In this document: piece by piece, positions 1 through 64,000 of the stretch
Position numbering within the stretch: the first letter of the stretch is position 1
Layout of the letters: every line of letters begins with the position of its first letter
Origin: Nitrospirota bacterium
GTDB lineage: Bacteria > Nitrospirota > Thermodesulfovibrionia > Thermodesulfovibrionales > Dissulfurispiraceae
Length of the DNA stretch: 64,000 nucleotides
Direction: 5' to 3'
Assembly (NCBI GenBank): GCA_963710375.1
Contig: CAVPZX010000002.1
Location: forward strand, 608,001-672,000
Made by a program: the position numbers and the translations under genes
The notes under the pieces: model-generated
Told to the model about the DNA's origin: nothing
Seen by the model: only the letters and a program-made list of their open reading frames with translations
Databases searched by the model: none

Positions 1-702
1 CGGCTTTCAAAGTATATAACTGATACCGATATTTTTATCAATGAGGCTATCGCATCAGGCAAAAAGATGCTTTTCGAAGGTGCGCAGGGGTCCCTCCTCG
101 ACGTTGATCACGGGACATATCCCTTTGTGACCTCATCCAACACCATAGCCGGAGGCGTCTGTACCGGCCTGGGCGTAGGTCCGACAAAAATCAAAAAGAT
201 TCTGGGGATTACAAAGGCGTATACCACGAGGGTCGGGGAAGGTCCGTTCCCAACTGAAATGAAGGATGAACTCGGAGAAGCAATGAGGCTTAAAGGCGGT
301 GAATTCGGGGCCACGACCGGAAGACCGAGGAGATGCGGCTGGCTTGACGCTGTTCAACTTAAATATTCTATTCTCATAAATGGGCTGACAGGTATCGCCC
401 TGACAAAACTTGATATCCTTGATGGACTCAGCACGATCAAAATCTGTACCGGCTATAAATATAAAGGCAAGATGTTTAAAAACTTCCCAAAAGAAATAGA
501 GGTCCTGAGCCAGGCAGAGCCTGTTTATGAGGAGTTGGATGGGTGGAAAGAGAGCACTATCGGGATTAAAGAATTCAAGCTGCTCCCTTCCAATGCAAAG
601 AAATACATCAAGAGGATAGAGACGCTTCTAAACACAAAAATTCAGATAATTTCCACAGGGCAGAAGCGCGACGAGATCATAGTACTGAGAGACCAATTTT
701 AA
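1..702 (+). CDS. purA: Adenylosuccinate synthetase, 5'-truncated by window edge
   Basis: EGAQG, DHGTYPFVTSS, AYTTRVGEGPFPTE and TTGRPRRCGWLD motifs. Confidence 0.97.
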   Translation, partial: RLSKYITDTDIFINEAIASGKKMLFEGAQGSLLDVDHGTYPFVTSSNTIAGGVCTGLGVGPTKIKKILGITKAYTTRVGEGPFPTEMKDELGEAMRLKGGEFGATTGRPRRCGWLDAVQLKYSILINGLTGIALTKLDILDGLSTIKICTGYKYKGKMFKNFPKEIEVLSQAEPVYEELDGWKESTIGIKEFKLLPSNAKKYIKRIETLLNTKIQIISTGQKRDEIIVLRDQF

Positions 703-706
703 ACCA

Positions 707-793
707 CGTGAACCGTGAAATGTGAATAGTGAAAGGTAAGAAGTTGGACTTCGTTTCCCGTTTACATCACGCTGCACGCTTCACGTTTCACGG
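707..793. repeat. Palindromic heptanucleotide tandem-repeat element (CGTGAAN units followed by reverse-complement TTCACG units)
   Basis: cgtgaac cgtgaaa tgtgaat agtgaaa ... ctgcacg cttcacg tttcacg. Confidence 0.75.
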
Positions 794-1493
794 CCTTTTG
801 AATCTGCTGTTCCCCTCACCTTGTCCTGTATGCGGCAATGGTTCTGACAGTCACAGGCACAATCCTGTCTGTGTAGCCTGTTGGAGCGGGATTGAAAGAT
901 ATTCAGGACCTGCATGCCTGATCTGCGGTCTGCCTCTGGTTTCTGAATATGCAACGTATTGTGAATCCTGTATGAAAGCACCGCCCCCTTTTTCAAAAAT
1001 TATCTATTATGGTGTTTATGACGGCGCCTTAAGAAAGGCCGTTCACCTCCTTAAATTCAAGGGCATTAAAAGGCTGGCCCGGCCCATTGCAGCCCTGCTG
1101 TCGGAACTGCCCATTCCAGATTCAGACGGGATTGTTCCTGTCCCTTTACATTCAAAAAAACTGAGGGAGAGGGAATTCAACCAGACCGCTTTAATCGGCA
1201 GACACCTGTCCAGGCGGTCCGGGATCCCGCTGTTGCTTGATATCTTGAAAAAGGATAAGACAACACTGCCGCAAACCGATGTCACAGGAAAGGAACGGCT
1301 GAAAAACGTTAAGAACGCATTCACTGCAGATAAATCCGTAAACGGCCTCAGGCTCATTCTCGTGGACGATGTTATCACCACCGGAGCCACAGTATATGAA
1401 TGCGCCAAGGTGCTGAAAAAAGCTGGTGCGGAAAGCATCACCGTTGTCGCACTTGCCCGCTCAATGCCTAAACATGCTCCTTTTTATTCATGA
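729..1493 (+). CDS. comF: ComF family double zinc ribbon / phosphoribosyltransferase protein (start uncertain)
   Basis: N-terminal CxxC pairs, VPVPLH, REFNQ, LVDDVITTGAT. Confidence 0.9.
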   Translation: MKGKKLDFVSRLHHAARFTFHGLLNLLFPSPCPVCGNGSDSHRHNPVCVACWSGIERYSGPACLICGLPLVSEYATYCESCMKAPPPFSKIIYYGVYDGALRKAVHLLKFKGIKRLARPIAALLSELPIPDSDGIVPVPLHSKKLREREFNQTALIGRHLSRRSGIPLLLDILKKDKTTLPQTDVTGKERLKNVKNAFTADKSVNGLRLILVDDVITTGATVYECAKVLKKAGAESITVVALARSMPKHAPFYS

Positions 1494-2046
1494 GATCTTT
1501 GTATCTGAAGCAGTCTATAACATGATCGTTAACCATGCCAACTGCCTGCATGAAAGAATAACAAATCATCGTACCGGCGAATTTAAAGCCTCTTTTTTTT
1601 AAATCCTTACTCATGGCATCAGACTCAGGGGTACTGCAAGGGATATCTGTTATCTTCTTCCACGAATTCATGATGGGTTTCCCATTCACGAATCTCCAAA
1701 TATAATTATTGAAGCTTCCAAACTCCTCCTGTACCTGCAGGAATGCTATGGCATTGCTGATAGTAGAGTTAATTTTGAGCCTGTTTCTTACGATCTCAGG
1801 ATTGTCAAGCAACATGGAAATCTTATTCTCTGAGTATCGGAAAATCTTCCGGGCGTCGAAATTATCGAAGGCCTTTCTGTAACCTTCACGCTTCTTAAGA
1901 ATAGTAACCCAGCTCAGCCCAGCCTGAGCACCCTCCAGAATCAGGAATTCGAACAGTGTTCTGTCATCATGAGTTTCCACGCCCCATTCGATATCATGAT
2001 AAGACTGCACAAGATCGCTTCCATCGGCCCATTCACAACGTTTCAT
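1468..2046 (-). CDS. tag: DNA-3-methyladenine glycosylase I
   Basis: RCEW, YHDIEWG, LEGAQAGLSW, RNRLKI, MQAVGMVNDH. Confidence 0.95.
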   Translation of the reverse strand: MKRCEWADGSDLVQSYHDIEWGVETHDDRTLFEFLILEGAQAGLSWVTILKKREGYRKAFDNFDARKIFRYSENKISMLLDNPEIVRNRLKINSTISNAIAFLQVQEEFGSFNNYIWRFVNGKPIMNSWKKITDIPCSTPESDAMSKDLKKRGFKFAGTMICYSFMQAVGMVNDHVIDCFRYKDLMNKKEHV

Positions 2047-2064
2047 ATCTAAAATCGTATAATT

Positions 2065-2649
2065 TTATTGAACAAGCTTGCGACCGAAGGCCATTGCCTT
2101 TTGGCGAAGTTGCATGTTCTGCTTGATCTCATCTGAAAACATCGATGCAAAAGGTACCAGCAGTGAGTCAAAGGAAAGGCCGGCAAACCCTGCGATAGCG
2201 CCGACAGTCTTCTCTACGAGCCTCAACCCCGGTTCTATATCTCCGCCGGCGGTAGCGACTACCCCTATTTTGAGATGCCCCATGTTGTGCCTATAGCTGC
2301 CTTTGGAGGGATCAAATTTAATTAGTGAATACATCCTGTCCACAAGGAGTTTTAATTGCGCGCTCATTCCGAAAAAATAGACCGGAGTTGCCAAAACGAG
2401 AATATCGGCCTCTGGAATGCGAGCTACGACCGGCTTAATCTCATCGTCAACAACGCATTCAAACTTGTCGGATTTCTGACATCCGAGGCAGGCAATGCAG
2501 CCGTTGTTTTTACTTTTCAGGCTCGCCACGTCTACTATCTCCACATCGGCCCCAGCCTCTTCAGCCCCCTTTGCCACCCAACTGACAACAGTATTAGAGT
2601 TGCCATTTTTCCTCGGACTACCTGTTAAAATCATTACCTTCCTGCTCAT
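2065..2649 (-). CDS. Flavodoxin-like iron-sulfur flavoprotein / NADPH-dependent FMN reductase family
   Basis: GSPRKNGNS, CIACLGC...C, ATPVYF. Confidence 0.85.
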   Translation of the reverse strand: MSRKVMILTGSPRKNGNSNTVVSWVAKGAEEAGADVEIVDVASLKSKNNGCIACLGCQKSDKFECVVDDEIKPVVARIPEADILVLATPVYFFGMSAQLKLLVDRMYSLIKFDPSKGSYRHNMGHLKIGVVATAGGDIEPGLRLVEKTVGAIAGFAGLSFDSLLVPFASMFSDEIKQNMQLRQKAMAFGRKLVQ

Positions 2650-2838
2650 ACACACCTCCGTATCATTATGCGATGGGTATCATTTCCTTCCGCAATAAAT
2701 AACCTAACTATTTATTATGTCATTTGCAAAAGATTGAGAAGCTGTCAACACCAATATACTTAAAAAAACCAAAACTATTTTAACCAATGAATTCATTTCC
2801 TCCTCTTCAAATTATACAGAAGTGAGGCTGTTTTTTTG

Positions 2839-3978
2839 TCACTTTTGAGTAGAGGTGCTGATCAGCGGAAAAACATTTTCCTTGATCCATGAAATGACCC
2901 TGCTGACCTCGTTCTTCACTTTCTTTTTTTGCGCCCCTGTTTCCTGATACTCTTTGTCCCGAAGCTTATGGCTCCTGAACCCATCGAGAGGATATTGTTC
3001 CAGGAACGCCTCCGGCAGGGCATTGGGCAGATCGACCTCATTCATAATCGCCCACGCGAGAGTCCATGCTTTGGCAACGTTCGTTACGTCGTATCCTCCT
3101 CCTCCGAGGGCGATCCACCTGGGTGAGAGATCTTTTATCTTCCCGACTACTTCGCAAAAACCGTTTGTCGTGTATTTCAGGTGGGCGAGGGGATCTGTGA
3201 TAAATGAATCGACCCCAAGCTGACTTACAACAATGTCTGGCTTGAACTTCTTGAGCAGCGACGGAACGACCTCCTCGAAGGAATATACAAAGAGCTCATC
3301 GTCGGAGGAAGGGGGCATAGGGATATTCACAGAATATCCCCTTCCTTCTCCTTCGCCGATCTCTGTCTCGAATCCTGTACCTGGGAAAAGGTACAGGCCA
3401 GATTCGTGGAATGATATCGTCAGCACTTTGTCGGTACGGTAAAACGCATCCTGCACGCCGTCACAGTGATGCGCGTCTATATCGATATAGGCTACTCTTT
3501 TCCCTTTTCTTAGTAGAGAGTAAATAACGATCACAGGGTCATTGATGTAGCAGAACCCTGATGCCTTGGCCGCCAGTGCATGGTGGAGACCACCCGAGAC
3601 GTTGAAGGAGATCGGCGCCGCGCCGCTGTCGACGAGCTCGGCTGCCTGAAGAGAAGCCCCTGTCACGAGCCGCGACCATTCGTAGACCCCCTTGAATACA
3701 GGGTTATCACCATAGCCGAGGCCATAATTTTCTACTCCGGGTATCTCGCTCCCATTGTTCACACCGTTCAGCATATCGATGTAATCTCGCGTATGATAAA
3801 GAAGCAGATACTTTTCTTCTGCTGGTATCGCCTGGATAACAGGGACATCTGGGAGAGATAGGAGTCCGTAAGCGTTCATTAGCTCATAAGTGAGTTTAAG
3901 CCTGAATGACCTGAGAGGATGCCCGGCTCCATAGTCATATTTAGCGAAGTCCTCGGAGTAGATGATGGATGTTTTCAT
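2839..3978 (-). CDS. acuC: AcuC-like Zn-dependent (histone-type) deacetylase; probable start MKTSIIYS
   Basis: HP..R, GGLHHA, SGFCYIND, DIDAHHCDG, FPGTG, GGGGY. Confidence 0.88.
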   Translation of the reverse strand: MKTSIIYSEDFAKYDYGAGHPLRSFRLKLTYELMNAYGLLSLPDVPVIQAIPAEEKYLLLYHTRDYIDMLNGVNNGSEIPGVENYGLGYGDNPVFKGVYEWSRLVTGASLQAAELVDSGAAPISFNVSGGLHHALAAKASGFCYINDPVIVIYSLLRKGKRVAYIDIDAHHCDGVQDAFYRTDKVLTISFHESGLYLFPGTGFETEIGEGEGRGYSVNIPMPPSSDDELFVYSFEEVVPSLLKKFKPDIVVSQLGVDSFITDPLAHLKYTTNGFCEVVGKIKDLSPRWIALGGGGYDVTNVAKAWTLAWAIMNEVDLPNALPEAFLEQYPLDGFRSHKLRDKEYQETGAQKKKVKNEVSRVISWIKENVFPLISTSTQK

Positions 3979-4153
3979 GTCTTTTCTAATTATATGGGAA
4001 ATACGACGCCAATGGAAGGCTGCAAGCTTGTCACCACAATACGCAACGATCCTCACAGAAGACCTCACCTTAGCGCTTACTGATTTTTCTGCGGAGTTCA
4101 ATGACAACTCTGAAGTGTTGACGATGGTGATTATTATAAATGATAATATGACA

Positions 4154-4660
4154 ATGAAAAACTCTTGGCCTATACCTATTACAGTAATATTGTTATTCGT
4201 GGCTGCCTGCGCGCCTGTTATACGCGAGGACCTCATGAAATCCGGCGATAGGCAGGTGCCTCTGGTAAAAATGAGAGAAACACCCGCTTCTTTTCAAGGC
4301 AGACTTTTTATTCTCGGTGGACAGATAGTAAAGACAGAAGTCACCAATACGGGTTCTCTTCTTATCGAAGCAGACTACGATTCGGTGGACTCCAACGGGT
4401 ATATAGTAAGGAAAAACGACCATTCTAAAGGCAGATATCTTGCACTATTAACTAAGGATGGAAGGCATCTGGATCCCAAATCCTATTCGGAAAAGCAGTA
4501 TGTCACGATAGCGGGCGTATTCACAGGCGTGAGAACCGGCAAATTTCACGGGACCGATTACAAATATCCGGTCTTTGAAATAAAAGACATTTATCTTTGG
4601 CCGATCTCGAGGGATCTTCCGCTTTTTTACAACTTCGGCGGCGCTGAACACTCTTTCTGA
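4154..4660 (+). CDS. Slp-family outer membrane lipoprotein
   Basis: Lipobox VAAC; GGQIV, GRYLA, LDP..Y, YKYPV...IYLW. Confidence 0.75.
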   Translation: MKNSWPIPITVILLFVAACAPVIREDLMKSGDRQVPLVKMRETPASFQGRLFILGGQIVKTEVTNTGSLLIEADYDSVDSNGYIVRKNDHSKGRYLALLTKDGRHLDPKSYSEKQYVTIAGVFTGVRTGKFHGTDYKYPVFEIKDIYLWPISRDLPLFYNFGGAEHSF

Positions 4661-4739
4661 CATCGTCAGACAATACCCCCCAAAACTGAGAAACTTTGTG
4701 GACGTTGTTATTTACGTTGCGTTATACTGCTTTAAACGC

Positions 4740-6296
4740 TCAGGCGTGCTTCTTTAAACGTCCGTACTTTATGCCTAGCCTATCCAAGCGCCACCGCAAA
4801 GTACTCGGATTGACGCCAAGTAATTCCGCTGCACCGCCAGGGCCGTGAATCCTTCCGTTGGTGATTTTCAGGACTTTGCTCAGGTGCAGAGCTGTCGCTT
4901 CATCGAGTTTCAAGGGGACTTCCTGTTGAGCAATGGATCCCCCTCCTCTCTCGGTGGAAAGCAGCGAATCAAACATCAATTGTCCTCCCCGGTGGCGTAT
5001 CAACTCCCGCTCAACCAGGTTCTCCAACTCTCGGACATTCCCTGGCCAAGCATAGTCCATAAGCCGCTGCAAAGCGCCGGGCACAATGTTGGGAGCGATC
5101 GGAACACCCAATTCCCTGCTTTTTTGTGTAACAAAATAGCGGGTCAAGGCCGGGATATCTTCCTTCCTCTGCCGCAGCGGCGGTATGATAATAGGGAAGA
5201 CATTCAACCGGAACCAAAGGTCCTCGCGGAACCGATTTTCCGAAACCATGCTTTCCAGGTTGCGGTGGGTCGCTGCTATCACCCTGATGTCAACATTTAT
5301 AGGCTTACTGCCTCCGACCCGTTCGATTACACGGTTTTGAAGCACCCGAAGGAGACGTACCTGTGCCTGGAGCGGCAGTTCACCGATTTCGTCCAGGAAT
5401 ATGGTCCCGCCGTCAGCGCGCTCGAAGCGGCCGCGCATATCAGTTACTGCGCCGGTGAACGCTCCTTTTTCATGACCGAACAATTCGCTGTCGATGAGGC
5501 TTTCTGGAATAGCTCCGCAGTTTACCTTTATAAAGGGTTTATCCTTTCGCGACGACGAAAAATGAATCGTATTGGCGACCAGTTCCTTGCCTGTCCCTGT
5601 TTCCCCCAAGAGCAGCACCGTGTTATTCAGCTGAGCAACCTGTTGTACCATCTCCATAACATTTCTTAATCCTGAATTCCCGCCGATAACCTCGTCTCCC
5701 GCCTGTGATATGAGCTCCCTATTCAAAAAACGGTTGTCATCGAGCAGGACGTCTCTGTATTTAAGTAGCTTTTCATGAGCCAGGGCATTTGAAAGGGCGA
5801 TGGCAAATGGTTCGGCGACGATAGCGATTAGATCGAGGTGATTTTGAGTATACAGTCCTTCACCCCTGGCTTTAAGTACGAGGTTACCAATCAGCTCATC
5901 TCCTATCCAGAGCGGCGACACAAGTACTGAGTTCCCTCTCAACTCCGATTTGATGAGAGTGGCAACAGATCGTATGAATTCGTTGGAAACAGATGAGTTC
6001 ATAATAACAGGCTTGTAGAACTCCTGGTGCGGAGCCGCTGCCTTTGTCAGCGCCCAGAGTTTCTCGGGAATCGGTATAATTTCATCAGGAATTTTGAGCT
6101 CTTCTGCAGCCGCGTGGGCTACTCTCCTGATTGCGCTCAAGTCATGGTCAAGAATGTTAAAGAATAGGCTATCCAGTGGGAAATGCTGTCTCAAATACTC
6201 GAACGCACTCTTCAGCGCGGTTTCTATCTGAAGACTGCTGCATATCCGGACTGTCACTTCCCTGAAAAATTCATCTTTGTTGACCATATTCGCCAA
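4740..6296 (-). CDS. Sigma54-dependent enhancer-binding protein (GAF-AAA+-HTH, FhlA/NifA-like)
   Basis: [30 protein letters not shown]-terminal HTH, N-terminal GAF-like region. Confidence 0.93.
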
Positions 6297-6327
6297 ACCT
6301 AATTATTCGAATGCCCGAAAAATAAAA

Positions 6328-6392
6328 TTGCAACATATTGCTATTATAGTCCAGCCGACAATATATTGCAATCGTGATTGCGGTATATTGCT
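6328..6392. promoter_or_regulatory. Putative upstream activator sites: repeated GCAA-N4/6-TTGC dyads
   Basis: GCAAcataTTGC, aCAAtataTTGC, GCAAtcgtgaTTGC and GCggtataTTGC lie between the EBP gene and a sigma54 promoter. Confidence 0.5.
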
Positions 6393-6443
6393 GTTTAAAA
6401 GACGCTGCCTTTTTCAGGCATTGATATTATTATGTTTTTTTGC

Positions 6444-6459
6444 TGGCACATAAATCGCT
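6444..6459 (+). promoter_or_regulatory. Sigma54 -24/-12 promoter
   Basis: TGGCAC-ATAAA-TCGCT with exact GG-N10-GC spacing, divergent from an EBP gene. Confidence 0.75.
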
Positions 6460-6668
6460 ATATAAAGAATATGAGGACAAGGATCAAAATGGTAAGGCTA
6501 CTTTATATAACCTGTAACTTGAACTTGGAAAAGGGGGTGGTGGCAAAGCAGATAACCGTTTCATAGACAAAAATTGGGAATTTAAGTAGTTCCATATAAT
6601 CACTCATGAGAATCTACTAAATTCAAGAAAGTTAATAAAACAATATATCACTCAAGGAGGGAACTTAA

Positions 6669-7127
6669 ATGAAAACAATTTTATCGACAGTTTTATCAGT
6701 GCTGGTGTCAGTTTTTCTCGTCAGTGTAGCTATCGCTGGGGACAATTCGTTTGTAGCTGGAGGGCAAGTGATTACTGGTCAGTCACTATTTCCTCTCAGT
6801 AATCCTTCACTAAGTGTTGTGACAGAAGGGCCGGCTGTGCCTCACGTGGCTGTTAGCGGCCAGGGGGCTAATTCGTTTGTAGCTGGAGGACAGGTGATTA
6901 CTGGTCAGTCGCTATTTCCTTTCAGCAACCCTTCAGTAACTGTTGTAACAGCAGACTCGGCTGTACCTCGCATTGATGTTAGCGGCAAGGTGGATAGATC
7001 GTTTGTAGCTGGAGGGCAATTGCTTACCGGACAGTCGCTATTTCCTTTCAGCAATCCTTCAGCAAGTGTTGTGACAGCAGGGTCGGTCGTACCTAACATG
7101 GGTATTAGCGACCTGGCGGATTATTAG
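6669..7127 (+). CDS. Secreted protein with three tandem 42-aa repeats, unknown function
   Basis: AAGGAGG RBS, Sec signal ending AIA, repeats at 6744/6870/6996 with mostly synonymous divergence. Confidence 0.85.
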   Translation: MKTILSTVLSVLVSVFLVSVAIAGDNSFVAGGQVITGQSLFPLSNPSLSVVTEGPAVPHVAVSGQGANSFVAGGQVITGQSLFPFSNPSVTVVTADSAVPRIDVSGKVDRSFVAGGQLLTGQSLFPFSNPSASVVTAGSVVPNMGISDLADY

Positions 7128-7158
7128 TTTGTAGCTGGAGGTCACATCATTACTGGAC

Positions 7159-7188
7159 AGGCGCCGAGGTTTTAGGCGCCTTTTTTTT
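7159..7188 (+). terminator. Intrinsic terminator
   Basis: AGGCGCC-gaggtttta-GGCGCCT followed by a T run. Confidence 0.75.
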
Positions 7189-7237
7189 CGGCGAACGGTC
7201 ATTGATATGTTCCCTCTCTTCATGATAATCTGCCTTT

Positions 7238-9460
7238 ATGCTGAATAAGCCATTTTTATTGAGCTCGTTATCCCTAAAAACCAAAATCACCGGACTAGTG
7301 CTGATTCTGTTTTTGTGCAACATTTGGGTGTTGACGTTTTTTATTTCAGAGCGAGTGGAACACGAAATGATCACCCAAATAGAAACACAGCAGTTCTCGA
7401 CTGCATCATACATAGCTGATAGTATTGAAGTGCAGGTTAAACTGCGCATTAACGCGCTGACAACAATTGCCGACAGAATCACCCTGGACATACTCGCCAA
7501 CCCCAGTAAATTAAGAGAGTTTTTGCGTGACAAACCTTTGTTGACGACCCTGTTTCAAAAAGGGTGTGTGGTGATTTCACGGGGAGGCATAGGAATAGCC
7601 GATTACCCTGTATTGCCAGGGCGGGCAGGAGCATCTTATTCAGACCGTGAATATTTCAAGGAAGTGGTAGCTACGGGAAGACCGGTGGTGGGAGAGCCAG
7701 GGACCGGTCGATTTTCTCAAGAACCTGTTATCCGTTTTGCAGTCCCTGTTATGACCTCACCAGGCAAGCTTGTCGCTGTGTTGGCAGGTTATACATTGGC
7801 GTCAGACCCGTCTCTGCTGGGGTCGATCAAAAGTCCTGCATACGAAGACTTCCCAGACAGACTACTTTTAGTATCTCCCAAAGATCGTATTTTTATCTCC
7901 GCGAGTGATCCGCTGCGCATAATGCAGCCAACACCAAAAATTGGTGTGAACCCTTTATTCGACAGGTTTATGGCCGGGTTTGAAGGTTCCGGAGTCGCCG
8001 TTAATTCGAGGGGTATCAGAATGCTTTTATCTGCCAAACAAATACCAACGCTAGGCTGGTTTATCCGGGTGGGGCTGCCGACAGAGTTGGCATTTTCGTC
8101 GATTCGTTCAATGAAGGACCGTGCATATTTGATAGCAGTTATCCTATCACTGCTAAGTTCGTTGCTCGTATGGATTATTGTCAGGCAAGCACTGCGCCCA
8201 CTCTACAATGCAAGCAGACTTATACGGGATATTACTGAGGAACGGTTGCCGCCACAGGACATTCCCGTTACTCAGAGTGATGAGGTAGGTCAGCTGCTCA
8301 CCAGTTTCAATGTGCATCTTAATTACCGCAAGAGTGCTGAAGATACGATGAGAAAGAGTGAGGAGAAGTTCAGAACCATAGCAGACTTTACCTATGGCTG
8401 GGAGTACTGGATAGCCCCCACCGATGAAATCCTGTACTGTTCTCCTTCAAGCACGCGTATTAGCGGATATTCGCCGGAGGAATTCATAAAAACTCCGAGT
8501 CTTCTGCAAAGCATTATTCATCCTGGCGATATGGAATTTTACCGTAGACATATCGAGGTCTTTCATAACAGTTATGATGATGGAGAACAAATTCAATTTC
8601 GCATAAGAACAAAAAACGGTGATGAGCGGTGGATAGGGCACGCATGTAAAGCTGTGTTTAATGAGGAAGGAAAGTTTCTTGGCAGAAGAGTCTCAAACAG
8701 AGACATAACTGACAGTAAACTCAAGGAAATGGAGATAGCCGAGTCCAGGCAGCATATAAACACCCTCAACGATAATATATTGAAGATGCTGAGAATTATG
8801 TCACATGACATAAGGAGCCCGCTCATAGCGACATCAGCTACGTTAAAGTTACTGTTACGGGGAACTTACGGGAAACTGGACGAAAGTGTTTTTCAAACGG
8901 TCAAAGACCTCTCAATCAGGATCACACAAATTATTGGGCTTGCAGAAGACTGTCTTGCCAAAGCACAGGTAGTGAACAGCGAACTCCAAATAGAGAAGAA
9001 TGAAATAGACCTCAGACGTGAAGTAATAGAGGCTGTGCTTGCTGAACTGGCAGCGGAAATAGAGAAGAAGAATATCTTCATTGACAACAGACTCGGTGCA
9101 ATTCCCACTGGCACCATAATAGTCAATGCCAGCAAAATGTGGTTGAAGGTTGTATACAGAAACCTTTTCAGCAATGCCATCAAATATGGTGGACATGGCT
9201 GCACTATAGCCTTCGGTTATGAAGATCATGGTTCTTATTACCGGTTTAATGTATACAACACAGGAATCCCTATTCCGGAAGATAAAAGGAGCATACTATT
9301 CACAAAATTTGGCAGAGTAATGAGAGATGGGGAGACTGTTCAGGATGGTGTAGGCATGGGCCTGTTCATGACAAAGGAAATAATCAACCAGCATGGTGGT
9401 GACATATGGTATGAAGCAAAACCTGAAGGTAATGATTTCATTTTTACATTGCCCAAATAA
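7238..9460 (+). CDS. Membrane sensor histidine kinase (Cache-HAMP-PAS-HisKA-HATPase)
   Basis: Two TM segments, SDREYF Cache motif, DEVGQL HAMP, PAS, SHDIRSPL H-box, NAIKY, GVGMGL. Confidence 0.92.
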   Translation: MLNKPFLLSSLSLKTKITGLVLILFLCNIWVLTFFISERVEHEMITQIETQQFSTASYIADSIEVQVKLRINALTTIADRITLDILANPSKLREFLRDKPLLTTLFQKGCVVISRGGIGIADYPVLPGRAGASYSDREYFKEVVATGRPVVGEPGTGRFSQEPVIRFAVPVMTSPGKLVAVLAGYTLASDPSLLGSIKSPAYEDFPDRLLLVSPKDRIFISASDPLRIMQPTPKIGVNPLFDRFMAGFEGSGVAVNSRGIRMLLSAKQIPTLGWFIRVGLPTELAFSSIRSMKDRAYLIAVILSLLSSLLVWIIVRQALRPLYNASRLIRDITEERLPPQDIPVTQSDEVGQLLTSFNVHLNYRKSAEDTMRKSEEKFRTIADFTYGWEYWIAPTDEILYCSPSSTRISGYSPEEFIKTPSLLQSIIHPGDMEFYRRHIEVFHNSYDDGEQIQFRIRTKNGDERWIGHACKAVFNEEGKFLGRRVSNRDITDSKLKEMEIAESRQHINTLNDNILKMLRIMSHDIRSPLIATSATLKLLLRGTYGKLDESVFQTVKDLSIRITQIIGLAEDCLAKAQVVNSELQIEKNEIDLRREVIEAVLAELAAEIEKKNIFIDNRLGAIPTGTIIVNASKMWLKVVYRNLFSNAIKYGGHGCTIAFGYEDHGSYYRFNVYNTGIPIPEDKRSILFTKFGRVMRDGETVQDGVGMGLFMTKEIINQHGGDIWYEAKPEGNDFIFTLPK

Positions 9461-9496
9461 TAAAGGAAGAACAAAACAGAGAAAACAGCCTTCAGC

Positions 9497-9628
9497 TTAT
9501 TGATTTTGCTTTTCTGCTATGTAATCATCATGCAGACGTTCAACGATAAGTGATAACTCAGACTCTTCTATGTGAGAACATATTGGACTCTCACGCAGTA
9601 TTTCTATAAGTTCCGTCTTCGTAATCAT
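9497..9628 (-). CDS. Small hypothetical protein (43 aa; a longer GTG start at 9715 is possible)
   Basis: Short amphipathic ORF MITKTELIEILRESP... Confidence 0.35.
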   Translation of the reverse strand: MITKTELIEILRESPICSHIEESELSLIVERLHDDYIAEKQNQ

Positions 9629-9848
9629 CTCTTGACATAGTTTATACCATAATCTATCTAATTCCTTCAAGGAGTAATTAGTCAACTTAGTCAACAGCGT
9701 CCCCGAAGTTATCACTCAACATTGCCTGATCGCCATCTGGTTAAACCGCTGACCAAACTTGGTGCAATTCCCGGTTCATTAAGGCATGGCGTACCTGCAA
9801 TGTGATAATAATAATGATATATCAATGATATAAATAATTATTACGAGC

Positions 9849-9864
9849 TGGTACAAACATTGCT
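9849..9864 (+). promoter_or_regulatory. Sigma54 -24/-12 promoter
   Basis: TGGTAC-AAACA-TTGCT preceded by an AT-rich tract. Confidence 0.6.
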
Positions 9865-9917
9865 TAATTCTCCTCGCTTTAATACTCGTAGAAACGTTGC
9901 AGGTAGAAACCGATCCG

Positions 9918-10421
9918 ATGAATACACCTGTTCAACCAATAAAAAGGATATGATCGAGCTTGAGACCTCAGATATTGGATAATTTAGGACTTGAAGCAGC
10001 AGTCGAGTGGCAGATTCGGGAATTCCAGAACAGAACTGACATACGTTGTGATCGGATTATCGAGCTTAAGAATGTCGTCATTGGGGAGCAACTCGCCACT
10101 GCCATATTCCGCATACTTCAAGAGGCCTTGACGAATATTATGAGACATGCAAAAGCGACGATGGTGCAGGTATTTCTAAAAGAACAAAACGGCAACATAC
10201 TACTGAAGGTCCGGGACAATGGGAAGGGGATAATGGAGAGTGAATATACCCAACCCGGTTCTTTTGGACTTGCCCGTATGCAAGAAAGGGTCAGATCTTT
10301 TGGTGGAGAGTTGACAATAAATGGAACTCCAGGAAATGGCACGACCATAACGGTAAACATCTCCCACTATATCACTCCTGAAACCACGCATATAGCTGAT
10401 TCCGGTGTATTGAGCATTTAG
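9918..10421 (+). pseudogene. Remnant of a NarX/UhpB-type (HisKA_3) histidine kinase: HATPase only, in-frame TGA at 9951
   Basis: KRI*SSLRPQILDNLGL, FRILQEALTNIMRHA, DNGKG, GSFGL..MQER; no H-box or sensor domain. Confidence 0.7.
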
Positions 10422-10576
10422 GGGACGGTGTTAACTTTGTTAACTTCAGAGGAGGCAGGGATTTAAAGAGTTCTGCCGCAAGATGGTCCCGATAAAAGTT
10501 ATTTTCGGTAATGTGCACATTTTTCTAGTTTCCGAGAGTGTTAGTTTGTCAGGTGCAGCCAACGTTTAAAATGACA

Positions 10577-11254
10577 TTACCCCTTCGTCCTATTTCTGGC
10601 AAACGCCTTTGATACCTTTGATAGATGGTCTGCCATTCTGATAGGATCGGGAAGTCTGTACCTGGTCAGACACTGAAGCAAAATTGCTATGGATGAAGGC
10701 AGGTCTATGAGATGTCCGGGAGAAACAAACACAGGTCTGACATGATCCCGCGTCCTCAGTACAGCGCCGACTCGTTCTCCTTTATATATGAGAGGCGACC
10801 ACTGGCCTTTCTCAGGCCCGGGTTCGGCATATTCACCCACCAGCCTCGACTTTGCGCAGCCTATCGTAGGGATGTCAATCAGCACGCCGATGTGTGAGGC
10901 GATGCCGAGCCTCCGGGGATGGGCTATTCCCTGCCCATCAACAATTATCACATCGGGTTTGTGCATGAGTTTCCTTATCGCACTGATGATAGCGTGCCCT
11001 TCCCTGAAGCTGAGGAACCCCGGGACATAAGGGAACCGGATATCTTCGATCGAAATAGCATCGGTCATGTGGGTGAGTGAAGGATATGCAAAGAGAGAGG
11101 CGACAGCGATTACCTGTTCCCCATCAAATGCGGCATCGACCCCAGCTATAGATGACGGATTTTTTCGCAGAGGGTGTATCCGTACCTTTTCCCTCAGCTC
11201 ATTTTGTATCCTCTTTGCAGCCTCCATATCCCTCGGCCAAACATACCCCGACAT
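10577..11254 (-). CDS. nfi: Endonuclease V
   Basis: IAGVD, FPYVPGFLSFRE, DGQGIAHPRRLGIASH, IGCAKS. Confidence 0.95.
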   Translation of the reverse strand: MSGYVWPRDMEAAKRIQNELREKVRIHPLRKNPSSIAGVDAAFDGEQVIAVASLFAYPSLTHMTDAISIEDIRFPYVPGFLSFREGHAIISAIRKLMHKPDVIIVDGQGIAHPRRLGIASHIGVLIDIPTIGCAKSRLVGEYAEPGPEKGQWSPLIYKGERVGAVLRTRDHVRPVFVSPGHLIDLPSSIAILLQCLTRYRLPDPIRMADHLSKVSKAFARNRTKG

Positions 11255-11377
11255 ATTATTATATTATCAGTTGGTCAACTTTCAGGGTTGAGGTTTATTA
11301 ACGGTCTTTTTGTTCGACAATTTTGGGTATAATGTAATAAAGTTGTGTGGCATGGAACAGCAGAAGAGGAGGCAAAT

Positions 11378-11872
11378 ATGAGGAAAAGTTGTGCTGGCTT
11401 GATAACCGTTATCCTTTGCAGCGGTCTCCTGATCATGGGGTCAGTTTTATCAACGTATGCTGAGCAGGGCGAGGGTCGTAAGCTTGTGTTCACAAAACAC
11501 TTTAATGACAGCCTGTTTGACATAACTGAAAAGGCGGAATTCAGTGTGGAGATTTTATTGGATGAAAAGGAACACAAGATCGGCAAAAACGTCATCGGCA
11601 TCGTAATACATAACTCTCATAATCAGGATGTGGAGAATGCCTCCTTGACGATCGATTATAGGAATACGGATACCGGTCAACCCGCAGCTCTGGGTACGGT
11701 CGTGAAAGAAAAAGGTGGGGGACTATATATTGTGTCCAATCTGAATCTTAACAAGGAAGGCAGGTGGAAGCTGACCATAACTGTCAGGAAGAATGGCGTC
11801 GATGACAGTGCATCATTTCTTTTCCCTGATGTTTTAAAAGAGAAATGGCCGGCCGGGAAATATAACCCTTAG
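11378..11872 (+). CDS. Exported YtkA/FixH-like Ig-fold protein
   Basis: Signal peptide; GKN, EKGGGLY, GRWKLTITV; GGAGG RBS. Confidence 0.6.
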   Translation: MRKSCAGLITVILCSGLLIMGSVLSTYAEQGEGRKLVFTKHFNDSLFDITEKAEFSVEILLDEKEHKIGKNVIGIVIHNSHNQDVENASLTIDYRNTDTGQPAALGTVVKEKGGGLYIVSNLNLNKEGRWKLTITVRKNGVDDSASFLFPDVLKEKWPAGKYNP

Positions 11873-11882
11873 GAGAAAAAAT

Positions 11883-13475
11883 ATGAAACTGAATGATATT
11901 ACCAGAGGGACAGGGCTCGAAGAACACGGAATTACCAATGTTAATCTAGTCTTCTGGACACCTCCCACCCCGGTACTGTACGAGCAAATCGTGAGACGGG
12001 GCGAAGGCCTTATTACCCATTTGGGAGCTATCGATGTGAAAACAGGCCATTATACCGGTCGGGCTGCCAACGAAAAATTCATAGTCGATGAACCGTCATG
12101 TCATGACCATATCAACTGGGGTAAAGTCAACCAGCCTTTGGACCCGGCTAAATTCGACGGCCTTTACAACCGGCTGGTGGCCTACTTGCATGGCAAGGAC
12201 CTGTTCGTTCAGGACTGCTTTGCCGGGGCAAGTCCTGAACACCGCCTGCCTGTGCGCGTGATTACCGAAAATGCCTGGCACTCTCTCTTCGCAAGGAACA
12301 TGTTGATCAGGGCGACCGAAGAGGAGTTGATCAAACACAAACCGGCCTTTACGGTCATCGACGTGCCGAGTTTTTATTCCATCCCTTCCGTTGACGGCAC
12401 TAACACTGAAGCCTTCATCATCGTAAATTTTGCCAGGCGGTTAATCCTTATCGGTGGTACAAGTTATGCCGGTGAGATCAAGAAGTCAATCTTTACCATT
12501 CTAAACTATTTATTGCCTCATGACAAAAATATCCTTTCCATGCACTGTTCGGCTAGTGTGGGTAAAAAAGGGGATGTGGCCATCTTCTTCGGTCTCTCGG
12601 GAACCGGCAAGACCTCACTCTCCGCTGATCCGAACCGGGCATTGATCGGCGACGATGAGCACGGTTGGGATGACAAAGGGATATTCAACTTCGAAGGCGG
12701 ATGTTACGCGAAGATCATCAAACTTTCGAGTGAATCGGAGCCGGAAATCTATGAAACGACCAGAAGGTTCGGCACCATCCTTGAAAACGTCGCCATTAAT
12801 ACGGTGACTCGCAGGATCGATCTGGATGACGATTCCTTAACTGAAAACACGCGCGCCTCCTACCCGATCACCCATATCCCTAATATCATACGGTCAGGCA
12901 TGGGGAGGCATCCTTCCAACATCATAATGCTCACCTGCGATGCCTTTGGGTTGTTGCCGCCAATTGCCAAACTGAGCCCGGTTCAGGCTATGTACCATTT
13001 CCTGTCCGGCTATACCGCCAAGGTGGCAGGCACCGAGGCAGGCGTTACCGAGCCGCAGGCGACCTTTTCCGCATGTTTTGGATCACCGTTCATGGCGCTC
13101 CATCCTTCAGTCTATGCCGAACTCCTCAACAAAAAAATCTCCGAACACGCTGTCAACTGCTGGTTGGTGAATACGGGCTGGAGCGGCGGCGGCTACGGTG
13201 TGGGAAGCCGGATGAAGATCGCCTATTCGCGGGCACTCGTCAGCGCTGCCATTGAAGGCGTGCTGGCAAAGGGGGAATTCGATAAGGACCCTTTCTTTGG
13301 GCTCAAGGTGCCGAAGGCATGTCCCGGCATGCCGGCTAAATTGCTAAAGCCGCGCAATGCCTGGGCTGACAAGGCGGCCTATGATAAAGCCGCTAAAAAT
13401 CTGGTGGAACAGTTCCGCAATAATTTCAGGCAATACGAAGGATATGTTCCGCAACCAGTGGCCGGTGTGCTCTGA
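11883..13475 (+). CDS. pckA: Phosphoenolpyruvate carboxykinase (ATP)
   Basis: YAGEIKK, MHCSA, FGLSGTGKT, LIGDDEHGW, NFEGGCYAK. Confidence 0.97.
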   Translation: MKLNDITRGTGLEEHGITNVNLVFWTPPTPVLYEQIVRRGEGLITHLGAIDVKTGHYTGRAANEKFIVDEPSCHDHINWGKVNQPLDPAKFDGLYNRLVAYLHGKDLFVQDCFAGASPEHRLPVRVITENAWHSLFARNMLIRATEEELIKHKPAFTVIDVPSFYSIPSVDGTNTEAFIIVNFARRLILIGGTSYAGEIKKSIFTILNYLLPHDKNILSMHCSASVGKKGDVAIFFGLSGTGKTSLSADPNRALIGDDEHGWDDKGIFNFEGGCYAKIIKLSSESEPEIYETTRRFGTILENVAINTVTRRIDLDDDSLTENTRASYPITHIPNIIRSGMGRHPSNIIMLTCDAFGLLPPIAKLSPVQAMYHFLSGYTAKVAGTEAGVTEPQATFSACFGSPFMALHPSVYAELLNKKISEHAVNCWLVNTGWSGGGYGVGSRMKIAYSRALVSAAIEGVLAKGEFDKDPFFGLKVPKACPGMPAKLLKPRNAWADKAAYDKAAKNLVEQFRNNFRQYEGYVPQPVAGVL

Positions 13476-13482
13476 AAATTTT

Positions 13483-14361
13483 CTAATCTGCTGGAAGAGG
13501 GATCCTGGACTCACACGGCACCCCGCTCTGGCATAAGCCGCAGGCATAAGCTTCAAACCCGAAATGGGACGTGCAATATTCCTTCATCGCTACCTCTACG
13601 TAAGGCCGGCATTTCAACTTGTCGTGGCCCTGGTCGCTTAAGGCCCCGGCGGGGCACCGGTTGACGCACTTCTTACAAGTCCCGCGACTGAAAAAAAGGC
13701 AATATTCGTGATGGTCTTTATATGGTCGCGGAGTCGGAGGTATCTGAATGCGTGCAACAACAGAACCGCAGCGTACCGCCTTTCCCAGCGGCGTAATCAA
13801 CCCATCGCAAAGGCCAAAGGTCCCAAGCCCCGAAGCATGGGCTGCATGCCGCTCAGACCAGGTTGACGCATAAAGATAGAGTTCTGACATCTTCCACGCC
13901 CATTCGGGTGAAAGCATAGGAGCAACAGCCTCAATTCCGGCGGCCCCGAGAGTATCGACAACATGCTTTCGGAGACTTACGTTTATCTCCTCGCCGAATT
14001 TCCTGGCCCTTGCCCAGCTTTCCGAAGGGTAAGTCGTCTCCTTTTTGTGATCAGCTTTAGTCTTGGCCGTTTGAGGCAAAATCCAGCTTATAACCGTCAA
14101 ATCGCCAGCCCGCACTTCCATTTGTGGAAAAGTCAGGCTGAATATTTCCAATGGGGTCCAGTGGAATAATCCGATATGCTCCTTGAATGCTTGATAAATT
14201 GGATCACCACCGGAAGAGAATCCCACCAGGGGGTCGTCCCATGCCTTGTCGTTTGCCGGATTTTTCAGGGTGTTTTCCGGTGATTTATTGATAAAGTCTT
14301 TTACAATACTTTCAAGCCATCCAGCCGCATCTTTTATTTCGTGGTTTTCCTGCATTTTCAT
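13483..14361 (-). CDS. QueG / reductive-dehalogenase-like 4Fe-4S protein
   Basis: SERHAAHASGLG.FG, CKKCVNRCP, CGLCQSGVPC. Confidence 0.75.
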   Translation of the reverse strand: MKMQENHEIKDAAGWLESIVKDFINKSPENTLKNPANDKAWDDPLVGFSSGGDPIYQAFKEHIGLFHWTPLEIFSLTFPQMEVRAGDLTVISWILPQTAKTKADHKKETTYPSESWARARKFGEEINVSLRKHVVDTLGAAGIEAVAPMLSPEWAWKMSELYLYASTWSERHAAHASGLGTFGLCDGLITPLGKAVRCGSVVARIQIPPTPRPYKDHHEYCLFFSRGTCKKCVNRCPAGALSDQGHDKLKCRPYVEVAMKEYCTSHFGFEAYACGLCQSGVPCESRIPLPAD

Positions 14362-14380
14362 CCCAATAGCGCCATCACTC

Positions 14381-15209
14381 TCAATCCAACCATGTAATGT
14401 TGGCGTCTTTACGCAACGGCAGACGATGATATTTGTACTTCGGATACCCGATCATCATGGCCCCGAAACATGCATGTCCTTCGGGCAGCGCAAGTGTCTG
14501 CCGAAGCGGCGGCCACTGTGAGGCAGCCATCATAAAGAAACCGGCCCAGCAACTGCCCAGCCCGAAAGAAGGCGCTGCCAGATCCAGAAATGTAAGAGCA
14601 ATGGCGCTGTCGGTCCTGGCATTATTATAGTCTTTCGGCGAGTGGGCTATGACAAGACCTGGCGCTCCCCGGGTGACGCGGTCTATTCCAGCCTCCCAAG
14701 CTTTTACTAACACCGGGAAGTTATATTTCTCCGCCATTGGATGCTTCTCTGCAATCATATGGCGGATAAGGTGAACTACCAATCCGGCCATGCTTCGTAC
14801 CGCCTCACGCGAATTGACGGCAAGCCAGTTGACAAGTTGGCTGTTAGAGCCTGTTGGCGCATACCTCGCAATGTCAATTAGTTTTTCAAGCTTCTCACGC
14901 TCTATTGCTTTGTCCTGGTATGTACGGATAGACCTTCTGGAACGCAGAAAATGCTCAACGTGCTCAGCACTCAGCGCCAAGTCCTCTCTTACCGGCAGGC
15001 AGTCTTCAGTCTTCATTCCGGCAAGGGAGAAAGCCCCGTGGGGACAGACTGCAACACAATGTCCGCACCTGATGCAATATTTTTCCGCTCCCTGCACTGG
15101 CGTCGGAGGCTGAAGAAGCGTCACTCATTTCGAGGATGCGCATAGGACATTCATCCACGCAGATACCATCACGCTTGCACTTCTCTGTGTCGATCGTAAA
15201 AAAACCCAT
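14381..15209 (-). CDS. Nitroreductase with N-terminal 2x[4Fe-4S] domain; +1 frameshift near 15110
   Basis: CKRDGICVDECP in one frame; CIRCGHCVAVCP, RRSIR and APTGSNSQ in the next. Confidence 0.85.
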
Positions 15210-15505
15210 ATAAACCCTCCAAACTTTTGTTCTTCATAGCTTAACCAAGCAACCGATCGCCAAACAACCGAAGCCTGGGTGAGTCAGAAAAAAATTTTCC
15301 GAAATTGACGATATCGTCTATTTTATGTTAGTTTATAAAGTTTTGGCAATTTCCTCTATCATTTAATCTTTTTGTTCTGACACGAACAAACAGGGAGACA
15401 TTGCAGGACAGGGGAGTTGCGTGCATGAATGATGCATGGATGCTATGTACAGGAAATTCATGATATCACTTTTATAAACCTAAAAAAACAAAAGGAGTGT
15501 GTGCC

Positions 15506-15664
15506 ATGGCCGAGAAAGTAAAGTCCAAGACCGATGTAACTGCCAGAGCAGAGAACAAGGGCAAGGGTCAGAACTGCCGTAATTGCGGCAATAAGATCGA
15601 TGTTGTCCTGGCAGTTTCGCCGTCTGGAAAGAAAAAAATGCGCCGCGTATGCTGCGGGGAGTAA
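15506..15664 (+). CDS. 52-aa basic CxxC...CC small protein (absent from ORF track)
   Basis: AAGGAG RBS; MAEKVKSKTDVTARAENKGKGQNCRNCGNKIDVVLAVSPSGKKKMRRVCCGE; strong hairpin follows. Confidence 0.7.
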   Translation: MAEKVKSKTDVTARAENKGKGQNCRNCGNKIDVVLAVSPSGKKKMRRVCCGE

Positions 15665-15671
15665 TCTTTTA

Positions 15672-15709
15672 CCTCCCTTAGGCAAGGGATATCGCTTGCC
15701 TAAGGGAGG
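15672..15709. terminator. 15-bp perfect hairpin between convergent genes
   Basis: CCTCCCTTAGGCAAG-ggatatcg-CTTGCCTAAGGGAGG. Confidence 0.75.
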
Positions 15710-15716
15710 AATCTCA

Positions 15717-16466
15717 TCATGATGCAGACCCAATCTCCCAGAGCTTCAGGTATTTCAGAAAGGTATAGAAGCTATAGAGCACTGCAAGGACAAAACCGTG
15801 AAAGCCATCCCTGAACCCTTGCTGTAACAGGAACATTCTTAAAAAGGTAACAGGGGGCTTTAGCACAAGCTGGTAAAATCTCGCCGAGCCCCCCTTTTGA
15901 TGCAGTTCTGTTGCGGCAAGCGTTGAATAAACATCCATCTTTTTTATGTAATCCGAAATTTTCCTGTACGTATAATGTTCCATGGGATTTTTACAATAGG
16001 CAGTCTTCCCATCTGCTACGATCTTCTCATGTACCTCCCTCTGCTCCACATGCGCACTCTCTTTTCTGAACAACCTTAAGGTATAGTCGGGCCACCAGCC
16101 TCCGTGCCGTATCCACCGGCCGAGAAAGAAGTTTTTTCTGGGGATGTAAAAAGCATTGTTGACGGAGCTTTCAATGGCGGTCCTGATTTCCCCGGCAAGC
16201 TCCTCCGTCACCCGCTCGTCAGCATCCAGCACAAGCACCCATGGCATAGACGCCTTGTCAATGCCTGATTGTTTCTGCCTTGCATAGCCCTGCCATCTGA
16301 TCTGAAAAATATTATCGGTATACCTGCGTGCAATAGATATGGTGCTGTCGGAGCTGAAGTCGTCGATAATGATAATTTCGCTGAACCCGCTGACGCTTTT
16401 AAGCGCCGCCTCTATATTCCGCTCCTCGTCTTTTGTCACTATGACGACTGATAAAGGCGCCTTCAT
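15717..16466 (-). CDS. Glycosyltransferase family 2 (KdtX/WaaE-like, LPS core)
   Basis: LSVVIVTKDEE, LDADE, WWPDY.LRLF, VHE. Confidence 0.88.
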   Translation of the reverse strand: MKAPLSVVIVTKDEERNIEAALKSVSGFSEIIIIDDFSSDSTISIARRYTDNIFQIRWQGYARQKQSGIDKASMPWVLVLDADERVTEELAGEIRTAIESSVNNAFYIPRKNFFLGRWIRHGGWWPDYTLRLFRKESAHVEQREVHEKIVADGKTAYCKNPMEHYTYRKISDYIKKMDVYSTLAATELHQKGGSARFYQLVLKPPVTFLRMFLLQQGFRDGFHGFVLAVLYSFYTFLKYLKLWEIGSAS

Positions 16467-17236
16467 TGCCCGCCCACCAGGACCGCCTTCACAGTGCCGA
16501 TGCCGACCTTCGTCTTCAGCATGACCGGTATCTTCCTATTGTCGTCGGTGAGCCAGATAAGTATGTCTCCCTTTCTAAAAAAAATGCCCTCTGATCTGAC
16601 AATCGGCTTTATCAGCAGCGTTCTAAATGTCCCTGCAGATGTCTCTATAACTTCCCGTTTCAACACCTGGACCTCTGCCTTATACAGTTTTTTGCTGTCA
16701 AATACATCGACGAAAACAGATTCCCCGACTTCGAGCGGCAGTGTCCTGACATAGTAGAAACTTGAGAGAGGATCGAGTGTAGATTTATTGATGCCGAACT
16801 CTTTCTTTTCTTTGGCCAGATAGTTTATATAGGTCACTTTTTTTTCGCTGTGATCCATAATAAATTCCTTGTCCCTCTTCTGCCTGCCTTCGTGTATAAT
16901 TATGCGGTAATCATGAGGCACTCCTATAAACCCCTCGTAATATCCTTTTCTCTCTCCATAATTAAGCGTGCTGATGACTAAATCCTCGACGTGATAGAAC
17001 AACGACGCCAAAGGAGAAGAATTGGCTTTCGATATGAACTGGATTTCGTCGCCTGTCTGCCTGACCTCCAGTTCTGCCTCGCCGGTCTTTATTCCTTCCC
17101 AGGTAAGGTCATAGTGGAGCTTTTCAGGGATCGAAAAAGAATTGGCCGGAGAAAATAGCACCGAGAGTTCAAAAAAAACAAGGACAAATAAAGCAGTTTT
17201 CAACACAATAGAAGGCCCCCGGTCGTTTACATCCAT
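16463..17236 (-). CDS. DUF3108 family protein
   Basis: EKLHY.LTW.GIK.G, DPLSSFYYVR, IWLTDD.RKIPV. Confidence 0.75.
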   Translation of the reverse strand: MDVNDRGPSIVLKTALFVLVFFELSVLFSPANSFSIPEKLHYDLTWEGIKTGEAELEVRQTGDEIQFISKANSSPLASLFYHVEDLVISTLNYGERKGYYEGFIGVPHDYRIIIHEGRQKRDKEFIMDHSEKKVTYINYLAKEKKEFGINKSTLDPLSSFYYVRTLPLEVGESVFVDVFDSKKLYKAEVQVLKREVIETSAGTFRTLLIKPIVRSEGIFFRKGDILIWLTDDNRKIPVMLKTKVGIGTVKAVLVGGQ

Positions 17237-17257
17237 TTTAGTATGTTATATTAATCT

Positions 17258-17983
17258 ATGTTTGTAATTCCTGCAATAGATTTAAAAGATGGTCTCTGCG
17301 TGAGGCTCCTGCAGGGCAGGAAAGAGGATGCAACGGTATACTCAAGTGATCCGGTTGCCACTGCCAAAAAATGGGAGTCCTGCGGGGCCAAACTGCTGCA
17401 TGTCGTTGACCTTGACGGCGCTTTCACCGGCAACCAGAAAAACCTCGAAAGCATACGGAAAATCAGGGCTGCAGTGACAATGGATATAGAAGTGGGCGGC
17501 GGCATTCGCGATATGTCGAGGATAGACCAACTAATTGCACTCGGGATAAACAGGGTCATTCTAGGCACCGTTGCTATAGTAAAGCCGGTACTCGTAACTC
17601 AAGCGGCCCGCATATATCCCGGCAGAGTCCTCGTCGGCATCGATGCAAAGCACGGCCTCGTTGCTGTAAAGGGCTGGGTGGAAGTCACCCGGGCAAAACC
17701 GGTAGAACTCGCCCTCGCCATGCAGAAGCATGGCGCAGCCGGGATTATCTACACCGATATTTCCAAAGACGGGATGATGGCCGGACCCAATATCGAGGCG
17801 ACACGCAAAATGGTCGAGTCGCTTGCCATACCTGTCATTGCATCAGGCGGCGTTTCCTCAATAGATGACCTGAAAAAATTAATGGCAATAAAAAACCTGT
17901 GGGGCGCGATCACCGGAATGGCTCTGTACACAGGCTCTCTTGACCTGGAAGAGGCGATCAAGTTGACAACTAAAGGCTTTTAA
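17258..17983 (+). CDS. hisA: ProFAR isomerase
   Basis: [36 protein letters not shown]. Confidence 0.95.
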
Positions 17984-17984
17984 T

Positions 17985-18858
17985 ATGCTTGCAAAGAGAA
18001 TAATACCATGCCTTGACGTAAAGGACGGCCGCGTAGTGAAGGGTGTCAATTTCGTCAATATAAGGGACGCCGGCGATCCTGTGGATAATGCCGTATATTA
18101 TGACGAACAGGGTGCGGATGAACTGGTTTTCCTCGATATAACCGCTTCTCACGAAAAAAGGAATATCATCCTCCATGTTGTCGAAAAAACTGCCGACGAC
18201 GTCTTCATGCCGCTGACAGTTGGTGGCGGAGTGCGGACGCTTGACGATATCAGGGATTTGCTCAATGCCGGGTGTGACAAAGTATCGATAAATACAGACT
18301 GCTGTGAAAGACCCTTATTTCATCAGCCGTGCTGCCGAGAAATTCGGCAGTCAGTGCATTGTTCTCGCAATTGACGCAAAAAGAGTGACCAGCGGCTTGA
18401 TCTATGAAACGGGAGAAAAGTGGTTAGGTGATGAATCCCTTAAATGTGTATGTCTACAGCCCGATAAAGTCGCTGACTTTTTGGGCGCCCCATCTGCAGG
18501 CAACGGTGGATTGTGGGCACTTTCGACTCATGGCGGCAGAAAAATGAAACATATTGATGCAGTCAAATGGGCAGAAAAAGCGGAGGAGCTCGGCGCAGGA
18601 GAGATTCTGCTGACGAGCATGGACAGGGACGGGACAAAAGACGGATACGACCTCGAACTCACAAGGGCTGTTTCAGAGGCTGTGTCTGTCCCGGTAATCG
18701 CATCCGGCGGAGTCGGCACCCTCGATCATCTTTACGAAGGCATTGTGCAGGGCAAGGCGGATGCAGTGCTTGCCGCGTCTATCTTTCACTATAGAGAACA
18801 TACGGTGAAAGAGGCAAAAGAATTCCTGAGGGCAAAAGGAATTCCCGTACGCTTATAG
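17985..18858 (+). CDS. hisF: Imidazole glycerol phosphate synthase cyclase subunit; +1 frameshift near 18298
   Basis: [12 protein letters not shown]...KVSINT, then FGSQCIV...[10 protein letters not shown]...VIASGG...LAASIFH in the next frame. Confidence 0.92.
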
Positions 18859-19367
18859 GAGCACTGCAATTCAGATGGTACGGGATTGTTTTCTTTGCGA
18901 GTGATTAGACTGCTGTGCCAGCCCTGCCGACTGCAAGGAAAGAAAAAATAACATCACCGGCCGGGCAGCGTCAAAAAGACACTGCTAAAACTGTAAAAGA
19001 TAGTATCCAATGTCAGTTCAAGTGTGAGTTTCAGCTTATACGCCGTATGGGTTTTGCCCGTAATAATATTTTCTAATTCTTCCTGCAATACGAAACTTAC
19101 GGTTTTATGTTGATGGTGAGATGTACGACCGGTAATCCGTGAATGTAAAGGCTCAGGATTTAAGCCAGCCGATAGCGTAGGGTGTTGAAAAAATGCTCCC
19201 GCATAAATCTGGGAGTTTTTTGGGTATAATAATAACCTATTGTGGCCGTGTATTTTTTTTGTGGGTTATAAAATTTGCGTTTGCATCGCAGGTATAATGA
19301 TAATAAAAACATATGAAATTATTAGAAAGAATCATTTTGGTTTTGTAAAACAGGGAGGGAATATAAA

Positions 19368-20132
19368 ATGTGTTTTTTAGACTATGACGATAAGGACTGT
19401 AACAGAAAGAATTTAATCAGCAAATACGATAAGGTAAAAATAAAATATGAAAAAATATGGAAGTATTATGACACCGAAATGCCCAAATGCATTGATGATT
19501 GTAAGAATAAAATTAATAAAGAAAACATTGACGGCCCGCAAGGGATATACTGGATTGGTGAGAAGTCTAAGATTTTTTTTGTTGGTTTGGAAAATGATGG
19601 ATGGCCTTCAGTGTCCGATAAGTATCAACCAGAGAATGTTAAGTATGCTCCGTTACACTTCCTGTATTTCAGGGGGGCTTGGATGAGCGGAATATGGAGG
19701 AGGATTAGGTATATCATAGAAAAGAGTGGGTTTGTAGTGCCAGGAGAAGAAGAATGGAGCAATATAATCGATTATTTTGCATTTAGTAATTTATGTAAAT
19801 GCTGTGATAAAAATAATAGCAAAAACAAGCAGGAGAAACTGTATTGTAATTGCTTTGGGCATGGGTTTATTCACAAAGAAATAGAGGCAGTTGATGCACC
19901 TATTAATGTTTTCTTTACTTTAGGGCACCCTGAATTTTTTAATACGTTTATGGGTGAAGCATCCGAGAGGTTGTGCGATGATAAAATATTAAAATGTATA
20001 AAAAGTGATAAAATATTTTATTGTTTACATCATCCTGCAAGGATGTCCGATGAAATTTTAGACTGTTTGTGCGCTGATATAAATGTAGAGATGGGAAGGA
20101 AGGATATTGTTGGTATTGGTAAAATAGTGTAA
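19368..20132 (+). CDS. AT-rich orphan with uracil-DNA-glycosylase-superfamily-like motifs
   Basis: GGAGG RBS; KIFFVGLENDGW, FSNLCKC, EIEAV.API.VF.G, LHHPAR. Confidence 0.55.
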   Translation: MCFLDYDDKDCNRKNLISKYDKVKIKYEKIWKYYDTEMPKCIDDCKNKINKENIDGPQGIYWIGEKSKIFFVGLENDGWPSVSDKYQPENVKYAPLHFLYFRGAWMSGIWRRIRYIIEKSGFVVPGEEEWSNIIDYFAFSNLCKCCDKNNSKNKQEKLYCNCFGHGFIHKEIEAVDAPINVFFTLGHPEFFNTFMGEASERLCDDKILKCIKSDKIFYCLHHPARMSDEILDCLCADINVEMGRKDIVGIGKIV

Positions 20133-20160
20133 TAAACGGAAAAATAAAGGAGGATACAAC

Positions 20161-20343
20161 ATGGCAATTGGATCAGCGGCTCAAAAACAAGAATACAATG
20201 TGTTTGTTTACGATGAAAAGGGTAACGTGCTTTTTCAGAAAACTGGAAAGCTTGTTGGATATACAAGTTCTACAGTAACTGTATATTTCCAGAACACGAC
20301 ATATACTTTTGATGTGAAGGGTAATGTGCTTTTTACGAAGTAA
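20161..20343 (+). CDS. 60-aa beta-rich hypothetical protein with internal duplication
   Basis: AAGGAGG RBS; YDEKGNVLF / FDVKGNVLF. Confidence 0.75.
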   Translation: MAIGSAAQKQEYNVFVYDEKGNVLFQKTGKLVGYTSSTVTVYFQNTTYTFDVKGNVLFTK

Positions 20344-20404
20344 TGTTTTTTTGGGAATGAATAGGCGGGGTGGAACAGGAAATATCCTCTGAAAGCAAAA
20401 AAAT

Positions 20405-20605
20405 ATGCGCTTAGAATGTGATAAATACAGGATACAACGTTCAAAAGTATTGGGTGAAATAGAGGGTTTAGCTGTGGCCTCGGTTAACGGTAAGGATGTA
20501 ATAACCAAGGAGCAATGTATCGAAAGGTTTGAGATGATACTAGAAAAATTCAAGGAATATGATAGGCTTTCGCGGCTTTATGTTAAAGGGTTGGAGAACA
20601 GCTAA
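20405..20605 (+). CDS. Hypothetical protein
   Basis: 66-aa ORF, co-oriented with neighbours, weak RBS. Confidence 0.4.
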   Translation: MRLECDKYRIQRSKVLGEIEGLAVASVNGKDVITKEQCIERFEMILEKFKEYDRLSRLYVKGLENS

Positions 20606-21025
20606 CCATATCACGTCTTGGAACAGAAAGTTATTGAAACCAAGAAAGGATGCAGTAGAACAGAAAATATCTTCTTGAGAAAATGTTATCCAGAGTGTTG
20701 CCCGCTCTCGTGAACGTGGTTTTTAAAGAGTGGGTGCCTTGTTGGCATTTGCCACGGACATCGTTACCAGTACAAAAGCTTCAGTGGCGCGTTTTGTTTC
20801 AATTCAGAAAATTGAGAGTTAAAACTTAACTCATCGTTACGCGTTTGCTTTTTGTTGAAAATCCTCAGTCTCGAACCTTGCTTGATATTGCGGCTTAGTC
20901 GGTGACATCCTCACTGTAAGGCTAATTTGAAAAACACGGACTTCGGAAAGATATTCGCAGGCATAGTTAACAACCCTTCGGAACCGGCACTGTTTTTATT
21001 TGGGTTTTTTTGTTGCCATTTTATA

Positions 21026-21232
21026 TCACAAAAGAAATTTTATGATTATAGAAAAGGGTGGGATACTGGTATCAACAACACTTTGTTCATCCCTATCATC
21101 AGCATAATAGGCCACTATGGTATCGTCAGACAGTTTTTCAATAATTATTTTATGGATACGACATTGTTGTTGAAAGGAGTTGCCGTTGTGGGTTTTTTCA
21201 AGGATTAGTCGTAATTTTTGAAGTATTGTCAT
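21026..21232 (-). CDS. Hypothetical protein
   Basis: GGAG RBS, 68 aa. Confidence 0.35.
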   Translation of the reverse strand: MTILQKLRLILEKTHNGNSFQQQCRIHKIIIEKLSDDTIVAYYADDRDEQSVVDTSIPPFSIIIKFLL

Positions 21233-21313
21233 ATCACTCCCAGCTAATCGTTGCGTCCCGATACAGAAGCGGCTCAGGAGATATAATTAATATTTCAACA
21301 CTTAGGTCATAAG

Positions 21314-21646
21314 TTATTCTATCCCACCTTCAACTGACTCTGCTATTTTGAAAACAACCTCTATAACTTTTTCAGATTCTTCTTTAATCACTTCATCATT
21401 TGTTTTTGCATGAATCAAATTGAACCATCCCTTTGATTCAAGCATGCAAAGGAGTTTTTCGCAGTTTACGCATTTAGGATCGTAATGAATGGTTATGCTA
21501 CCTGTAAGAACATGGCTCTCAAGTGACTTGACGCCAGCTATGCTTTGTAGGTACTCACATAACTTATGAGCATTATCCTCATTATTATGGATAAACGGTG
21601 TCTGAATCCGTAATCTGCCGGGCACATGATGCACATAATATTCCAT
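21314..21646 (-). CDS. HMA2 (heavy-metal-associated) domain protein
   Basis: YYVHHVPGRLRI, GV.S......TGSITIHYD. Confidence 0.8.
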   Translation of the reverse strand: MEYYVHHVPGRLRIQTPFIHNNEDNAHKLCEYLQSIAGVKSLESHVLTGSITIHYDPKCVNCEKLLCMLESKGWFNLIHAKTNDEVIKEESEKVIEVVFKIAESVEGGIE

Positions 21647-21731
21647 TTGCGTCTCTCCGATTTGTTATTATTCAGTAACCTTATAATCAAATTTACCATA
21701 GATATTGTTAAAAGTTACAGCGTGGTTACCA

Positions 21732-21902
21732 ATGAATAGCAGGAACAATAAGAGAAATAATCCTTCCATAACTCAAAAGTCTGCGATAAAATCAACTAAC
21801 CAGCATGAGCAATATGGTTCTATTTGCACCAATAAAGATTGTAAACTGAAAAAAGCAGGTTGCAAAGGATTTGAAGGATGTCCGGGCTACAAAGGCCGAT
21901 AA
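21732..21902 (+). CDS. Small Cys-rich protein
   Basis: C-terminal CTNKDCKLKKAGCKGFEGCPGYKGR. Confidence 0.45.
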   Translation: MNSRNNKRNNPSITQKSAIKSTNQHEQYGSICTNKDCKLKKAGCKGFEGCPGYKGR

Positions 21903-22004
21903 CACGAGAATAATAATCAGGGAGCTTATACATCTGCTATAATTCTGGTGAGTACAAATTATAATTATGCTAGTTTGCAAAATATTTTCAAAAAAAGCTG
22001 ATGA

Positions 22005-22832
22005 ATGATAGCTAACATTATAAAATATGCTCTAATAGTATCGATAATCGTGTTAATGATCCTCTCAGTGTGCAATTTTCAATATAAGCTTCTCTATTAT
22101 CCAAGCTCTTTTATACCCTCACGGGAAGTGCTCAGTGCTAATAACATACAATTCTGGCCCTCAGGTCCAAGCGGCTATCGAGGCTTCATTGGCACTACTC
22201 AGATCAAAAATCCTAATGGCACCATTATAGTATTTCATGGCAATGCCGGTACAGCTGCTGACAGAGCATATTATGTGACGGCGTTAGAATCTTCAGGGTA
22301 TCGAGTCCTGCTTGCCGAATATCCAGGGTACGGAGAAAGAGCAGGAGAACTGGGAGAGAAGTCATTTGTTCGTGATGCAAAGGAAACAGTACATCTTGCA
22401 GTGCAACAATATGGAAGTCCAATTTTTCTCCTGGGAGAATCCTTAGGCTGTGGAGTGACAGCAGAAGTAGCGAAGGACATGCCTGGCACGGTCGGCGGGA
22501 TTGTGCTTATCACTCCTTGGGACACGCTTCTGTCTGTTGCTCAATCCATATTCCCATGGCTGCCCGTGCGATTGTTTATGAAAGACAAATATGACAACGT
22601 TGGAAATCTTAAGGGCTATCGGGGAAGAATTGCCGTGGTAGGAGCGGAACAGGATACGATAATCCCGATGAAACACGCTACTGCATTGTATGAATCATTA
22701 TCTGGAAAGAAAGCAATGTTTGTGATTAAAGGAGCTGGACATAATGATTGGTTATCGTGGGTGGACCCTACATGGTGGCAAAAAATTATGGGATTTGTTG
22801 ATGGAAAAGTCAGCACTCCTACAGGAGCCTAG
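22005..22832 (+). CDS. Alpha/beta hydrolase
   Basis: FHGNAG, YPGYG, GESLG nucleophile elbow, D.IIP, GAGHND. Confidence 0.9.
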   Translation: MIANIIKYALIVSIIVLMILSVCNFQYKLLYYPSSFIPSREVLSANNIQFWPSGPSGYRGFIGTTQIKNPNGTIIVFHGNAGTAADRAYYVTALESSGYRVLLAEYPGYGERAGELGEKSFVRDAKETVHLAVQQYGSPIFLLGESLGCGVTAEVAKDMPGTVGGIVLITPWDTLLSVAQSIFPWLPVRLFMKDKYDNVGNLKGYRGRIAVVGAEQDTIIPMKHATALYESLSGKKAMFVIKGAGHNDWLSWVDPTWWQKIMGFVDGKVSTPTGA

Positions 22833-22948
22833 CTGATACTCATCTCCTTCCTGTAGTCCGCAAGACTAACGTGCTATATAATGGAGCAGATTACAACAGA
22901 AAATCGTTGCAGGTTGGTTGAGAAAATAATGGTGCGGAAATAAATGCT

Positions 22949-24037
22949 AAAAAAGTTACGATACATTTTCGACATTGACGTTTGATGGATCATTATGCAC
23001 GGGCATATCCTATCTTCAGCTGGATACGTGGCTGGAGGAGGCTACAGGATATGCTCAGGGGTCTTCAGAGGTTTGATAAAAACGAAGTGGCAAAACAGCG
23101 ACATAAGATCATTCAGTTCTACGATCAATATGGTGAGGCAGCCACTAAAGAAGCTTTTGGAGCAGATCGCAAGGTGATTTATACCTGGAAGAAAAAGCTC
23201 ATGCAGTCTGGAGGAAGGCTGGAAGCTCTTGTGCCTGTCAGTACAAAACCCTATAACGTAAGGACCATGTCTGTTGATCAGCGTATCGTAGAGTTCATTC
23301 GTGCCTACAGACGCAAGTACGGAAGAATCGGCAAAGAGAAACTTAAACCTTTGCTGGATGCATATTGCAAAGAAATGGGCATTACTACTATCTCTGAGTC
23401 TAAAATAGGCAAGATCATCAAGAGATACAAGTTCTTTTCCCAGGGCAGCCCAGGCAGAGTGTACCACAACCCCGACAGAAAACAGCCTGAGAAATGCAAA
23501 AGACAACGTGTAAAAAAATCACCCAAACCCCTTGAACCAGGTTACCTTCTGGCCGATAGTTCAGTTGTTCACGATGCCGGTGTTACCCGGTACCTGATTT
23601 CAGCAATAGATGTTGTGACTAAGTTTGCCCTGACTGGTTGCTACGGCTCGCTTTCAAGCCGCTCGGCAACAGACTTCCTGAAACGCCTTATGCTTGTTTG
23701 CCCGCTCCCAGTGCTGTCTGTGCAAAGTGATAACGGCTCTGAATTCCTCGGTGACTTTGATAAGGAACTCCAAAAACACAAAATACCGCATCTCTTTAGT
23801 TATCCTCGTTGCCCTAAGATAAATAGTTTCATTGAACGATACAACAGAACAATTAAAGATGAGTTCGTCGCTCAAAACCTCGACTCAATACATGACATCA
23901 AACTTTTTAGAATGCGATTGGCTGAGTATCTTGTCTTCTATAACTGCATTCGACCACACAAAAGTCTTGGCCAAAAATCGCCATCACAGTCACTCATAGA
24001 AAAAGGGGCAATGTCGAAAATGTTTGCAACTCGTACA
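22949..24037 (+). mobile_element. IS481-like insertion sequence with 29-bp imperfect IRs and 6-bp flanking direct repeat AATGCT
   Basis: Left aaaaaagttacgatACATTTTCGACATTG vs right (reverse complement) tgtacgagttgcaaACATTTTCGACATTG; AATGCT at 22943-22948 and 24038-24043. Confidence 0.75.
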
Positions 24038-24046
24038 AATGCTTGA
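22982..24046 (+). CDS. DDE (rve integrase core) transposase; start may be ATG 23051
   Basis: HTH N-terminus; LAD, AIDV.TK, QSDNGSEF, PKINSFIERYNRTI.DEF, YN..RPH.SL. Confidence 0.92.
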   Translation: MMDHYARAYPIFSWIRGWRRLQDMLRGLQRFDKNEVAKQRHKIIQFYDQYGEAATKEAFGADRKVIYTWKKKLMQSGGRLEALVPVSTKPYNVRTMSVDQRIVEFIRAYRRKYGRIGKEKLKPLLDAYCKEMGITTISESKIGKIIKRYKFFSQGSPGRVYHNPDRKQPEKCKRQRVKKSPKPLEPGYLLADSSVVHDAGVTRYLISAIDVVTKFALTGCYGSLSSRSATDFLKRLMLVCPLPVLSVQSDNGSEFLGDFDKELQKHKIPHLFSYPRCPKINSFIERYNRTIKDEFVAQNLDSIHDIKLFRMRLAEYLVFYNCIRPHKSLGQKSPSQSLIEKGAMSKMFATRTNA

Positions 24047-24071
24047 CAATCACCTTAAAGAGGCGTATAAA
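24043..24071 (+). promoter_or_regulatory. Near-consensus sigma70 promoter
   Basis: TTGACA-17 nt-TATAAA. Confidence 0.75.
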
Positions 24072-24077
24072 TGAATT

Positions 24078-24235
24078 AAAGAGCGGCTTGCTAAAAGTGG
24101 TGGTCTTGCTCTTCTCAGGCTCAGCGAAAGGATGTAAAGGAGTAGGACGTAGGTTGTAGACGTAAAAGTCTTAAGCTGTATGTCTCAAACTGTGCAAACT
24201 GCTGAGATATGAGAGGAAGCAAGCACCACTTTTTT
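24078..24235 (+). ncRNA. Candidate structured ncRNA (rod with central bubble, 6S-like topology)
   Basis: Nested pairings AAAAGTGGTG/CACCACTTTT, CTTGCT/AGCAAG, CTTCTCA/TGAGAGG, CTCAGC/GCTGAG, GGACGTA/TATGTCT, AGAC/GTCT; promoter upstream, U-tract downstream. Confidence 0.55.
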
Positions 24236-24255
24236 GTTTATTTGGAGTTCCAATA

Positions 24256-24579
24256 ATGACCCTGCTACGATGGTATCACTACATCGCCATTTTCTTTGCC
24301 GGTGCCTTTCTGACAAACGCGGTGCCGCACTTCGTGAACGGCGTCTCAGGCGGGCCGTTTCAGTCGCCGTTCGCCTCGCCGCCGGGCGAGGGGCTCTCGT
24401 CTTCGACTGTAAATGTGCTGTGGGGGATGACGAACCTGATCATAGGATATGTTTTGTGCCGCGCTGGCCGGTTGCAGTTGCAGCAGACACGACTGGCGCT
24501 GCTCTTCGGCGCTGGCGTGCTGGCGATGGCACTCCTTCTGGCGCGGAGTTTTGGCCGCTTTCACGGCGGACTCATATAG
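24256..24579 (+). CDS. Small integral membrane protein
   Basis: GGAG RBS; about 3 TM segments; NAVPHFVNGVSG.PFQSPFA.PPG. Confidence 0.7.
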   Translation: MTLLRWYHYIAIFFAGAFLTNAVPHFVNGVSGGPFQSPFASPPGEGLSSSTVNVLWGMTNLIIGYVLCRAGRLQLQQTRLALLFGAGVLAMALLLARSFGRFHGGLI

Positions 24580-24804
24580 ACGCTTGCGAGCGCAGGAAAA
24601 ACGATCTGCACGCTTCAGTCGTCAACGAACCGACAATGCAGTTCAGCGGTGTCCGATACTATCAGCTCTGTCAATGCGCTTGATTCTATTGAAAATCGTC
24701 GGTCACGATTCTTATCTGATTTTGCGGCATTGTCGGTGTACCGGTTGCGCAGGGCTCCTTCCTGCTCTACGAAGTTTCATAATACCGCAAATGTGTGCAG
24801 AGTT

Positions 24805-24882
24805 CTACCGGAAATATTGCCTGCCAGGCACCCAAACAGAGTACCCTTCCTCCGATTTCTGTAAGTTTACCTTGTATTTCAT
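24805..24882 (-). pseudogene. Truncated HicB-like antitoxin (about 20 N-terminal codons)
   Basis: GGAGG RBS then MKYKVNLQKSEEGYSVWVPG, after which similarity is lost and a stop follows. Confidence 0.6.
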
Positions 24883-25021
24883 AGCAGCACCTCCATAACA
24901 ATCCTTGTTACTATTTTACCCTTTATTACGGTTTGAGACAAACTTTAAATGAATTACTAGCGTAATCCCCGTGCTCTTGTCGCATGGAAGATTAATCTGC
25001 AGTTCGACACTCGTGAGGTAA

Positions 25022-25639
25022 TTATTTAGGCATATATTTGTCTTTGTCTGCCAGTCCGCGCTCAACGGCTTCAGACAGCGCCTTGTTGATCAATTCTTCC
25101 GCCTTTTCCCTGCTGAACGGGACTGTTTCATAGGATGAGGACACTTCAATTTTCTCCTTGTGCAGTAGTTCTCTTGTCTTGGCGTCAGCAATGCAAAGCG
25201 TGAATTTAATAGAGTAGATATACTCTGTCTTGATAAGATTTCCCGTCACATTGAGGGCAATGTCGTCCAGCGTCCCGCCAACAACAACGACGCCCCAGTC
25301 AGGCTTTAATGACTTAGGGTTCCCGTCCCACGTTTCGTTGGTCATGCTGACCTTATAGCCCCTGTTCTCAAGGTATGAGGCAAAACCTTTCGAGAGGGCC
25401 TCTGCCGGATCGCCAACAAGCGAAATGAAAGGGGTTCCACCTTCTTTTTTCCCGATTACCCTCTTATCGGCAACTTGCCTCTCATCACTGAGCAGAGCCA
25501 CTGTAACCGGGACACCGCCGGTTTTCTCATACTGCTTGAGCGGTTGGTAAGAAAGCGTTATTGGGTAATTTAAAGTGCCCGCACAAGAGACCATTGACGA
25601 CACGAGAAAAAGAAATACAATAATTGCCGCTCTTTTCAT
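25022..25639 (-). CDS. YajG-like lipoprotein
   Basis: Lipobox MVSC, LSYQP, DER...IG. Confidence 0.6.
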   Translation of the reverse strand: MKRAAIIVFLFLVSSMVSCAGTLNYPITLSYQPLKQYEKTGGVPVTVALLSDERQVADKRVIGKKEGGTPFISLVGDPAEALSKGFASYLENRGYKVSMTNETWDGNPKSLKPDWGVVVVGGTLDDIALNVTGNLIKTEYIYSIKFTLCIADAKTRELLHKEKIEVSSSYETVPFSREKAEELINKALSEAVERGLADKDKYMPK

Positions 25640-25642
25640 TTT

Positions 25643-26668
25643 TTATGCTCCTTTTGGGCTCGGGGATAACCGGACCATATAGTTATTAATCATCTCATCC
25701 GACGCAGGGCAAACCTGCATGATGAAGCAGTCGCCGTTTTTTCTGACAGAAACATCGACGACAGAGAGGGTCTTTGCATCGGAATAGCGCGCGCAGAGCG
25801 CAGCAGCTATCCCCAGTTCATCTTCTGTCATTGTGCCGCTTGCAACCGTAAACGGACTGCCATGTCCCTCAACCCATAACAGGTAATCGCCGGCGCCGGC
25901 CAGGGAATCAATCATTTTGTTGTCCTCCTCATGCCTCCCGACAATAATCTTGCCGCTCGGGGGGACCCTGAAATGGCGACCCACTCGCAGCAACTGTATA
26001 TCTTTTGACTGAGGAGAAGGAGTATGCTCCAGCAGTTCCCTGAGACGATGTGAATAAATCGGGTCTGTCAAAAGACACCCTCCCGCAGGAGCTGGATAAT
26101 CGGTGAGACCAAATTCACGTGCAAGGGCAATTTGGGGTTTTCTCGACCTGCCGTTAAACGCGCAGAGCTTCTCCCTGTCAATAATCCCAGCCTGTTCAGG
26201 GATTGTCGGTTTAAGCAGTCGTGCGCTCAGAGGCCTCACAATATACCCGGCCAATCCAGCCTCTCTGTCGATCTTCGGGAAAGTGTCCCTGCGCTGGCTC
26301 ATAGGCCTCTGCCCAAGCACTTCTCCTGTTATGATGAAATCAGCCCCGCGCATGTCCATAAGCACTTTGGCCTCCCGCAGCATCAATATTCTGCAATCGA
26401 TGCAGGGATTCATGTTCTTTCCATGTCCGAACTTCGGCTTTTTTACAATTTCTGTAAACCGGTCTGCAAGATGGCAGAGTTTTACCTGAAACCCGAATTG
26501 AGCGGCAGCGGCAAAGGGATCTTTAGAACAGGATGACCTGTCGGAGATATCGCAGCCGAAATGGGTGAGAAAGGTCACGGCGGTCACTTCTATCCCCTGC
26601 CTCATGGCAACCAGGATTGCCAGAGTGCTGTCAAGCCCCCCTGAATATAGTGCTATCGCCCTCGGCAT
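25643..26668 (-). CDS. PP-loop tRNA thiouridylase-like protein (ThiI/MnmA-related)
   Basis: SGGLDS, NPCIDC, TGEVLGQRPMSQ, PAGGCLLT, GRHFR. Confidence 0.8.
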   Translation of the reverse strand: MPRAIALYSGGLDSTLAILVAMRQGIEVTAVTFLTHFGCDISDRSSCSKDPFAAAAQFGFQVKLCHLADRFTEIVKKPKFGHGKNMNPCIDCRILMLREAKVLMDMRGADFIITGEVLGQRPMSQRRDTFPKIDREAGLAGYIVRPLSARLLKPTIPEQAGIIDREKLCAFNGRSRKPQIALAREFGLTDYPAPAGGCLLTDPIYSHRLRELLEHTPSPQSKDIQLLRVGRHFRVPPSGKIIVGRHEEDNKMIDSLAGAGDYLLWVEGHGSPFTVASGTMTEDELGIAAALCARYSDAKTLSVVDVSVRKNGDCFIMQVCPASDEMINNYMVRLSPSPKGA

Positions 26669-26670
26669 TG

Positions 26671-27660
26671 TTATCTTTTCCGGTCAGGGAGCAGTGACTC
26701 CAATAATAATTCAGGGGTTGCCACAGCGGTCCCGACCTCTCCGACAACAATACCGGCCGCGTGGTTGGCTATAACTGCGGCATCTTTAAGTGAGGCCCCC
26801 GCAGCATGCGCAAGGGCGAAAGCAGCAATAACTGTATCCCCTGCCCCTGTGACATCAAAAACCTTCTGAGCAACTGTAGGGATATGCGTTGCCTTGATCT
26901 CTTTTGAATTTTCGAGTTCGAACAGGCTCATGCCGTCCTCCCCCCGTGTCACCAGCAGCGATTTGCAGGATAGCCGGTTCATAAGCGTCTTGCCGGCCTT
27001 CATCAGGCCTTTTTCATCTCTGATCTCAACACCGGCCCCCAGGGATGCCTCCATAAGGTTCGGAGTTATGAGTGAGACGTTCTTGTAAAAGCGAAAATGT
27101 CCCACTTTAGGGTCAACAGCAATAAACGTATTATTGGGCTTGGCATATTTGACCAGCGCCTTAATAAGCGGCGCCGAGACTATGCCCTTCTTGTAGTCGG
27201 AAACAATGACCGCATCATGCCCGGTGATCGCTTTTCTTATGTAATTCAGCAGCAGGGAGAGATTTTTCCCTTCGAGCCTCTTGCTGTCCTCCCTGTCGAA
27301 CCTGACGACCTGCTGGTTATGGGCAACCACTCGCGTTTTTACCGTGGTCGGCCTCTTGTCTTCGATAATCCCTTCGGTCCCTGCATTTTTTTCCTCAAGC
27401 AGTTCCCTCAAATATTTTCCGGCAGTGTCTTTGCCGATAATGCCCGCAACTGATACGTTGCCGCCGAGGGCGATTATGTTGTTGGCGACATTTGCCGCGC
27501 CCCCAAGAAGAAAAGACTCGCTTACCACATCAACTACCGGCACAGGGGCTTCAGGAGAAATCCTGTTCACCTTTCCGAAGATATAACGGTCAAGTATCAA
27601 ATCTCCGATAACAAGTATCTTCTTGTGTTTAAAAGAATTAATAATAGTTCTAAAACCCAT
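26671..27660 (-). CDS. rfaE1: D-glycero-beta-D-manno-heptose-7-phosphate kinase
   Basis: RISPEAPVPV, GGAANVA, SDY.KG, DVTGAGDT. Confidence 0.92.
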   Translation of the reverse strand: MGFRTIINSFKHKKILVIGDLILDRYIFGKVNRISPEAPVPVVDVVSESFLLGGAANVANNIIALGGNVSVAGIIGKDTAGKYLRELLEEKNAGTEGIIEDKRPTTVKTRVVAHNQQVVRFDREDSKRLEGKNLSLLLNYIRKAITGHDAVIVSDYKKGIVSAPLIKALVKYAKPNNTFIAVDPKVGHFRFYKNVSLITPNLMEASLGAGVEIRDEKGLMKAGKTLMNRLSCKSLLVTRGEDGMSLFELENSKEIKATHIPTVAQKVFDVTGAGDTVIAAFALAHAAGASLKDAAVIANHAAGIVVGEVGTAVATPELLLESLLPDRKR

Positions 27661-27718
27661 CTTATAAAATAACGTATCACTCCAATTAGTTGCAAGCTGC
27701 TGAAGTCAAAGGCCCAAA

Positions 27719-28507
27719 TTAACTCCGGGGTTGGTCGTGGTCGGCGCGGCTTAAAGTCTCTCCTATTCTTTTCCACCTAACGCCCTCCGGTCCCCATGAC
27801 CAAAATACCAGGCGGGCTTTGCCGAGGACGTCCGAGAGGGGGACCGGACCAAACTGACGGCTGTCCCTGCTGGTCCCGGCATTGTCGCCAAGCACGTATA
27901 CCTCACCATGCGGCACCATATATGTGCTGCCGTCCGCGAGCCTTATCGTCTCACCGGGGAGTGCCGCTATCCGCTTTATATAGATTTTGCTGCGGTCGTC
28001 GGGATATATAAAGACGATGATGTCGCCTGTGGCCAGGGAAATCCGGTTGTATGCCGTCTTGTCCACAACAACCCGGTCTCCCTTGAGAGTCTGAGGTTGC
28101 ATGCTCTCGCTCGCTATTTTGTAAACTGCAGTGATGTTGTTGCGTGCATAAGAGTAAACTGAACCGAGAAAGAGCACTGAGCCTACAATCCAGGCTGCGA
28201 CATAAAAATACCAATGAGTATAGGCCTTTTGGTATGTCAGGCCGGTAGGACGCCGGTAAGCCTCGATGATCGAAAAAGCGTAGACAAACAGGACGGCTGA
28301 CAAGGTCAGGACAATGCCTGCGAGAAGGTACTTGTCGGGAAGAAGGACCGAGACCTTCAAGCCGGTAATAAATACGCCTGCGTATATCAGAATGAAGCAT
28401 ACGCCTTTAAGGAGTTCACCTTTATACACCTGCCCCAGGCCGGGCAGGGCCAATCCCAGTAAAGCAGCTATTTTGTTCCTTTCCGTATTTTGAGCTTTCA
28501 TCTCCAT
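27719..28507 (-). CDS. lepB: Signal peptidase I with extra N-terminal TM helices
   Basis: SESM.P...GD, YIKRI.ALPG, GDN..SRDSR.FG. Confidence 0.85.
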   Translation of the reverse strand: MEMKAQNTERNKIAALLGLALPGLGQVYKGELLKGVCFILIYAGVFITGLKVSVLLPDKYLLAGIVLTLSAVLFVYAFSIIEAYRRPTGLTYQKAYTHWYFYVAAWIVGSVLFLGSVYSYARNNITAVYKIASESMQPQTLKGDRVVVDKTAYNRISLATGDIIVFIYPDDRSKIYIKRIAALPGETIRLADGSTYMVPHGEVYVLGDNAGTSRDSRQFGPVPLSDVLGKARLVFWSWGPEGVRWKRIGETLSRADHDQPRS

Positions 28508-28561
28508 CTACGCCTCCATGTTTTTATCAATGAATACGCAGTCAGCCGGAAAAGGTTCCCG

Positions 28562-28774
28562 TTATCGGCAAACCACGGGCGAAAAGACTGCTAGATACAG
28601 CCTCACGAGGTTCAGTATTCCTAAGAACATCCCACCCGCAGCCGCTGCCATGCGGAGAAGATCGGGGAATACCAGTGGCCGCTGTGCAACCGACCGCTGC
28701 CGCTCATGTTCATAATCGCGGATCTTGCGCATGGTCCCGGACTTGAAATCACTTGACGGCTCAAATTCCTTCAT
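28562..28774 (-). CDS. Small membrane protein, putative anti-sigma factor
   Basis: Overlaps the ECF sigma 3' end, GGAGG RBS, C-terminal TM. Confidence 0.55.
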   Translation of the reverse strand: MKEFEPSSDFKSGTMRKIRDYEHERQRSVAQRPLVFPDLLRMAAAAGGMFLGILNLVRLYLAVFSPVVCR

Positions 28775-29324
28775 AACCTTTACCTCCAAAATATTCCTTT
28801 ACCAATCTTTTCATCTTCTCCCTTGCCCTGAACAACCTGGATTTAACTGTGCCGACCGAGACGTTCTCCTTCAAAGCAATTTCTTCCAGGGAATTCCCTT
28901 CAAGGCTTCCTAGGATAGCGGCGCGAAAGGTCTCCGGCAGTTGCTCCAGTGAAAACTGAAGGGCTTCTCTCCGTTCGGCTTCGAGCAGTTCCTCCTCAGG
29001 GGATCTGCGCCCGTCCTCCAGTTCGAAGCTCTGGTCCAGGCAGACTTTCCGGGCTATGTTTCTGCTTCTCAGTTCGCTGATACAGCGGTTGCGGGCGGTG
29101 ATGAAGAGCCATGCCGAAAAGGGAGTGCCGAGCGTTTCATCAAACTCCTTGATGGACTTATAGACACTCAAAAAGACCTCTTGCCCGAGGTCTTCCACTA
29201 CGTCGCCGTCGCCTACGAGTCAGAAAATGAAGTTCAGAAGGCGACGGTGATATTTCTCCACGAGGATGGAAAAAGCCTCGATATCTCCTCGCCTGACCCG
29301 CAGTATAACCTCGTTATCCTCCAC
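28761..29324 (-). pseudogene. ECF sigma factor with in-frame TGA at 29220-29222
   Basis: GGAGG-GTG start; GDIEAF..LVEKY...FIF*LVGD..VEDLGQEVF...FSAWLF.TARN...GTVKSRLFRAR all in one frame. Confidence 0.85.
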
Positions 29325-29651
29325 ACGTCCTCCGTATCCTGATAGCGTATTGATTATAATACGCGCAGACGCGAGAAAGGTTCCCGGCATGTTAGGACAA
29401 CAGTGCCGAATGACGCCGGGTTTAGCAGCTATACTGCTTGCAAACTGACCTGCTAACATCAAACCTCGTTATGTTATTCGTCATCTGACTTTTAATCCTA
29501 TTTTAGCTCTCACCGGAATAGCACCTTTTTCTTACTGCAATTGATAGGGTATTTTTTTCTTTTTCTGCATTGTCCGCCTGAGAACACGCGAAAAGCTCCT
29601 TCTCTAAAAAATGACAATTACCAAAAATAACTGACAAAATTCATTCCTAAA

Positions 29652-29705
29652 GTACTTCCTGAACACCACAGTTTAAGATTGACGCAACTCTATACACAAT
29701 GCACC
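29652..29705. repeat. 54-bp imperfect direct repeat, copy 1
   Basis: GTACTTCCTGAACACC...; 44/54 identical to 31047-31100. Confidence 0.7.
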
Positions 29706-29936
29706 AAGTAATCCTCACCGCAACAAGCTCTCCGATTGTGTTTATTTCCGTTTGAATGTGTTAAAAATCGTTTGCACAGATGTTACATATTAGAAGTCCG
29801 AGGCTTCAAAATAGCTTAGCGTTGAAAGAATACACCCTTACACTACAATTGCTTACGCGACAACTAAGAATGCATTAGCATATCTTTTCTGACTGTGCTA
29901 AAGTTCAGGAAACTAAGATGCCGCTGACGAGGAGAT

Positions 29937-30530
29937 ATGAACAGTCATCTTAATGAGCTTCTTGAAGAGATAAGAAAGTTGGAAAATGAAGTGCAGTCGG
30001 AGATGAAGCTGAGGGAAGAAGAGCTGAAATACAAGATTAGCAAAGGTAAGGTAGTATTCGAACGGGAGATTCTCGAACTTCACAAGAAAATTAGGATTCC
30101 GTTGTTCGTCTATATCATTAAAGCTCCCATTCTTACAATCTTGTCTGCGCCAATAATATATGCAATGGTTGTACCGGCAGTACTTATGGATCTCTGTCTA
30201 TGGATATATCAGACAGTGTGCTTACCTATTTATAAAATCCCGAAAGTTAAGCGGAGCGATCATATTGTTTTTGACCGTCATTATTTGAAATACCTGAATT
30301 TACTCGAAAGACTGCACTGTGATTATTGCAGTTATTTTAACGGCCTTTCGTCGTATGCAATGGAAACTGCTGGGCGGACAGAGCAGTACTGGTGTCCGAT
30401 CAAGCATGCATCAGGGGAAGCCCAACGCCATTCCAGAGCGCATTTTTTTACCGATTATGGGGATGCTGAAACGTATCGGACAAAACTTTTGGAAATTCGT
30501 AAACAATTTAAAGATATTCAGTTAAATTGA
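29937..30530 (+). CDS. Hypothetical membrane protein with C.YC.Y.NG and EQYWCPIKH motifs
   Basis: GAGGAG RBS, TM segment, Cys/His motifs. Confidence 0.75.
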   Translation: MNSHLNELLEEIRKLENEVQSEMKLREEELKYKISKGKVVFEREILELHKKIRIPLFVYIIKAPILTILSAPIIYAMVVPAVLMDLCLWIYQTVCLPIYKIPKVKRSDHIVFDRHYLKYLNLLERLHCDYCSYFNGLSSYAMETAGRTEQYWCPIKHASGEAQRHSRAHFFTDYGDAETYRTKLLEIRKQFKDIQLN

Positions 30531-30550
30531 CTCACGACGGAGGAATGGCG

Positions 30551-30811
30551 ATGCTGACGAAAGAGCAAACAGAACAAATGAAAAAGCAAATTCAGGAGGA
30601 GATGGCCGCGCATTATAAGTCGTCCGAAATGCAAGCGGCTTTGGAAGCTCTCATTAATGCAGTACACAAATACGAAGCCGGTGAAAAGTCTTCACAGGAC
30701 GCTATGAAATTGATAGAAGCGACGTGTGATTTATTTGTGAAACATGTCCAATATTTGAAAGCCAACAGTATTGACAGTATCGTGAAATGCTTTATATTCG
30801 AAAAGAAATAA
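30551..30811 (+). CDS. Hypothetical protein
   Basis: GGAGG RBS, helical 86-aa ORF directly after the previous gene. Confidence 0.55.
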   Translation: MLTKEQTEQMKKQIQEEMAAHYKSSEMQAALEALINAVHKYEAGEKSSQDAMKLIEATCDLFVKHVQYLKANSIDSIVKCFIFEKK

Positions 30812-31046
30812 CACTTTAAATTACGGCTTATCGTTATAGGCTTTATCGAGTATAGATCACTGATAAGTACTGGTAATTAATACTCTTTTGTGGCACACCT
30901 AATATCAAAAGGTGAGGGCAAAATCGAGAAACGACCCATAAGCATTAGGGGTTGCAACAAAGCGTCTTCAATGTGTTGACCGAACTCTCAAGTACAAGTT
31001 GTTATCCTCGGCAACTTTAACTTCGTGCTGCTCTCTATTAGTCGGT

Positions 31047-31100
31047 GTACTTCCTGAACACCGTAGTTTAAGATTCCTGCAACTGTATGTGCAATCCACC
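31047..31100. repeat. 54-bp imperfect direct repeat, copy 2
   Basis: Matches 29652-29705. Confidence 0.7.
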
Positions 31101-31597
31101 CTGTAATTGAGAGTGCCACAGGAATCCGAATATTGGCGATTTCCGGTACTAACAACGCATATGGAAATATAGCGACACATGCTCAACTGCTCACAGTAGA
31201 GGATACTGCGGAGCGTCCTGATCATTCTGTGGGTTACAAATGAAAATCATTGCGAAGACTCAAGCACATGACTTCGCTCCCCTAATTCTTCGCCCTCGCC
31301 TTGCGGAAAAGGCCGAGCTTCGGCAAGCCCAAGCTGCTTTCGCGGCAAGCCTCGGCGCTGGGTCGTGGAGCGGACCAACTCCTGGCAAAAACGATTTCGT
31401 TGATTGCTGATCCGTTGGAAAGAGTATTGGCAGGCACTGCCTTAGGCCTCTTGCGCACCGATCGTCTGGGGAAGCACGTTCACCATCGAGCCGTGCGGGA
31501 TGTCGCGCTGCGCCTGCATCGCGGTGGCGTCGGTTGCTATCGCAGTTCTGACTTCGTGCACGTGACGCGGGATGCGTATGCTGCTGGTAGGGAACCC

Positions 31598-33346
31598 TCA
31601 CCAGGGATACGGGTAGCCCTTAGCAAGACCCTTCTCCAGGGCGTAGTCGTGCCCGTAAATGTCGTCGTAGAAGTGAATGACGCCGTCTTCCGGCACGACC
31701 ACGGTGGCATAGACGATAAAGACCGGAATCGGTTGCGCGAGATTCACCTGCTGAGTCGCGGTGCCGTTCATGGCCTCGCGAATACGGTCCGGGGTCCAGT
31801 CGGGATTGTCGCGCAAGACCCACGCCGCCAGATCGGCGGGCTTTTCCAGCCGGATACAGCCGTGGCTGAAATCACGCCGGGACTTAGCGAAGAATTCTGT
31901 GGCCGGAGTATCGTGCATGTAAACGTTGTAGCTGTTGGGAAAAACAAATTTCACCAGTCCAAGCGCGTTCTTTGGACCCGGCTTTTGTCGGATGAAAAGC
32001 TTGCCGGCGCGGATTTGTCCGAGTGCCTCGGGCGTGACCGTCCCGGTCGAGACGACGTTCCGTTTGCTGTCCACAATTTCGAATCCCTTATTCGCAAGGT
32101 AGTCGGGGTCGTGAACAACGTGCGGCACCATCTCTGCCCTCGTAATGGAAGGGGGCACATCCCAATAGGGACGGAAGACAACATACTTCATCATGTCGCT
32201 AAACACCGGGGTGTTGTGGTGGCCGTAAGCTTTTCCGACCACGATCTTCATCGTCACTCCGATTTTGATGTCTTTGTCATAGGCACGCAGACGGAACTCG
32301 GGGATGTTCGCCACGATTAGCGCTTTTTGATATACGTCCGGCAACCAGCGCCATCGCTCAAGCGTGAGTTGCATTTGCCGAACTCGGCGGCTCAAAGGAA
32401 CGTTCAAATCAGCCAGGGTTTGAGCGTCAAGTCGTCCATTCGGATCCCGGCCAAGCCTACGCTGAAAGTTCTTCACAGCGTCCACCAGCGCACCTGCGTA
32501 AACAGTTTGATCAGCCGGAACGTTGGCGTCAGCCGGAAGGTCGCCGACCAACCGCAGCAGTCGCGTAAGCCGCGGGACACCGGGATAGGTGTCACCCGGC
32601 ACAATCGCTTTCTTCGCGAGCGGGAACTGCTCTCCATCATCTTTCTTCGCCAGTTCGACGTAGGTATTCAGGGCTTGAATCGTTCGACGGTAAGCGGGAT
32701 AGGGCGGCTCCACTTGCGCCAGGACGCCGGCAATGTCGCCAGCACCTACAACATGGTCCTTGAGAAATTCAGCCAAATCGTATTTCTTGGATTCATCATC
32801 AAGAGCGAAGGCAAAGTGTCTCGGATTTACCTTGCCAATGTGGAGGTCGGAAATATACCTCATCGCGCAAACCGTGAGGGCGAGGTCGAATTTCACAGCA
32901 TCCGCCTCGGTCGGCTGCCGCGTCGCAGGTTTGAGTTTTGCCAACCGATCGTTCCACCGGGATCCGTCATAGTCTTCCGCGGAGAGCCCCTTTTGGTCGG
33001 CCTTGAGCAACAGCGCGATTACCTGGCGCGCCTGTGCGGTCGGCTCCATTCCCTTGACCCACCACAATGAATCACCGTTGAACTCGTAGAATTTCTTCAC
33101 GTGCTTGCTGTAATCGCTGAAATCTGGCCAACGCAAATCGGAGAAACTGCCACGGCTAATGGCAGTGCCCAGCCAGGCTTGACCTTCGGAGCTGAGTTCC
33201 AGCGCACTCGCACCTGCAGTGCCGGAAGTTGCAAGATGACTCTCAGCAGAGCTCGCTGAGCCGCATCCAGATCCGCAAAACAGTGCGATCAACACCATGG
33301 GTGCTGAAAGCAGAGGGCCCCACCCCAAAATCGTTAGTTGTTTCAC
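31598..33346 (-). CDS. L,D-transpeptidase, YcbB/LdtD type with peptidoglycan-binding domain
   Basis: AVKNFQRRLG, LERWRWLP, NIPEF, KFVFPN...YMHDTP, SHGCIR. Confidence 0.92.
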   Translation of the reverse strand: MKQLTILGWGPLLSAPMVLIALFCGSGCGSASSAESHLATSGTAGASALELSSEGQAWLGTAISRGSFSDLRWPDFSDYSKHVKKFYEFNGDSLWWVKGMEPTAQARQVIALLLKADQKGLSAEDYDGSRWNDRLAKLKPATRQPTEADAVKFDLALTVCAMRYISDLHIGKVNPRHFAFALDDESKKYDLAEFLKDHVVGAGDIAGVLAQVEPPYPAYRRTIQALNTYVELAKKDDGEQFPLAKKAIVPGDTYPGVPRLTRLLRLVGDLPADANVPADQTVYAGALVDAVKNFQRRLGRDPNGRLDAQTLADLNVPLSRRVRQMQLTLERWRWLPDVYQKALIVANIPEFRLRAYDKDIKIGVTMKIVVGKAYGHHNTPVFSDMMKYVVFRPYWDVPPSITRAEMVPHVVHDPDYLANKGFEIVDSKRNVVSTGTVTPEALGQIRAGKLFIRQKPGPKNALGLVKFVFPNSYNVYMHDTPATEFFAKSRRDFSHGCIRLEKPADLAAWVLRDNPDWTPDRIREAMNGTATQQVNLAQPIPVFIVYATVVVPEDGVIHFYDDIYGHDYALEKGLAKGYPYPW

Positions 33347-33404
33347 TGAAAAGCCTTAGGCTGGTCGGCATTGGGTTCCGTAGTGGGCATAAGCTCTTGC
33401 GCAT

Positions 33405-33637
33405 TCATTTGGGGCTGCTCCACTTCCAGTGCCGGATTTCCAGCATGTCTTGGCCGTGCTTGTCGATGTGCTGCTTGTGCTCGATCAGCTTCCTTGAACT
33501 GCTGCTTCAGGTAGATACATTTCTCGCCGGTCCGCGGAACGTGGTCGATGGCGTCCATCACCATGTGGAAGAGGTCCAGATCGTTGAGCACCGTCATGTC
33601 GAAGGACGTAGTGATGATGATAATCTCTTTACCCATC
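33405..33637 (-). pseudogene. 3' remnant of phosphoketolase (xfp) with a frameshift
   Basis: ITTSFDMTVLNDLD.FHMVMDAID...LKQQ, then in the shifted frame KLIEHKQHIDKHGQDMLEIRHWKW*. Confidence 0.8.
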
Positions 33638-33717
33638 GCTACTCCTTTCACTCTGGGGGAACAGCTATATTTAATTAACTCCACATAAATTAAGAAGCAA
33701 TTGTTTAGGCTCATTAA

Positions 33718-33763
33718 ATTTTAAGTCGCAAATTGAGAATTGTCAATGTCCCAATTCTCAATT
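33718..33763 (-). promoter_or_regulatory. Sigma70 promoter overlapped by a 12-bp perfect inverted repeat (operator-like)
   Basis: Minus strand TTGACA-17 nt-TAAAAT; AATTGAGAATTG-N9-CAATTCTCAATT. Confidence 0.6.
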
Positions 33764-34133
33764 ATGACGGCGCCTTTATAATCTGTCATGTATTTACGAC
33801 CCAAGAACTAAGGGCGAAACTCAAATAACATTGGAAATTTGTACCCTCTTGATTTTTCAGTGCACTCCGCAAGTGAGGGGTGCGCATTTCGGGTCGTACA
33901 CCTCATGACATCGAGGGATATTGAAAGGCACTGTTATAAGTAGAATCTATCGTCAGCTTCAACTTCCTGATGGTCTCAATTAGTCGGTGCAGTCTTGAAA
34001 TGAACCCTGAGCACTTCCATCTGCACCCCTCATCATATTCAGGATACCATCCAGTGAGCGCTCCTGTGCGGATTTAAGATCAAGCTCTCATCACTAAAAC
34101 GTTTATTGTTGCCTTGAGGGACACATCCCATTT

Positions 34134-34543
34134 CTATGAAGAATTGCCTGTGCCGAGCAGGTATGTTTTTGCCTTGTTCACAAAATCCAGGGCTTTGGGA
34201 AATATCTCGTCCACGTCTTCTTTGGTAACTTCAGCCTGTTCCATATAATCGCCTTTTTGTCTGAGTTCAAAAGCTCGATGCAGGGCTATATGGACAAGGC
34301 CTTATCGAAAATACCGCTTTTGATAAATTCCTTGTCGAAGAGAGAAATCGCTCCGGTGTGTTTCGAAGTACCTATCTGCTTTTCCTGTAAAAGAGCCAAC
34401 ACGGTATAAAACATTGCGTAATATAAACGGTTTGTCACGGCCCTATAGCTCATGCCTTCTCTTAGCAAGACTGTCGCCTCCTTGATAGAGTCGTCGGCTT
34501 GTTGAAGTCTGTATTTTATCAGGGGTAGTATTTTTTCATTCAC
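34134..34543 (-). CDS. HEPN-domain (UPF0332) toxin, frameshifted near 34288
   Basis: NRLYYAMF, SKHTGAISLF, then ALHRAFELRQKGDY in the shifted frame. Confidence 0.82.
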
Positions 34544-34863
34544 ACTGCTACTCCCTCGCGATAAACCGTCTTGATGAATACCGACTCGCGGAGCGGGCTG
34601 TTTTTTATGGTATCAATGCTTACAGCTACCGGCACGACAACAACATCTTCTGGAAATCCTGCCTCCCATGCGCATTCGCTTATGAATTTTTCCAGCGCAT
34701 GATCGAGATGCTCAACGACAATGAGAATGTCAAGATCCGACTCCTCAGTGGCACTGCCCCGTGCGCGGGAACCGAAGATCTTGACTTCGTGAACTTTTGC
34801 TCTCTGCGAGACCAGAGACTTGAACTTTTCAGCTATTTTAAGGTCTTTTTGCTGCACGTCCAC
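34540..34863 (-). CDS. Minimal nucleotidyltransferase (MNT) antitoxin
   Basis: FGSRARG...ESDLDIL; overlaps HEPN start. Confidence 0.88.
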   Translation of the reverse strand: MDVQQKDLKIAEKFKSLVSQRAKVHEVKIFGSRARGSATEESDLDILIVVEHLDHALEKFISECAWEAGFPEDVVVVPVAVSIDTIKNSPLRESVFIKTVYREGVAV

Positions 34864-35008
34864 CTTCGATTATGCGTTCCTTTTGCTCGCATGATTCAAA
34901 GTTTAACAAAACCATAGTGTTAATACAATGCTCTTTGCTTTTTTTGTCATATATTTTTTCATTCCTAATTTGACTTTTAATCCTGAAATTAGATAACATT
35001 TTAGAACT

Positions 35009-35629
35009 ATGCAAGAAACGGCCTTACAATTAATATTGGGAGCAGGATATGTCGTCAAGGCTGACCTGGCGGTCCTTCTCCTTTTCTCCATTGTATCTTG
35101 GACCATAATATTCCAGAAATGGCGCTATTTTTCAAAAGCTGACAGTGAGAGTTATGCTTTTATGAGAGCCTATGAGTCATCAAAGGCCCCCAAGGACCTT
35201 TATTCTGCATCCAAAAAGTTTACGTTAAGCCCTCTAGCCAGTCTGTTCAGGTCCGTGTTCTCCGAAAAAACCTATACGGAAAAAGAAGAACTCAAGAGGA
35301 TGCTGAAAAGATATTCCACTCTGGAGGCGACCAGGCTCCAGCGCTATCTGAACTTCCTGGCCACAACAGGTTCTACATCACCTTTCATCGGATTGTTCGG
35401 TACGGTGTGGGGCATAATGAACGCTTTCAGGGGAATCGGTACCGCCGGTTCCGCATCCCTGGCTGTGGTGGCGCCTGGCATTGCGGAGGCGCTCATTACA
35501 ACCGCCATGGGTCTTTTGACAGCTATTCCTGCGGTTGTGGCCTTCAACTATTATTTGAGCAGATCAAACCGCATGATTATCGAAATGGAAGATTTCTCTG
35601 AAGAACTTTTCGACTATATTCCAAGGTAA
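35009..35629 (+). CDS. tolQ: Tol-Pal system TolQ
   Basis: ATTGSTSPFIGLFGTVWGIM, VAPGIAEAL. Confidence 0.92.
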   Translation: MQETALQLILGAGYVVKADLAVLLLFSIVSWTIIFQKWRYFSKADSESYAFMRAYESSKAPKDLYSASKKFTLSPLASLFRSVFSEKTYTEKEELKRMLKRYSTLEATRLQRYLNFLATTGSTSPFIGLFGTVWGIMNAFRGIGTAGSASLAVVAPGIAEALITTAMGLLTAIPAVVAFNYYLSRSNRMIIEMEDFSEELFDYIPR

Positions 35630-35638
35630 CCGTTCAAG

Positions 35639-36040
35639 ATGACACCTACAAGAAGCAGAAACGTCATGTCGGAGATAAATGTCACCCCGCTTGTCAACGT
35701 AATGCTTGTGCTCCTCATCATCTTTATGGTGACTGCACCGCTTCTTCAGCAGGGCATCGATGTGAACCTTCCGCAGGCAAAGGGTAAGAACCTGCCTCCA
35801 GAGGAGAGACTATCCATTGTCATAAAAAAAGGCGGAACAATTTTCTTGAATGACACCCAGATATCTATGGACGACCTTACAAAGAAGCTTGCCGCCGTGA
35901 GCAAGCGGAATCCGGATGTGTTTCTTAAGGCTGACAAGGATGTCCCTTACGGTTTGGTTGTGGAAGTAATGGGTGAAGTAAAGGAGGCAGGGATAGAAAA
36001 GCTCGGAATGATAACCGAGCCCAAAATTTCGCTGAAATGA
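35639..36040 (+). CDS. tolR: Tol-Pal system TolR
   Basis: SEINVTPLV.VMLVLLIIFMVTAP, LKADK.VPYG. Confidence 0.9.
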   Translation: MTPTRSRNVMSEINVTPLVNVMLVLLIIFMVTAPLLQQGIDVNLPQAKGKNLPPEERLSIVIKKGGTIFLNDTQISMDDLTKKLAAVSKRNPDVFLKADKDVPYGLVVEVMGEVKEAGIEKLGMITEPKISLK

Positions 36041-36742
36041 AAGAGCAAGGCGTAGGCGCCGCCATCACTCTTTCTTTTTTCCTGCATGTCGCAATTGTCA
36101 CTATCTCTCTTTTGATAAGCAGAGGACTCTATACACGCAAGCTGGTCCCTACCTATGTCGTATCGCTCGTTTCTCCGTCACAGACCGCAGGGTCGGAAAA
36201 AGTCTCACCGTCCGGCGCAGCAAAGGAGGCTGCAGCTCCGGAGATTGCGAAGCCGGCTGAAAAGCCCAGGGTGGAACCGCACATCGAGACACGGATGAAA
36301 AAAGAGACATACACTACCACAGTAAAAGAGAGGATCGAGGAGGCTCAGGGCTATTCAAAAGCTCGAAAAGCTGATGGCTCTTAGAAAAATTATCGATATT
36401 GGGACCAAGGGAAGTGATCTGCAGTCGAAAACCTCTTCCAGTGCTGCATCGAGGAATAAGATAACAGACAGCGGAGGCGCCAATGCCGGCGGAGGTGATT
36501 ATTATTCTCTGGTCGAAACAAAAATCCGGCAGCAGTGGATATATCCGGAGACGCTTGCTACGGATTTGGAAACTATTATCTCAATCAGGGTCGCTAAAGA
36601 CGGCAGCATTACAATAGAGAAGGTGGAAAAGGGATCAGGGAACCAGCTTTTCGACCGTTCTGTCCTGAGGGCCATAACCATGGCCAGCCCTCTCCCCCCG
36701 CCGCTGAAAGAAATGGAAATTGGATTGCGGTTCAGGCCATGA
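36037..36742 (+). CDS. tolA: TolA/TonB-like protein; +1 frameshift near 36343
   Basis: N-terminal TM with S..LH; C-terminal TonB_C domain (IRQQW..P, SGN..FD.SV.RAI...PLPPP). Confidence 0.8.
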
Positions 36743-36758
36743 AAAAAGTCGGAAAACA

Positions 36759-36906
36759 GAAGGCTAAGGGCAAAAGGCTAAAGGCTAAAGGTTGAATAAA
36801 AAACAAAAGTTAGATATTGGATTGTTATGTTGCATGTTTTATGGGCTGGCGTCTGTCCTCCTCCTTTTGCCTTTTGCCTTTTGCCTTTCGCCATCTTCTG
36901 CCTTTG
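36759..36906. repeat. Palindromic heptamer repeat element (AAAGGCT / CCTTTTG) across the tolB 5' end
   Basis: gaaggct aagggca aaaggct aaaggct aaaggtt ... ccttttg x3 cctttcg. Confidence 0.75.
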
Positions 36907-38099
36907 CAGATAAAGTTTATATTGACATCACCGCGCCAGGCATTAAAAAGCTGCCTATCGCGGTGCAGGACTTTCCCGGCAAAAAGGAGATTTCCGATAT
37001 TGTAAAAGACGACCTCAACTTTACCGGCCTTTTTGATTGTGTTGACGAGTCTGTCCAGATCGAACACCCTGATCAGCCTTTCAATCCCGTTAACTGGCTG
37101 GGGCTGGGGATCGAACTTGTAGTCAAAGGCAGGGTCTCTTTTTTTGCAGCAGACAAGTTCATCGTAACTGTTTCCGCGTATGACGTCTCTGATGGAAGGG
37201 AAATACTGAAGAAAGAGTATGCGGCTACAACTGAACTGTCCCGTCCAGTCGCCCATTCCATTGCAAATGATATCTATACTCTCCTTACCGGACAGCAGGG
37301 AATATTCAAAACAAAGATCGCGTTTATCGCCGACAAAGGATGGAAAAAGGAACTGGAGTTGATGGATTGGGACGGTCACAGGATACAGGAAACCGCTATA
37401 ACCTCAGACATTTTGATGACGCCGCATTGGTCACCGGACAAGACAAAGCTTCTCTATTCCGCAGAGCGTTATCGCCAGTGGGGAATTTACCTGTTCGATA
37501 TTAATTCCATGAAGGAACGGAGCCTGATGCTGACGAATGGTTTGAATATAGCGGGCAACTTTTTCCCGAACAGTTATGATTTTGTTTTCACATCGTCAAA
37601 AGACCTGAATTACGGCATCTATATTGCCAATCTTAGCAATGTACATGGCAGGAAAATTGTTTCCTCACCCTGGATCGATGTTTCCCCCTCGGTTTCTTCT
37701 GATGGCAAGTCTATCGTCTTTGTTTCCAACAGATCAGGCAATCCTCAGATATACATTGTTGACCGGGACGGCTATGGATTAGGCAGACTGACCTTTCAGG
37801 GCAACTACAACACCTCTCCGGCATGGTCTCCTCAGGGCAACAAAATTGCTTACACAAGCATGATAGGAGGGAGGAACCAGATTTTTATAATTAATGCTGA
37901 CGGCACAAACCCGACCCAGCTCACCGACAGAGGAAACAACGAAAACCCTTCCTTTTCTCCTGACGGCAGATACCTGGCCTTTTCATCGACCATGGACGGT
38001 CCAAAAGGGATTTATCTTATGCGGATTAATGGAGAAGGTGTTCTAAAGATAACACCGAAAAACATGAAGGCGCTAAACCCAAGCTGGTCGCCGATGTAA
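36792..38099 (+). CDS. tolB: Tol-Pal beta-propeller TolB (start uncertain)
   Basis: KVYIDI, F.TKIAF, repeated P.WSPDG (PD40) motifs. Confidence 0.92.
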   Translation: MNKKQKLDIGLLCCMFYGLASVLLLLPFAFCLSPSSAFADKVYIDITAPGIKKLPIAVQDFPGKKEISDIVKDDLNFTGLFDCVDESVQIEHPDQPFNPVNWLGLGIELVVKGRVSFFAADKFIVTVSAYDVSDGREILKKEYAATTELSRPVAHSIANDIYTLLTGQQGIFKTKIAFIADKGWKKELELMDWDGHRIQETAITSDILMTPHWSPDKTKLLYSAERYRQWGIYLFDINSMKERSLMLTNGLNIAGNFFPNSYDFVFTSSKDLNYGIYIANLSNVHGRKIVSSPWIDVSPSVSSDGKSIVFVSNRSGNPQIYIVDRDGYGLGRLTFQGNYNTSPAWSPQGNKIAYTSMIGGRNQIFIINADGTNPTQLTDRGNNENPSFSPDGRYLAFSSTMDGPKGIYLMRINGEGVLKITPKNMKALNPSWSPM

Positions 38100-38112
38100 A
38101 GGAGGGTGCACT

Positions 38113-38598
38113 ATGAAATTTACCCATTTCAACAAAGAGGGAAAAGCGAAGATGGTGGACGTTTCCGGAAAAGCGCCTTCCATGCGCGAGGCAGTCGCCT
38201 CAGGCTCTGTGCACATGAAGCCTGAAACAATGCGCCTCATCAAAGAGGGTTCCATCCAAAAAGGCGATGTGTTTGGCGTGGCGAGGATTGCAGGCATAAT
38301 GGCAGCCAAAAAAACCTCTGAACTGATTCCAATGTGCCATCCGCTGAACCTGGCATACGCAGCGGTTGATTTCTCTTTTAACGAGAGCGCCGGGACAATT
38401 GACATTAAGGCCACAATAAAAATAACCGGACAGACAGGGGTCGAAATGGAGGCGCTAGTTGCCGTGTCTTCTGCTGCCCTCACTATTTACGACATGTGCA
38501 AATCAGCAGACAAAGAAATGGTCATATCCGATATCATGCTCCTCGAAAAACGCGGCGGCAAAAGCGGGGAATTTAAAAGGAAAGGCAATAGGCAATAG
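38113..38598 (+). CDS. moaC: Cyclic pyranopterin monophosphate synthase
   Basis: KMVDVS.K, LIPMCHP, TGVEMEAL, IYDMCK, GGKSG. Confidence 0.96.
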   Translation: MKFTHFNKEGKAKMVDVSGKAPSMREAVASGSVHMKPETMRLIKEGSIQKGDVFGVARIAGIMAAKKTSELIPMCHPLNLAYAAVDFSFNESAGTIDIKATIKITGQTGVEMEALVAVSSAALTIYDMCKSADKEMVISDIMLLEKRGGKSGEFKRKGNRQ

Positions 38599-38687
38599 GC
38601 TTTGGGCAATGGGCCAAGACAGACAAACATAAAAAGTCTTTTTTCTTTTTCTTTACCTATAGCCTATCGCCAATAACCTATTGCCTT
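38582..38687. repeat. Palindromic heptamer repeat element (AGGCAAT / ATTGCCT)
   Basis: aggcaat aggcaat aggcttt gggcaat ... agcctat cgccaat aacctat tgcctt. Confidence 0.8.
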
Positions 38688-38691
38688 GTTT

Positions 38692-39201
38692 TTATTGATA
38701 CCTTTTGACGCTGAATCGGAATATTTGGACATCCTTATCACCAAGGTCGATGCCTGCCTTCATTTTTGTGATCCTCAATTGATCTTCAACGGTATTGACC
38801 CCCTCCAGGTCGGGAAGCAATAGCCCCCTTCTGGCGCCCTTAATTACAATAATTCCGTATTTTTTGGGATCCAGTTGCGACAGGTCTTTTACCGGTTCGG
38901 GCGCCGACAGGACGTTGACCGAATAGTGGAGCCCTTCCAGTTCGGTTTGGAGCAATGGATGAAATCTGGGGTCTTCTGTAGCAGCAGCAACAGCATTTTT
39001 TACTATTTCCTCGTAGAGGTTCTCTGATGTGGGGAGAAACGTCCCGATGCAGCCCCGCAGATCGTTGCCCATTTTCAGACAGACAAATACACCGTTTCTT
39101 TCCTTCATGTCGTCAGGGACCTCTTCAGGGAGGGGGAGCACTTTTCTGTGGAGTATGTACTCCTCAATAGCCTTCCTGGCAAGCGCGACATACGGGTGCA
39201 T
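38692..39201 (-). CDS. amrA: AmmeMemoRadiSam system protein A (AMMECR1)
   Basis: GVFV.L....[20 protein letters not shown]. Confidence 0.88.
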
Positions 39202-39203
39202 GG

Positions 39204-40178
39204 CTACTCCTTTCGCTGCATTGCGTATTCAGCCATTGCAAGAAGAGCTTCCTTTCCCTCAGAGTGAGGAAACCCTGCCAGTTCGGACTTTGCCTCTTCA
39301 ACAAGAGCCTCAGCTATGATAAGTGACTCCTCTATTGCATGGTATTGTTCAAACAGCGCCATAACCCTTTGGCGGCCCTCTTCGCTTTCAGCCCGTGTCT
39401 TTATAATGCCCCTGATTTCATCCTGCTCAACATCAGATGCATTTTTAAGAAGATAAATAAGAGGCATAGTGATCTTTCCCTCTTCAAGGTCCTTGCCGAG
39501 CTTCTTGCCGAGGTTTCTCTGGTCAGCAACATAATCGAGGATGTCATCGGCAAGCTGGAATGCTATACCGGTCTTCATCCCGAAGCGGGCCAGCGCCATC
39601 TCATTCTCCTCAGGCTGGCCGGCCAAAATTCCACCTATCCTGCAGGCCGCTGATATCAGGACACCAGTCTTTGCGGCGACAATATCAAAATATTCCTCTT
39701 TTGTTATCTCCGGATCTCCGACTTTATTAAGCTGCAGGATTTCACCTTCCGTCATCCGGGTAGTTGCCTCGGATAGCGCTTCCATTATCTTCTGGTTTTT
39801 CTGGTCAACCGCAATCTTCAGCGCCTTGGAATACAGAAAGTCTCCTACCAGTATGACGACCTGGTTTCCCCAGACAGCGTGTGCAGCAGGCTTTCCTCTC
39901 CTGGTATCAGCGCCGTCTATAACATCGTCATGCAGCAATGAAGCGGTATGTATGGCCTCAATAATTGCCGCAAGCAGTGTGCGGTTTGCCTCCTCATATC
40001 CGCAGAGGTCAGCACTGAGAAGGAGGAATAATGGGCGTATCCGCTTTCCTCCGCCGCTGATGAGATGCTGTCCTATCATAGGGATCAGAAAGACGTTGCT
40101 GCTGAAGATTCCGAGGAGCTGCCGTTCAACGGTCTGCATCTCTTCCGCATAGTGTGAAAAAATATCTTTGATATTCAT
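39204..40178 (-). CDS. ispB: Polyprenyl diphosphate synthase
   Basis: [15 protein letters not shown]...[19 protein letters not shown]. Confidence 0.9.
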
Positions 40179-40228
40179 AAAATTATTAACGTGTCTTACG
40201 TTACCGCCTTGCATGCCGTCATATGCTG

Positions 40229-41299
40229 TCATAACGCATCAGGATTCAATCGAATAGATTCCACATTAATACTCTCTTCCGCGAGTTTCTTGATATCCCG
40301 CGGCCTGAATGCCCCCTTTTCGGTAAAAAAGGAGGTGACATATCTGGCCGGAGTTACATCGAATGCCAAGTTTATTACATTAACGCCTAAAGGCGCAACT
40401 CTTTGTCCGCGAATAGTGGTCACCTCGTCAGCGTGGCGTTCCTCGATAGGTATATGCTCCCCGGACTCCATGCCAAAATCAATGCTGCTTAACGGCGCTG
40501 CCACATAGAACGGGATACCGTGCTCCCTGCACAAGACTGCAACAGTGTATGTGCCGATCTTGTTTGCCACATCTCCGTTCCTCGTCGTCCGGTCAGTGCC
40601 GACGATTGCAAGGTCAATGGCACCTTTTTTCATAAGCGCTCCGGCTGTATTATCGGTTATCAGCGTTACCGGTATGCCGGCCTGCATCAGTTCCCATGCT
40701 GTCAGCCGGGCACCCTGCAGTACCGGTCGTGTCTCATCAGCAATTACCTGTATGCGTTTGCCCTGGTCCTTTGCAATCAGCATAGGGGCAGTTGCCGTGC
40801 CGTATCCGCCGGTGGCAAGGCTGCCGGCATTGCAATGTGTAAGGATAGTGTCTCCATCCCTGATAAAACCGGCCCCCCATCTGCCAATCGCCTTGTTTAT
40901 CTCTATATCTTCTTCGAGTATCCTCTTTGCCTCATCGATAAGCAGTTGTTTAACAGCGCTCACCTGCTCGTTTTTTCGAGCGGCGAGCAATCTCTTAATC
41001 CTCTCTACCGCCCACTTTATATTCACGGCAGTAGGCCTTGTGGCAAGCAGGGCATCCATCACCGGCTCAAGCTTTTTTGAAAAATCGTCCATAGTGCCGG
41101 CTTTTATATCCTGTGCCCCGAGTGCTATGCCCATGGCAGCAGCAATTCCGATTGCCGGGGCTCCCCTGATCCAGAGCTTTTTGATACCCTCCGCAACTTT
41201 CAGGTAGTCTGCACATTCTACATAAATCACTTCAAGCGGCAGCCTGCTCTGGTCAAGCATAAAAACCTTGTTATCTTTCCATTCTATCGTGCTGACCAT
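40229..41299 (-). CDS. mtnA: Methylthioribose-1-phosphate isomerase
   Basis: RGAPAIG, RPTAVN, THCNAGSLAT, ETRPVLQGARLT, ANKIGT. Confidence 0.95.
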   Translation of the reverse strand: MVSTIEWKDNKVFMLDQSRLPLEVIYVECADYLKVAEGIKKLWIRGAPAIGIAAAMGIALGAQDIKAGTMDDFSKKLEPVMDALLATRPTAVNIKWAVERIKRLLAARKNEQVSAVKQLLIDEAKRILEEDIEINKAIGRWGAGFIRDGDTILTHCNAGSLATGGYGTATAPMLIAKDQGKRIQVIADETRPVLQGARLTAWELMQAGIPVTLITDNTAGALMKKGAIDLAIVGTDRTTRNGDVANKIGTYTVAVLCREHGIPFYVAAPLSSIDFGMESGEHIPIEERHADEVTTIRGQRVAPLGVNVINLAFDVTPARYVTSFFTEKGAFRPRDIKKLAEESINVESIRLNPDAL

Positions 41300-41415
41300 A
41301 TCGAATCTCCAATATATATTTTTTAAAAAAATGTTCCGACAAACATCCTGATAAGAGCATTATTATAACCGTTGTTGCCATGGCAATTCTACACTATAAG
41401 GGGTGTGGTAGTGGA

Positions 41416-42054
41416 TCAGCTTCTTTTTGCTGAGGCGAGAAACCGCTGGGCATTCATCTTTATATCGCCCTCCAGGAGTCCTGAGGACACCGCGACACCC
41501 TCACAGCCTGTTTCAAAGACAGACAGCACATTATCGGGCCTTATTCCACCGATTGCTATTACCGGTATGGTTGCCGCATTCTTTACCGCCCTCAACCCTT
41601 CTACCCCTTTCGGAGTTCCCACCTCTTTGGTTGCGGTAGGAAAGATAGAGCCAAAACCTATGTAATCTGCGCCTCCCCTTTCAGCTTCGAGCGCTTCCTT
41701 AACAGAATGGGTCGAGATGCCGATTATTCTATTGCCCATAATCTTTCTTGCCTCCTTAAGGGGCATGTCATCCTGACCAAGGTGGACTCCGTCAGCATCG
41801 ACGGCGAGGGCAATATCGGCATAATCATTGATAATAAGGCAGGCATTAAACATCCTTGTGATTTCTCTCAGTCTGAGCGCTTCGAAAAAGACCTCTCTGC
41901 GTGTTTTGTCCTTTTCCCTGTATTGTACCCACATGATGCCAGACTCCAGGATTATCTTGACGGTCTTATCGAGAGGGTCAATCCCTGATGTACCCGTTAT
42001 AAAACAGATACGATTGGCAGCAAACTCAAAGCCACTTCTTTCCTCACGTCTCAC
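41416..42054 (-). CDS. thiE: Thiamine phosphate synthase
   Basis: QYREK, IIND, GVHLGQDD, STH, AIGGI. Confidence 0.93.
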   Translation of the reverse strand: MRREERSGFEFAANRICFITGTSGIDPLDKTVKIILESGIMWVQYREKDKTRREVFFEALRLREITRMFNACLIINDYADIALAVDADGVHLGQDDMPLKEARKIMGNRIIGISTHSVKEALEAERGGADYIGFGSIFPTATKEVGTPKGVEGLRAVKNAATIPVIAIGGIRPDNVLSVFETGCEGVAVSSGLLEGDIKMNAQRFLASAKRS

Positions 42055-43432
42055 TGCTCCCGTTTTTCACCACCTCCGCAGTCTGCTCCATGTCACCCAT
42101 CCTGTCAATAAAGTCCGTGCCGAAATTACCCTTTATAAAGTCAGGATGGCTCAAGACTTTCTTGTGAAAAGGAATGGTTGTTTTGATCCCTTCAATAATA
42201 AACATGTCGAGCGCCATTTTCATCTTGGCGATGGCCTCCTCCCTGTTTTTTGCATGGACCACGACCTTTGCTATCATGGAGTCATAGTGTGAAGGCACTA
42301 CCCAGCCGGTATATGCAGCAGTATCGACTCTCACACCAGGCCCTCCAGGCGGTACAAAAAGTGTCAACCTGCCCGGAGAAGGGATAAATTTTTCAGGGTC
42401 TTCAGCGTTTATCCTGCATTCCATGGAATGGCCTGCGGGCTTGATCTGGCTCTGTTTATAGGTGAGAGGGAGGCCTGCGGCTATCTTGATCTGTTCCTTT
42501 ATGATGTTGACACCGGTAAGCTCTTCAGTCACAGGATGCTCCACCTGGACCCTGGTATTCATTTCCATGAAATATATATTTTGTTCCTGATCAACAATGA
42601 ACTCTATAGTGCCTACATTTTTATATTTCAGGGCCTTTGCCGCACGCACTGCAAGGTCACCGAGCTTTTTACGAAATTTCTCTGTCACAACAGGCGAGGG
42701 CGCCTCTTCTATAAGCTTTTGATGCCTCCTCTGCACAGAGCAGTCACGCTCTCCCAGATGAATCACATTGCCCTTACCGTCGGAGACTATCTGGACTTCG
42801 ATATGCCGGATAGATGGGAGGAATTTTTCAAGATACACTTCACTATTTGCAAACGCGCCGAGCGCCTCACGCTGGGCCATATGGAAAGCGGACACTATCT
42901 CATCTTCTTCTGTGACAATCCTCATGCCCCTGCCCCCGCCTCCTGCAGAAGCCTTGATAATCAATGGAAACCCTATCTTCCTCGCCAGTTTGAGCGCTGC
43001 CTCTTCAGATTCCACAGGTCCATCGCTGCCCGGCACAACCGGAATCCCGCGCCGTTTCATCACCTGACGCGCCTTTGCCTTATCGCCGCCCAATCTCATG
43101 CTCTCGGCAGTCGGGCCTATAAAAGTAATGCCTGAGGTGAAACAGGATTCGGCGAACTGCGGGTTTTCGGAAAGAAAACCGTAGCCCGGGTGGATTGCTT
43201 CGGAATCGGTAAGTTCCGCGGCGCTGAGAATTGCCGGGATATTCAAATAGCTATTGGTAGGATTTGCAGGACCAATACAGATGGACTCGTCGGCAACTGT
43301 TACATGAAGGGCCTCGCGTTCGATATCGGAAAAAACAGCGACAGTCTTGATGCCGAGTTCTTTGCACGCATAAATGACGCGCACGGCGATCTCCCCACGA
43401 TTGGCAATCAGTATCTTTTTAAAAAGCTTCAT
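42044..43432 (-). CDS. accC: Acetyl-CoA carboxylase biotin carboxylase
   Basis: ANRGEIA, HPGYGFLSEN, GGGGRGMR, EMNTRVQVEH. Confidence 0.96.
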   Translation of the reverse strand: MKLFKKILIANRGEIAVRVIYACKELGIKTVAVFSDIEREALHVTVADESICIGPANPTNSYLNIPAILSAAELTDSEAIHPGYGFLSENPQFAESCFTSGITFIGPTAESMRLGGDKAKARQVMKRRGIPVVPGSDGPVESEEAALKLARKIGFPLIIKASAGGGGRGMRIVTEEDEIVSAFHMAQREALGAFANSEVYLEKFLPSIRHIEVQIVSDGKGNVIHLGERDCSVQRRHQKLIEEAPSPVVTEKFRKKLGDLAVRAAKALKYKNVGTIEFIVDQEQNIYFMEMNTRVQVEHPVTEELTGVNIIKEQIKIAAGLPLTYKQSQIKPAGHSMECRINAEDPEKFIPSPGRLTLFVPPGGPGVRVDTAAYTGWVVPSHYDSMIAKVVVHAKNREEAIAKMKMALDMFIIEGIKTTIPFHKKVLSHPDFIKGNFGTDFIDRMGDMEQTAEVVKNGSSET

Positions 43433-43457
43433 ATGTCAACCGGCCTGATCTGATCAG

Positions 43458-43907
43458 CTACCCTGCAGGGTCAAGCAGGAAAAGCGGCTCGCCATATTCC
43501 ACCGGATGCCCGTTTTCGACCAGAATTCTCACCACCACGCCATCAATTTCACTCTCTATTTCGTTCATAAGCTTCATGGCCTCTATGATGCAAAGGATCT
43601 GTCCCTTTTTGACCCTTGTCCCGGTCTCGGCAAAAGGTTCGGCCTCAGGAGAGGACGACCTGTAAAAGGTGCCGACAATAGGAGAGGTGACCGTAAAGAG
43701 CTTTACTTCAGGACCGGGTTCCGATACGAGGTCCACTTTTCCGTGTACCTCTCTCCTGTCAGGCAGAATCGATTGCGGGATCTCAAGGTGACTGAAGAAT
43801 TTTTCACGCCGTATCTTAACTTTAACGCCGTCTTTCTCGACCTGAAGCTCGGTCACGTCTGTATCTTTCAGAAGGCTCATCAGTTCTTTTAATTCCTCAA
43901 GCTCCAT
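43458..43907 (-). CDS. accB: Biotin carboxyl carrier protein
   Basis: [17 protein letters not shown]. Confidence 0.96.
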
Positions 43908-43933
43908 CGGCTCACCTCCATTTGCCCTTTGCC

Positions 43934-44497
43934 TTATTTCACTTTTTCGATATATTCCGACGTCCTCGTATCAATCTTCAGCACATCACCCACCGATATA
44001 TGGAAAGGCACTTTCACCATAAGTCCGGTTTCGAGCTTCGCAGGCTTTGTAGACCCCGATGCGGTATCTCCCCTGAATGCAGGGTCCGTCTCTATAACCG
44101 CAAGTTCGACAAACATCGGCGGCTCGACCGTCATCGGCTGTTCCTTGTAATACAGAATCTTGACAGTCATATTTTCTTTAATGAATTTCTTTACATCGCC
44201 TAATTGTGAGGTTGTCAAAGGGACCTGCTCGTATGATTCGGTATCCATAAAATAGTGCAGGTCTTCCTGGGCATAGAGATACTGCATGTCTTTCTCTTCA
44301 AGGCCCGGAGACTCGAATTTTTCTCCTGACCTGAATGTATCTTCAAGGACGTTCCCGGTCTTCATATTTTTCAGCTTTGTCCTGATTACCGCCCCGCCCC
44401 TTCCCATCTTGACATGCTGAAAGTCTACTATCTCACACGGGTCTCCCTTGTATACTATTTTTGCACCCTTCCTGAATTCACTTGTGCTAAGCAACAA
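43934..44497 (-). CDS. efp: Elongation factor P
   Basis: [27 protein letters not shown]. Confidence 0.96.
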
Positions 44498-44506
44498 ACA
44501 CCTCCT

Positions 44507-45580
44507 CTATTTTATTATCTCAAGCTCTCTGCTGAGGCTCGTTAACAGCCTGCCTTTTCGGCCTTTCAAAATCAGCATATCTTCTATGCGTACACCGCCC
44601 AATTTCGGGATATAAATGCCGGGCTCTATAGTAAAGACAAAGCCGTCGGAAAGCCGGTCTCCTTTGGCCCATGACACGCGCGGGGCCTCATGCACATCAA
44701 GGCCAACCCCATGCCCGGTCCCGTGGCCAAAAAACTCCCCGTACCCCGCTTTTTTTATAGTTTCCCTGGCAGCCCGGTCAATATCCTGTGTCTTGACCCC
44801 TGCCCCCACTGCGGAAACCGCTTTTTGGCGCGCATTATTGACAACGGTATATATTTTTATCTTTTCATCCAGACTATCGCCTGCCATAAGCAGCGTTCTG
44901 GTCATATCGGAATAATACCCTTCCGCTTCTCCGCCCCAGTCAATTATAACAAACTCCCCTTTGCCTATTTTCTTTTCAGTTGGCTGCGCATGGGGTTTGG
45001 AAGTATTCTCACCAGAAGCCACTATTATATCAAAAGGTATACTTTTACATCCTTCTCTTTTAAGATGTTCCTCCAGTCTAAGGGAGATGCCCCTTTCCTT
45101 TGCCCCGACTTTTATGAACGGTTTGACTTTAAGAAAAGCGGCTTCAGCTCTTTCTATAGAACTTACTATAGCGCTGATTTCCGTCTGATCCTTCACCTTT
45201 CTCAAATTCTCTATAATGTTTGGATTTGGCTCCAGTGTGACCGGCAAGCCTTTGAGTAATGAATAAAACTCATAGGAGAGCGATGTCTCGAACCCAAGCC
45301 TCTTAATGCCCAATGATTTCACAAGACGCCGGAGCAGCGATATCCTGTTACCTTTTTCAACGCCGGTTTCGCACCCCTTGACCTCTGCCTCGGATTGCTC
45401 CTTATACCTGAAATCGGTAAAAAACAACCCCCTGTCTTTTGTAATCATCACAAAGCCTGATGAGCCGGTAAAGCCGGTCAAGTAGCGTATATTTTTTATC
45501 GCACTGACATATAAAGCATCTATCCTCTTTTTCCTGAGGATATTCTGAACACTTTTTATTCTGATTTCTTGCATTGTCAT
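44507..45580 (-). CDS. Xaa-Pro aminopeptidase (M24)
   Basis: YLTGF.GS, D.G...GY.SD.TRT, HGTGHGVG..VHE.P, EPGIY, GVRIED. Confidence 0.92.
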   Translation of the reverse strand: MTMQEIRIKSVQNILRKKRIDALYVSAIKNIRYLTGFTGSSGFVMITKDRGLFFTDFRYKEQSEAEVKGCETGVEKGNRISLLRRLVKSLGIKRLGFETSLSYEFYSLLKGLPVTLEPNPNIIENLRKVKDQTEISAIVSSIERAEAAFLKVKPFIKVGAKERGISLRLEEHLKREGCKSIPFDIIVASGENTSKPHAQPTEKKIGKGEFVIIDWGGEAEGYYSDMTRTLLMAGDSLDEKIKIYTVVNNARQKAVSAVGAGVKTQDIDRAARETIKKAGYGEFFGHGTGHGVGLDVHEAPRVSWAKGDRLSDGFVFTIEPGIYIPKLGGVRIEDMLILKGRKGRLLTSLSRELEIIK

Positions 45581-45589
45581 AATAAATAC

Positions 45590-45696
45590 AGGCTATAGGC
45601 AATAGGCTGTAGGCAATAGGCGATGGGTCACAAAGCAAAGAAACGTAAAGAGACTTTTTCTTTTGCCGATAGCCTATTGCCCATTGTCTATTGCCT
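45590..45696. repeat. Palindromic heptamer repeat element (AGGCAAT / ATTGCCT)
   Basis: aggctat aggcaat aggctgt aggcaat aggcgat ... agcctat tgcccat tgtctat tgcct. Confidence 0.8.
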
Positions 45697-46297
45697 CAGT
45701 TCTTATTGCAAATTGTGTTTTTATTGCCTCAAGAAATCTGTCCAAACGCTTTATAATGCTCTGTTTATTTTTTCCCAAAAACCTTATAAGCGCCGATAGT
45801 TCCTCTTTTCTCTGCAGTATTCGCTTGTCATCCGGATTCTTTATCAGCATCTCCTTATACAGTTCCATTGCAGGTGCATAATGCCCAAGAGCTATAAGAC
45901 GCTCACCTTCAACCAGCTCTGATAAGACAGGCTCGGGAAGCTCGGGTACACGGCCTGCCGGGGCTGGGGCATGGTGGAATATGGATATATTGCCGAGCGC
46001 TCTATTTGCTTCGGCAAGCCCTTTACGGGCGAAATTATTGTCGGGGGCTTTTTCAAGCACCTCTGAAAACTGTTCAAGCGCCTCAGCAAATTTATCGCCC
46101 TGGAGATACCATCTGCCGAGCCTAAGCCGTGCAGCAAGGAAGTCCGGATTCTTCCCGATACCGTCAATGAGGAGTTCAACAGCTTCATCGCCCATGTCCC
46201 GTTTCCTGAACTCTTCAGCAAGTGACAAGAAGAGTCTTGAGCCGGGTTGCTGACTCAGCCGCTCTCTAAGTTTCTTAATATAGGTGCTGCTCTCCAT
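45674..46297 (-). CDS. Tetratricopeptide repeat protein
   Basis: SRLF..LAEE.RK, TPR helices. Confidence 0.75.
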   Translation of the reverse strand: MESSTYIKKLRERLSQQPGSRLFLSLAEEFRKRDMGDEAVELLIDGIGKNPDFLAARLRLGRWYLQGDKFAEALEQFSEVLEKAPDNNFARKGLAEANRALGNISIFHHAPAPAGRVPELPEPVLSELVEGERLIALGHYAPAMELYKEMLIKNPDDKRILQRKEELSALIRFLGKNKQSIIKRLDRFLEAIKTQFAIRTEAIDNGQ

Positions 46298-46329
46298 ATT
46301 GATCGCTGCCAGGTCCTCTTATTGTATGC

Positions 46330-47508
46330 CTAACTGTTATACTTTAACTCGAGAATTCTGTCAAATATTGCGCCGGCCACATCCTCTTTATCCATGACCG
46401 GAAGCTTGCGCTCGCGCTCCCTGTCGATGATTACCACCTCGTTGGTATCAACATCAAAACCGGCGTCTTTGCTTGATACATCGTTAAAAACAATCATGTC
46501 GATATTCTTTGAAGTAAGCTTTCTGCGAGCCCTATCAATCCTGGGGCCTGTTTCTGCAGAAAAGCCGGCGGCAAAAGGACGTTGCCTTAGTTTTCCCACA
46601 GCTTCAAGGATATCGGTAGTTTTCAGGAGATTAAGGGAAAATTTATCTTTCTTCTCTATCTTGCTGTTTTTCGATTCGGCCGGCGTGAAATCCGCCACTG
46701 CAGCAGCCATCAGGAATAAAGTTGACATGGGGATATTGTCCATTACCGCCCTATACATGTCCTCAGATGATTCGGCAAAGATAATATCGACACCCGCAGG
46801 AGGCGTTATCGAAACCGGCCCGCTAATCAGAGTAACCTCGGCGCCTCTTCTTCTGGCAATCCGGGCGAGGGCATACCCCATTTTGCCCGAAGACCTGTTG
46901 GTAATATACCGCACCGGATCGAGGTACTCTCTTGTCGGCCCCGCAGTCACCAGCACCTGTTCGCCTGCCAGGTCCTGTTTAGTCAGGGCAGCTATTGCAC
47001 ATTCCAGAATCTTTTCGTTGTCTGTCATCCTGCCTATGCCTTCTTCACCGCAAGCCAGAGGCCCCCTTTCAGGCCCTATAAAGTGTACACCAAGAGAAGT
47101 GAGGTAATGAAGATTTTTCTGAAAGACCTGGTTCTCATACATCCTCCAATTCATAGCCGGAGCCATGATTACCTTACCGTTGAAAGCCAACAGCGTTGTA
47201 CTGAGCATATCATCGGCAATCCCCTGAGCGTATTTGCTTATGCTGTTTGCCGTTGCAGGGGCAACTATAAACAGCTCGGCGCTTGACGGAAGACTAACAT
47301 GAGAAAGCGGGAACTCAAACATATCAGCATAAACATGTTCGCCGGCCGCCAGTTCAACTGAAAGGGGTGTAACAAAACGCTTTGAGGCCTCTGTCATTAT
47401 TACCCTGACAGAGGCCCCTTCCTGTTTCAGTATTTTGATGAGATCAATGGCCTTATAGGCAGCTACACTTCCGGTAATTCCTAAAAGTATAGACTTGCCT
47501 TTAAGCAC
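46330..47508 (-). CDS. coaBC: Phosphopantothenoylcysteine decarboxylase / phosphopantothenate-cysteine ligase
   Basis: GSVAAYK, APATAN, PAMN, LACGE.G.GR, TAGPTRE..DPVR.I.NRSSGKMG. Confidence 0.96.
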   Translation of the reverse strand: MLKGKSILLGITGSVAAYKAIDLIKILKQEGASVRVIMTEASKRFVTPLSVELAAGEHVYADMFEFPLSHVSLPSSAELFIVAPATANSISKYAQGIADDMLSTTLLAFNGKVIMAPAMNWRMYENQVFQKNLHYLTSLGVHFIGPERGPLACGEEGIGRMTDNEKILECAIAALTKQDLAGEQVLVTAGPTREYLDPVRYITNRSSGKMGYALARIARRRGAEVTLISGPVSITPPAGVDIIFAESSEDMYRAVMDNIPMSTLFLMAAAVADFTPAESKNSKIEKKDKFSLNLLKTTDILEAVGKLRQRPFAAGFSAETGPRIDRARRKLTSKNIDMIVFNDVSSKDAGFDVDTNEVVIIDRERERKLPVMDKEDVAGAIFDRILELKYNS

Positions 47509-47510
47509 TG

Positions 47511-47915
47511 TTATTCTTCGCTTTCATCGGCTTCGGCCTCTGCTTCCTCTCCTTCGCTGAACAGATCTTCCAGCGCCTTCTCAGGCGACCCCTTTTCGTG
47601 GAGGTATACCTTGAGGTCTTTCTCAAGTTCTGAGAGGTCTTCCATAGGCCTCCGCTTCTCCTCGATCAGTTTCTTGTAATCGATCTTTTCAGACTTCTCC
47701 TTTGCGGCAATGGCATCGGGGCCGGTCAGGAATTCAATGTGATTGCCGACGGCCTCAAGAAGCGCCATAGTGGTCACTTTTTTTGTCTTTGTCTGGATCT
47801 TTGACGCTGCGCCAAGCGAAAGCTCGCGGGCCCTCTGTGCGGCAATCACTACAAGCCTGTATCTGCTGTCAATCTCCTTCTTGTCATATTCGACAGGCAA
47901 TGATATTATGTCCAC
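47511..47915 (-). CDS. rpoZ: RNA polymerase omega subunit with acidic C-terminal extension
   Basis: SRYRLVVIAAQRAREL, K.TT.AL.E; position between gmk and coaBC. Confidence 0.9.
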   Translation of the reverse strand: MDIISLPVEYDKKEIDSRYRLVVIAAQRARELSLGAASKIQTKTKKVTTMALLEAVGNHIEFLTGPDAIAAKEKSEKIDYKKLIEEKRRPMEDLSELEKDLKVYLHEKGSPEKALEDLFSEGEEAEAEADESEE

Positions 47916-47916
47916 C

Positions 47917-48573
47917 TTATACTTCCTCCTCCAAAAAGTTTTTCTGTATCCACTCGTGATCGATTCTCTTTACACTCGCCCGTTCCGCTTCAACAATCGA
48001 CACCAGCTCTTTGAACGCAACTTCCATTATATCGTTTACTATAACATAATCGTAACTTTTGTACTCCCTTACCTCCATGATAGCATTTTTAAGCCTTATT
48101 CCAATAACTTCATCCGGATCGCTCATCCTTTCCACAAGTCTCTTTCTGAGCACCTCCATCGAGGGAGGCAATATAAATATATACACGCATCCGCCTTTGG
48201 CGGAAGAAAGGTCCCTTTTTATCTGGCGAGCACCCTGCACATCGATATCCAGAACCGCATCCATTCCGGCGTCAGCCAGCTCTTCTATCCTCTTTTTTGA
48301 GGTGCCGTAATAATTACCGTGCACCTCGGCCCACTCGACGAACACCCCATCAGCTGCCATTGTCTGAAAAGTGTCTTTGTCCACAAACGTATAGTGTACA
48401 TCGTTTATTTCTCCAGGCCTGGGCGCCCTGGTCGTATACGACACAGAATGCCTCACCCCTGGCACAGATTCGCAGAGCTTATTGCACAATGTGGTTTTCC
48501 CGGAGCCCGATGGGCCGGACATTACAAACAGGCTACCCTTCTTCCTCTTCATCCGCAATCGCTTTGTCCCCAT
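47917..48573 (-). CDS. gmk: Guanylate kinase
   Basis: [29 protein letters not shown]. Confidence 0.95.
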
Positions 48574-48823
48574 CCTTTACGCCGGCAACCCGCTGTGATA
48601 TGGTTTCCACCTGAATTGCGGACAATATTATATGGTCGCTGTCGGTAACTATTATAGACCTGGTCTTCCTTCCTTCGGTTGCATCAATGAGTTTACCCCT
48701 GCTGCGCGCCTCTTCCCGCAATTTTCTGATCGGGGAGGATCCCGGATTTATAATTGCAACTACCCTCGAAGAATGTATTACATTGCCGAAGCCTATATGT
48801 ATAAGTATGCCGTTAGTATGCAT
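48533..48823 (-). CDS. DUF370 / RemA-like protein
   Basis: IGFGN, S.PI, LIDAT.GRKTRS; position between yicC and gmk. Confidence 0.9.
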
Positions 48824-49672
48824 CTACTGTATATTCTGCACCTGTTCCTTGAGTTTTTCAATACCTGTCTTTATTTCAATAGTTAGATTAATGATCCTAA
48901 TATCATCCACTTTTGAAGCAATAGTGTTTGCCTCCCTGTACATCTCCTGCATAAGAAAATCCAGTTTTCTGCCTATAGCCTCACTGCCCGAGAGGAAGGC
49001 GTTAAACTGCTGCATATGGCTCCGAAGCCGCGCCAATTCCTCAGTAATATCGCTTTTCTGCGCAAGCAAGGCAATTTCCTGTGCCAGCCTGGTCTCATCT
49101 ATTGGTATAGCAGAGGTCAGTTCAGAGACTTTCCTTGACAGCACTTCCTTATGGGTAATCGACATACCGTGAGAAAGCGCTTCCACTTCAGCCCTAAGTG
49201 ACTCTACCCGGCCGGCATGGAACTCTAATTCTTTTCTGAGTGACTCACCCTCTTTCCTGCGCATTTCATCAACACGCGTCACCGCATCACGCAGAGCGTC
49301 ATAAAGGTCATCAGCATTATAAGCGGTCTCTTCGCTGAGCAAAAGCTCCCGGTACCATGACAAAAAACCGATGTCAAGAGATCCGGGAATTGAGAGTGTT
49401 TTCTGCAAATCCAAAATCGTGTCATAAATCTCTCTCGCCAGTTCCTTGTTGGCACGTACCTTAAATTGCCGTTTATCGGTTAGAGATATAGTTACGTCGA
49501 ACTTGCCCCTGGCAAATTGGTCTTTAATCAAGTTCCTGACCGGTATCTCATGCTCCATAAGGAAAGAAGGCATCCTGACGCTGACATCAACATACCTGTG
49601 GTTTAAAGACCGCACCTCGACCTTAAAGCCTTTCCGTTCAGCGGCCCCATACCCTGTCATGCTCTGGATCAA
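48824..49672 (-). CDS. yicC: YicC/YloC endoribonuclease
   Basis: SMTGYG, RSLNHRY, DITEE..RL.SH, GRKLDFL.QE..RE.NT..SK, EQVQN. Confidence 0.92.
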   Translation of the reverse strand: MIQSMTGYGAAERKGFKVEVRSLNHRYVDVSVRMPSFLMEHEIPVRNLIKDQFARGKFDVTISLTDKRQFKVRANKELAREIYDTILDLQKTLSIPGSLDIGFLSWYRELLLSEETAYNADDLYDALRDAVTRVDEMRRKEGESLRKELEFHAGRVESLRAEVEALSHGMSITHKEVLSRKVSELTSAIPIDETRLAQEIALLAQKSDITEELARLRSHMQQFNAFLSGSEAIGRKLDFLMQEMYREANTIASKVDDIRIINLTIEIKTGIEKLKEQVQNIQ

Positions 49673-49932
49673 TCCTTCACCCCCGTAATCTTCACCGTCT
49701 TTCTCCTCGATGTCTCGCCCCGCAGTATTGTTATACTGCTTTTCTTTACGCCGTACTGTTCGGCCAAAAGCTCTACAAGCTGCTCGTTTGCAGCGCCGCC
49801 GACAGGAGGAGCTGTAAGTTTGACCTTAAGCATATTGTCCATAACGCCGACAATTCCCCTCTTTGAAGACCGGGGGTCAACTTTAACCTCTATAATTATA
49901 CCATCCCTGGTTTTAGAATAGGGGATATCCAT
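49669..49932 (-). CDS. DUF167 (YggU) protein
   Basis: V.PRSSK, APP..G.AN, GETSR.K. Confidence 0.88.
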   Translation of the reverse strand: MDIPYSKTRDGIIIEVKVDPRSSKRGIVGVMDNMLKVKLTAPPVGGAANEQLVELLAEQYGVKKSSITILRGETSRRKTVKITGVKD

Positions 49933-50797
49933 TTTTTCTTCGGAACCAAGCTTTATAATATACCTCACCTGCAGTCAAGGTTACAACAGTGAGCATGACT
50001 CCACAGATCACATCAATCACATAGTGGTATCTGCAGTAAACAGTGGCAAAAGTCAGGAGCAGCACAGGAGCAATCAGCCACCGGAGCAACTTTCTATCGT
50101 AACGGTATGCCAGTAGAAGCACTAATAGCGCAATCGCGGTATGCCCACTGGGGAATGCATCCCTTTTTACTCCCTCCATCAGATTGAGCATGTTCTGTAT
50201 CGGCCCTGAAACTAAAAAACCATCCAGTTCTTTGTCATAAAGGTGTTGCATTGTGTACCGGGGACCGAGCGCTGGAAAAAGCAGGTAGCCTATGTAAGAC
50301 AGATAAAAACAAAGAAGTATCAGGAAAAGCGATTTCTCAAATGCTTCACTTTTCCCTTTTACTTTTAGTGTAATGCCCAGGATAATGGGAAGAAAATAAT
50401 AGGTTGAGTATGCTACCTCCAGGACATCCGTAAGAAGCGGGCTGATCATCCTTTCAAGAAAAACAGTAGGGTATCCGCCGAAGATGCGATAGTCAATCCT
50501 TATGAGGAGGTAGTCGATATCGTGTGGATTGATGTTATGCACGATTAGTCCCAGGCTGTCAAAGATGATAAGCACACTGAGGACAGGGAAAATCATGTCA
50601 TGCGTCAGCGCTAAAAAAGTATTGGTCCTGCTAAGATAAACAAGAGCAATCTGAAATAAAATTAAAGATGCATAAAGAAGGACAAGATACCCTGCGGACG
50701 GGATGACATCAGAATAAATTACCGACAAAACAAGAAGACAAAAACTGAAAACAATATTAAGAGAATCTGCGGGTCTTAATTTCAGCAGCCATAACAT
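49913..50797 (-). CDS. PAP2 family membrane phosphatase/phosphotransferase
   Basis: PA.GPR, FPSGH, YHY..D, multiple TM segments. Confidence 0.85.
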   Translation of the reverse strand: MLWLLKLRPADSLNIVFSFCLLVLSVIYSDVIPSAGYLVLLYASLILFQIALVYLSRTNTFLALTHDMIFPVLSVLIIFDSLGLIVHNINPHDIDYLLIRIDYRIFGGYPTVFLERMISPLLTDVLEVAYSTYYFLPIILGITLKVKGKSEAFEKSLFLILLCFYLSYIGYLLFPALGPRYTMQHLYDKELDGFLVSGPIQNMLNLMEGVKRDAFPSGHTAIALLVLLLAYRYDRKLLRWLIAPVLLLTFATVYCRYHYVIDVICGVMLTVVTLTAGEVYYKAWFRRKNGYPLF

Positions 50798-50801
50798 AAT
50801 C

Positions 50802-51347
50802 TCACAGCTTGCTCAGCGCCCGCCTGACAGACTTTTCCTTTTTTGAAAGTTTATAAGGGTTGCCCTTTCCGGCAAAAGCATCTTCGTCATACTCGCCGGA
50901 ATCTTTCCACTCAGCAGTTTCCCCATGTATATCCTCGTCATATCCGGACCCCCCTGCCGTTCCCTCCTTGTTTCCCGCAGCTTTTTCCGACACGATCCGG
51001 ATAAATGCGTCCGATGGCACAGGGATCGAATTTACCGCCCATGCATGGTTAACAATGTCCCTGTCCGAGGTCACAACGATCCATTCCTTCCGATCTTTTG
51101 TAATAATCCTCTTTATAACCTCGTCAGCCTTTTCGGCAAGCTTGGAATAAATGACGGCAACTCCCCCGCGGACCGCTTTGTTCTCATGGCCCTTACCGGC
51201 CTTATAGCCGTCAAATACAATGGTTATATCATGCCCTTTGATCAGCCTATACCGTACCATGAGGTCAATAAGGTCCTCGCGAGCTTTCTCCAGATTGTAG
51301 TGGTCAGGACCTATGATATTATATCCGTCAATTATAATGCTGGAAAT
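50802..51347 (-). CDS. NYN/YacP (Rae1-like) ribonuclease, apparently ATT-initiated
   Basis: IIIDGYNII motif lies upstream of the first ATG; VFDG, ADE.I, VTSDR; GGAGG lies just upstream of the ATT. Confidence 0.85.
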   Translation of the reverse strand: MSSIIIDGYNIIGPDHYNLEKAREDLIDLMVRYRLIKGHDITIVFDGYKAGKGHENKAVRGGVAVIYSKLAEKADEVIKRIITKDRKEWIVVTSDRDIVNHAWAVNSIPVPSDAFIRIVSEKAAGNKEGTAGGSGYDEDIHGETAEWKDSGEYDEDAFAGKGNPYKLSKKEKSVRRALSKL

Positions 51348-51367
51348 GGCGCCCTCCCAAAAAAAAC

Positions 51368-51473
51368 CGTGAATCGTGAATCAAAAGACGTGAAAAGTGA
51401 ATAGTGAATAGTAAAGGCCAAAAAAATGCCTTGTAGAATACTTGGTGTCATTCACTTTTCACGTCTTTACACG
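51368..51473. repeat. Palindromic heptamer repeat element (GTGAA / TTCAC)
   Basis: cgtgaat cgtgaat ... cgtgaaa agtgaat agtgaat ... ttcac ttttcac. Confidence 0.7.
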
Positions 51474-51634
51474 CGGCTGCATGGTCGCTGCCCGATCAGG
51501 CCCCATGTTTCGTCATCGATTTCATTGATGTACTCTGAAAGCATGTAACTCCCGCCGCACTCCAGGCAGCGCAGGATTACCGACTTTCAGCCTATAACAA
51601 GTCTAAGCTCGCCGTTACACTTCCTGCATTTCAT
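51467..51634 (-). CDS. Small dual-CXXC selenoprotein candidate (55 aa, UGA at codon 16)
   Basis: MKCRKCNGELRLVIG-U-KSVILRCLECGGSYMLSEYINEIDDETWGLIGQRPCSRV; hairpin directly 3' of the UGA. Confidence 0.8.
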
Positions 51635-51747
51635 GAAAAACCCTACCTTTTGGGCTCACGAGCCCTTATAGTAAAAAATACAGTTTTAATATACCATATA
51701 ATTGTCGGCATGCAGAAACCTCCAAACAATACACTAAGGAGTCGATC

Positions 51748-54437
51748 ATGTCTATAAGAAATCTTGAATCTTTTTTCAATCCCAAAAGGATTGCAGTTAT
51801 CGGAGCGAGCGATGACCCCGCTTCTACAGGATACCTTGTTCTCAGGAACATGATCGGCAAAGGATTCAAGGGAGTAGTATATCCCGTGAATCCTTCGCTG
51901 GAGGCGGTGCAGGGGATACAAGCATACAAATCAATCGGCGAAATCACCGAGCCGGTCGATCTGGCGGTTACGACCGTCGGTATTGACGATATCCTTCCCA
52001 CTCTTGAGGAGTGCGGCAAAAAGCGAGTCAAGGGCGTAGCCATAATATCTCCCGACTTTGAGAGCAAGGTCAAAGACCTGCAGCTTTTGGAATCTCAGAT
52101 CAGGCATCTTTCGTTTAAATATGACTTCAGGGTCCTCGGGCCTAACACGCTGGGATTTATCAGGCCGGGTATAAATTTAAATATGAGCCTCTTTCCCAAA
52201 ATGCCTAAGAAAGGCAACATCGCGTTTATTTCCCAGAGCGCTACACTTGCCACCGCACTCCTGGACAGGGCGGTGAGCAAGAATGTAGGCTTCAGCTATA
52301 TTGTTTCGCTTGGAACGAAGCTCGACCTCGGGTTTTCCGACCTGATCGATTTTTTTGGCGTTGACCCCGGGACGAGTGCCATTGTTCTTTACCTCGAACA
52401 TATCCAGCGGGGACGTACATTCATGACCTCTGTCAGGAGCTTTGCGCGCACCAAACCTATAGTTGTCGTCAAGTCAGGCAGATTCGATATATCGGCACAG
52501 GTGGCACATACACATTCAGGGTTTCCTGCCGGCGATGACAAGGTGTACGATGCGGCAATCAAGAGAGCGGGAGCAGTGCGCATATATGAAACTCTTGATC
52601 TCTTCTATATAGTAGAGACGCTTGCCAAACAGCTCCGCCCGAACGGGAAGCGGTTAGCCATCATTTCAAATGCATGGGCCCCGTCCGTTCTTGCAGTAGA
52701 TGCATTGTTGCGCCTTGATGGTGAGCTGCCCATACTCAGTGAAGAGACCACCGGAAGCCTGAAGCAGGAAGTACCTTCAGTAACACAGCCACAGAACCCT
52801 GTCAGCCTCTATACCGATGCCCCACCTAAAGACTACCTGACAGCAATTAAGCATTGCATGAAAGACCCGAACGTTGATGGTGTGCTGGTATTGCATTCAC
52901 CGTATTTCGGCACTGCCCCGACCGAGACAGCATGGGCAGTCGCGGCAGCATTGCAGGGGAATCCCTTTGTTCCCCTCTTTACCGTCTGGATGGGTGATGA
53001 ACAGGTGCTGTCCGCCCGGGAGTATTTAAACGCAAAGGGTATACCTACCTTTGTCACCCCTGAGCAGGCGGTGAGAAGTTTTATTTATATGTACAGCTAT
53101 GATTATAATCTGCAGCTTCTGCAGGAAACACCCGAGGCGATTCTAAAGGACTTCGCCCCTGATACAGGCAGGACGCTCGAAATCTTCAGAAAGGCATCAG
53201 AGGAAAAAAGATACATTCTGGAACTGAATGAAATAAAAGAGATCCTGCAGGCTTACGGTATTCCACTCATCACAACCAGAAAGACCCTGAGCGAAGAGGA
53301 GGCGATGCAAACAGCCGAAAATATCGGATACCCTGTCGTACTAAAGATAGATTCGGAGAAGATTGTTCATAAGCTGGAGAAGGGAGGGGTAATCCTTAAC
53401 CTTAAAGACAGGTCTTCCGTGCAACTTGCCTTCAGGCAGATCAGGAAACTGGCCGCTGACATCGGGGACCCGGAAGCGCATGTCATAGTCCAGCCGATGA
53501 TCCTAAGACAGAGCTTTGAACTGGCATTCGGCGCCAGGAAAGACCCCACCTTTGGAGCAGTAATCGTTTTCGGTACAGGCGGAGAACTTCTTGAAGCAGT
53601 CGGAGATTATGCGGTAGGTCTTCCCCCGCTCAATCAGATGCTCGCAAGGCGCATGATGGAGGAAACCAGGATTTTCAAATATATGCAGACTCAGGAAGTA
53701 TATAAGGATATGCTGCGATTACTCGAAGAAACACTTGTACGGTTTTCTCATCTTATAGTAGATTTCCCCTGCATAAAAGAGGTGAACATTAACCCCTTCG
53801 TCGTCACCGGCAAAGAGGGGCTGGTCCGGGATGCTGCCATGCTGATCGAAAAAGACCAAATGCAGGAATGTGAACAGATGAAAGACGATATTTGTCCTCC
53901 CCACCTTTCTATCTGCCCCTATCCTTTTAAATACGTCAGAGAGGTCGTGCTCAAAGACGGAAAAGCAGCGGGCATCAGGCCGATCCGGCCCGAAGATGAA
54001 CCGCTCATCTATGACTCTTTAAGTCGCTTTCCGATGACACCATTATGTTCAGATTCTGCCAGCGTCTGACCGATATACCGCATGAACGGCTTGTGCGCTA
54101 TTGTCAGATCGATTATGACAGGGAACTGGCCTTTGTCGCAGTAATCAGGGAAACTCCGGACCGTGAAAAGATCATTGCCGACATTAGAATCATAAAAATG
54201 CCTGACCTTGAAACCGCTGAACTTGCAATTCTTGTGGCCGATGGGTGGCAGGGGCACGGCATCGGCACCATGCTTATGGACTATTGCATCGAGGTTGCCG
54301 CTCAATCAGGAATAAAGCTCATCTGGATGGAGATATTGAAAACAAACTCGAAGATGCTGCATCTTTCTCAGGCAAGCGGGTTTAAGCTTTCCTATGATGA
54401 TGAAGATATGATAAGAGTTACACGCGAGATTAGCTGA
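51748..54437 (+). CDS. pat: Bifunctional acyl-CoA ligase-like / GNAT protein acetyltransferase (Pat); -1 frameshift near 54016
   Basis: IAVIGAS, GPN.LG, SQS, GYPVVLK, DPTFG.VI.FG.GG, IRPIRPEDE, then GNAT domain (IDYDRELA, WQGHGIG) in the next frame. Confidence 0.88.
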
Positions 54438-54551
54438 CCCGCGCGTTCCTGTGCGTGTTGACAAGACGAATACATTGTGGTAAATTGGGACGTCGCAAAG
54501 TATGGTTTAATACCCTGATTTATAGAAGAATAAACCAAATAGGAGAATATA

Positions 54552-55655
54552 ATGAAGAGAGGACTGAAAACAGTATTGGTTTTATCTCTATCTTTTATAA
54601 TGTCCGCAGCATTCATACAATGTGGTGGAGGCCACGCTCCGCAAAGTAGTGGCGAATCTGTCAATGGCAGCGGTGCTTCCAATAGCAGCGGCGCTTCCAA
54701 TTCCAGCGGCGCCTCCAATTCCACGATAACACCTACTGTTGGCGCTAATCCAGCCAGCATTGCTATAGACGCCTCCGGTGATGTATGGGTGACAAATTTC
54801 GGCGTCAACAGCGTTACAGAGTTGACCTCTGCCGGGGCGTCCAACAGCACATATGGCACATTATCATTCGGCGGCGCAAGTCCGTTTGGCATTGCCCTGG
54901 ACTATCTGGGCTTTATTTGGACAGCAGACTATGACGACAACTCTGTTACAATGATAGAATTTAACGTGCCCGCATTTAATGCCACGACCTGTCCTAACGG
55001 TTTTCAAGGCTCCGGACAAACTGTGTACCGTAAATTTACCGCTGCCGAAGGCATTGGGACGGGGCCGCACGGTATTGCTATAGACGCCTCCGGCAATATC
55101 TGGGTCACAAATTACGGCACCACCTCAACTGCCGGTACCACTGTTACAAAGATGATCCCGACTTTCAGCCAGTTTTGTTTTACTACGTCCCCGTCTGTAG
55201 TGACTGTGACACCCGCTCCCTCTTCTCCCTTCACAGTCGGCAATAATCCTTATGGCGTTGCTATTGACGCTTACGGCAATGCCTGGGTTTCAAATTACGG
55301 AAGCAACAATGTCACAGAGTTAAGCTCCAGCGGGGCAGTGCTTAATACATATACCGTCGGCATCGGGCCGCGAGGCATCGCCGTAGATCCATCCGGCAAT
55401 GTGTGGGTTGCAAATTTCGGTACAACCACTACGCCGGGCAACACAATTACAGAATTAAACAGTAAAGGGACCTTTCTTAATACATACACAGTCGGATTTA
55501 ATCCGGAAGGAATCGCCATAGACCCATCGGGCAATGTCTGGGTGGCAAATTATTATGCTAACAACACAAATCACCTCACCGGCACTCTAACTTCCTTGAG
55601 AGATACATCACCAGGAACACATTTCTTCCCGTATGCCGGCCCTATTTGGCCGTAA
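54552..55655 (+). CDS. NHL-repeat beta-propeller lipoprotein
   Basis: Signal peptide with Cys, SGASNS linker repeats, about 6 P.GIA.D.SGNVWV.N repeats. Confidence 0.8.
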   Translation: MKRGLKTVLVLSLSFIMSAAFIQCGGGHAPQSSGESVNGSGASNSSGASNSSGASNSTITPTVGANPASIAIDASGDVWVTNFGVNSVTELTSAGASNSTYGTLSFGGASPFGIALDYLGFIWTADYDDNSVTMIEFNVPAFNATTCPNGFQGSGQTVYRKFTAAEGIGTGPHGIAIDASGNIWVTNYGTTSTAGTTVTKMIPTFSQFCFTTSPSVVTVTPAPSSPFTVGNNPYGVAIDAYGNAWVSNYGSNNVTELSSSGAVLNTYTVGIGPRGIAVDPSGNVWVANFGTTTTPGNTITELNSKGTFLNTYTVGFNPEGIAIDPSGNVWVANYYANNTNHLTGTLTSLRDTSPGTHFFPYAGPIWP

Positions 55656-55661
55656 TGATAT

Positions 55662-56942
55662 TTAAGTTCTACCGGCAACTTTAAATGTTGACGCTGCGAG
55701 GCCTTTCAGATACTGTATTCTCTCGCTCACTGGAGGGTGAGAGTAATACAATGCGACATACAATGGGTGAGGATAGAAATTGGAGAGGTTTTCCTCTGAA
55801 AGCTTTATAAGGGCACTCTCCATGCTCCCTGCATCCCCGGTTAGTTCGTATGATGCCAGATCAGCCTCACGCTCATTCCTCCTTAGGAAAAAGTTGCCGA
55901 GCGGCCTCAGCGGAAACAGGAAAATTCCTGAAACAAAACCAAGCAAAAGCAATTTTACAAAAAGCGTATCGGCACCTATTCCAAAGACATGAAGGAGTAT
56001 ATCGCTTTGGATAATCCTATATGAAACATATATACCAAGAAATGAAAATATCTCAAAGACAGCGAGCGTCTTAAGCAGATGCTTCCTTTTCCAGTGGCCG
56101 ATCTCATGGGCAAGCACGGAGAGAATTTCATTGGCGTCCATATGCTCAAGAAGCGTGTCATAAAGGACCACCCTTTTTGTCCGCCCTATCCCCGTAAAGT
56201 AGGCATTCGTGTGCCTGCTCCTTCTTGATGCATCGACCTTCAATATCCTGCTTGCCTGAATGCCGGCCTTTTTTGTCAGTTCAATTATTTTATCCTTGAG
56301 CGTCTCATCCTGAACAGGACTGAATTTGTTAAACAGCGGCTCAATGACATACGGTGCTATATACATAACAATCATGCTGAAAATAAAAAGAAAGCCCCAT
56401 ACCCAGAACCACCAGAAGCGGGGGCTCCATTGAATAAGCGAGAGACCCACAAAAATGACCAATGAGAGCATGACTGTCGATATAAGCAAGGACTTTATAA
56501 AATCCGATATCCAGAGACGGAATGTCATGGTGTTGAACCCATACTTGTTTTCTATTCTGAAGATAGTATGGAGGCCGAAAGGGGTAGATAATATCTCATC
56601 CGTATAATATAAAAGCATAAAAAAGAGCCATCCGGAAAAAATAAAGGCCAGGTTAAGCGACGAAATCCAGGTATTATACCGGTCAAGCAGACCGGCAAAG
56701 ATGAATGCAATGACGACAAGATTTCCGAACAGCGAGGTAACGAAACCGAACATTGCCTTGTCCCTCTCGTAGGCCTGCATCCTTTCGAGCATCCGCTCAT
56801 CGACCTTGCCCTCAAACTCCGGCGGTATTTTAGTGCCGGCTTTCCCCACGTGCCTTAGATTGAGATATTGCACTATGTATTGAAACGCCTCTTCAAGGAT
56901 ATAGAGGAAAAAGATCAAATAAAATACGGATTTAAAGTCCAT
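55662..56942 (-). CDS. M48 (Ste24-type) zinc metallopeptidase
   Basis: PLFNKF, NAYFTG.G..KR.VLYDTL, HEIGH, E.EAD, YSHP. Confidence 0.93.
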   Translation of the reverse strand: MDFKSVFYLIFFLYILEEAFQYIVQYLNLRHVGKAGTKIPPEFEGKVDERMLERMQAYERDKAMFGFVTSLFGNLVVIAFIFAGLLDRYNTWISSLNLAFIFSGWLFFMLLYYTDEILSTPFGLHTIFRIENKYGFNTMTFRLWISDFIKSLLISTVMLSLVIFVGLSLIQWSPRFWWFWVWGFLFIFSMIVMYIAPYVIEPLFNKFSPVQDETLKDKIIELTKKAGIQASRILKVDASRRSRHTNAYFTGIGRTKRVVLYDTLLEHMDANEILSVLAHEIGHWKRKHLLKTLAVFEIFSFLGIYVSYRIIQSDILLHVFGIGADTLFVKLLLLGFVSGIFLFPLRPLGNFFLRRNEREADLASYELTGDAGSMESALIKLSEENLSNFYPHPLYVALYYSHPPVSERIQYLKGLAASTFKVAGRT

Positions 56943-56956
56943 AGGTAATTATATAC

Positions 56957-57192
56957 TAATCCATATTATTCATAAATTTATACGAGGAGCAGGCGGGACA
57001 TGGTGCTGAGCGGACTTTGACAGCCTAAGGGACACCAAGGATGGTGACACAGGCTGTCATAGCCTCGGAGCAAGGCTGGACGCCTTGCGAGAAGACGGGG
57101 TCCCCGAAAGGTCGAAGACCTTTGGGGTGGCAGTTGAGTGAAGCACTGTGGCCTGACTGCTCCTTGTATAAATTTATGAATAATATGGGTTA
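56957..57192. mobile_element. MITE-like element, 36-bp TIRs with a GC-rich multi-hairpin core
   Basis: TAATCCATATTATTCATAAATTTATACGAGGAGCAG ... CTGCTCCTTGTATAAATTTATGAATAATATGGGTTA (34/36). Confidence 0.75.
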
Positions 57193-57237
57193 CGGCTTTG
57201 TTTCCTGTCTTCGGTAATTTGTTACAATAACGACATT

Positions 57238-57879
57238 ATGCTGAAAAGACAGATTGCTGTCGGCGACATACACGGCTGTTTTGATTTGCTCAAAACGCTG
57301 GTCGAAAAAATCATAAGGTTCACGCCTGATGAGGACATGCTCATATTTACCGGCGATTATATAGACAGGGGAAAAAAGTCCAAAGAGGTAGTCCAGTATT
57401 TAAGCGAACTGAAAGAAAAATTCCCCGATAACGTCGTACTCCTCAAAGGGAATCATGAGGACCTTGCCTATAATGCGCTGACAGATCCTGACCCGGAAAA
57501 AGAAATGCTTTTTTGGCGTTTAAACGGAGGCACTGCTACTGTAATCAGCTTCAGCGGCATAAGGAATTCTAGAGAATGCCTCATCCCATTTATCGAATCA
57601 CTGCAGCTTTATTATGAAACCGATACGCACATCTTTGTACACGGGGGCATCCCTCGCGGCAAAGACCTGAGCACCGCCACTCCCGAAGATCTGCTCTGGG
57701 ACAGAGAATTCTCTTATGATGGAGAGAAAACTCTCGTTGTAGGGCACACCCCAAAGAGCATAGTCACCAATTTCAACAGCGGCAAAATAATCTGCGTCGA
57801 TACCGGGGCATATATGACCGGTATCCTGTCTGCCTATGATGTGATTAATAATAAGGTGTATAAAACAACAGGGGAATAG
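57238..57879 (+). CDS. Metallophosphoesterase (PPP-type Ser/Thr phosphatase-like)
   Basis: GDIHG, GDYIDRG, GNHE, VHGG, GHTP, DTGA. Confidence 0.9.
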   Translation: MLKRQIAVGDIHGCFDLLKTLVEKIIRFTPDEDMLIFTGDYIDRGKKSKEVVQYLSELKEKFPDNVVLLKGNHEDLAYNALTDPDPEKEMLFWRLNGGTATVISFSGIRNSRECLIPFIESLQLYYETDTHIFVHGGIPRGKDLSTATPEDLLWDREFSYDGEKTLVVGHTPKSIVTNFNSGKIICVDTGAYMTGILSAYDVINNKVYKTTGE

Positions 57880-57894
57880 GAAGGTCAGGGTTCG

Positions 57895-58563
57895 CTATTT
57901 CCGGACAACCTGTCCTGTCGGCTCCCATGTGAGGGCCTTTACCGGAGGTGGAGGACGAAAACTCTCTACCAGGTCCCCTATCCTCGCACTGCTGAAATGC
58001 TTTATTCTTATGCCGGCCAGCTGTCCCTGCACAACCTTCTTTACCGCTGTATCTCCTACATGGAGCGACTCTATAGTGCCTTCGAAAACAGGCCCCATGG
58101 CAGAGATAACGCGGAAGCGTTCGCCAATAGAAAAAACGCCTTCCATAACTTCGCATCCAATGATGATACCCTTCCTGCTGCTTTTGAAAAGGGCTATTAT
58201 TTTGCCGGAGCCAATTACCTGCTCCTCTGGAAAATGGGGGACCAGGGCCCCGGCAATAGCCTTGATGTCATCGATGAGATTGTAAATCACATCATAAAGG
58301 CGCACCTCCACCCTTTGCTCCCTTAACAACTTATCCAGGAACGGCATAACGCCGGTCTGAAAACCAATGATGAGCCTGCTTGCAGTCTCGGCAAAAAGAA
58401 CATCGGATTTGCTGATGGCCCCGATGCCGCTGTGGATAACGCTGATATCGACATCGGTCACGGTCAGTGCTGCAAGGCTATTGGTGACAGCCTCCACGCT
58501 TCCGGCTGTATCGCATTTAAGGACTATTTCGAGCTTTGTCTTTTTACTTTGCGGTGGAACCAT
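57895..58563 (-). CDS. Stand-alone IF2 C-terminal (C1+C2) domain protein
   Basis: LKCD..GSVEA, IHSGIGAISKSDV, IIGF, YDVIYNLIDDI, IGCEV.EG, IGDLVESF; no GTPase domain. Confidence 0.8.
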   Translation of the reverse strand: MVPPQSKKTKLEIVLKCDTAGSVEAVTNSLAALTVTDVDISVIHSGIGAISKSDVLFAETASRLIIGFQTGVMPFLDKLLREQRVEVRLYDVIYNLIDDIKAIAGALVPHFPEEQVIGSGKIIALFKSSRKGIIIGCEVMEGVFSIGERFRVISAMGPVFEGTIESLHVGDTAVKKVVQGQLAGIRIKHFSSARIGDLVESFRPPPPVKALTWEPTGQVVRK

Positions 58564-58604
58564 ATTCAAATCATAGGGCACCAGCCAAGTGCTGTCAATT
58601 CCAT

Positions 58605-58786
58605 AGGGCTCGCGAATAAATAACTTGTGCATTCAGGCGCTCAGATTTAGGTCAGATTTGGCTGATCCGACTGAGCAAAACCGCAGGCGTAGCATCGCTA
58701 CGTTGAGGATTTTGCGACTGAGGATCGGGCAAAGCTGGCCTGAAGCTTAGATGCATCAATGTGCAAGTTATTTATTAGCGAGCCCT
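58605..58786. mobile_element. MITE-like element, ~29-bp TIRs, whole element palindromic
   Basis: AGGGCTCGCGAATAAATAACTTGTGCATT ... AATGTGCAAGTTATTTATTAGCGAGCCCT; central CGTAGC-atc-GCTACG. Confidence 0.75.
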
Positions 58787-58834
58787 TAACCTTTACATTT
58801 GCTCTTTTTTTCATGTATTCTTAAAAACCATACC

Positions 58835-59497
58835 ATGATAGACCTGCATACTCACAGCATATTCAGTGACGGCGAGCTTATTCCAGCTGAACTCATCCGG
58901 CGGGCTGTCGCAAAGGGCTACAGCGCCCTGGCCATTACAGACCACGTTGACCAGTCAAATATTGATTTTATTGTACCCCGGATAGTAAAGGTAATCGAAA
59001 GCATGCGTCAACACCTCCCTATTCCGGTGCTCGCAGGCGCTGAAATAACGCATGTGCCGCCGGCGTTAATACCCGGCATAATAAAAGAGGCCCGGTTGCT
59101 GGGAGCACAAATAATAGTTGTCCACGGGGAGACCATAGTCGAGCCGGTGGCGGAAGGCACGAACAGGGCAGCCATTGAGGGAGGAGCAGATATTCTCGCA
59201 CATCCGGGCATTATCTCTCATGAAGACCTGCTGCTTGCTGCAGATGCCGGAATAACCCTTGAGATAACAGTAAGGAAAGGACATAGTCTATCAAACGGAT
59301 ATGTAGCGAGGCATGCGATGGAAACCGGTGTCCAGTTAACCATAGATACCGATGCCCATTCGCCTTCTGACCTCATTACAAAGGATTTTGCCGAACGTGT
59401 TCTGCTGGCTGCAGGGATTGAAAAAAGAGCAGTTGAGCATATATTTCACCATGCCCGCACGCTTGTTGAAAAGGCGCTTGACCGGGGGCAATCATAG
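58835..59497 (+). CDS. PHP-domain protein (histidinol-phosphatase-like)
   Basis: DLHTHS.FSDG, ITDH, VHGET, LAHPG, TDAH. Confidence 0.88.
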   Translation: MIDLHTHSIFSDGELIPAELIRRAVAKGYSALAITDHVDQSNIDFIVPRIVKVIESMRQHLPIPVLAGAEITHVPPALIPGIIKEARLLGAQIIVVHGETIVEPVAEGTNRAAIEGGADILAHPGIISHEDLLLAADAGITLEITVRKGHSLSNGYVARHAMETGVQLTIDTDAHSPSDLITKDFAERVLLAAGIEKRAVEHIFHHARTLVEKALDRGQS

Positions 59498-59530
59498 GCA
59501 GTAAATGCTAAAGTCTTAGGAGGTAAATAG

Positions 59531-60253
59531 ATGCCCAAAGCAATTAAAAAAAGGATCTCCAGGAAAACTCAAGGAGATGACAACCTAGGCGAGGCTGTTG
59601 CCGATATACGAAAAAAGTTTCAGTCGAGGCAGAGTACCCTTGTTTATGCACTTCTCATATTTGTCCTGATAATAATAATTGTCGGCGCCTTCGTGCTTTA
59701 CCACCGCGCAAGTGTTGCCAAGGCGGAAAAGATGGAATATGAGGGGTTCAAAATATTCACCGGCATAACTGCGACGCAATATGCTTCACCTGCGGACCGT
59801 TTTAAAGATGCCCTCCAAAAGTTCCAGGCTTCCTTTGCGGTAAGAAAGAGCCCGACTGCCCTTCTCAATATCGCAAACTGCTACTATGAACTGGGCAATC
59901 TCGACGAGACCCTGAAAACTCTTAAAGAGCTGACTGACCAGTACACCGATCCTAAAATTACTTCTCTCGCCTATTATAAGATGGCAATTACCTATATCAG
60001 AAAGGGTGACCTGAACAGCGCCGTGAATACCTTTGGCATTATATCAAGCATCAAGGATGCTCCGCTGCAGGATATGGCACTGCTTGAAAGCGGTAAGACG
60101 TTGGAATCAATGGGCAGAACCGAAGAGGCCAAGGCCAAATATAACGAACTCATTAACAAATACCCAAAATCTCCCCTGGCCGATGAGGCAAGGTGGCGGC
60201 TCAGCAACAAGCAGTCAACCACAGAGGGCGCAGCGAATAACGCGATAAAATAG
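59531..60253 (+). CDS. Membrane-anchored TPR protein (YfgM-like)
   Basis: AGGAGG RBS, single TM, TPR helices ending YP.S..A. Confidence 0.8.
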   Translation: MPKAIKKRISRKTQGDDNLGEAVADIRKKFQSRQSTLVYALLIFVLIIIIVGAFVLYHRASVAKAEKMEYEGFKIFTGITATQYASPADRFKDALQKFQASFAVRKSPTALLNIANCYYELGNLDETLKTLKELTDQYTDPKITSLAYYKMAITYIRKGDLNSAVNTFGIISSIKDAPLQDMALLESGKTLESMGRTEEAKAKYNELINKYPKSPLADEARWRLSNKQSTTEGAANNAIK

Positions 60254-60257
60254 AAGG

Positions 60258-60334
60258 GGAGAACCGGAGAATCGGCGAATCGGCGAAAAGTCTTTTGCTC
60301 CGATTCACTCTTTCGCCCCTTCCCCGATTCTTCC
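60258..60334. repeat. Palindromic octamer repeat element (GGMGAATC / GATTC)
   Basis: ggagaacc ggagaatc ggcgaatc ggcgaaaa gtcttttgctcc gattcactc ... cc gattctt. Confidence 0.65.
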
Positions 60335-60350
60335 TATGCATTCTGTGGAG

Positions 60351-61643
60351 TTAAACGCCTTTGGGGGAGCGTTTGCTCTTGCTGGAATGTTCCCTTTTGG
60401 TTCCTTGATGACGGTCTCCAGGAGATTTTTTATGTGACTTATCTGAAGCCGCCCGGAAATGTTTTTTTGCCGGGAAGTACGCTGCAGGCTGCTTGTAGTC
60501 CTTTACTACCATGTCGTCTTCCACCGGAACAACCGGAATTTTCGCTTTGATATACTTCTCTATGTCCTCGAGGGCATAGACATATTCCTCGCAGACAAAG
60601 CTTATAGCCTTCCCCTCAGCTCCAGCCCTGGCAGTCCTGCCTATACGGTGGACGTAGTCTTCTCTGTCCTGGGGCAGGTCATAGTTGATTACATGAGTGA
60701 CTCCATCAATGTGGAGTCCCCGGCTGGCAACATCAGACGCCACCAGCACAGGAAGGGTCCCTGCCTTGAAACGGGAAACTATATCTGAGCGCTTCCATTG
60801 CGGAATGTCTCCGGTTATGGCGGCTGCTTTTATACCATTCGCCTTGAGCAGTCTCTCAAGTCTCTCGGCAGTTATTTTCATGTTTGTAAAGATCAGGATG
60901 CGGCCGGCTTTCTCGCCGCGCAATATGCCAAGCAGAAGGCCCGGCTTTTCCGATGTCCCCACATGGTAAAGTTCCTGTTTGACCTCTTTCACAGTTATCT
61001 GTTCAGGCGTGATGGAAACCTTTTCAGGAAGGTTCATGTATTCGTAGCAAAGCTCCATAACACGGTAGGACAGCGTTGCTGAAAAAAGCATGGACTGCCG
61101 CTTCGTATAGGGCGACATCCTCCGTAACAGGAAGCGTAGATCTTTGATAAAACCCATATCGAACAAGCGGTCGGCTTCGTCGATCACAAGGAACTCGGTC
61201 TTTTTAAGGTTGTAGATGTTTTGTTTCAGGTAATCGATAAGACGGCCCGGAGTGCCTATGACCATGTCGGCCCCCTGCTTTAGCTCAGCGCGCTGTTTAT
61301 TATAGTCAATGCCTCCATAGATAGGAATTATATTGAATGCGGTGAACTGGCCGAGAAGGAGGGCTTCATCATGAATCTGCGTCACTAGTTCGCGGGTTGG
61401 GGCAATTACGAGAGCACGAGGCGACGAAGCCTGCTTTGGCGGCTGCTGAACAAGCATACGCGAGAAAACAGCGATCAGAAATGCGGCAGTCTTCCCAGTG
61501 CCTGTCTGGGCCTGGGCAGCTATATCTTTCCCGCTCAGCGCATCGGGCAGTGTAGCAGCCTGTACCGGTGTACACTCCAGGAAACCGGCGGCTTTAATGC
61601 CATTAATAACAGCCTCAGGAATACCAAGATTATCGAACAGCAT
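60351..61643 (-). CDS. DEAD-box RNA helicase (RhlB-like)
   Basis: AQTGTGKT, PTREL, TPGRL, DEAD, SAT, HRIGRTAR. Confidence 0.93.
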   Translation of the reverse strand: MLFDNLGIPEAVINGIKAAGFLECTPVQAATLPDALSGKDIAAQAQTGTGKTAAFLIAVFSRMLVQQPPKQASSPRALVIAPTRELVTQIHDEALLLGQFTAFNIIPIYGGIDYNKQRAELKQGADMVIGTPGRLIDYLKQNIYNLKKTEFLVIDEADRLFDMGFIKDLRFLLRRMSPYTKRQSMLFSATLSYRVMELCYEYMNLPEKVSITPEQITVKEVKQELYHVGTSEKPGLLLGILRGEKAGRILIFTNMKITAERLERLLKANGIKAAAITGDIPQWKRSDIVSRFKAGTLPVLVASDVASRGLHIDGVTHVINYDLPQDREDYVHRIGRTARAGAEGKAISFVCEEYVYALEDIEKYIKAKIPVVPVEDDMVVKDYKQPAAYFPAKKHFRAASDKSHKKSPGDRHQGTKREHSSKSKRSPKGV

Positions 61644-61773
61644 ATATTACTATACCTTATAACCGTTGATGGCCGCAAAAAACATGTAAAGCAAGAAAGA
61701 AAACGATGGATATCTTGGAAGCCGGCCACTGCGGGAAAAAATGCCTTTATAAACCCGAACAGTTGAGAGAATG

Positions 61774-63253
61774 CTACGCCCTTTTGGTTTTGCCCCTGCT
61801 TTTGCCCTTTGCTTTAGCTGTCTTTCTTGACAGACCCTTGTGCCCTTTCTTGCGCTCGTGCCCGCCCTTAATTTTTTTCTTATAAGAAACCTTGTGAACT
61901 AATGCCCTGTCATCACGGTCAGGGGAAAATTTTCCCTTGGGCGGAAGCGTTATCATATTGCCTGATCTCAGGTGTTCCAAACCGTTCATAGAGTTCATAG
62001 CTATAATAGTCGAGATGGGTATGCCCGTCTTCTTGGCAATCTTCTTTATAGTGTCGCCTTTTTTCAGTGTATACCGCTCAACGGTAAACCTCTCTTCTTT
62101 GGGTATTGTGGTTAGATTCTTCAGGAATATATCCTTGCTCCCTGCCGGAATTCTTATCGTGTACTCAGCTACGTTGGGTGGTGTACTCCATCTCCTGAGT
62201 TCAGGGTTCGCTTCTCTGATTTCTTTTTCTGTGCACTCTGCACACTTGGCAATAACGTCGATATCAAGCGGCGAGCCGACAGTCACTTCATCATATTCGA
62301 ACGGTTCGCGATAATCCAGGTTATCAAAACCGTATTCCTCTGGGGTATTGGCGATCATTGTAGCAGCGATATAGCGCGGCACATACTGTTTTGTTTCATT
62401 TCGTATCTGCTTCGTGTTGAGAAGCGACCAATAATCGTCCGAATCGCTTTTCCTGAGTGCTTTTGAAATCTTCCCCTCGCCGGCATTATATGCTGCGAGG
62501 GCCAGGTTCCAGGAACCGAACATTTTATAAAGGTCTTTTAAATATTCCGCAGCCGCCTCTGTCGACTTTACCGGGTCTTTCCGTTCATCACGCCACCAAT
62601 CAATTACCAGACCGTAACGTTTCGCTGTGGAAGCAATAAACTGCCATGGCCCTACTGCCCTAGCCCTTGAGTATGCATTAGGATTAAACCCGCTTTCCAC
62701 AATCGGCAGAAACACAAGCTCTTCAGGAAGGTGCTTACCCTTCAGTATTTCTTTCATTATTTCTATGTATTGAGCCGATCTCTCAAGATAAACTGTAAAC
62801 CTTTCTTTTATGCCATCCTTAAAAAGATCGACACTTTTTTCTATCGCTTTCAGAGCTGTTTCGTTTGATGCATATGAATCATCACTGAGCGGGGCTTTAT
62901 TCTTTTCCTTCTTATCATTGTCAGGGACAGCTGCAACAGCCTGCTTATCTACTGCCGGCGCAGGAACGCCCACCGCAGGATCGTTACTCGCATGGTTCAG
63001 TCTGAGGGTCTGGAGAAGAAGGGACATTTTTGTCAGCAGGCGTTTCTGTTGCAGCTATTGTCTTATTTGGTTCAGTCTGAGCGCCCTGTGGTAACTGGGC
63101 GGGCAACACAGGCGCCTTTTCAACGAGATTTTCCTGAAAGTTCTCAGGCTCTGCAGGCCGGGCTTTTGTCACGTCGGCAGTGGCCGGTAAAGCCGCAAAA
63201 ATAAACAAGCCTAAAAAAACTGCCAATACGCCTAAAAAATCAGTTTTTTTCAT
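61774..63253 (-). CDS. mltD: MltD-like lytic transglycosylase with LysM; frameshift near 63000-63030
   Basis: Signal peptide MKKTDFLG in the upstream frame; VESGFNP.AYS, GPWQF, LAAYNAGEG, ETKQYVP, LysM. Confidence 0.85.
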
Positions 63254-63330
63254 ACGGATATATTTGTAACCTAAGTGAAATATAAAAGTCAAGAACCCTC
63301 CCGACAATCATCTGGTAAAATAAAAAGAAG

Positions 63331-64000
63331 TTATGCTGCTTCGGCCTTCTGCTTTTTTTTGGCTGCTGCCGCCGCAAGCACGTCTGCTGTATTAAAGGTG
63401 CCTTCAATCGCCTGCACAGGGCATTTTGCTGTGCATATGCCGCAGCCGATGCATTTTTCCTGCGCAATGGTATACATTTTCTTAGGCTCGCCGCTTGGAG
63501 CATTTACCGGGCAAACTTTGGCGCATATCTGGCATCCTATGCATTTGTCGGTAACAACCGCTTTGGGTCTGTAGTGAATAAAATCAATAATTGCATGGGT
63601 GGGACACACATCCGTGCAGAGTCCGCATACCCTGCACTTGGCGATATCGATACGCGAGAGATTATTCTCAATCTTCGGTGCATCAAAAGGACAAACTTTT
63701 ACGCATTTTCCGCATGCGATACAGCCGATCTGACAGTTTTTCCGTACCTCTCCACCCTTGTCCTTTGAATGGCAGGATACGAGCACAGCCTTTGACCCAG
63801 GCAGAACTTCAATGACCCTTTTAGGACATGCTGTCTCGCACTTACGGCACCCGGTACACTTGGCGATATCGACAACGGGCATGTGGGTCTCACTCATGGT
63901 TATTGCGCCAAAAGGACAGACTCGGGCACAAGTCCCGTAGCCAAGACATCCGTAGATGCAAGACTTGTCTCCTCCCCCAGCAAGCACAGAAGCCCTGCAA
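63331..64000 (-). CDS. rnfB: RnfB-like polyferredoxin (5' end outside window)
   Basis: GGDKSC.YGCLG.G.C...[14 protein letters not shown], several CxxCxxCxxxCP motifs. Confidence 0.85.

Follow-up and report, generated by a model that had tools for sequence, protein, structure and literature searches.

Likely capture of a sigma54 promoter by the gene of a genus-restricted, predicted exported repeat protein in Nitrospirota

Introduction

Why a small repeat protein that matches no recognised family should be encoded opposite a sigma54 activator gene is the question raised by a locus in a 64,000-nt stretch of a Nitrospirota genome (Dissulfurispiraceae), hereafter called the window. The original prediction described positions 6328 to 7188 as a self-contained unit, in which an enhancer-binding protein drives the gene of a new amyloid or matrix subunit, or of a multi-core peptide precursor, and suggested that the kinase encoded next to it could sense the product. 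Fap- and curli-type amyloids are beta-solenoids with dedicated secretion factors, as described in the accessible portion of PMC12822426, and the accessible portion of PMC6173800 gives the Q/N-X10-Q/N pattern as a feature of the FapC repeat. We asked how far the locus fits such a system, where its control region came from and what the protein may do.

The activator and the predicted sigma54 promoter

The control region upstream of the repeat gene comprises the following features.

4740 to 6296, minus strand: GAF-AAA+-HTH sigma54 enhancer-binding protein (EBP), 518 aa from a TTG, with an ATG at 6287
6328-6341, 6359-6372 and 6378-6391, no strand assigned: three related dyad sites, the presumed EBP enhancer
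6444 to 6459, plus strand: sigma54 -24/-12 promoter TGGCAC-N5-TCGCT, predicted transcript start near 6470

The EBP matches Pfam Sigma54_activat with an E value of 4.5e-72, as well as GAF_3 and HTH_8, its GAFTGA motif is intact, and rpoN is present in the source genome. The dyads are kept in the metagenomic orthologs L029 and L030 and partly in loci L035 and L044 of genome G003. The motif class TGGCAC-N5-TCGCT has 15 matches in the 3.19-Mb genome, with about 0.001 expected per 400 bp on one strand, the sigma54 promoter is kept in all five orthologous loci found, and GG-N10-GC is preserved in L029, L030, both G003 copies and L035. The stretch at 6414..6426 on the minus strand, which we take to be a candidate IHF-like site with one mismatch to the consensus, is identical in L035. 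The finding of the -24/-12 element, the dyads, the GAFTGA-bearing EBP and rpoN, and their retention in orthologs, speaks for the sigma54 promoter with a divergent GAF activator that had been proposed. Stand-alone GAF-AAA+-HTH cassettes of the FhlA/NorR/NifA kind likewise pair an EBP gene facing the other way with a sigma54 promoter beside it, but the window EBP scores beneath every named NCBIfam cut-off. EBP homologs of 34-40% identity in four other genomes adjoin unrelated genes, and such EBP cassettes are therefore generic.

The repeat gene and its 3' end

6654 to 6660, plus strand: Shine-Dalgarno sequence AAGGAGG, 8 nt 5' of the ATG
6669 to 7127, plus strand: repeat-protein gene, 152 aa with three 42-aa units, from the translated ORF and a tandem-repeat scan
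6669 to 6737, plus strand: predicted Sec signal peptide, residues 1-23, cleavage between AIA and G, from hydropathy and a helix in the model
6741-6866, 6867-6992 and 6993-7118, plus strand: full repeat units
6747-6809, 6873-6935 and 6999-7061, plus strand: 21-aa cores
7119 to 7160, plus strand: dead fourth unit, made of a TAG, 11 further core codons and the join to the terminator
7159 to 7188, plus strand: intrinsic terminator with a 7-bp stem and U-tract (fold -15.4 kcal/mol, z -1.68)

All parts named in the original prediction, i.e. dyads, sigma54 box, ribosome-binding site, Sec signal, repeats and terminator, were recovered in their places, and the GGAGG of the Shine-Dalgarno sequence is invariant across the upstream alignment of the family. 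The three repeats described there are indeed three full units, but the tract runs to 3.4 copies with a period of 126 nt (80% matches, TRF score 535) and includes a dead fourth core after the TAG. The exact 126-nt spacing holds within the window clade, where units are spaced by 42 aa, but not in the paralogs (41-44 aa), and orthologs with open frames carry one, two or three cores. In line with the original description, S/G/V/P make up 50% of the mature chain, which lacks Cys and is charged at 10 of its 129 positions; the lack of Cys, however, is no family trait, given that the orthologs L029, L030 and G003 have Cys in their linkers and most paralogs terminate in Cys.

The TAG (7125-7127) stands where the other window cores have the Ser codon TCG, and the fourth core stays in frame past it and runs into the terminator. 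Contigs from runs X4 and X6, which may derive from the same sites as the source genome, span this codon with 0 differences, and both L029 and L030 also carry the TAG with in-frame core codons beyond it. Judged from these sequences, an assembly error does not explain the TAG. In most family genes, a Cys codon comes last before the stop, followed by a spacer of about 30 nt and the same terminator; in the window and in L030 the C-terminal tail and the spacer of the family are lost and core 4 abuts the terminator directly. According to the family alignment, the window terminator is a weakened form of the family terminator, and it is absent from the list of a terminator scan with a loop limit of 8.

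It is extremely improbable that the TAG is read through, by pyrrolysine incorporation or suppression, to give a protein of 3.5 units. The presence of the stop and the following in-frame core codons in both L029 and L030 would agree with read-through, but no PylS scores above the cut-off in the genome, no tRNA-Pyl is found among its 45 tRNAs, the downstream frames end differently, and changes in the 33 nt after the TAG are mostly non-synonymous (3.5 against 0.5 synonymous). On these grounds, the stretch after the TAG is regarded as a remnant. A tRNA-Sec gene lies at G000:C4:279273-279370 of the source genome.

Two remnants in the leader

The leader of about 200 nt noted earlier is present, but it is a composite of two remnants rather than one uniform region.

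6464 to 6566, plus strand: 5' stub of an azoreductase-like gene, with the match at 6464-6522 and a 25-codon vestigial ORF at 6489-6566
6571 to 6664, plus strand: decayed sigma70-type promoter and 5' UTR of the family, with -35 TTCCAT at 6590-6595 and -10 TCTACT at 6613-6618

Positions 6464-6522 are 80% identical over 59 nt to the start of an azoreductase-like gene in G003 (L035; E value 2e-8, 0 of 1000 shuffles), and nine residues are identical between the stub and the start of that gene. The G003 gene matches the NCBIfam azoreductase model with an E value of 2e-24, which is below the cut-off, and this match begins at model position 3, corresponding to codon 3 of the window stub. In L035, the equivalent EBP and sigma54 promoter precede the azoreductase-like gene, which is followed by a GNAT gene. 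The reading frame of the stub varies among the orthologs, indicating that it is a vestige. No azoreductase-like protein was found at E 1e-30 in 301 genomes of the class, a set that does not contain G003. In the donor-type locus itself (L035 / L049:7206-8200, G003:C4), some 140 nt are inserted between the promoter and the azoreductase-like gene, whose ancestral start codon reads ACG and which has a new ATG upstream. On contig C4 of G003, the cassette of EBP, dyads and promoter occurs twice, at 85% identity; the second one (L044 / L050:7400-9935) is interrupted inside the -12 box and is followed by a gene pair that is presumably HicB/HicA-like.

The second remnant is recognised by its resemblance to the promoter used elsewhere in the family. 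In 13 of 13 tabulated members outside the sigma54 group, this promoter consists of TTGC(A/G)N, exactly 17 nt with a palindromic AT-rich spacer, and TAnnnT; the pattern by which five of the 13 were found spans the -35 box and some of the spacer, not the -10 box, and the table leaves out L007, a distant match without this promoter, with L103-L105 unchecked. An nhmmer upstream profile made from seven non-sigma54 members, none of them from the source genome, finds window positions 6571-6664 at E 4e-5, at the 50-nt distance to the ATG that is usual in the family, and finds a paralog on contig C8 of the source genome at E 2e-33. The old promoter is intact in all 13 members mentioned and broken in the window and in G003, where 3 nt are deleted from the spacer in the repeat copies; positions 6586-6622 are missing altogether in run X10 and in L029/L030.

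The four sigma54 rows form one branch with a support of 100/100 in a tree of promoter-plus-signal rows. Given the azoreductase-like target in G003 and the sigma70-type promoter in 13/13 other members, the sigma54 link is better explained by capture than by an ancestral unit, and sigma54 control likely arose by one promoter capture from an azoreductase-like gene in one clade, as far as the sequences allow this to be read. Against the capture stand three observations: the donor is known from the single genome G003, both G003 repeat copies adjoin truncated EBPs with different dyads, and window positions 6523-6570 do not match the azoreductase-like gene significantly (41-83 of 300 shuffles). The old promoter decayed while the cores stayed under selection (see below), which implies expression from the captured promoter.

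The view of the locus as a self-contained ancestral unit is not supported, since in G003 the EBP and promoter drive the azoreductase-like gene and the non-sigma54 members use the sigma70-type promoter. Linkage of homologs to sigma54 or EBP genes is likewise missing for most of the family, an outcome that the original prediction had named as one that would refute it, and no EBP was found beside the 13 tabulated members in the flanks read. Promoter reuse in prokaryotes is a known kind of event, according to the accessible portion of PMC3575422. There, too, a new gene came under a relocated promoter module; in the window, however, activator, enhancer and sigma54 promoter would have moved together as a whole, and the first codons of the donor and the dead sigma70-type promoter of the recipient can be read in one 200-nt leader, features that set it apart from the cases in that portion of the source. 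The two near-identical G003 repeat copies (L013:7350-8770 and 13880-15320, G003:C3) are 97% identical, lie 6.3 kb apart, contain three cores and one core, respectively, and each adjoins a 3' remnant of an EBP gene.

A family restricted to one genus

That no family could be recognised was borne out by the library searches: for the window protein, Pfam gave nothing below E 0.015, including no DUF5666 match, NCBIfam and PDB profile searches gave no matches, and the best ESM Atlas hit (feature score 0.80, TM 0.45) was at chance level. Rfam returned three matches over 6200-7400, all far beneath the gathering score. Five relatives were found by single-sequence protein searches and 13 with a 16-row profile. 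At the genome level, matches occurred in five of nine other members of the genus and in none of 51 other genomes of the order; of 401 phylum genomes, the family profile matched two, both of them members of the genus, and within the genus it matched 8 of 10 genomes, five of them by construction. Among eight matches of a 50%-cluster search, two (P0005, P0007) belong to the family and six are unrelated long repeat proteins (P0009 was not read). None of 7991 candidates was a longer form of the window protein, which is weak evidence, and none of 43 pattern matches in viral contigs was confirmed. The family thus appears, from these searches, to be confined to one Nitrospirota genus. In a literature search whose scope left out most subscription literature and supplements, no paper was found on Nitrospirota secreted repeat proteins, on Thermodesulfovibrionia amyloid, on promoter capture with a sigma54 EBP, or tying azoreductase, sigma54, GAF and quinone. 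The protein family is new to the libraries and literature searched.

Beyond the genus, the promoter pattern yields 2-mismatch matches alone, at about the control rate; six of these seven matches were read, and none of the six showed a family gene. Behind this common promoter, the cargo of the family varies between the window-type core, other tandem motifs, and a beta-rich domain with weak DUF5666 matches. The four OB-like paralogs scanned all match DUF5666 (PF18914) with E values of 1.5e-4 to 6e-3, below the gathering score of 27, and the Atlas model of one of them, P0018, aligns with a DUF5666-type OB fold at TM 0.58. The motif can be followed from the window protein over P0007 to P0014/P0018 with 0 of 1000 shuffles at each step, and the repeat is homologous to the arm before the OB-like domain via P0007 and P0013, again with 0/1000 shuffles at each step. 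Direct similarity between the window protein and the OB members is weak (12-17 of 1000 shuffles, and 4-15 of 300 in another comparison). Compared with periplasmic OB proteins of the DUF5666/CusF kind, paralogs carry such a fold behind the family promoter and signal peptide and before the terminator, whereas the window protein has no OB domain, just the repeated N-terminal arm. In the tree (17 promoter-plus-signal rows, 179 columns, midpoint root, one row skipping an insertion), a 99/99 branch sets apart four OB-type rows, one of them broken, and the arm-bearing OB gene lies among the repeat genes. An OB-first order would fit this midpoint-rooted tree, but is not proven by it.

Selection on cores and linkers

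The earlier observation that core differences are largely synonymous, pointing to selection on the protein, is confirmed. Comparing the units with one another gives 14 synonymous and 6 non-synonymous changes in the cores (dN/dS 0.06-0.23, from three non-independent pairs), and comparison with the ortholog L029 gives 7 and 4, respectively (dN/dS 0.19, Fisher p 0.0075); the EBP gives a similar value of 0.18 against L030, and the signal peptide 0.19-0.26 (0.26 against L029). The cores are under purifying selection. Between-unit dN/dS in the linkers is 1.1-2.9. Their pN of 0.169 equals the pS of the EBP (0.163), and the linkers are therefore considered neutral rather than diversifying. Positive selection on the linkers (dN/dS 3.7) was considered and dismissed, with p 0.09 and a pN that matches the pS of the EBP.

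A gene that is near-neutral or in decay, at a site prone to rearrangement and with incidental sigma54 control, would account for the stop and 3' deletion, the lost C-terminal Cys, the weakened terminator, the truncated EBPs and one-core copy in G003, the broken cassette before the HicAB-like pair, and an orphan kinase fragment at 9954-10421. We regard it as unlikely, as comparison of the window with L029, neither of which still has a functional old promoter, shows purifying selection on the cores and signal peptide, and the sigma54 box is kept in 5/5 orthologous loci.

The neighbouring Cache kinase

7193 to 9460 (ORF 7238-9460), plus strand: dCache-HAMP-PAS histidine kinase module with its own sigma70-like site at 7202-7229

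Orthologs of the kinase in G003 (88% identity) and G002 (86%) match from window positions 7193-7198 onwards, i.e. after the terminator, and in both of these genomes they sit elsewhere, behind transposase-like and other unrelated genes. In a near relative from run X10, the adjacency of the kinase is kept up to 7698. The G002 ortholog lies 8 kb from an OB-type member, and there are up to eight such kinases per genome. From its gene context, the Cache kinase is an independent module and not part of the repeat-gene unit, and the suggestion that it senses the repeat protein found no support, its orthologs being unlinked in G002 and G003. Downstream of it, window positions 9954-10421 hold an orphan C-terminal HATPase fragment of a kinase without a sensor part.

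What the repeat protein may do

The AlphaFold2 pLDDT of the window protein was 39, but the OB member P0014 folded alone also reached just 42, and for this reason the low value is not counted as disorder. The Atlas models do separate the two kinds of protein, with a pLDDT of 0.42 for the window protein versus 0.73 for the OB member P0018.

It is quite improbable that the protein is the subunit of a new type of functional amyloid or matrix fibre, its cores stacked as a beta-solenoid like those of FapC. Pseudomonas FapC and FapB share the gross layout of the window protein, with a Sec signal, three imperfect repeats and variable linkers (accessible portion of PMC6173800); CsgA of curli is also a small, Gly/Ser-rich, Sec-exported repeat protein, and the Val/Gly/Ser-rich mature chain with its GRAVY of +0.36 would suit a fibre, as would the C-terminal Cys pair of the paralogs. 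This pair is, however, more widely spaced than the C-terminal CxxC of FapC, which is absent from the window protein. Compared with FapC and FapB, the window protein has a Pro-containing 21-aa core, no sequence match and not a single Q/N-X10-Q/N pair in the mature chain. Proline disfavours cross-beta structure, and two prolines are invariant in each core, adding up to 10 in 129 mature residues. No fapABCDEF-type operon with a FapF barrel and FapD C39 peptidase surrounds the window gene, whose neighbours are the EBP and the kinase, nor was one seen at any locus read; a PF13557 search gave no match, but neither did its controls. Curlin repeats and CsgG had no matches in the 98.8% complete source genome in searches that detected their controls, and an ortholog with one core exists. 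The amyloid or matrix role originally put forward is therefore not borne out by the Fap and curli features tested, except for the repeats, linkers and Sec signal.

Another reading is a multi-core peptide precursor, in which, once Sec has exported the chain, general periplasmic proteases would trim the linkers to free one to three signal or effector peptides of about 20 residues. The conserved cores and neutral linkers, a 51-aa ortholog in G003 with an open frame and a single core, and a match (E 1.3e-6) to P0008, a eukaryote-like protein with similar cores flanked by dibasic sites, agree with it. P0008, a repeat protein of 490 aa with dibasic sites before its cores, is presumably a eukaryotic Kex2-type precursor. 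We nevertheless consider this rather unlikely: the linkers, which evolve at the neutral rate, show no conserved cleavage site, although one might lie within the conserved core; no tailoring enzyme or transporter was seen beside the window gene, the C8 paralog (18 kb) or the G003 loci, nor any linked tailoring enzyme, peptidase or transporter in all the flanks read, several of which span 1.5 kb; the sole C39 peptidase of the genome is on another contig (C9) in another context; the proposed receptor kinase is unlinked; and P0008 most plausibly matches through convergence (core profile 4.2 bits).

A fixed short motif, free linkers and a variable copy number fit best with an exported, unfolded chain on which the motif serves for multivalent binding. 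The reading we favour, to which we give slightly less than an even chance, is accordingly a gene that captured its promoter and encodes an unfolded, multivalent envelope-binding protein with three cores on free linkers; that it is exported and disordered, and that a partner, a ligand and a role in stress exist, is what we infer. Behind this reading we rank the peptide precursor, then near-neutral decay, the amyloid and, last, read-through. The ancestral frame, common to the genus, would have comprised a sigma70-type promoter with palindromic spacer, a signal peptide, a C-terminal Cys and a terminator, with a DUF5666-like OB fold behind one motif copy in some members and a tandem motif without fold in others. 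In one clade, a rearrangement may have set the GAF-EBP, the enhancer, the sigma54 promoter and the first azoreductase-like codons before the repeat gene, after which the old promoter would have decayed or been deleted; in the branch of the window and L030, a stop and a deletion would have shortened the 3' end. Today, a small ligand might bind the GAF domain, the EBP would open the sigma54 promoter near 6470, ribosomes would initiate via the Shine-Dalgarno sequence at 6654 and the chain would be exported by Sec. In the cell envelope, the cores with their Gly-Gly and Pro could serve as multivalent short binding motifs, plausibly in a response to envelope or redox stress, a setting suggested by the donor gene alone. 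It is also conceivable, if rather unlikely, that the genus possesses a reusable export frame, made up of a repressible promoter, signal peptide, terminal Cys and terminator, with cargo exchanged between an OB fold and various tandem peptides. The window gene's core of 21 residues would then be a secreted bioactive peptide or a self-assembling motif of a new kind, its dose set by the number of copies (1-3), and one clade would have rewired it to a sigma54 activator that senses a small molecule.

The locus is not the amyloid-sensor system first proposed. Its value lies in a natural record of regulatory rewiring, with a captured promoter, a donor stub and the dead promoter of the recipient within 200 nt, throughout which the recipient protein remains under selection. 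Furthermore, it defines an unannotated, genus-restricted family of predicted exported proteins from an uncultured lineage, and it points to the N-terminal arm of an OB-fold protein as a possible source of a repeat protein. Its narrow range makes the locus of limited general interest, which would change if the core turned out to act as a bioactive peptide or to form fibres.

Further observations in the genus

The C8 paralog (G000:C8:9557-10000, L001:8558-9001) has three cores, Met/His-rich linkers, a C-terminal Cys pair and an intact family promoter, and the 18 kb read there contain neither an EBP nor a kinase; a GG-N10-GC before it is not conserved in the family and was taken as chance. A 5' UTR hairpin of five pairs in nine paralogs showed one compensatory pair and no significant z-score and is not claimed. 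The genus-specific promoter with palindromic spacer (L008:1420-1450 and 12 other loci) resembles a repressor operator and mainly marks the family. In G007, the 5' UTR of an OB-type member contains an insertion of about 170 nt with inverted ends (L020:1560-1730), which may be a small mobile element. OB-type genes at L007:1077-1689 and L021 (G006) are frameshifted, the former with three short repeats of the motif ahead of its OB-like part, and a further repeat subtype occurs at L103:307-687, L104:1340-1744 and L105:1221-1625 (G009, G002), with no Pfam match in the two scanned. Finally, a Spy/CpxP/ZraP-like (Metal_resist) gene lies beside two family members, at L010:511-1110 and at L021, the scan covering L010 only.

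Follow-up and report, generated by a model that had tools for sequence, protein, structure and literature searches.

The segment at positions 24078 to 24235 of the window (the whole 64,000-nucleotide stretch of DNA analyzed here) raises the question of what kind of element stands directly behind a transposase gene and whether it belongs to the transposon, to the gene downstream, or to neither. The first-pass annotation described a promoter-driven, rod-shaped noncoding RNA on the plus strand, a description now backed by conservation and covariation. The segment is predicted from its sequence to be a stand-alone RNA gene of ~160 bases with a sigma-70-type promoter. It represents a real and apparently undescribed family of structured RNAs, which is absent from Rfam 15 and well supported as structured RNA. 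A literature search found no description of the family, the main text of two surveys of noncoding RNAs does not include the lineage, and literature searches gave no small-RNA work for the host lineage.

The promoter shows the −35 box TTGACA (24043 to 24048, plus strand) and the −10 box TATAAA (24066 to 24071, plus strand) separated by 17 nt, as first annotated, and a 17-nt spacer is found in 14/14 parsed homologs. TA occupies the −10 position in 83 of the 94 family sequences, a set chosen partly on the promoter, so that promoter counts from it are not independent. Among 185,579 genomes, a two-arm pattern that does not include the promoter gives 22 matches. The 20 in Nitrospirota each show TTGACA 53 to 58 nt upstream; the two remaining matches, in Bacilli and Alphaproteobacteria, are due to chance and were dropped. 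The consensus promoter scanner, whose rule is a T at the last −10 position, missed this promoter, and the terminator scan, limited to loops of 3 to 8 nt, missed the terminator; both calls therefore rest on conservation.

The predicted transcript begins at a +1 placed by promoter spacing and opens with a purine-rich 5′ leader (24078 to 24096, plus strand). The 5′ arm of the closing helix follows (24093 to 24117, plus strand), comprising GUGGUG, a 2-nt bulge at 24103 to 24104, and CUUGCUCUUCUCA; this is the part of the RNA with the highest sequence conservation. The helix CUCAGC (24120 to 24125, plus strand) pairs with GCUGAG (24201 to 24206) and encloses an interior rod (24126 to 24200, plus strand) containing the terminal hairpin AGAC-GUAAAA-GUCU (24158 to 24171, plus strand) with the loop GUAAAA at 24162 to 24167. 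The 3′ arm and the U-tract (24210 to 24235, plus strand) form the predicted intrinsic terminator and 3′ end, with six U's at 24230 to 24235 closing a segment of 158 nt. The interrupted closing stem, inner stem, terminal loop, and U-tract of the annotation are thus all found in the sequence and its fold. The segment folds at −63.5 kcal/mol (z = −6.07), with 0/200 shuffles equally stable, compared to −40.9 kcal/mol (z = −3.19) for the minus strand. Reading frames in the family range from 6 to 46 codons and are not conserved. Rfam gives no match at the gathering score across the 64-kb window and none over the element even at an E value of ≤10. Among 10 divergent loci of the family, no Rfam match covers the RNA, and three weak matches at locus L277 fall outside it.

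Genome and metagenome matches yield 94 distinct homologs. Of the 80 metagenome loci, 56 were dropped because model R1 gave no score for them on the strand of the hit, and L232, L233, L234, L287, and L288 were left out as partial or very weak matches. Homologs are found by blastn in 13 of 61 relatives and by covariance models in 16. The same models detect the RNA in 33/151 genomes of the order Thermodesulfovibrionales (roughly one-fifth), in 26/151 genomes sampled from the class, and in 6/151 from the phylum, and all carriers fall within the Thermodesulfovibrionales, which include the window's family, Dissulfurispiraceae. Carriers are concentrated in three families (13/18, 7/10, and 8/18 genomes in f2, f6, and f1); the RNA was not found in seven other families searched. 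The genomes surveyed are incomplete, and scoring was limited to the best candidates. Each carrier holds one to six copies, with six in one genome and four in another. A tree of the members shows rod-type, tandem-repeat, and GAUUA-hairpin subfamilies, with members grouping by genus. Paralogs within genomes are divergent, with at least three subfamilies, and some loci are syntenic within families.

Several fragments accompany the full-length members. The window's genome (G000) contains an exact 29-nt copy of the 3′ end with the U-tract at C2:120726-120754 (L005:1501-1529), which is probably what remains of a second copy since lost and is fused to an apparent start of a VOC-family gene. Truncated members occur at C12:54218-54388 of genome G280 (L287) and at C109:64584-64682 of G260 (L288); in one of them only the promoter, leader, and 5′ arm are left, so that its promoter now points at a different gene. 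At L257 and L273, a further conserved, noncoding-looking segment (GAAGAAGT...CCTTGGAATGGGTTAA) common to both lies downstream of the U-tract. Twelve viral matches to the hairpin pattern of one subfamily were judged nonmembers.

Covariation supports the proposed helices. Among 25 rod-type members, 13 of the 38 pairs change on both sides. In the same alignment, 96.4% of cells are paired, a value reached by 0/500 shuffles, compared to 37 to 53% in controls with slid partners; the relatedness of the sequences inflates these tests. Alignment of 39 members to the model gives the same result, biased by fitting, and over both alignments the slid controls lie at 35 to 53%. The helix CUCAGC/GCUGAG shows the best covariation of all helices, with changes on both sides in 4/6 pairs. 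The mean folding z score is −5.8 (92 members), and the plus strand folds better than the minus strand in 53/54 homologs, which bears out the strand preference first proposed. Changes that tolerate G-U pairs, together with this strand bias, indicate RNA rather than DNA hairpins.

The purine-rich asymmetric central bubble of the annotation is not confirmed: it is partly paired in the window, and its columns are paired in most of the 25 homologs, forming a 5-bp helix in 18 to 25 and a 3-bp helix in 20 to 23 of them. This result bears on the proposal of a second 6S-like RNA, a promoter mimic that binds RNA polymerase. A long irregular rod with a closing stem would suit such an RNA, and divergent polymerase-binding RNAs that escape Rfam exist. 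The size of the loop in the minimum-free-energy fold cannot separate the two, because the genome's own 6S RNA also lacks a large bubble by this measure. That true 6S RNA, located elsewhere on contig C3 (54.6 bits), and the unconserved bubble nevertheless make 6S mimicry very improbable; in addition, the element gives no 6S match at an E value of ≤10, the interior varies widely in length and is branched in some subfamilies, and the distribution is patchy and multicopy.

The interior of the RNA is built of repeats in varying copy number inside a conserved shell. The quasi-palindromic units of 14 to 15 nt follow the consensus A-(A/U/G)-GUC-KYAR-GAY-GU-A, derived from 81 anchored units. Tandem-type members contain about three to eight clean units (~3 in L017, 5 to 6 in L018 and L021, and 8 in L254) while the shell remains constant, and the RNA ranges from 123 to 201 nt among members. 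In rod-type members, including that of the window, most repeats are degenerate and lie inside helices. Short interior loops read G...A in 78 of 113 cases. The GUAA positions of the terminal loop are conserved at 84 to 95%, with the loop G, A, and A at 92 to 95%.

Such an array recalls the CsrB/RsmZ type of CsrA sponge, in that CAGGAUG appears in some units and csrA is present in the genome of the window. Of the 81 units, however, 38 have A and 41 have G at the key base, 10 of the 94 interiors lack GGA altogether, and a search for csrA found none in 6 of the 16 genomes that carry the RNA, each ≥96% complete. With GGA unconserved and csrA absent from some carriers, CsrA was rejected as a partner, and the reading as a CsrA sponge is largely refuted.

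A second feature of the shell is a predicted folding switch at the 5′ end. The purine-rich leader repeats the sequence of the 3′ arm imperfectly, and folding predicts a hairpin between it and the 5′ arm, spanning 24079 to 24113. In folding predictions for growing transcripts, this hairpin persists until ~135 nt, after which the 3′ arm displaces the leader. The two pairings are mutually exclusive; folding predicts the leader-arm hairpin in 91 members and the closing helix in 90, out of a set of 92 that omits L263 and L231, whose arm pattern could not be parsed. Pairing of the leader with the arm beats its own shuffles in 86/92 members and the leaders of other members in 47/92, that is, cognate leaders are no better than noncognate ones; the pairing is therefore conserved, without demonstrated covariation. 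The leader sequence differs between members, and in each of the two predicted folds the conserved 5′ arm lies in a helix. In the proposed sequence of events, the nascent leader would first pair with the 5′ arm, the interior would then fold into the rod, and the 3′ arm would displace the leader and close the long helix ahead of the U-tract. Transcription would end there at ~160 nt, with both ends of the RNA protected. The conserved loops and periodic internal loops are putative protein-binding sites.

Two alternating pairings of this kind could also be read as a cis attenuator or riboswitch-like leader, with the leader-arm hairpin as antiterminator, the closing helix as terminator, and the interior sensing a ligand or protein. 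Two metatranscriptome contigs of low depth (24093 to 24321 and 24179 to 24314), from two runs of one study with a share of ~0.1, cross the U-tract and extend ~85 nt beyond it; they begin at least 15 nt after the predicted +1. Besides these two and one piece of 50 nt, nothing in 20 kb reaches 95% identity. They give a weak hint of transcription of the RNA gene, as the runs were selected using the same stretch and the contigs cannot show ends or strand. At a few loci, a same-strand gene lies within 25 nt of the RNA. Against attenuation stands the genomic context: of the 94 loci, 36 have a downstream gene on the same strand and 38 one on the opposite strand, and 20 have none within 500 nt; these genes have no common function. 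The window's own downstream gene, encoding a hydrophobic hypothetical protein of 107 amino acids (24256 to 24579, plus strand), also occurs without the RNA and neighbors it at only one other locus. An attenuating leader for this membrane-protein gene, as first suggested, finds no footing in a neighbor so rarely shared and an orientation that is random, and a cis-regulatory role is altogether distinctly improbable.

The wider neighborhood gives the same picture. Among the first 31 loci, neighbors are common only to small groups of two or three, and the 72 neighbor genes scanned have unrelated functions. As the neighbors are unrelated and their orientation is random, the family is independent of neighboring genes. 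This touches the proposal of an RNA antitoxin, here an orphan antitoxin or antiphage decoy whose type III-like repeats would bind a nuclease or phage protein. In outline, type III antitoxins look similar, with a strong promoter, tandem repeats, and a terminator, and a patchy, relocating distribution would be in keeping with such a role. No conserved toxin gene adjoins the RNA, however, either among the 72 scanned neighbors or in an all-against-all neighbor comparison, and the repeats measure 14 to 15 nt, compared to the ~36-nt pseudoknots of type III antitoxins. Little probability can thus be granted to this explanation.

Adjacency to the transposase, correctly noted at first sight, does not extend to membership in the element: the IS481-like insertion sequence (IS) (22948 to 24037, plus strand; Pfam rve_3) ends before the RNA gene, which lies outside it. 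The IS is flanked by the 5-bp target duplication AATGC on the left (22943 to 22947) and right (24038 to 24042) and contains a perfect 15-nt inverted repeat (22963 to 22977 and 24009 to 24023), while its left and right termini differ. The transposase open reading frame (22982 to 24046, plus strand) starts at TTG 22982 or ATG 23051; its best NCBIfam match is the IS481 family at 151 bits, below the cutoff of 224. The only folds matched by a structure model of the transposase (pLDDT 79) were those of integrases, with no hint on promoter targeting, and a search for viral relatives of the transposase found none.

The position of the IS points to its target. It sits one 5-bp duplication upstream of the −35 hexamer, always in the same orientation, and the −35 box of the RNA gene doubles as its landing site. 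In the window's genome, TTGACA follows the right end in 3/4 near-identical copies (TTGCAA in the fourth), and in other genomes it does so in 6/8 (TTGAAC and TTTACA in the rest), giving exact TTGACA at 9/12 ends overall, with the other loci at L197 to L212 and a chance per site of 0.026%. The stop codon TGA of the transposase lies outside the IS, within the TTGACA of the target, and of the 117 transposase homologs that could be parsed from a list of 120, 77 stop exactly two residues beyond the element end (chance, 3.6%). From these sequence comparisons, the lineage is taken to be one that targets promoters 5 bp upstream of the −35 box and borrows its stop codon from TTGACA. A second IS end type (GGACATTTCTA...TGACA), presumably of the IS1202 type, occurs among L013, L231, and L020, exactly 16 nt upstream of the −35 box at two of these RNA loci and providing the −35 box itself at the third. 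A literature search found no description of promoter targeting for IS481. Mutator-like elements unrelated to IS481 (TnGBS, ISLre2, and ISKra4) also target promoters, at 15 to 17 bp (PMC3942029). Compared with these elements as described there, the window's IS differs in its IS481-like (rve) transposase, in the distance of 5 bp, and in the stop codon taken from TTGACA.

These findings also bear on two related ideas, an RNA associated with a transposon and a selfish DNA palindrome (MITE or REP-like) without RNA function. IS ends lie directly upstream of the RNA at four family loci, the 29-nt 3′ fragment is found elsewhere in the genome, and the window's copy lies within an accessory stretch of ~6.2 kb, mostly of low GC content, that follows hisF (18860 to 25030). 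This stretch is absent at the same site in four genomes of the same genus, and two other carriers in the genus have the RNA elsewhere, so that it occupies a different site in each of these three genomes. However, none of the other IS copies in the window's genome (C8:11736, C2:32232, and C2:264240) is followed by the RNA, and two same-genus genomes carry promoter and RNA without the IS. The homologs thus do not follow the transposase family, and the earlier idea of a transposon-associated RNA falls with this. The IS ends beside the RNA are accounted for by promoter targeting, since strong promoters draw such elements and make RNAs of this kind look transposon linked. The promoter, located outside the inverted arms, is kept, G-U pairing is strand biased, and the copy number is low, with members grouping by genus and some loci syntenic; searches of phages and plasmids found no copies. 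A selfish origin is therefore highly unlikely. The relocation of the RNA may reflect rearrangements by promoter-targeting IS. Two further features of the accessory stretch are a 78-bp repeat at its edge directly after hisF (18864 to 18941), with ~11 other copies at 75 to 82% identity in the window's genome and many in genome G005, and an open reading frame of 254 amino acids and low GC content (19368 to 20132) without NCBIfam matches, whose motifs may resemble those of the uracil-DNA glycosylase superfamily.

The reading that fits best, though it can be put forward only tentatively, is a multicopy small RNA family of the Thermodesulfovibrionales whose product acts in trans as a decoy, binding several copies of a protein through its GUC-NYAR-GAY and GUAA modules. 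A stand-alone gene, paralogs, a fixed shell, a variable number of modules, and conserved unpaired bases together favor a protein decoy. CsrB/Rsm sponge families likewise have several paralogs per genome. The up to six divergent paralogs per genome agree with sponge and paralogous families of small RNAs such as FopS (PMC11697453). Against this reading, most repeats of the rod-type members are degenerate and enclosed in helices, and the repeat unit gives 0 intergenic and 4 coding matches in the host DNA and thus no intergenic enrichment, so there is no sign of an mRNA regulon carrying the same site; the motif was not found in host leaders either.

Small proteins with a single RNA recognition motif (RRM) are a weak leading candidate for the partner of such a decoy. 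At L247 and L262, which belong to different genera and RNA subfamilies, small glycine-rich single-RRM genes stand upstream of the RNA promoter in divergent orientation. A single-RRM gene is thus the immediate divergent neighbor at 2/94 loci compared to ~0.09 expected, an adjacency spotted post hoc. RRM genes occur in 31/33 carriers versus 70/118 noncarriers, but within RNA-bearing families the association vanishes (31/33 carriers versus 30/34 noncarriers; P = 0.67). The GUC-loop-GAY unit may resemble the RRM ligand of RBMY, a likeness given no weight as evidence. Ro60 was excluded as a partner, since a TROVE/Ro60 gene is found in 0/5 genomes tested, three carriers included. An ANTAR protein was found in 0/5 genomes, though the control likewise gave none. 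ANTAR-binding RNAs of the EutX type show paired hexaloops with A1 and G4; the loops of the present family read G...A.

A base-pairing regulator, assisted by Hfq or an RRM protein in the manner of FopS, would repress mRNAs through its 5′ leader or the anti-Shine-Dalgarno-like arm (CUUGCUCCUCU), and this explanation is unlikely but has several points in its favor. Hfq is present in 5/5 genomes tested, carriers or not, and the RNA opens with a purine-rich stretch and finishes with a U-tail. The best match of the window's leader to a start region (−26.3) beat 8 shuffles, which were run on half the set. Both predicted folds, however, leave the conserved arm paired, the leader is variable between members, and for five of six segments the best match among 3,028 start regions of one genome lies within the shuffled range; the scan of this genome gave no clear mRNA target. 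A paralogous family of 14 small RNAs in Bacteroides, which acts by base pairing, is bound by an RRM protein (PMC11697453 and PMC13370968), a precedent that supports the RRM lead and the base-pairing rival alike.

A more specific form of the decoy reading, itself quite unlikely, is a new class of self-closing RNAs in which a two-state 5′ switch folds a telescoping quasi-palindromic array into a rod that serves as a dedicated sponge for bacterial single-RRM proteins. If so, rod length, and hence the number of sites, would evolve by gain and loss of repeats, and this would be the first characterized regulatory RNA system of Nitrospirota, as far as the literature searches show. Any decoy would provide a direct route to an RNA-binding regulator, possibly among the little-understood RRM proteins of bacteria. 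The design itself is unusual in that an array of repeats able to expand sits inside a conserved shell with a 5′ switch. The first-pass annotation did not describe the repeats that make up the interior, the hairpin that competes at the 5′ end, or the existence of a multicopy family.

Known RNA systems share parts of this design. CsrB/CsrC and RsmX/Y/Z are likewise stand-alone and paralogous, with a variable number of short modules; the present family differs in its unconserved GGA, in the absence of csrA from 6/16 carriers, and in placing the repeats within a 5′-3′ closing helix, folded as a rod. The mRNAs of the type I toxins hok and aapA show a comparable nascent 5′ hairpin, which hides a Shine-Dalgarno-like tract and gives way to a long-range 5′-3′ helix, but the window's RNA has no conserved reading frame, and no conserved antisense partner was seen. 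Bacterial Y RNAs share the bulged closing helix followed by a U-tail, in contrast to the present carriers without TROVE/Ro60 and the RNA without an Rfam match. 6S RNA (RF00013) is similar in size, with its long irregular rod and closing stem; unlike it, the window's RNA has no Rfam score, no conserved central bubble, and no fixed length, and it is patchy and multicopy in a host with its own 6S RNA. The FopS paralogs of Bacteroides, compared in sequence via Rfam only, have a common 5′ seed and repress mRNAs by pairing (PMC11697453), in contrast to the present family, in which no exposed conserved seed or target was found. Both FopS, with its RRM protein RbpB, and the window's RNA are multicopy intergenic RNAs with canonical promoters, and both come from lineages with single-RRM proteins (PMC11697453).
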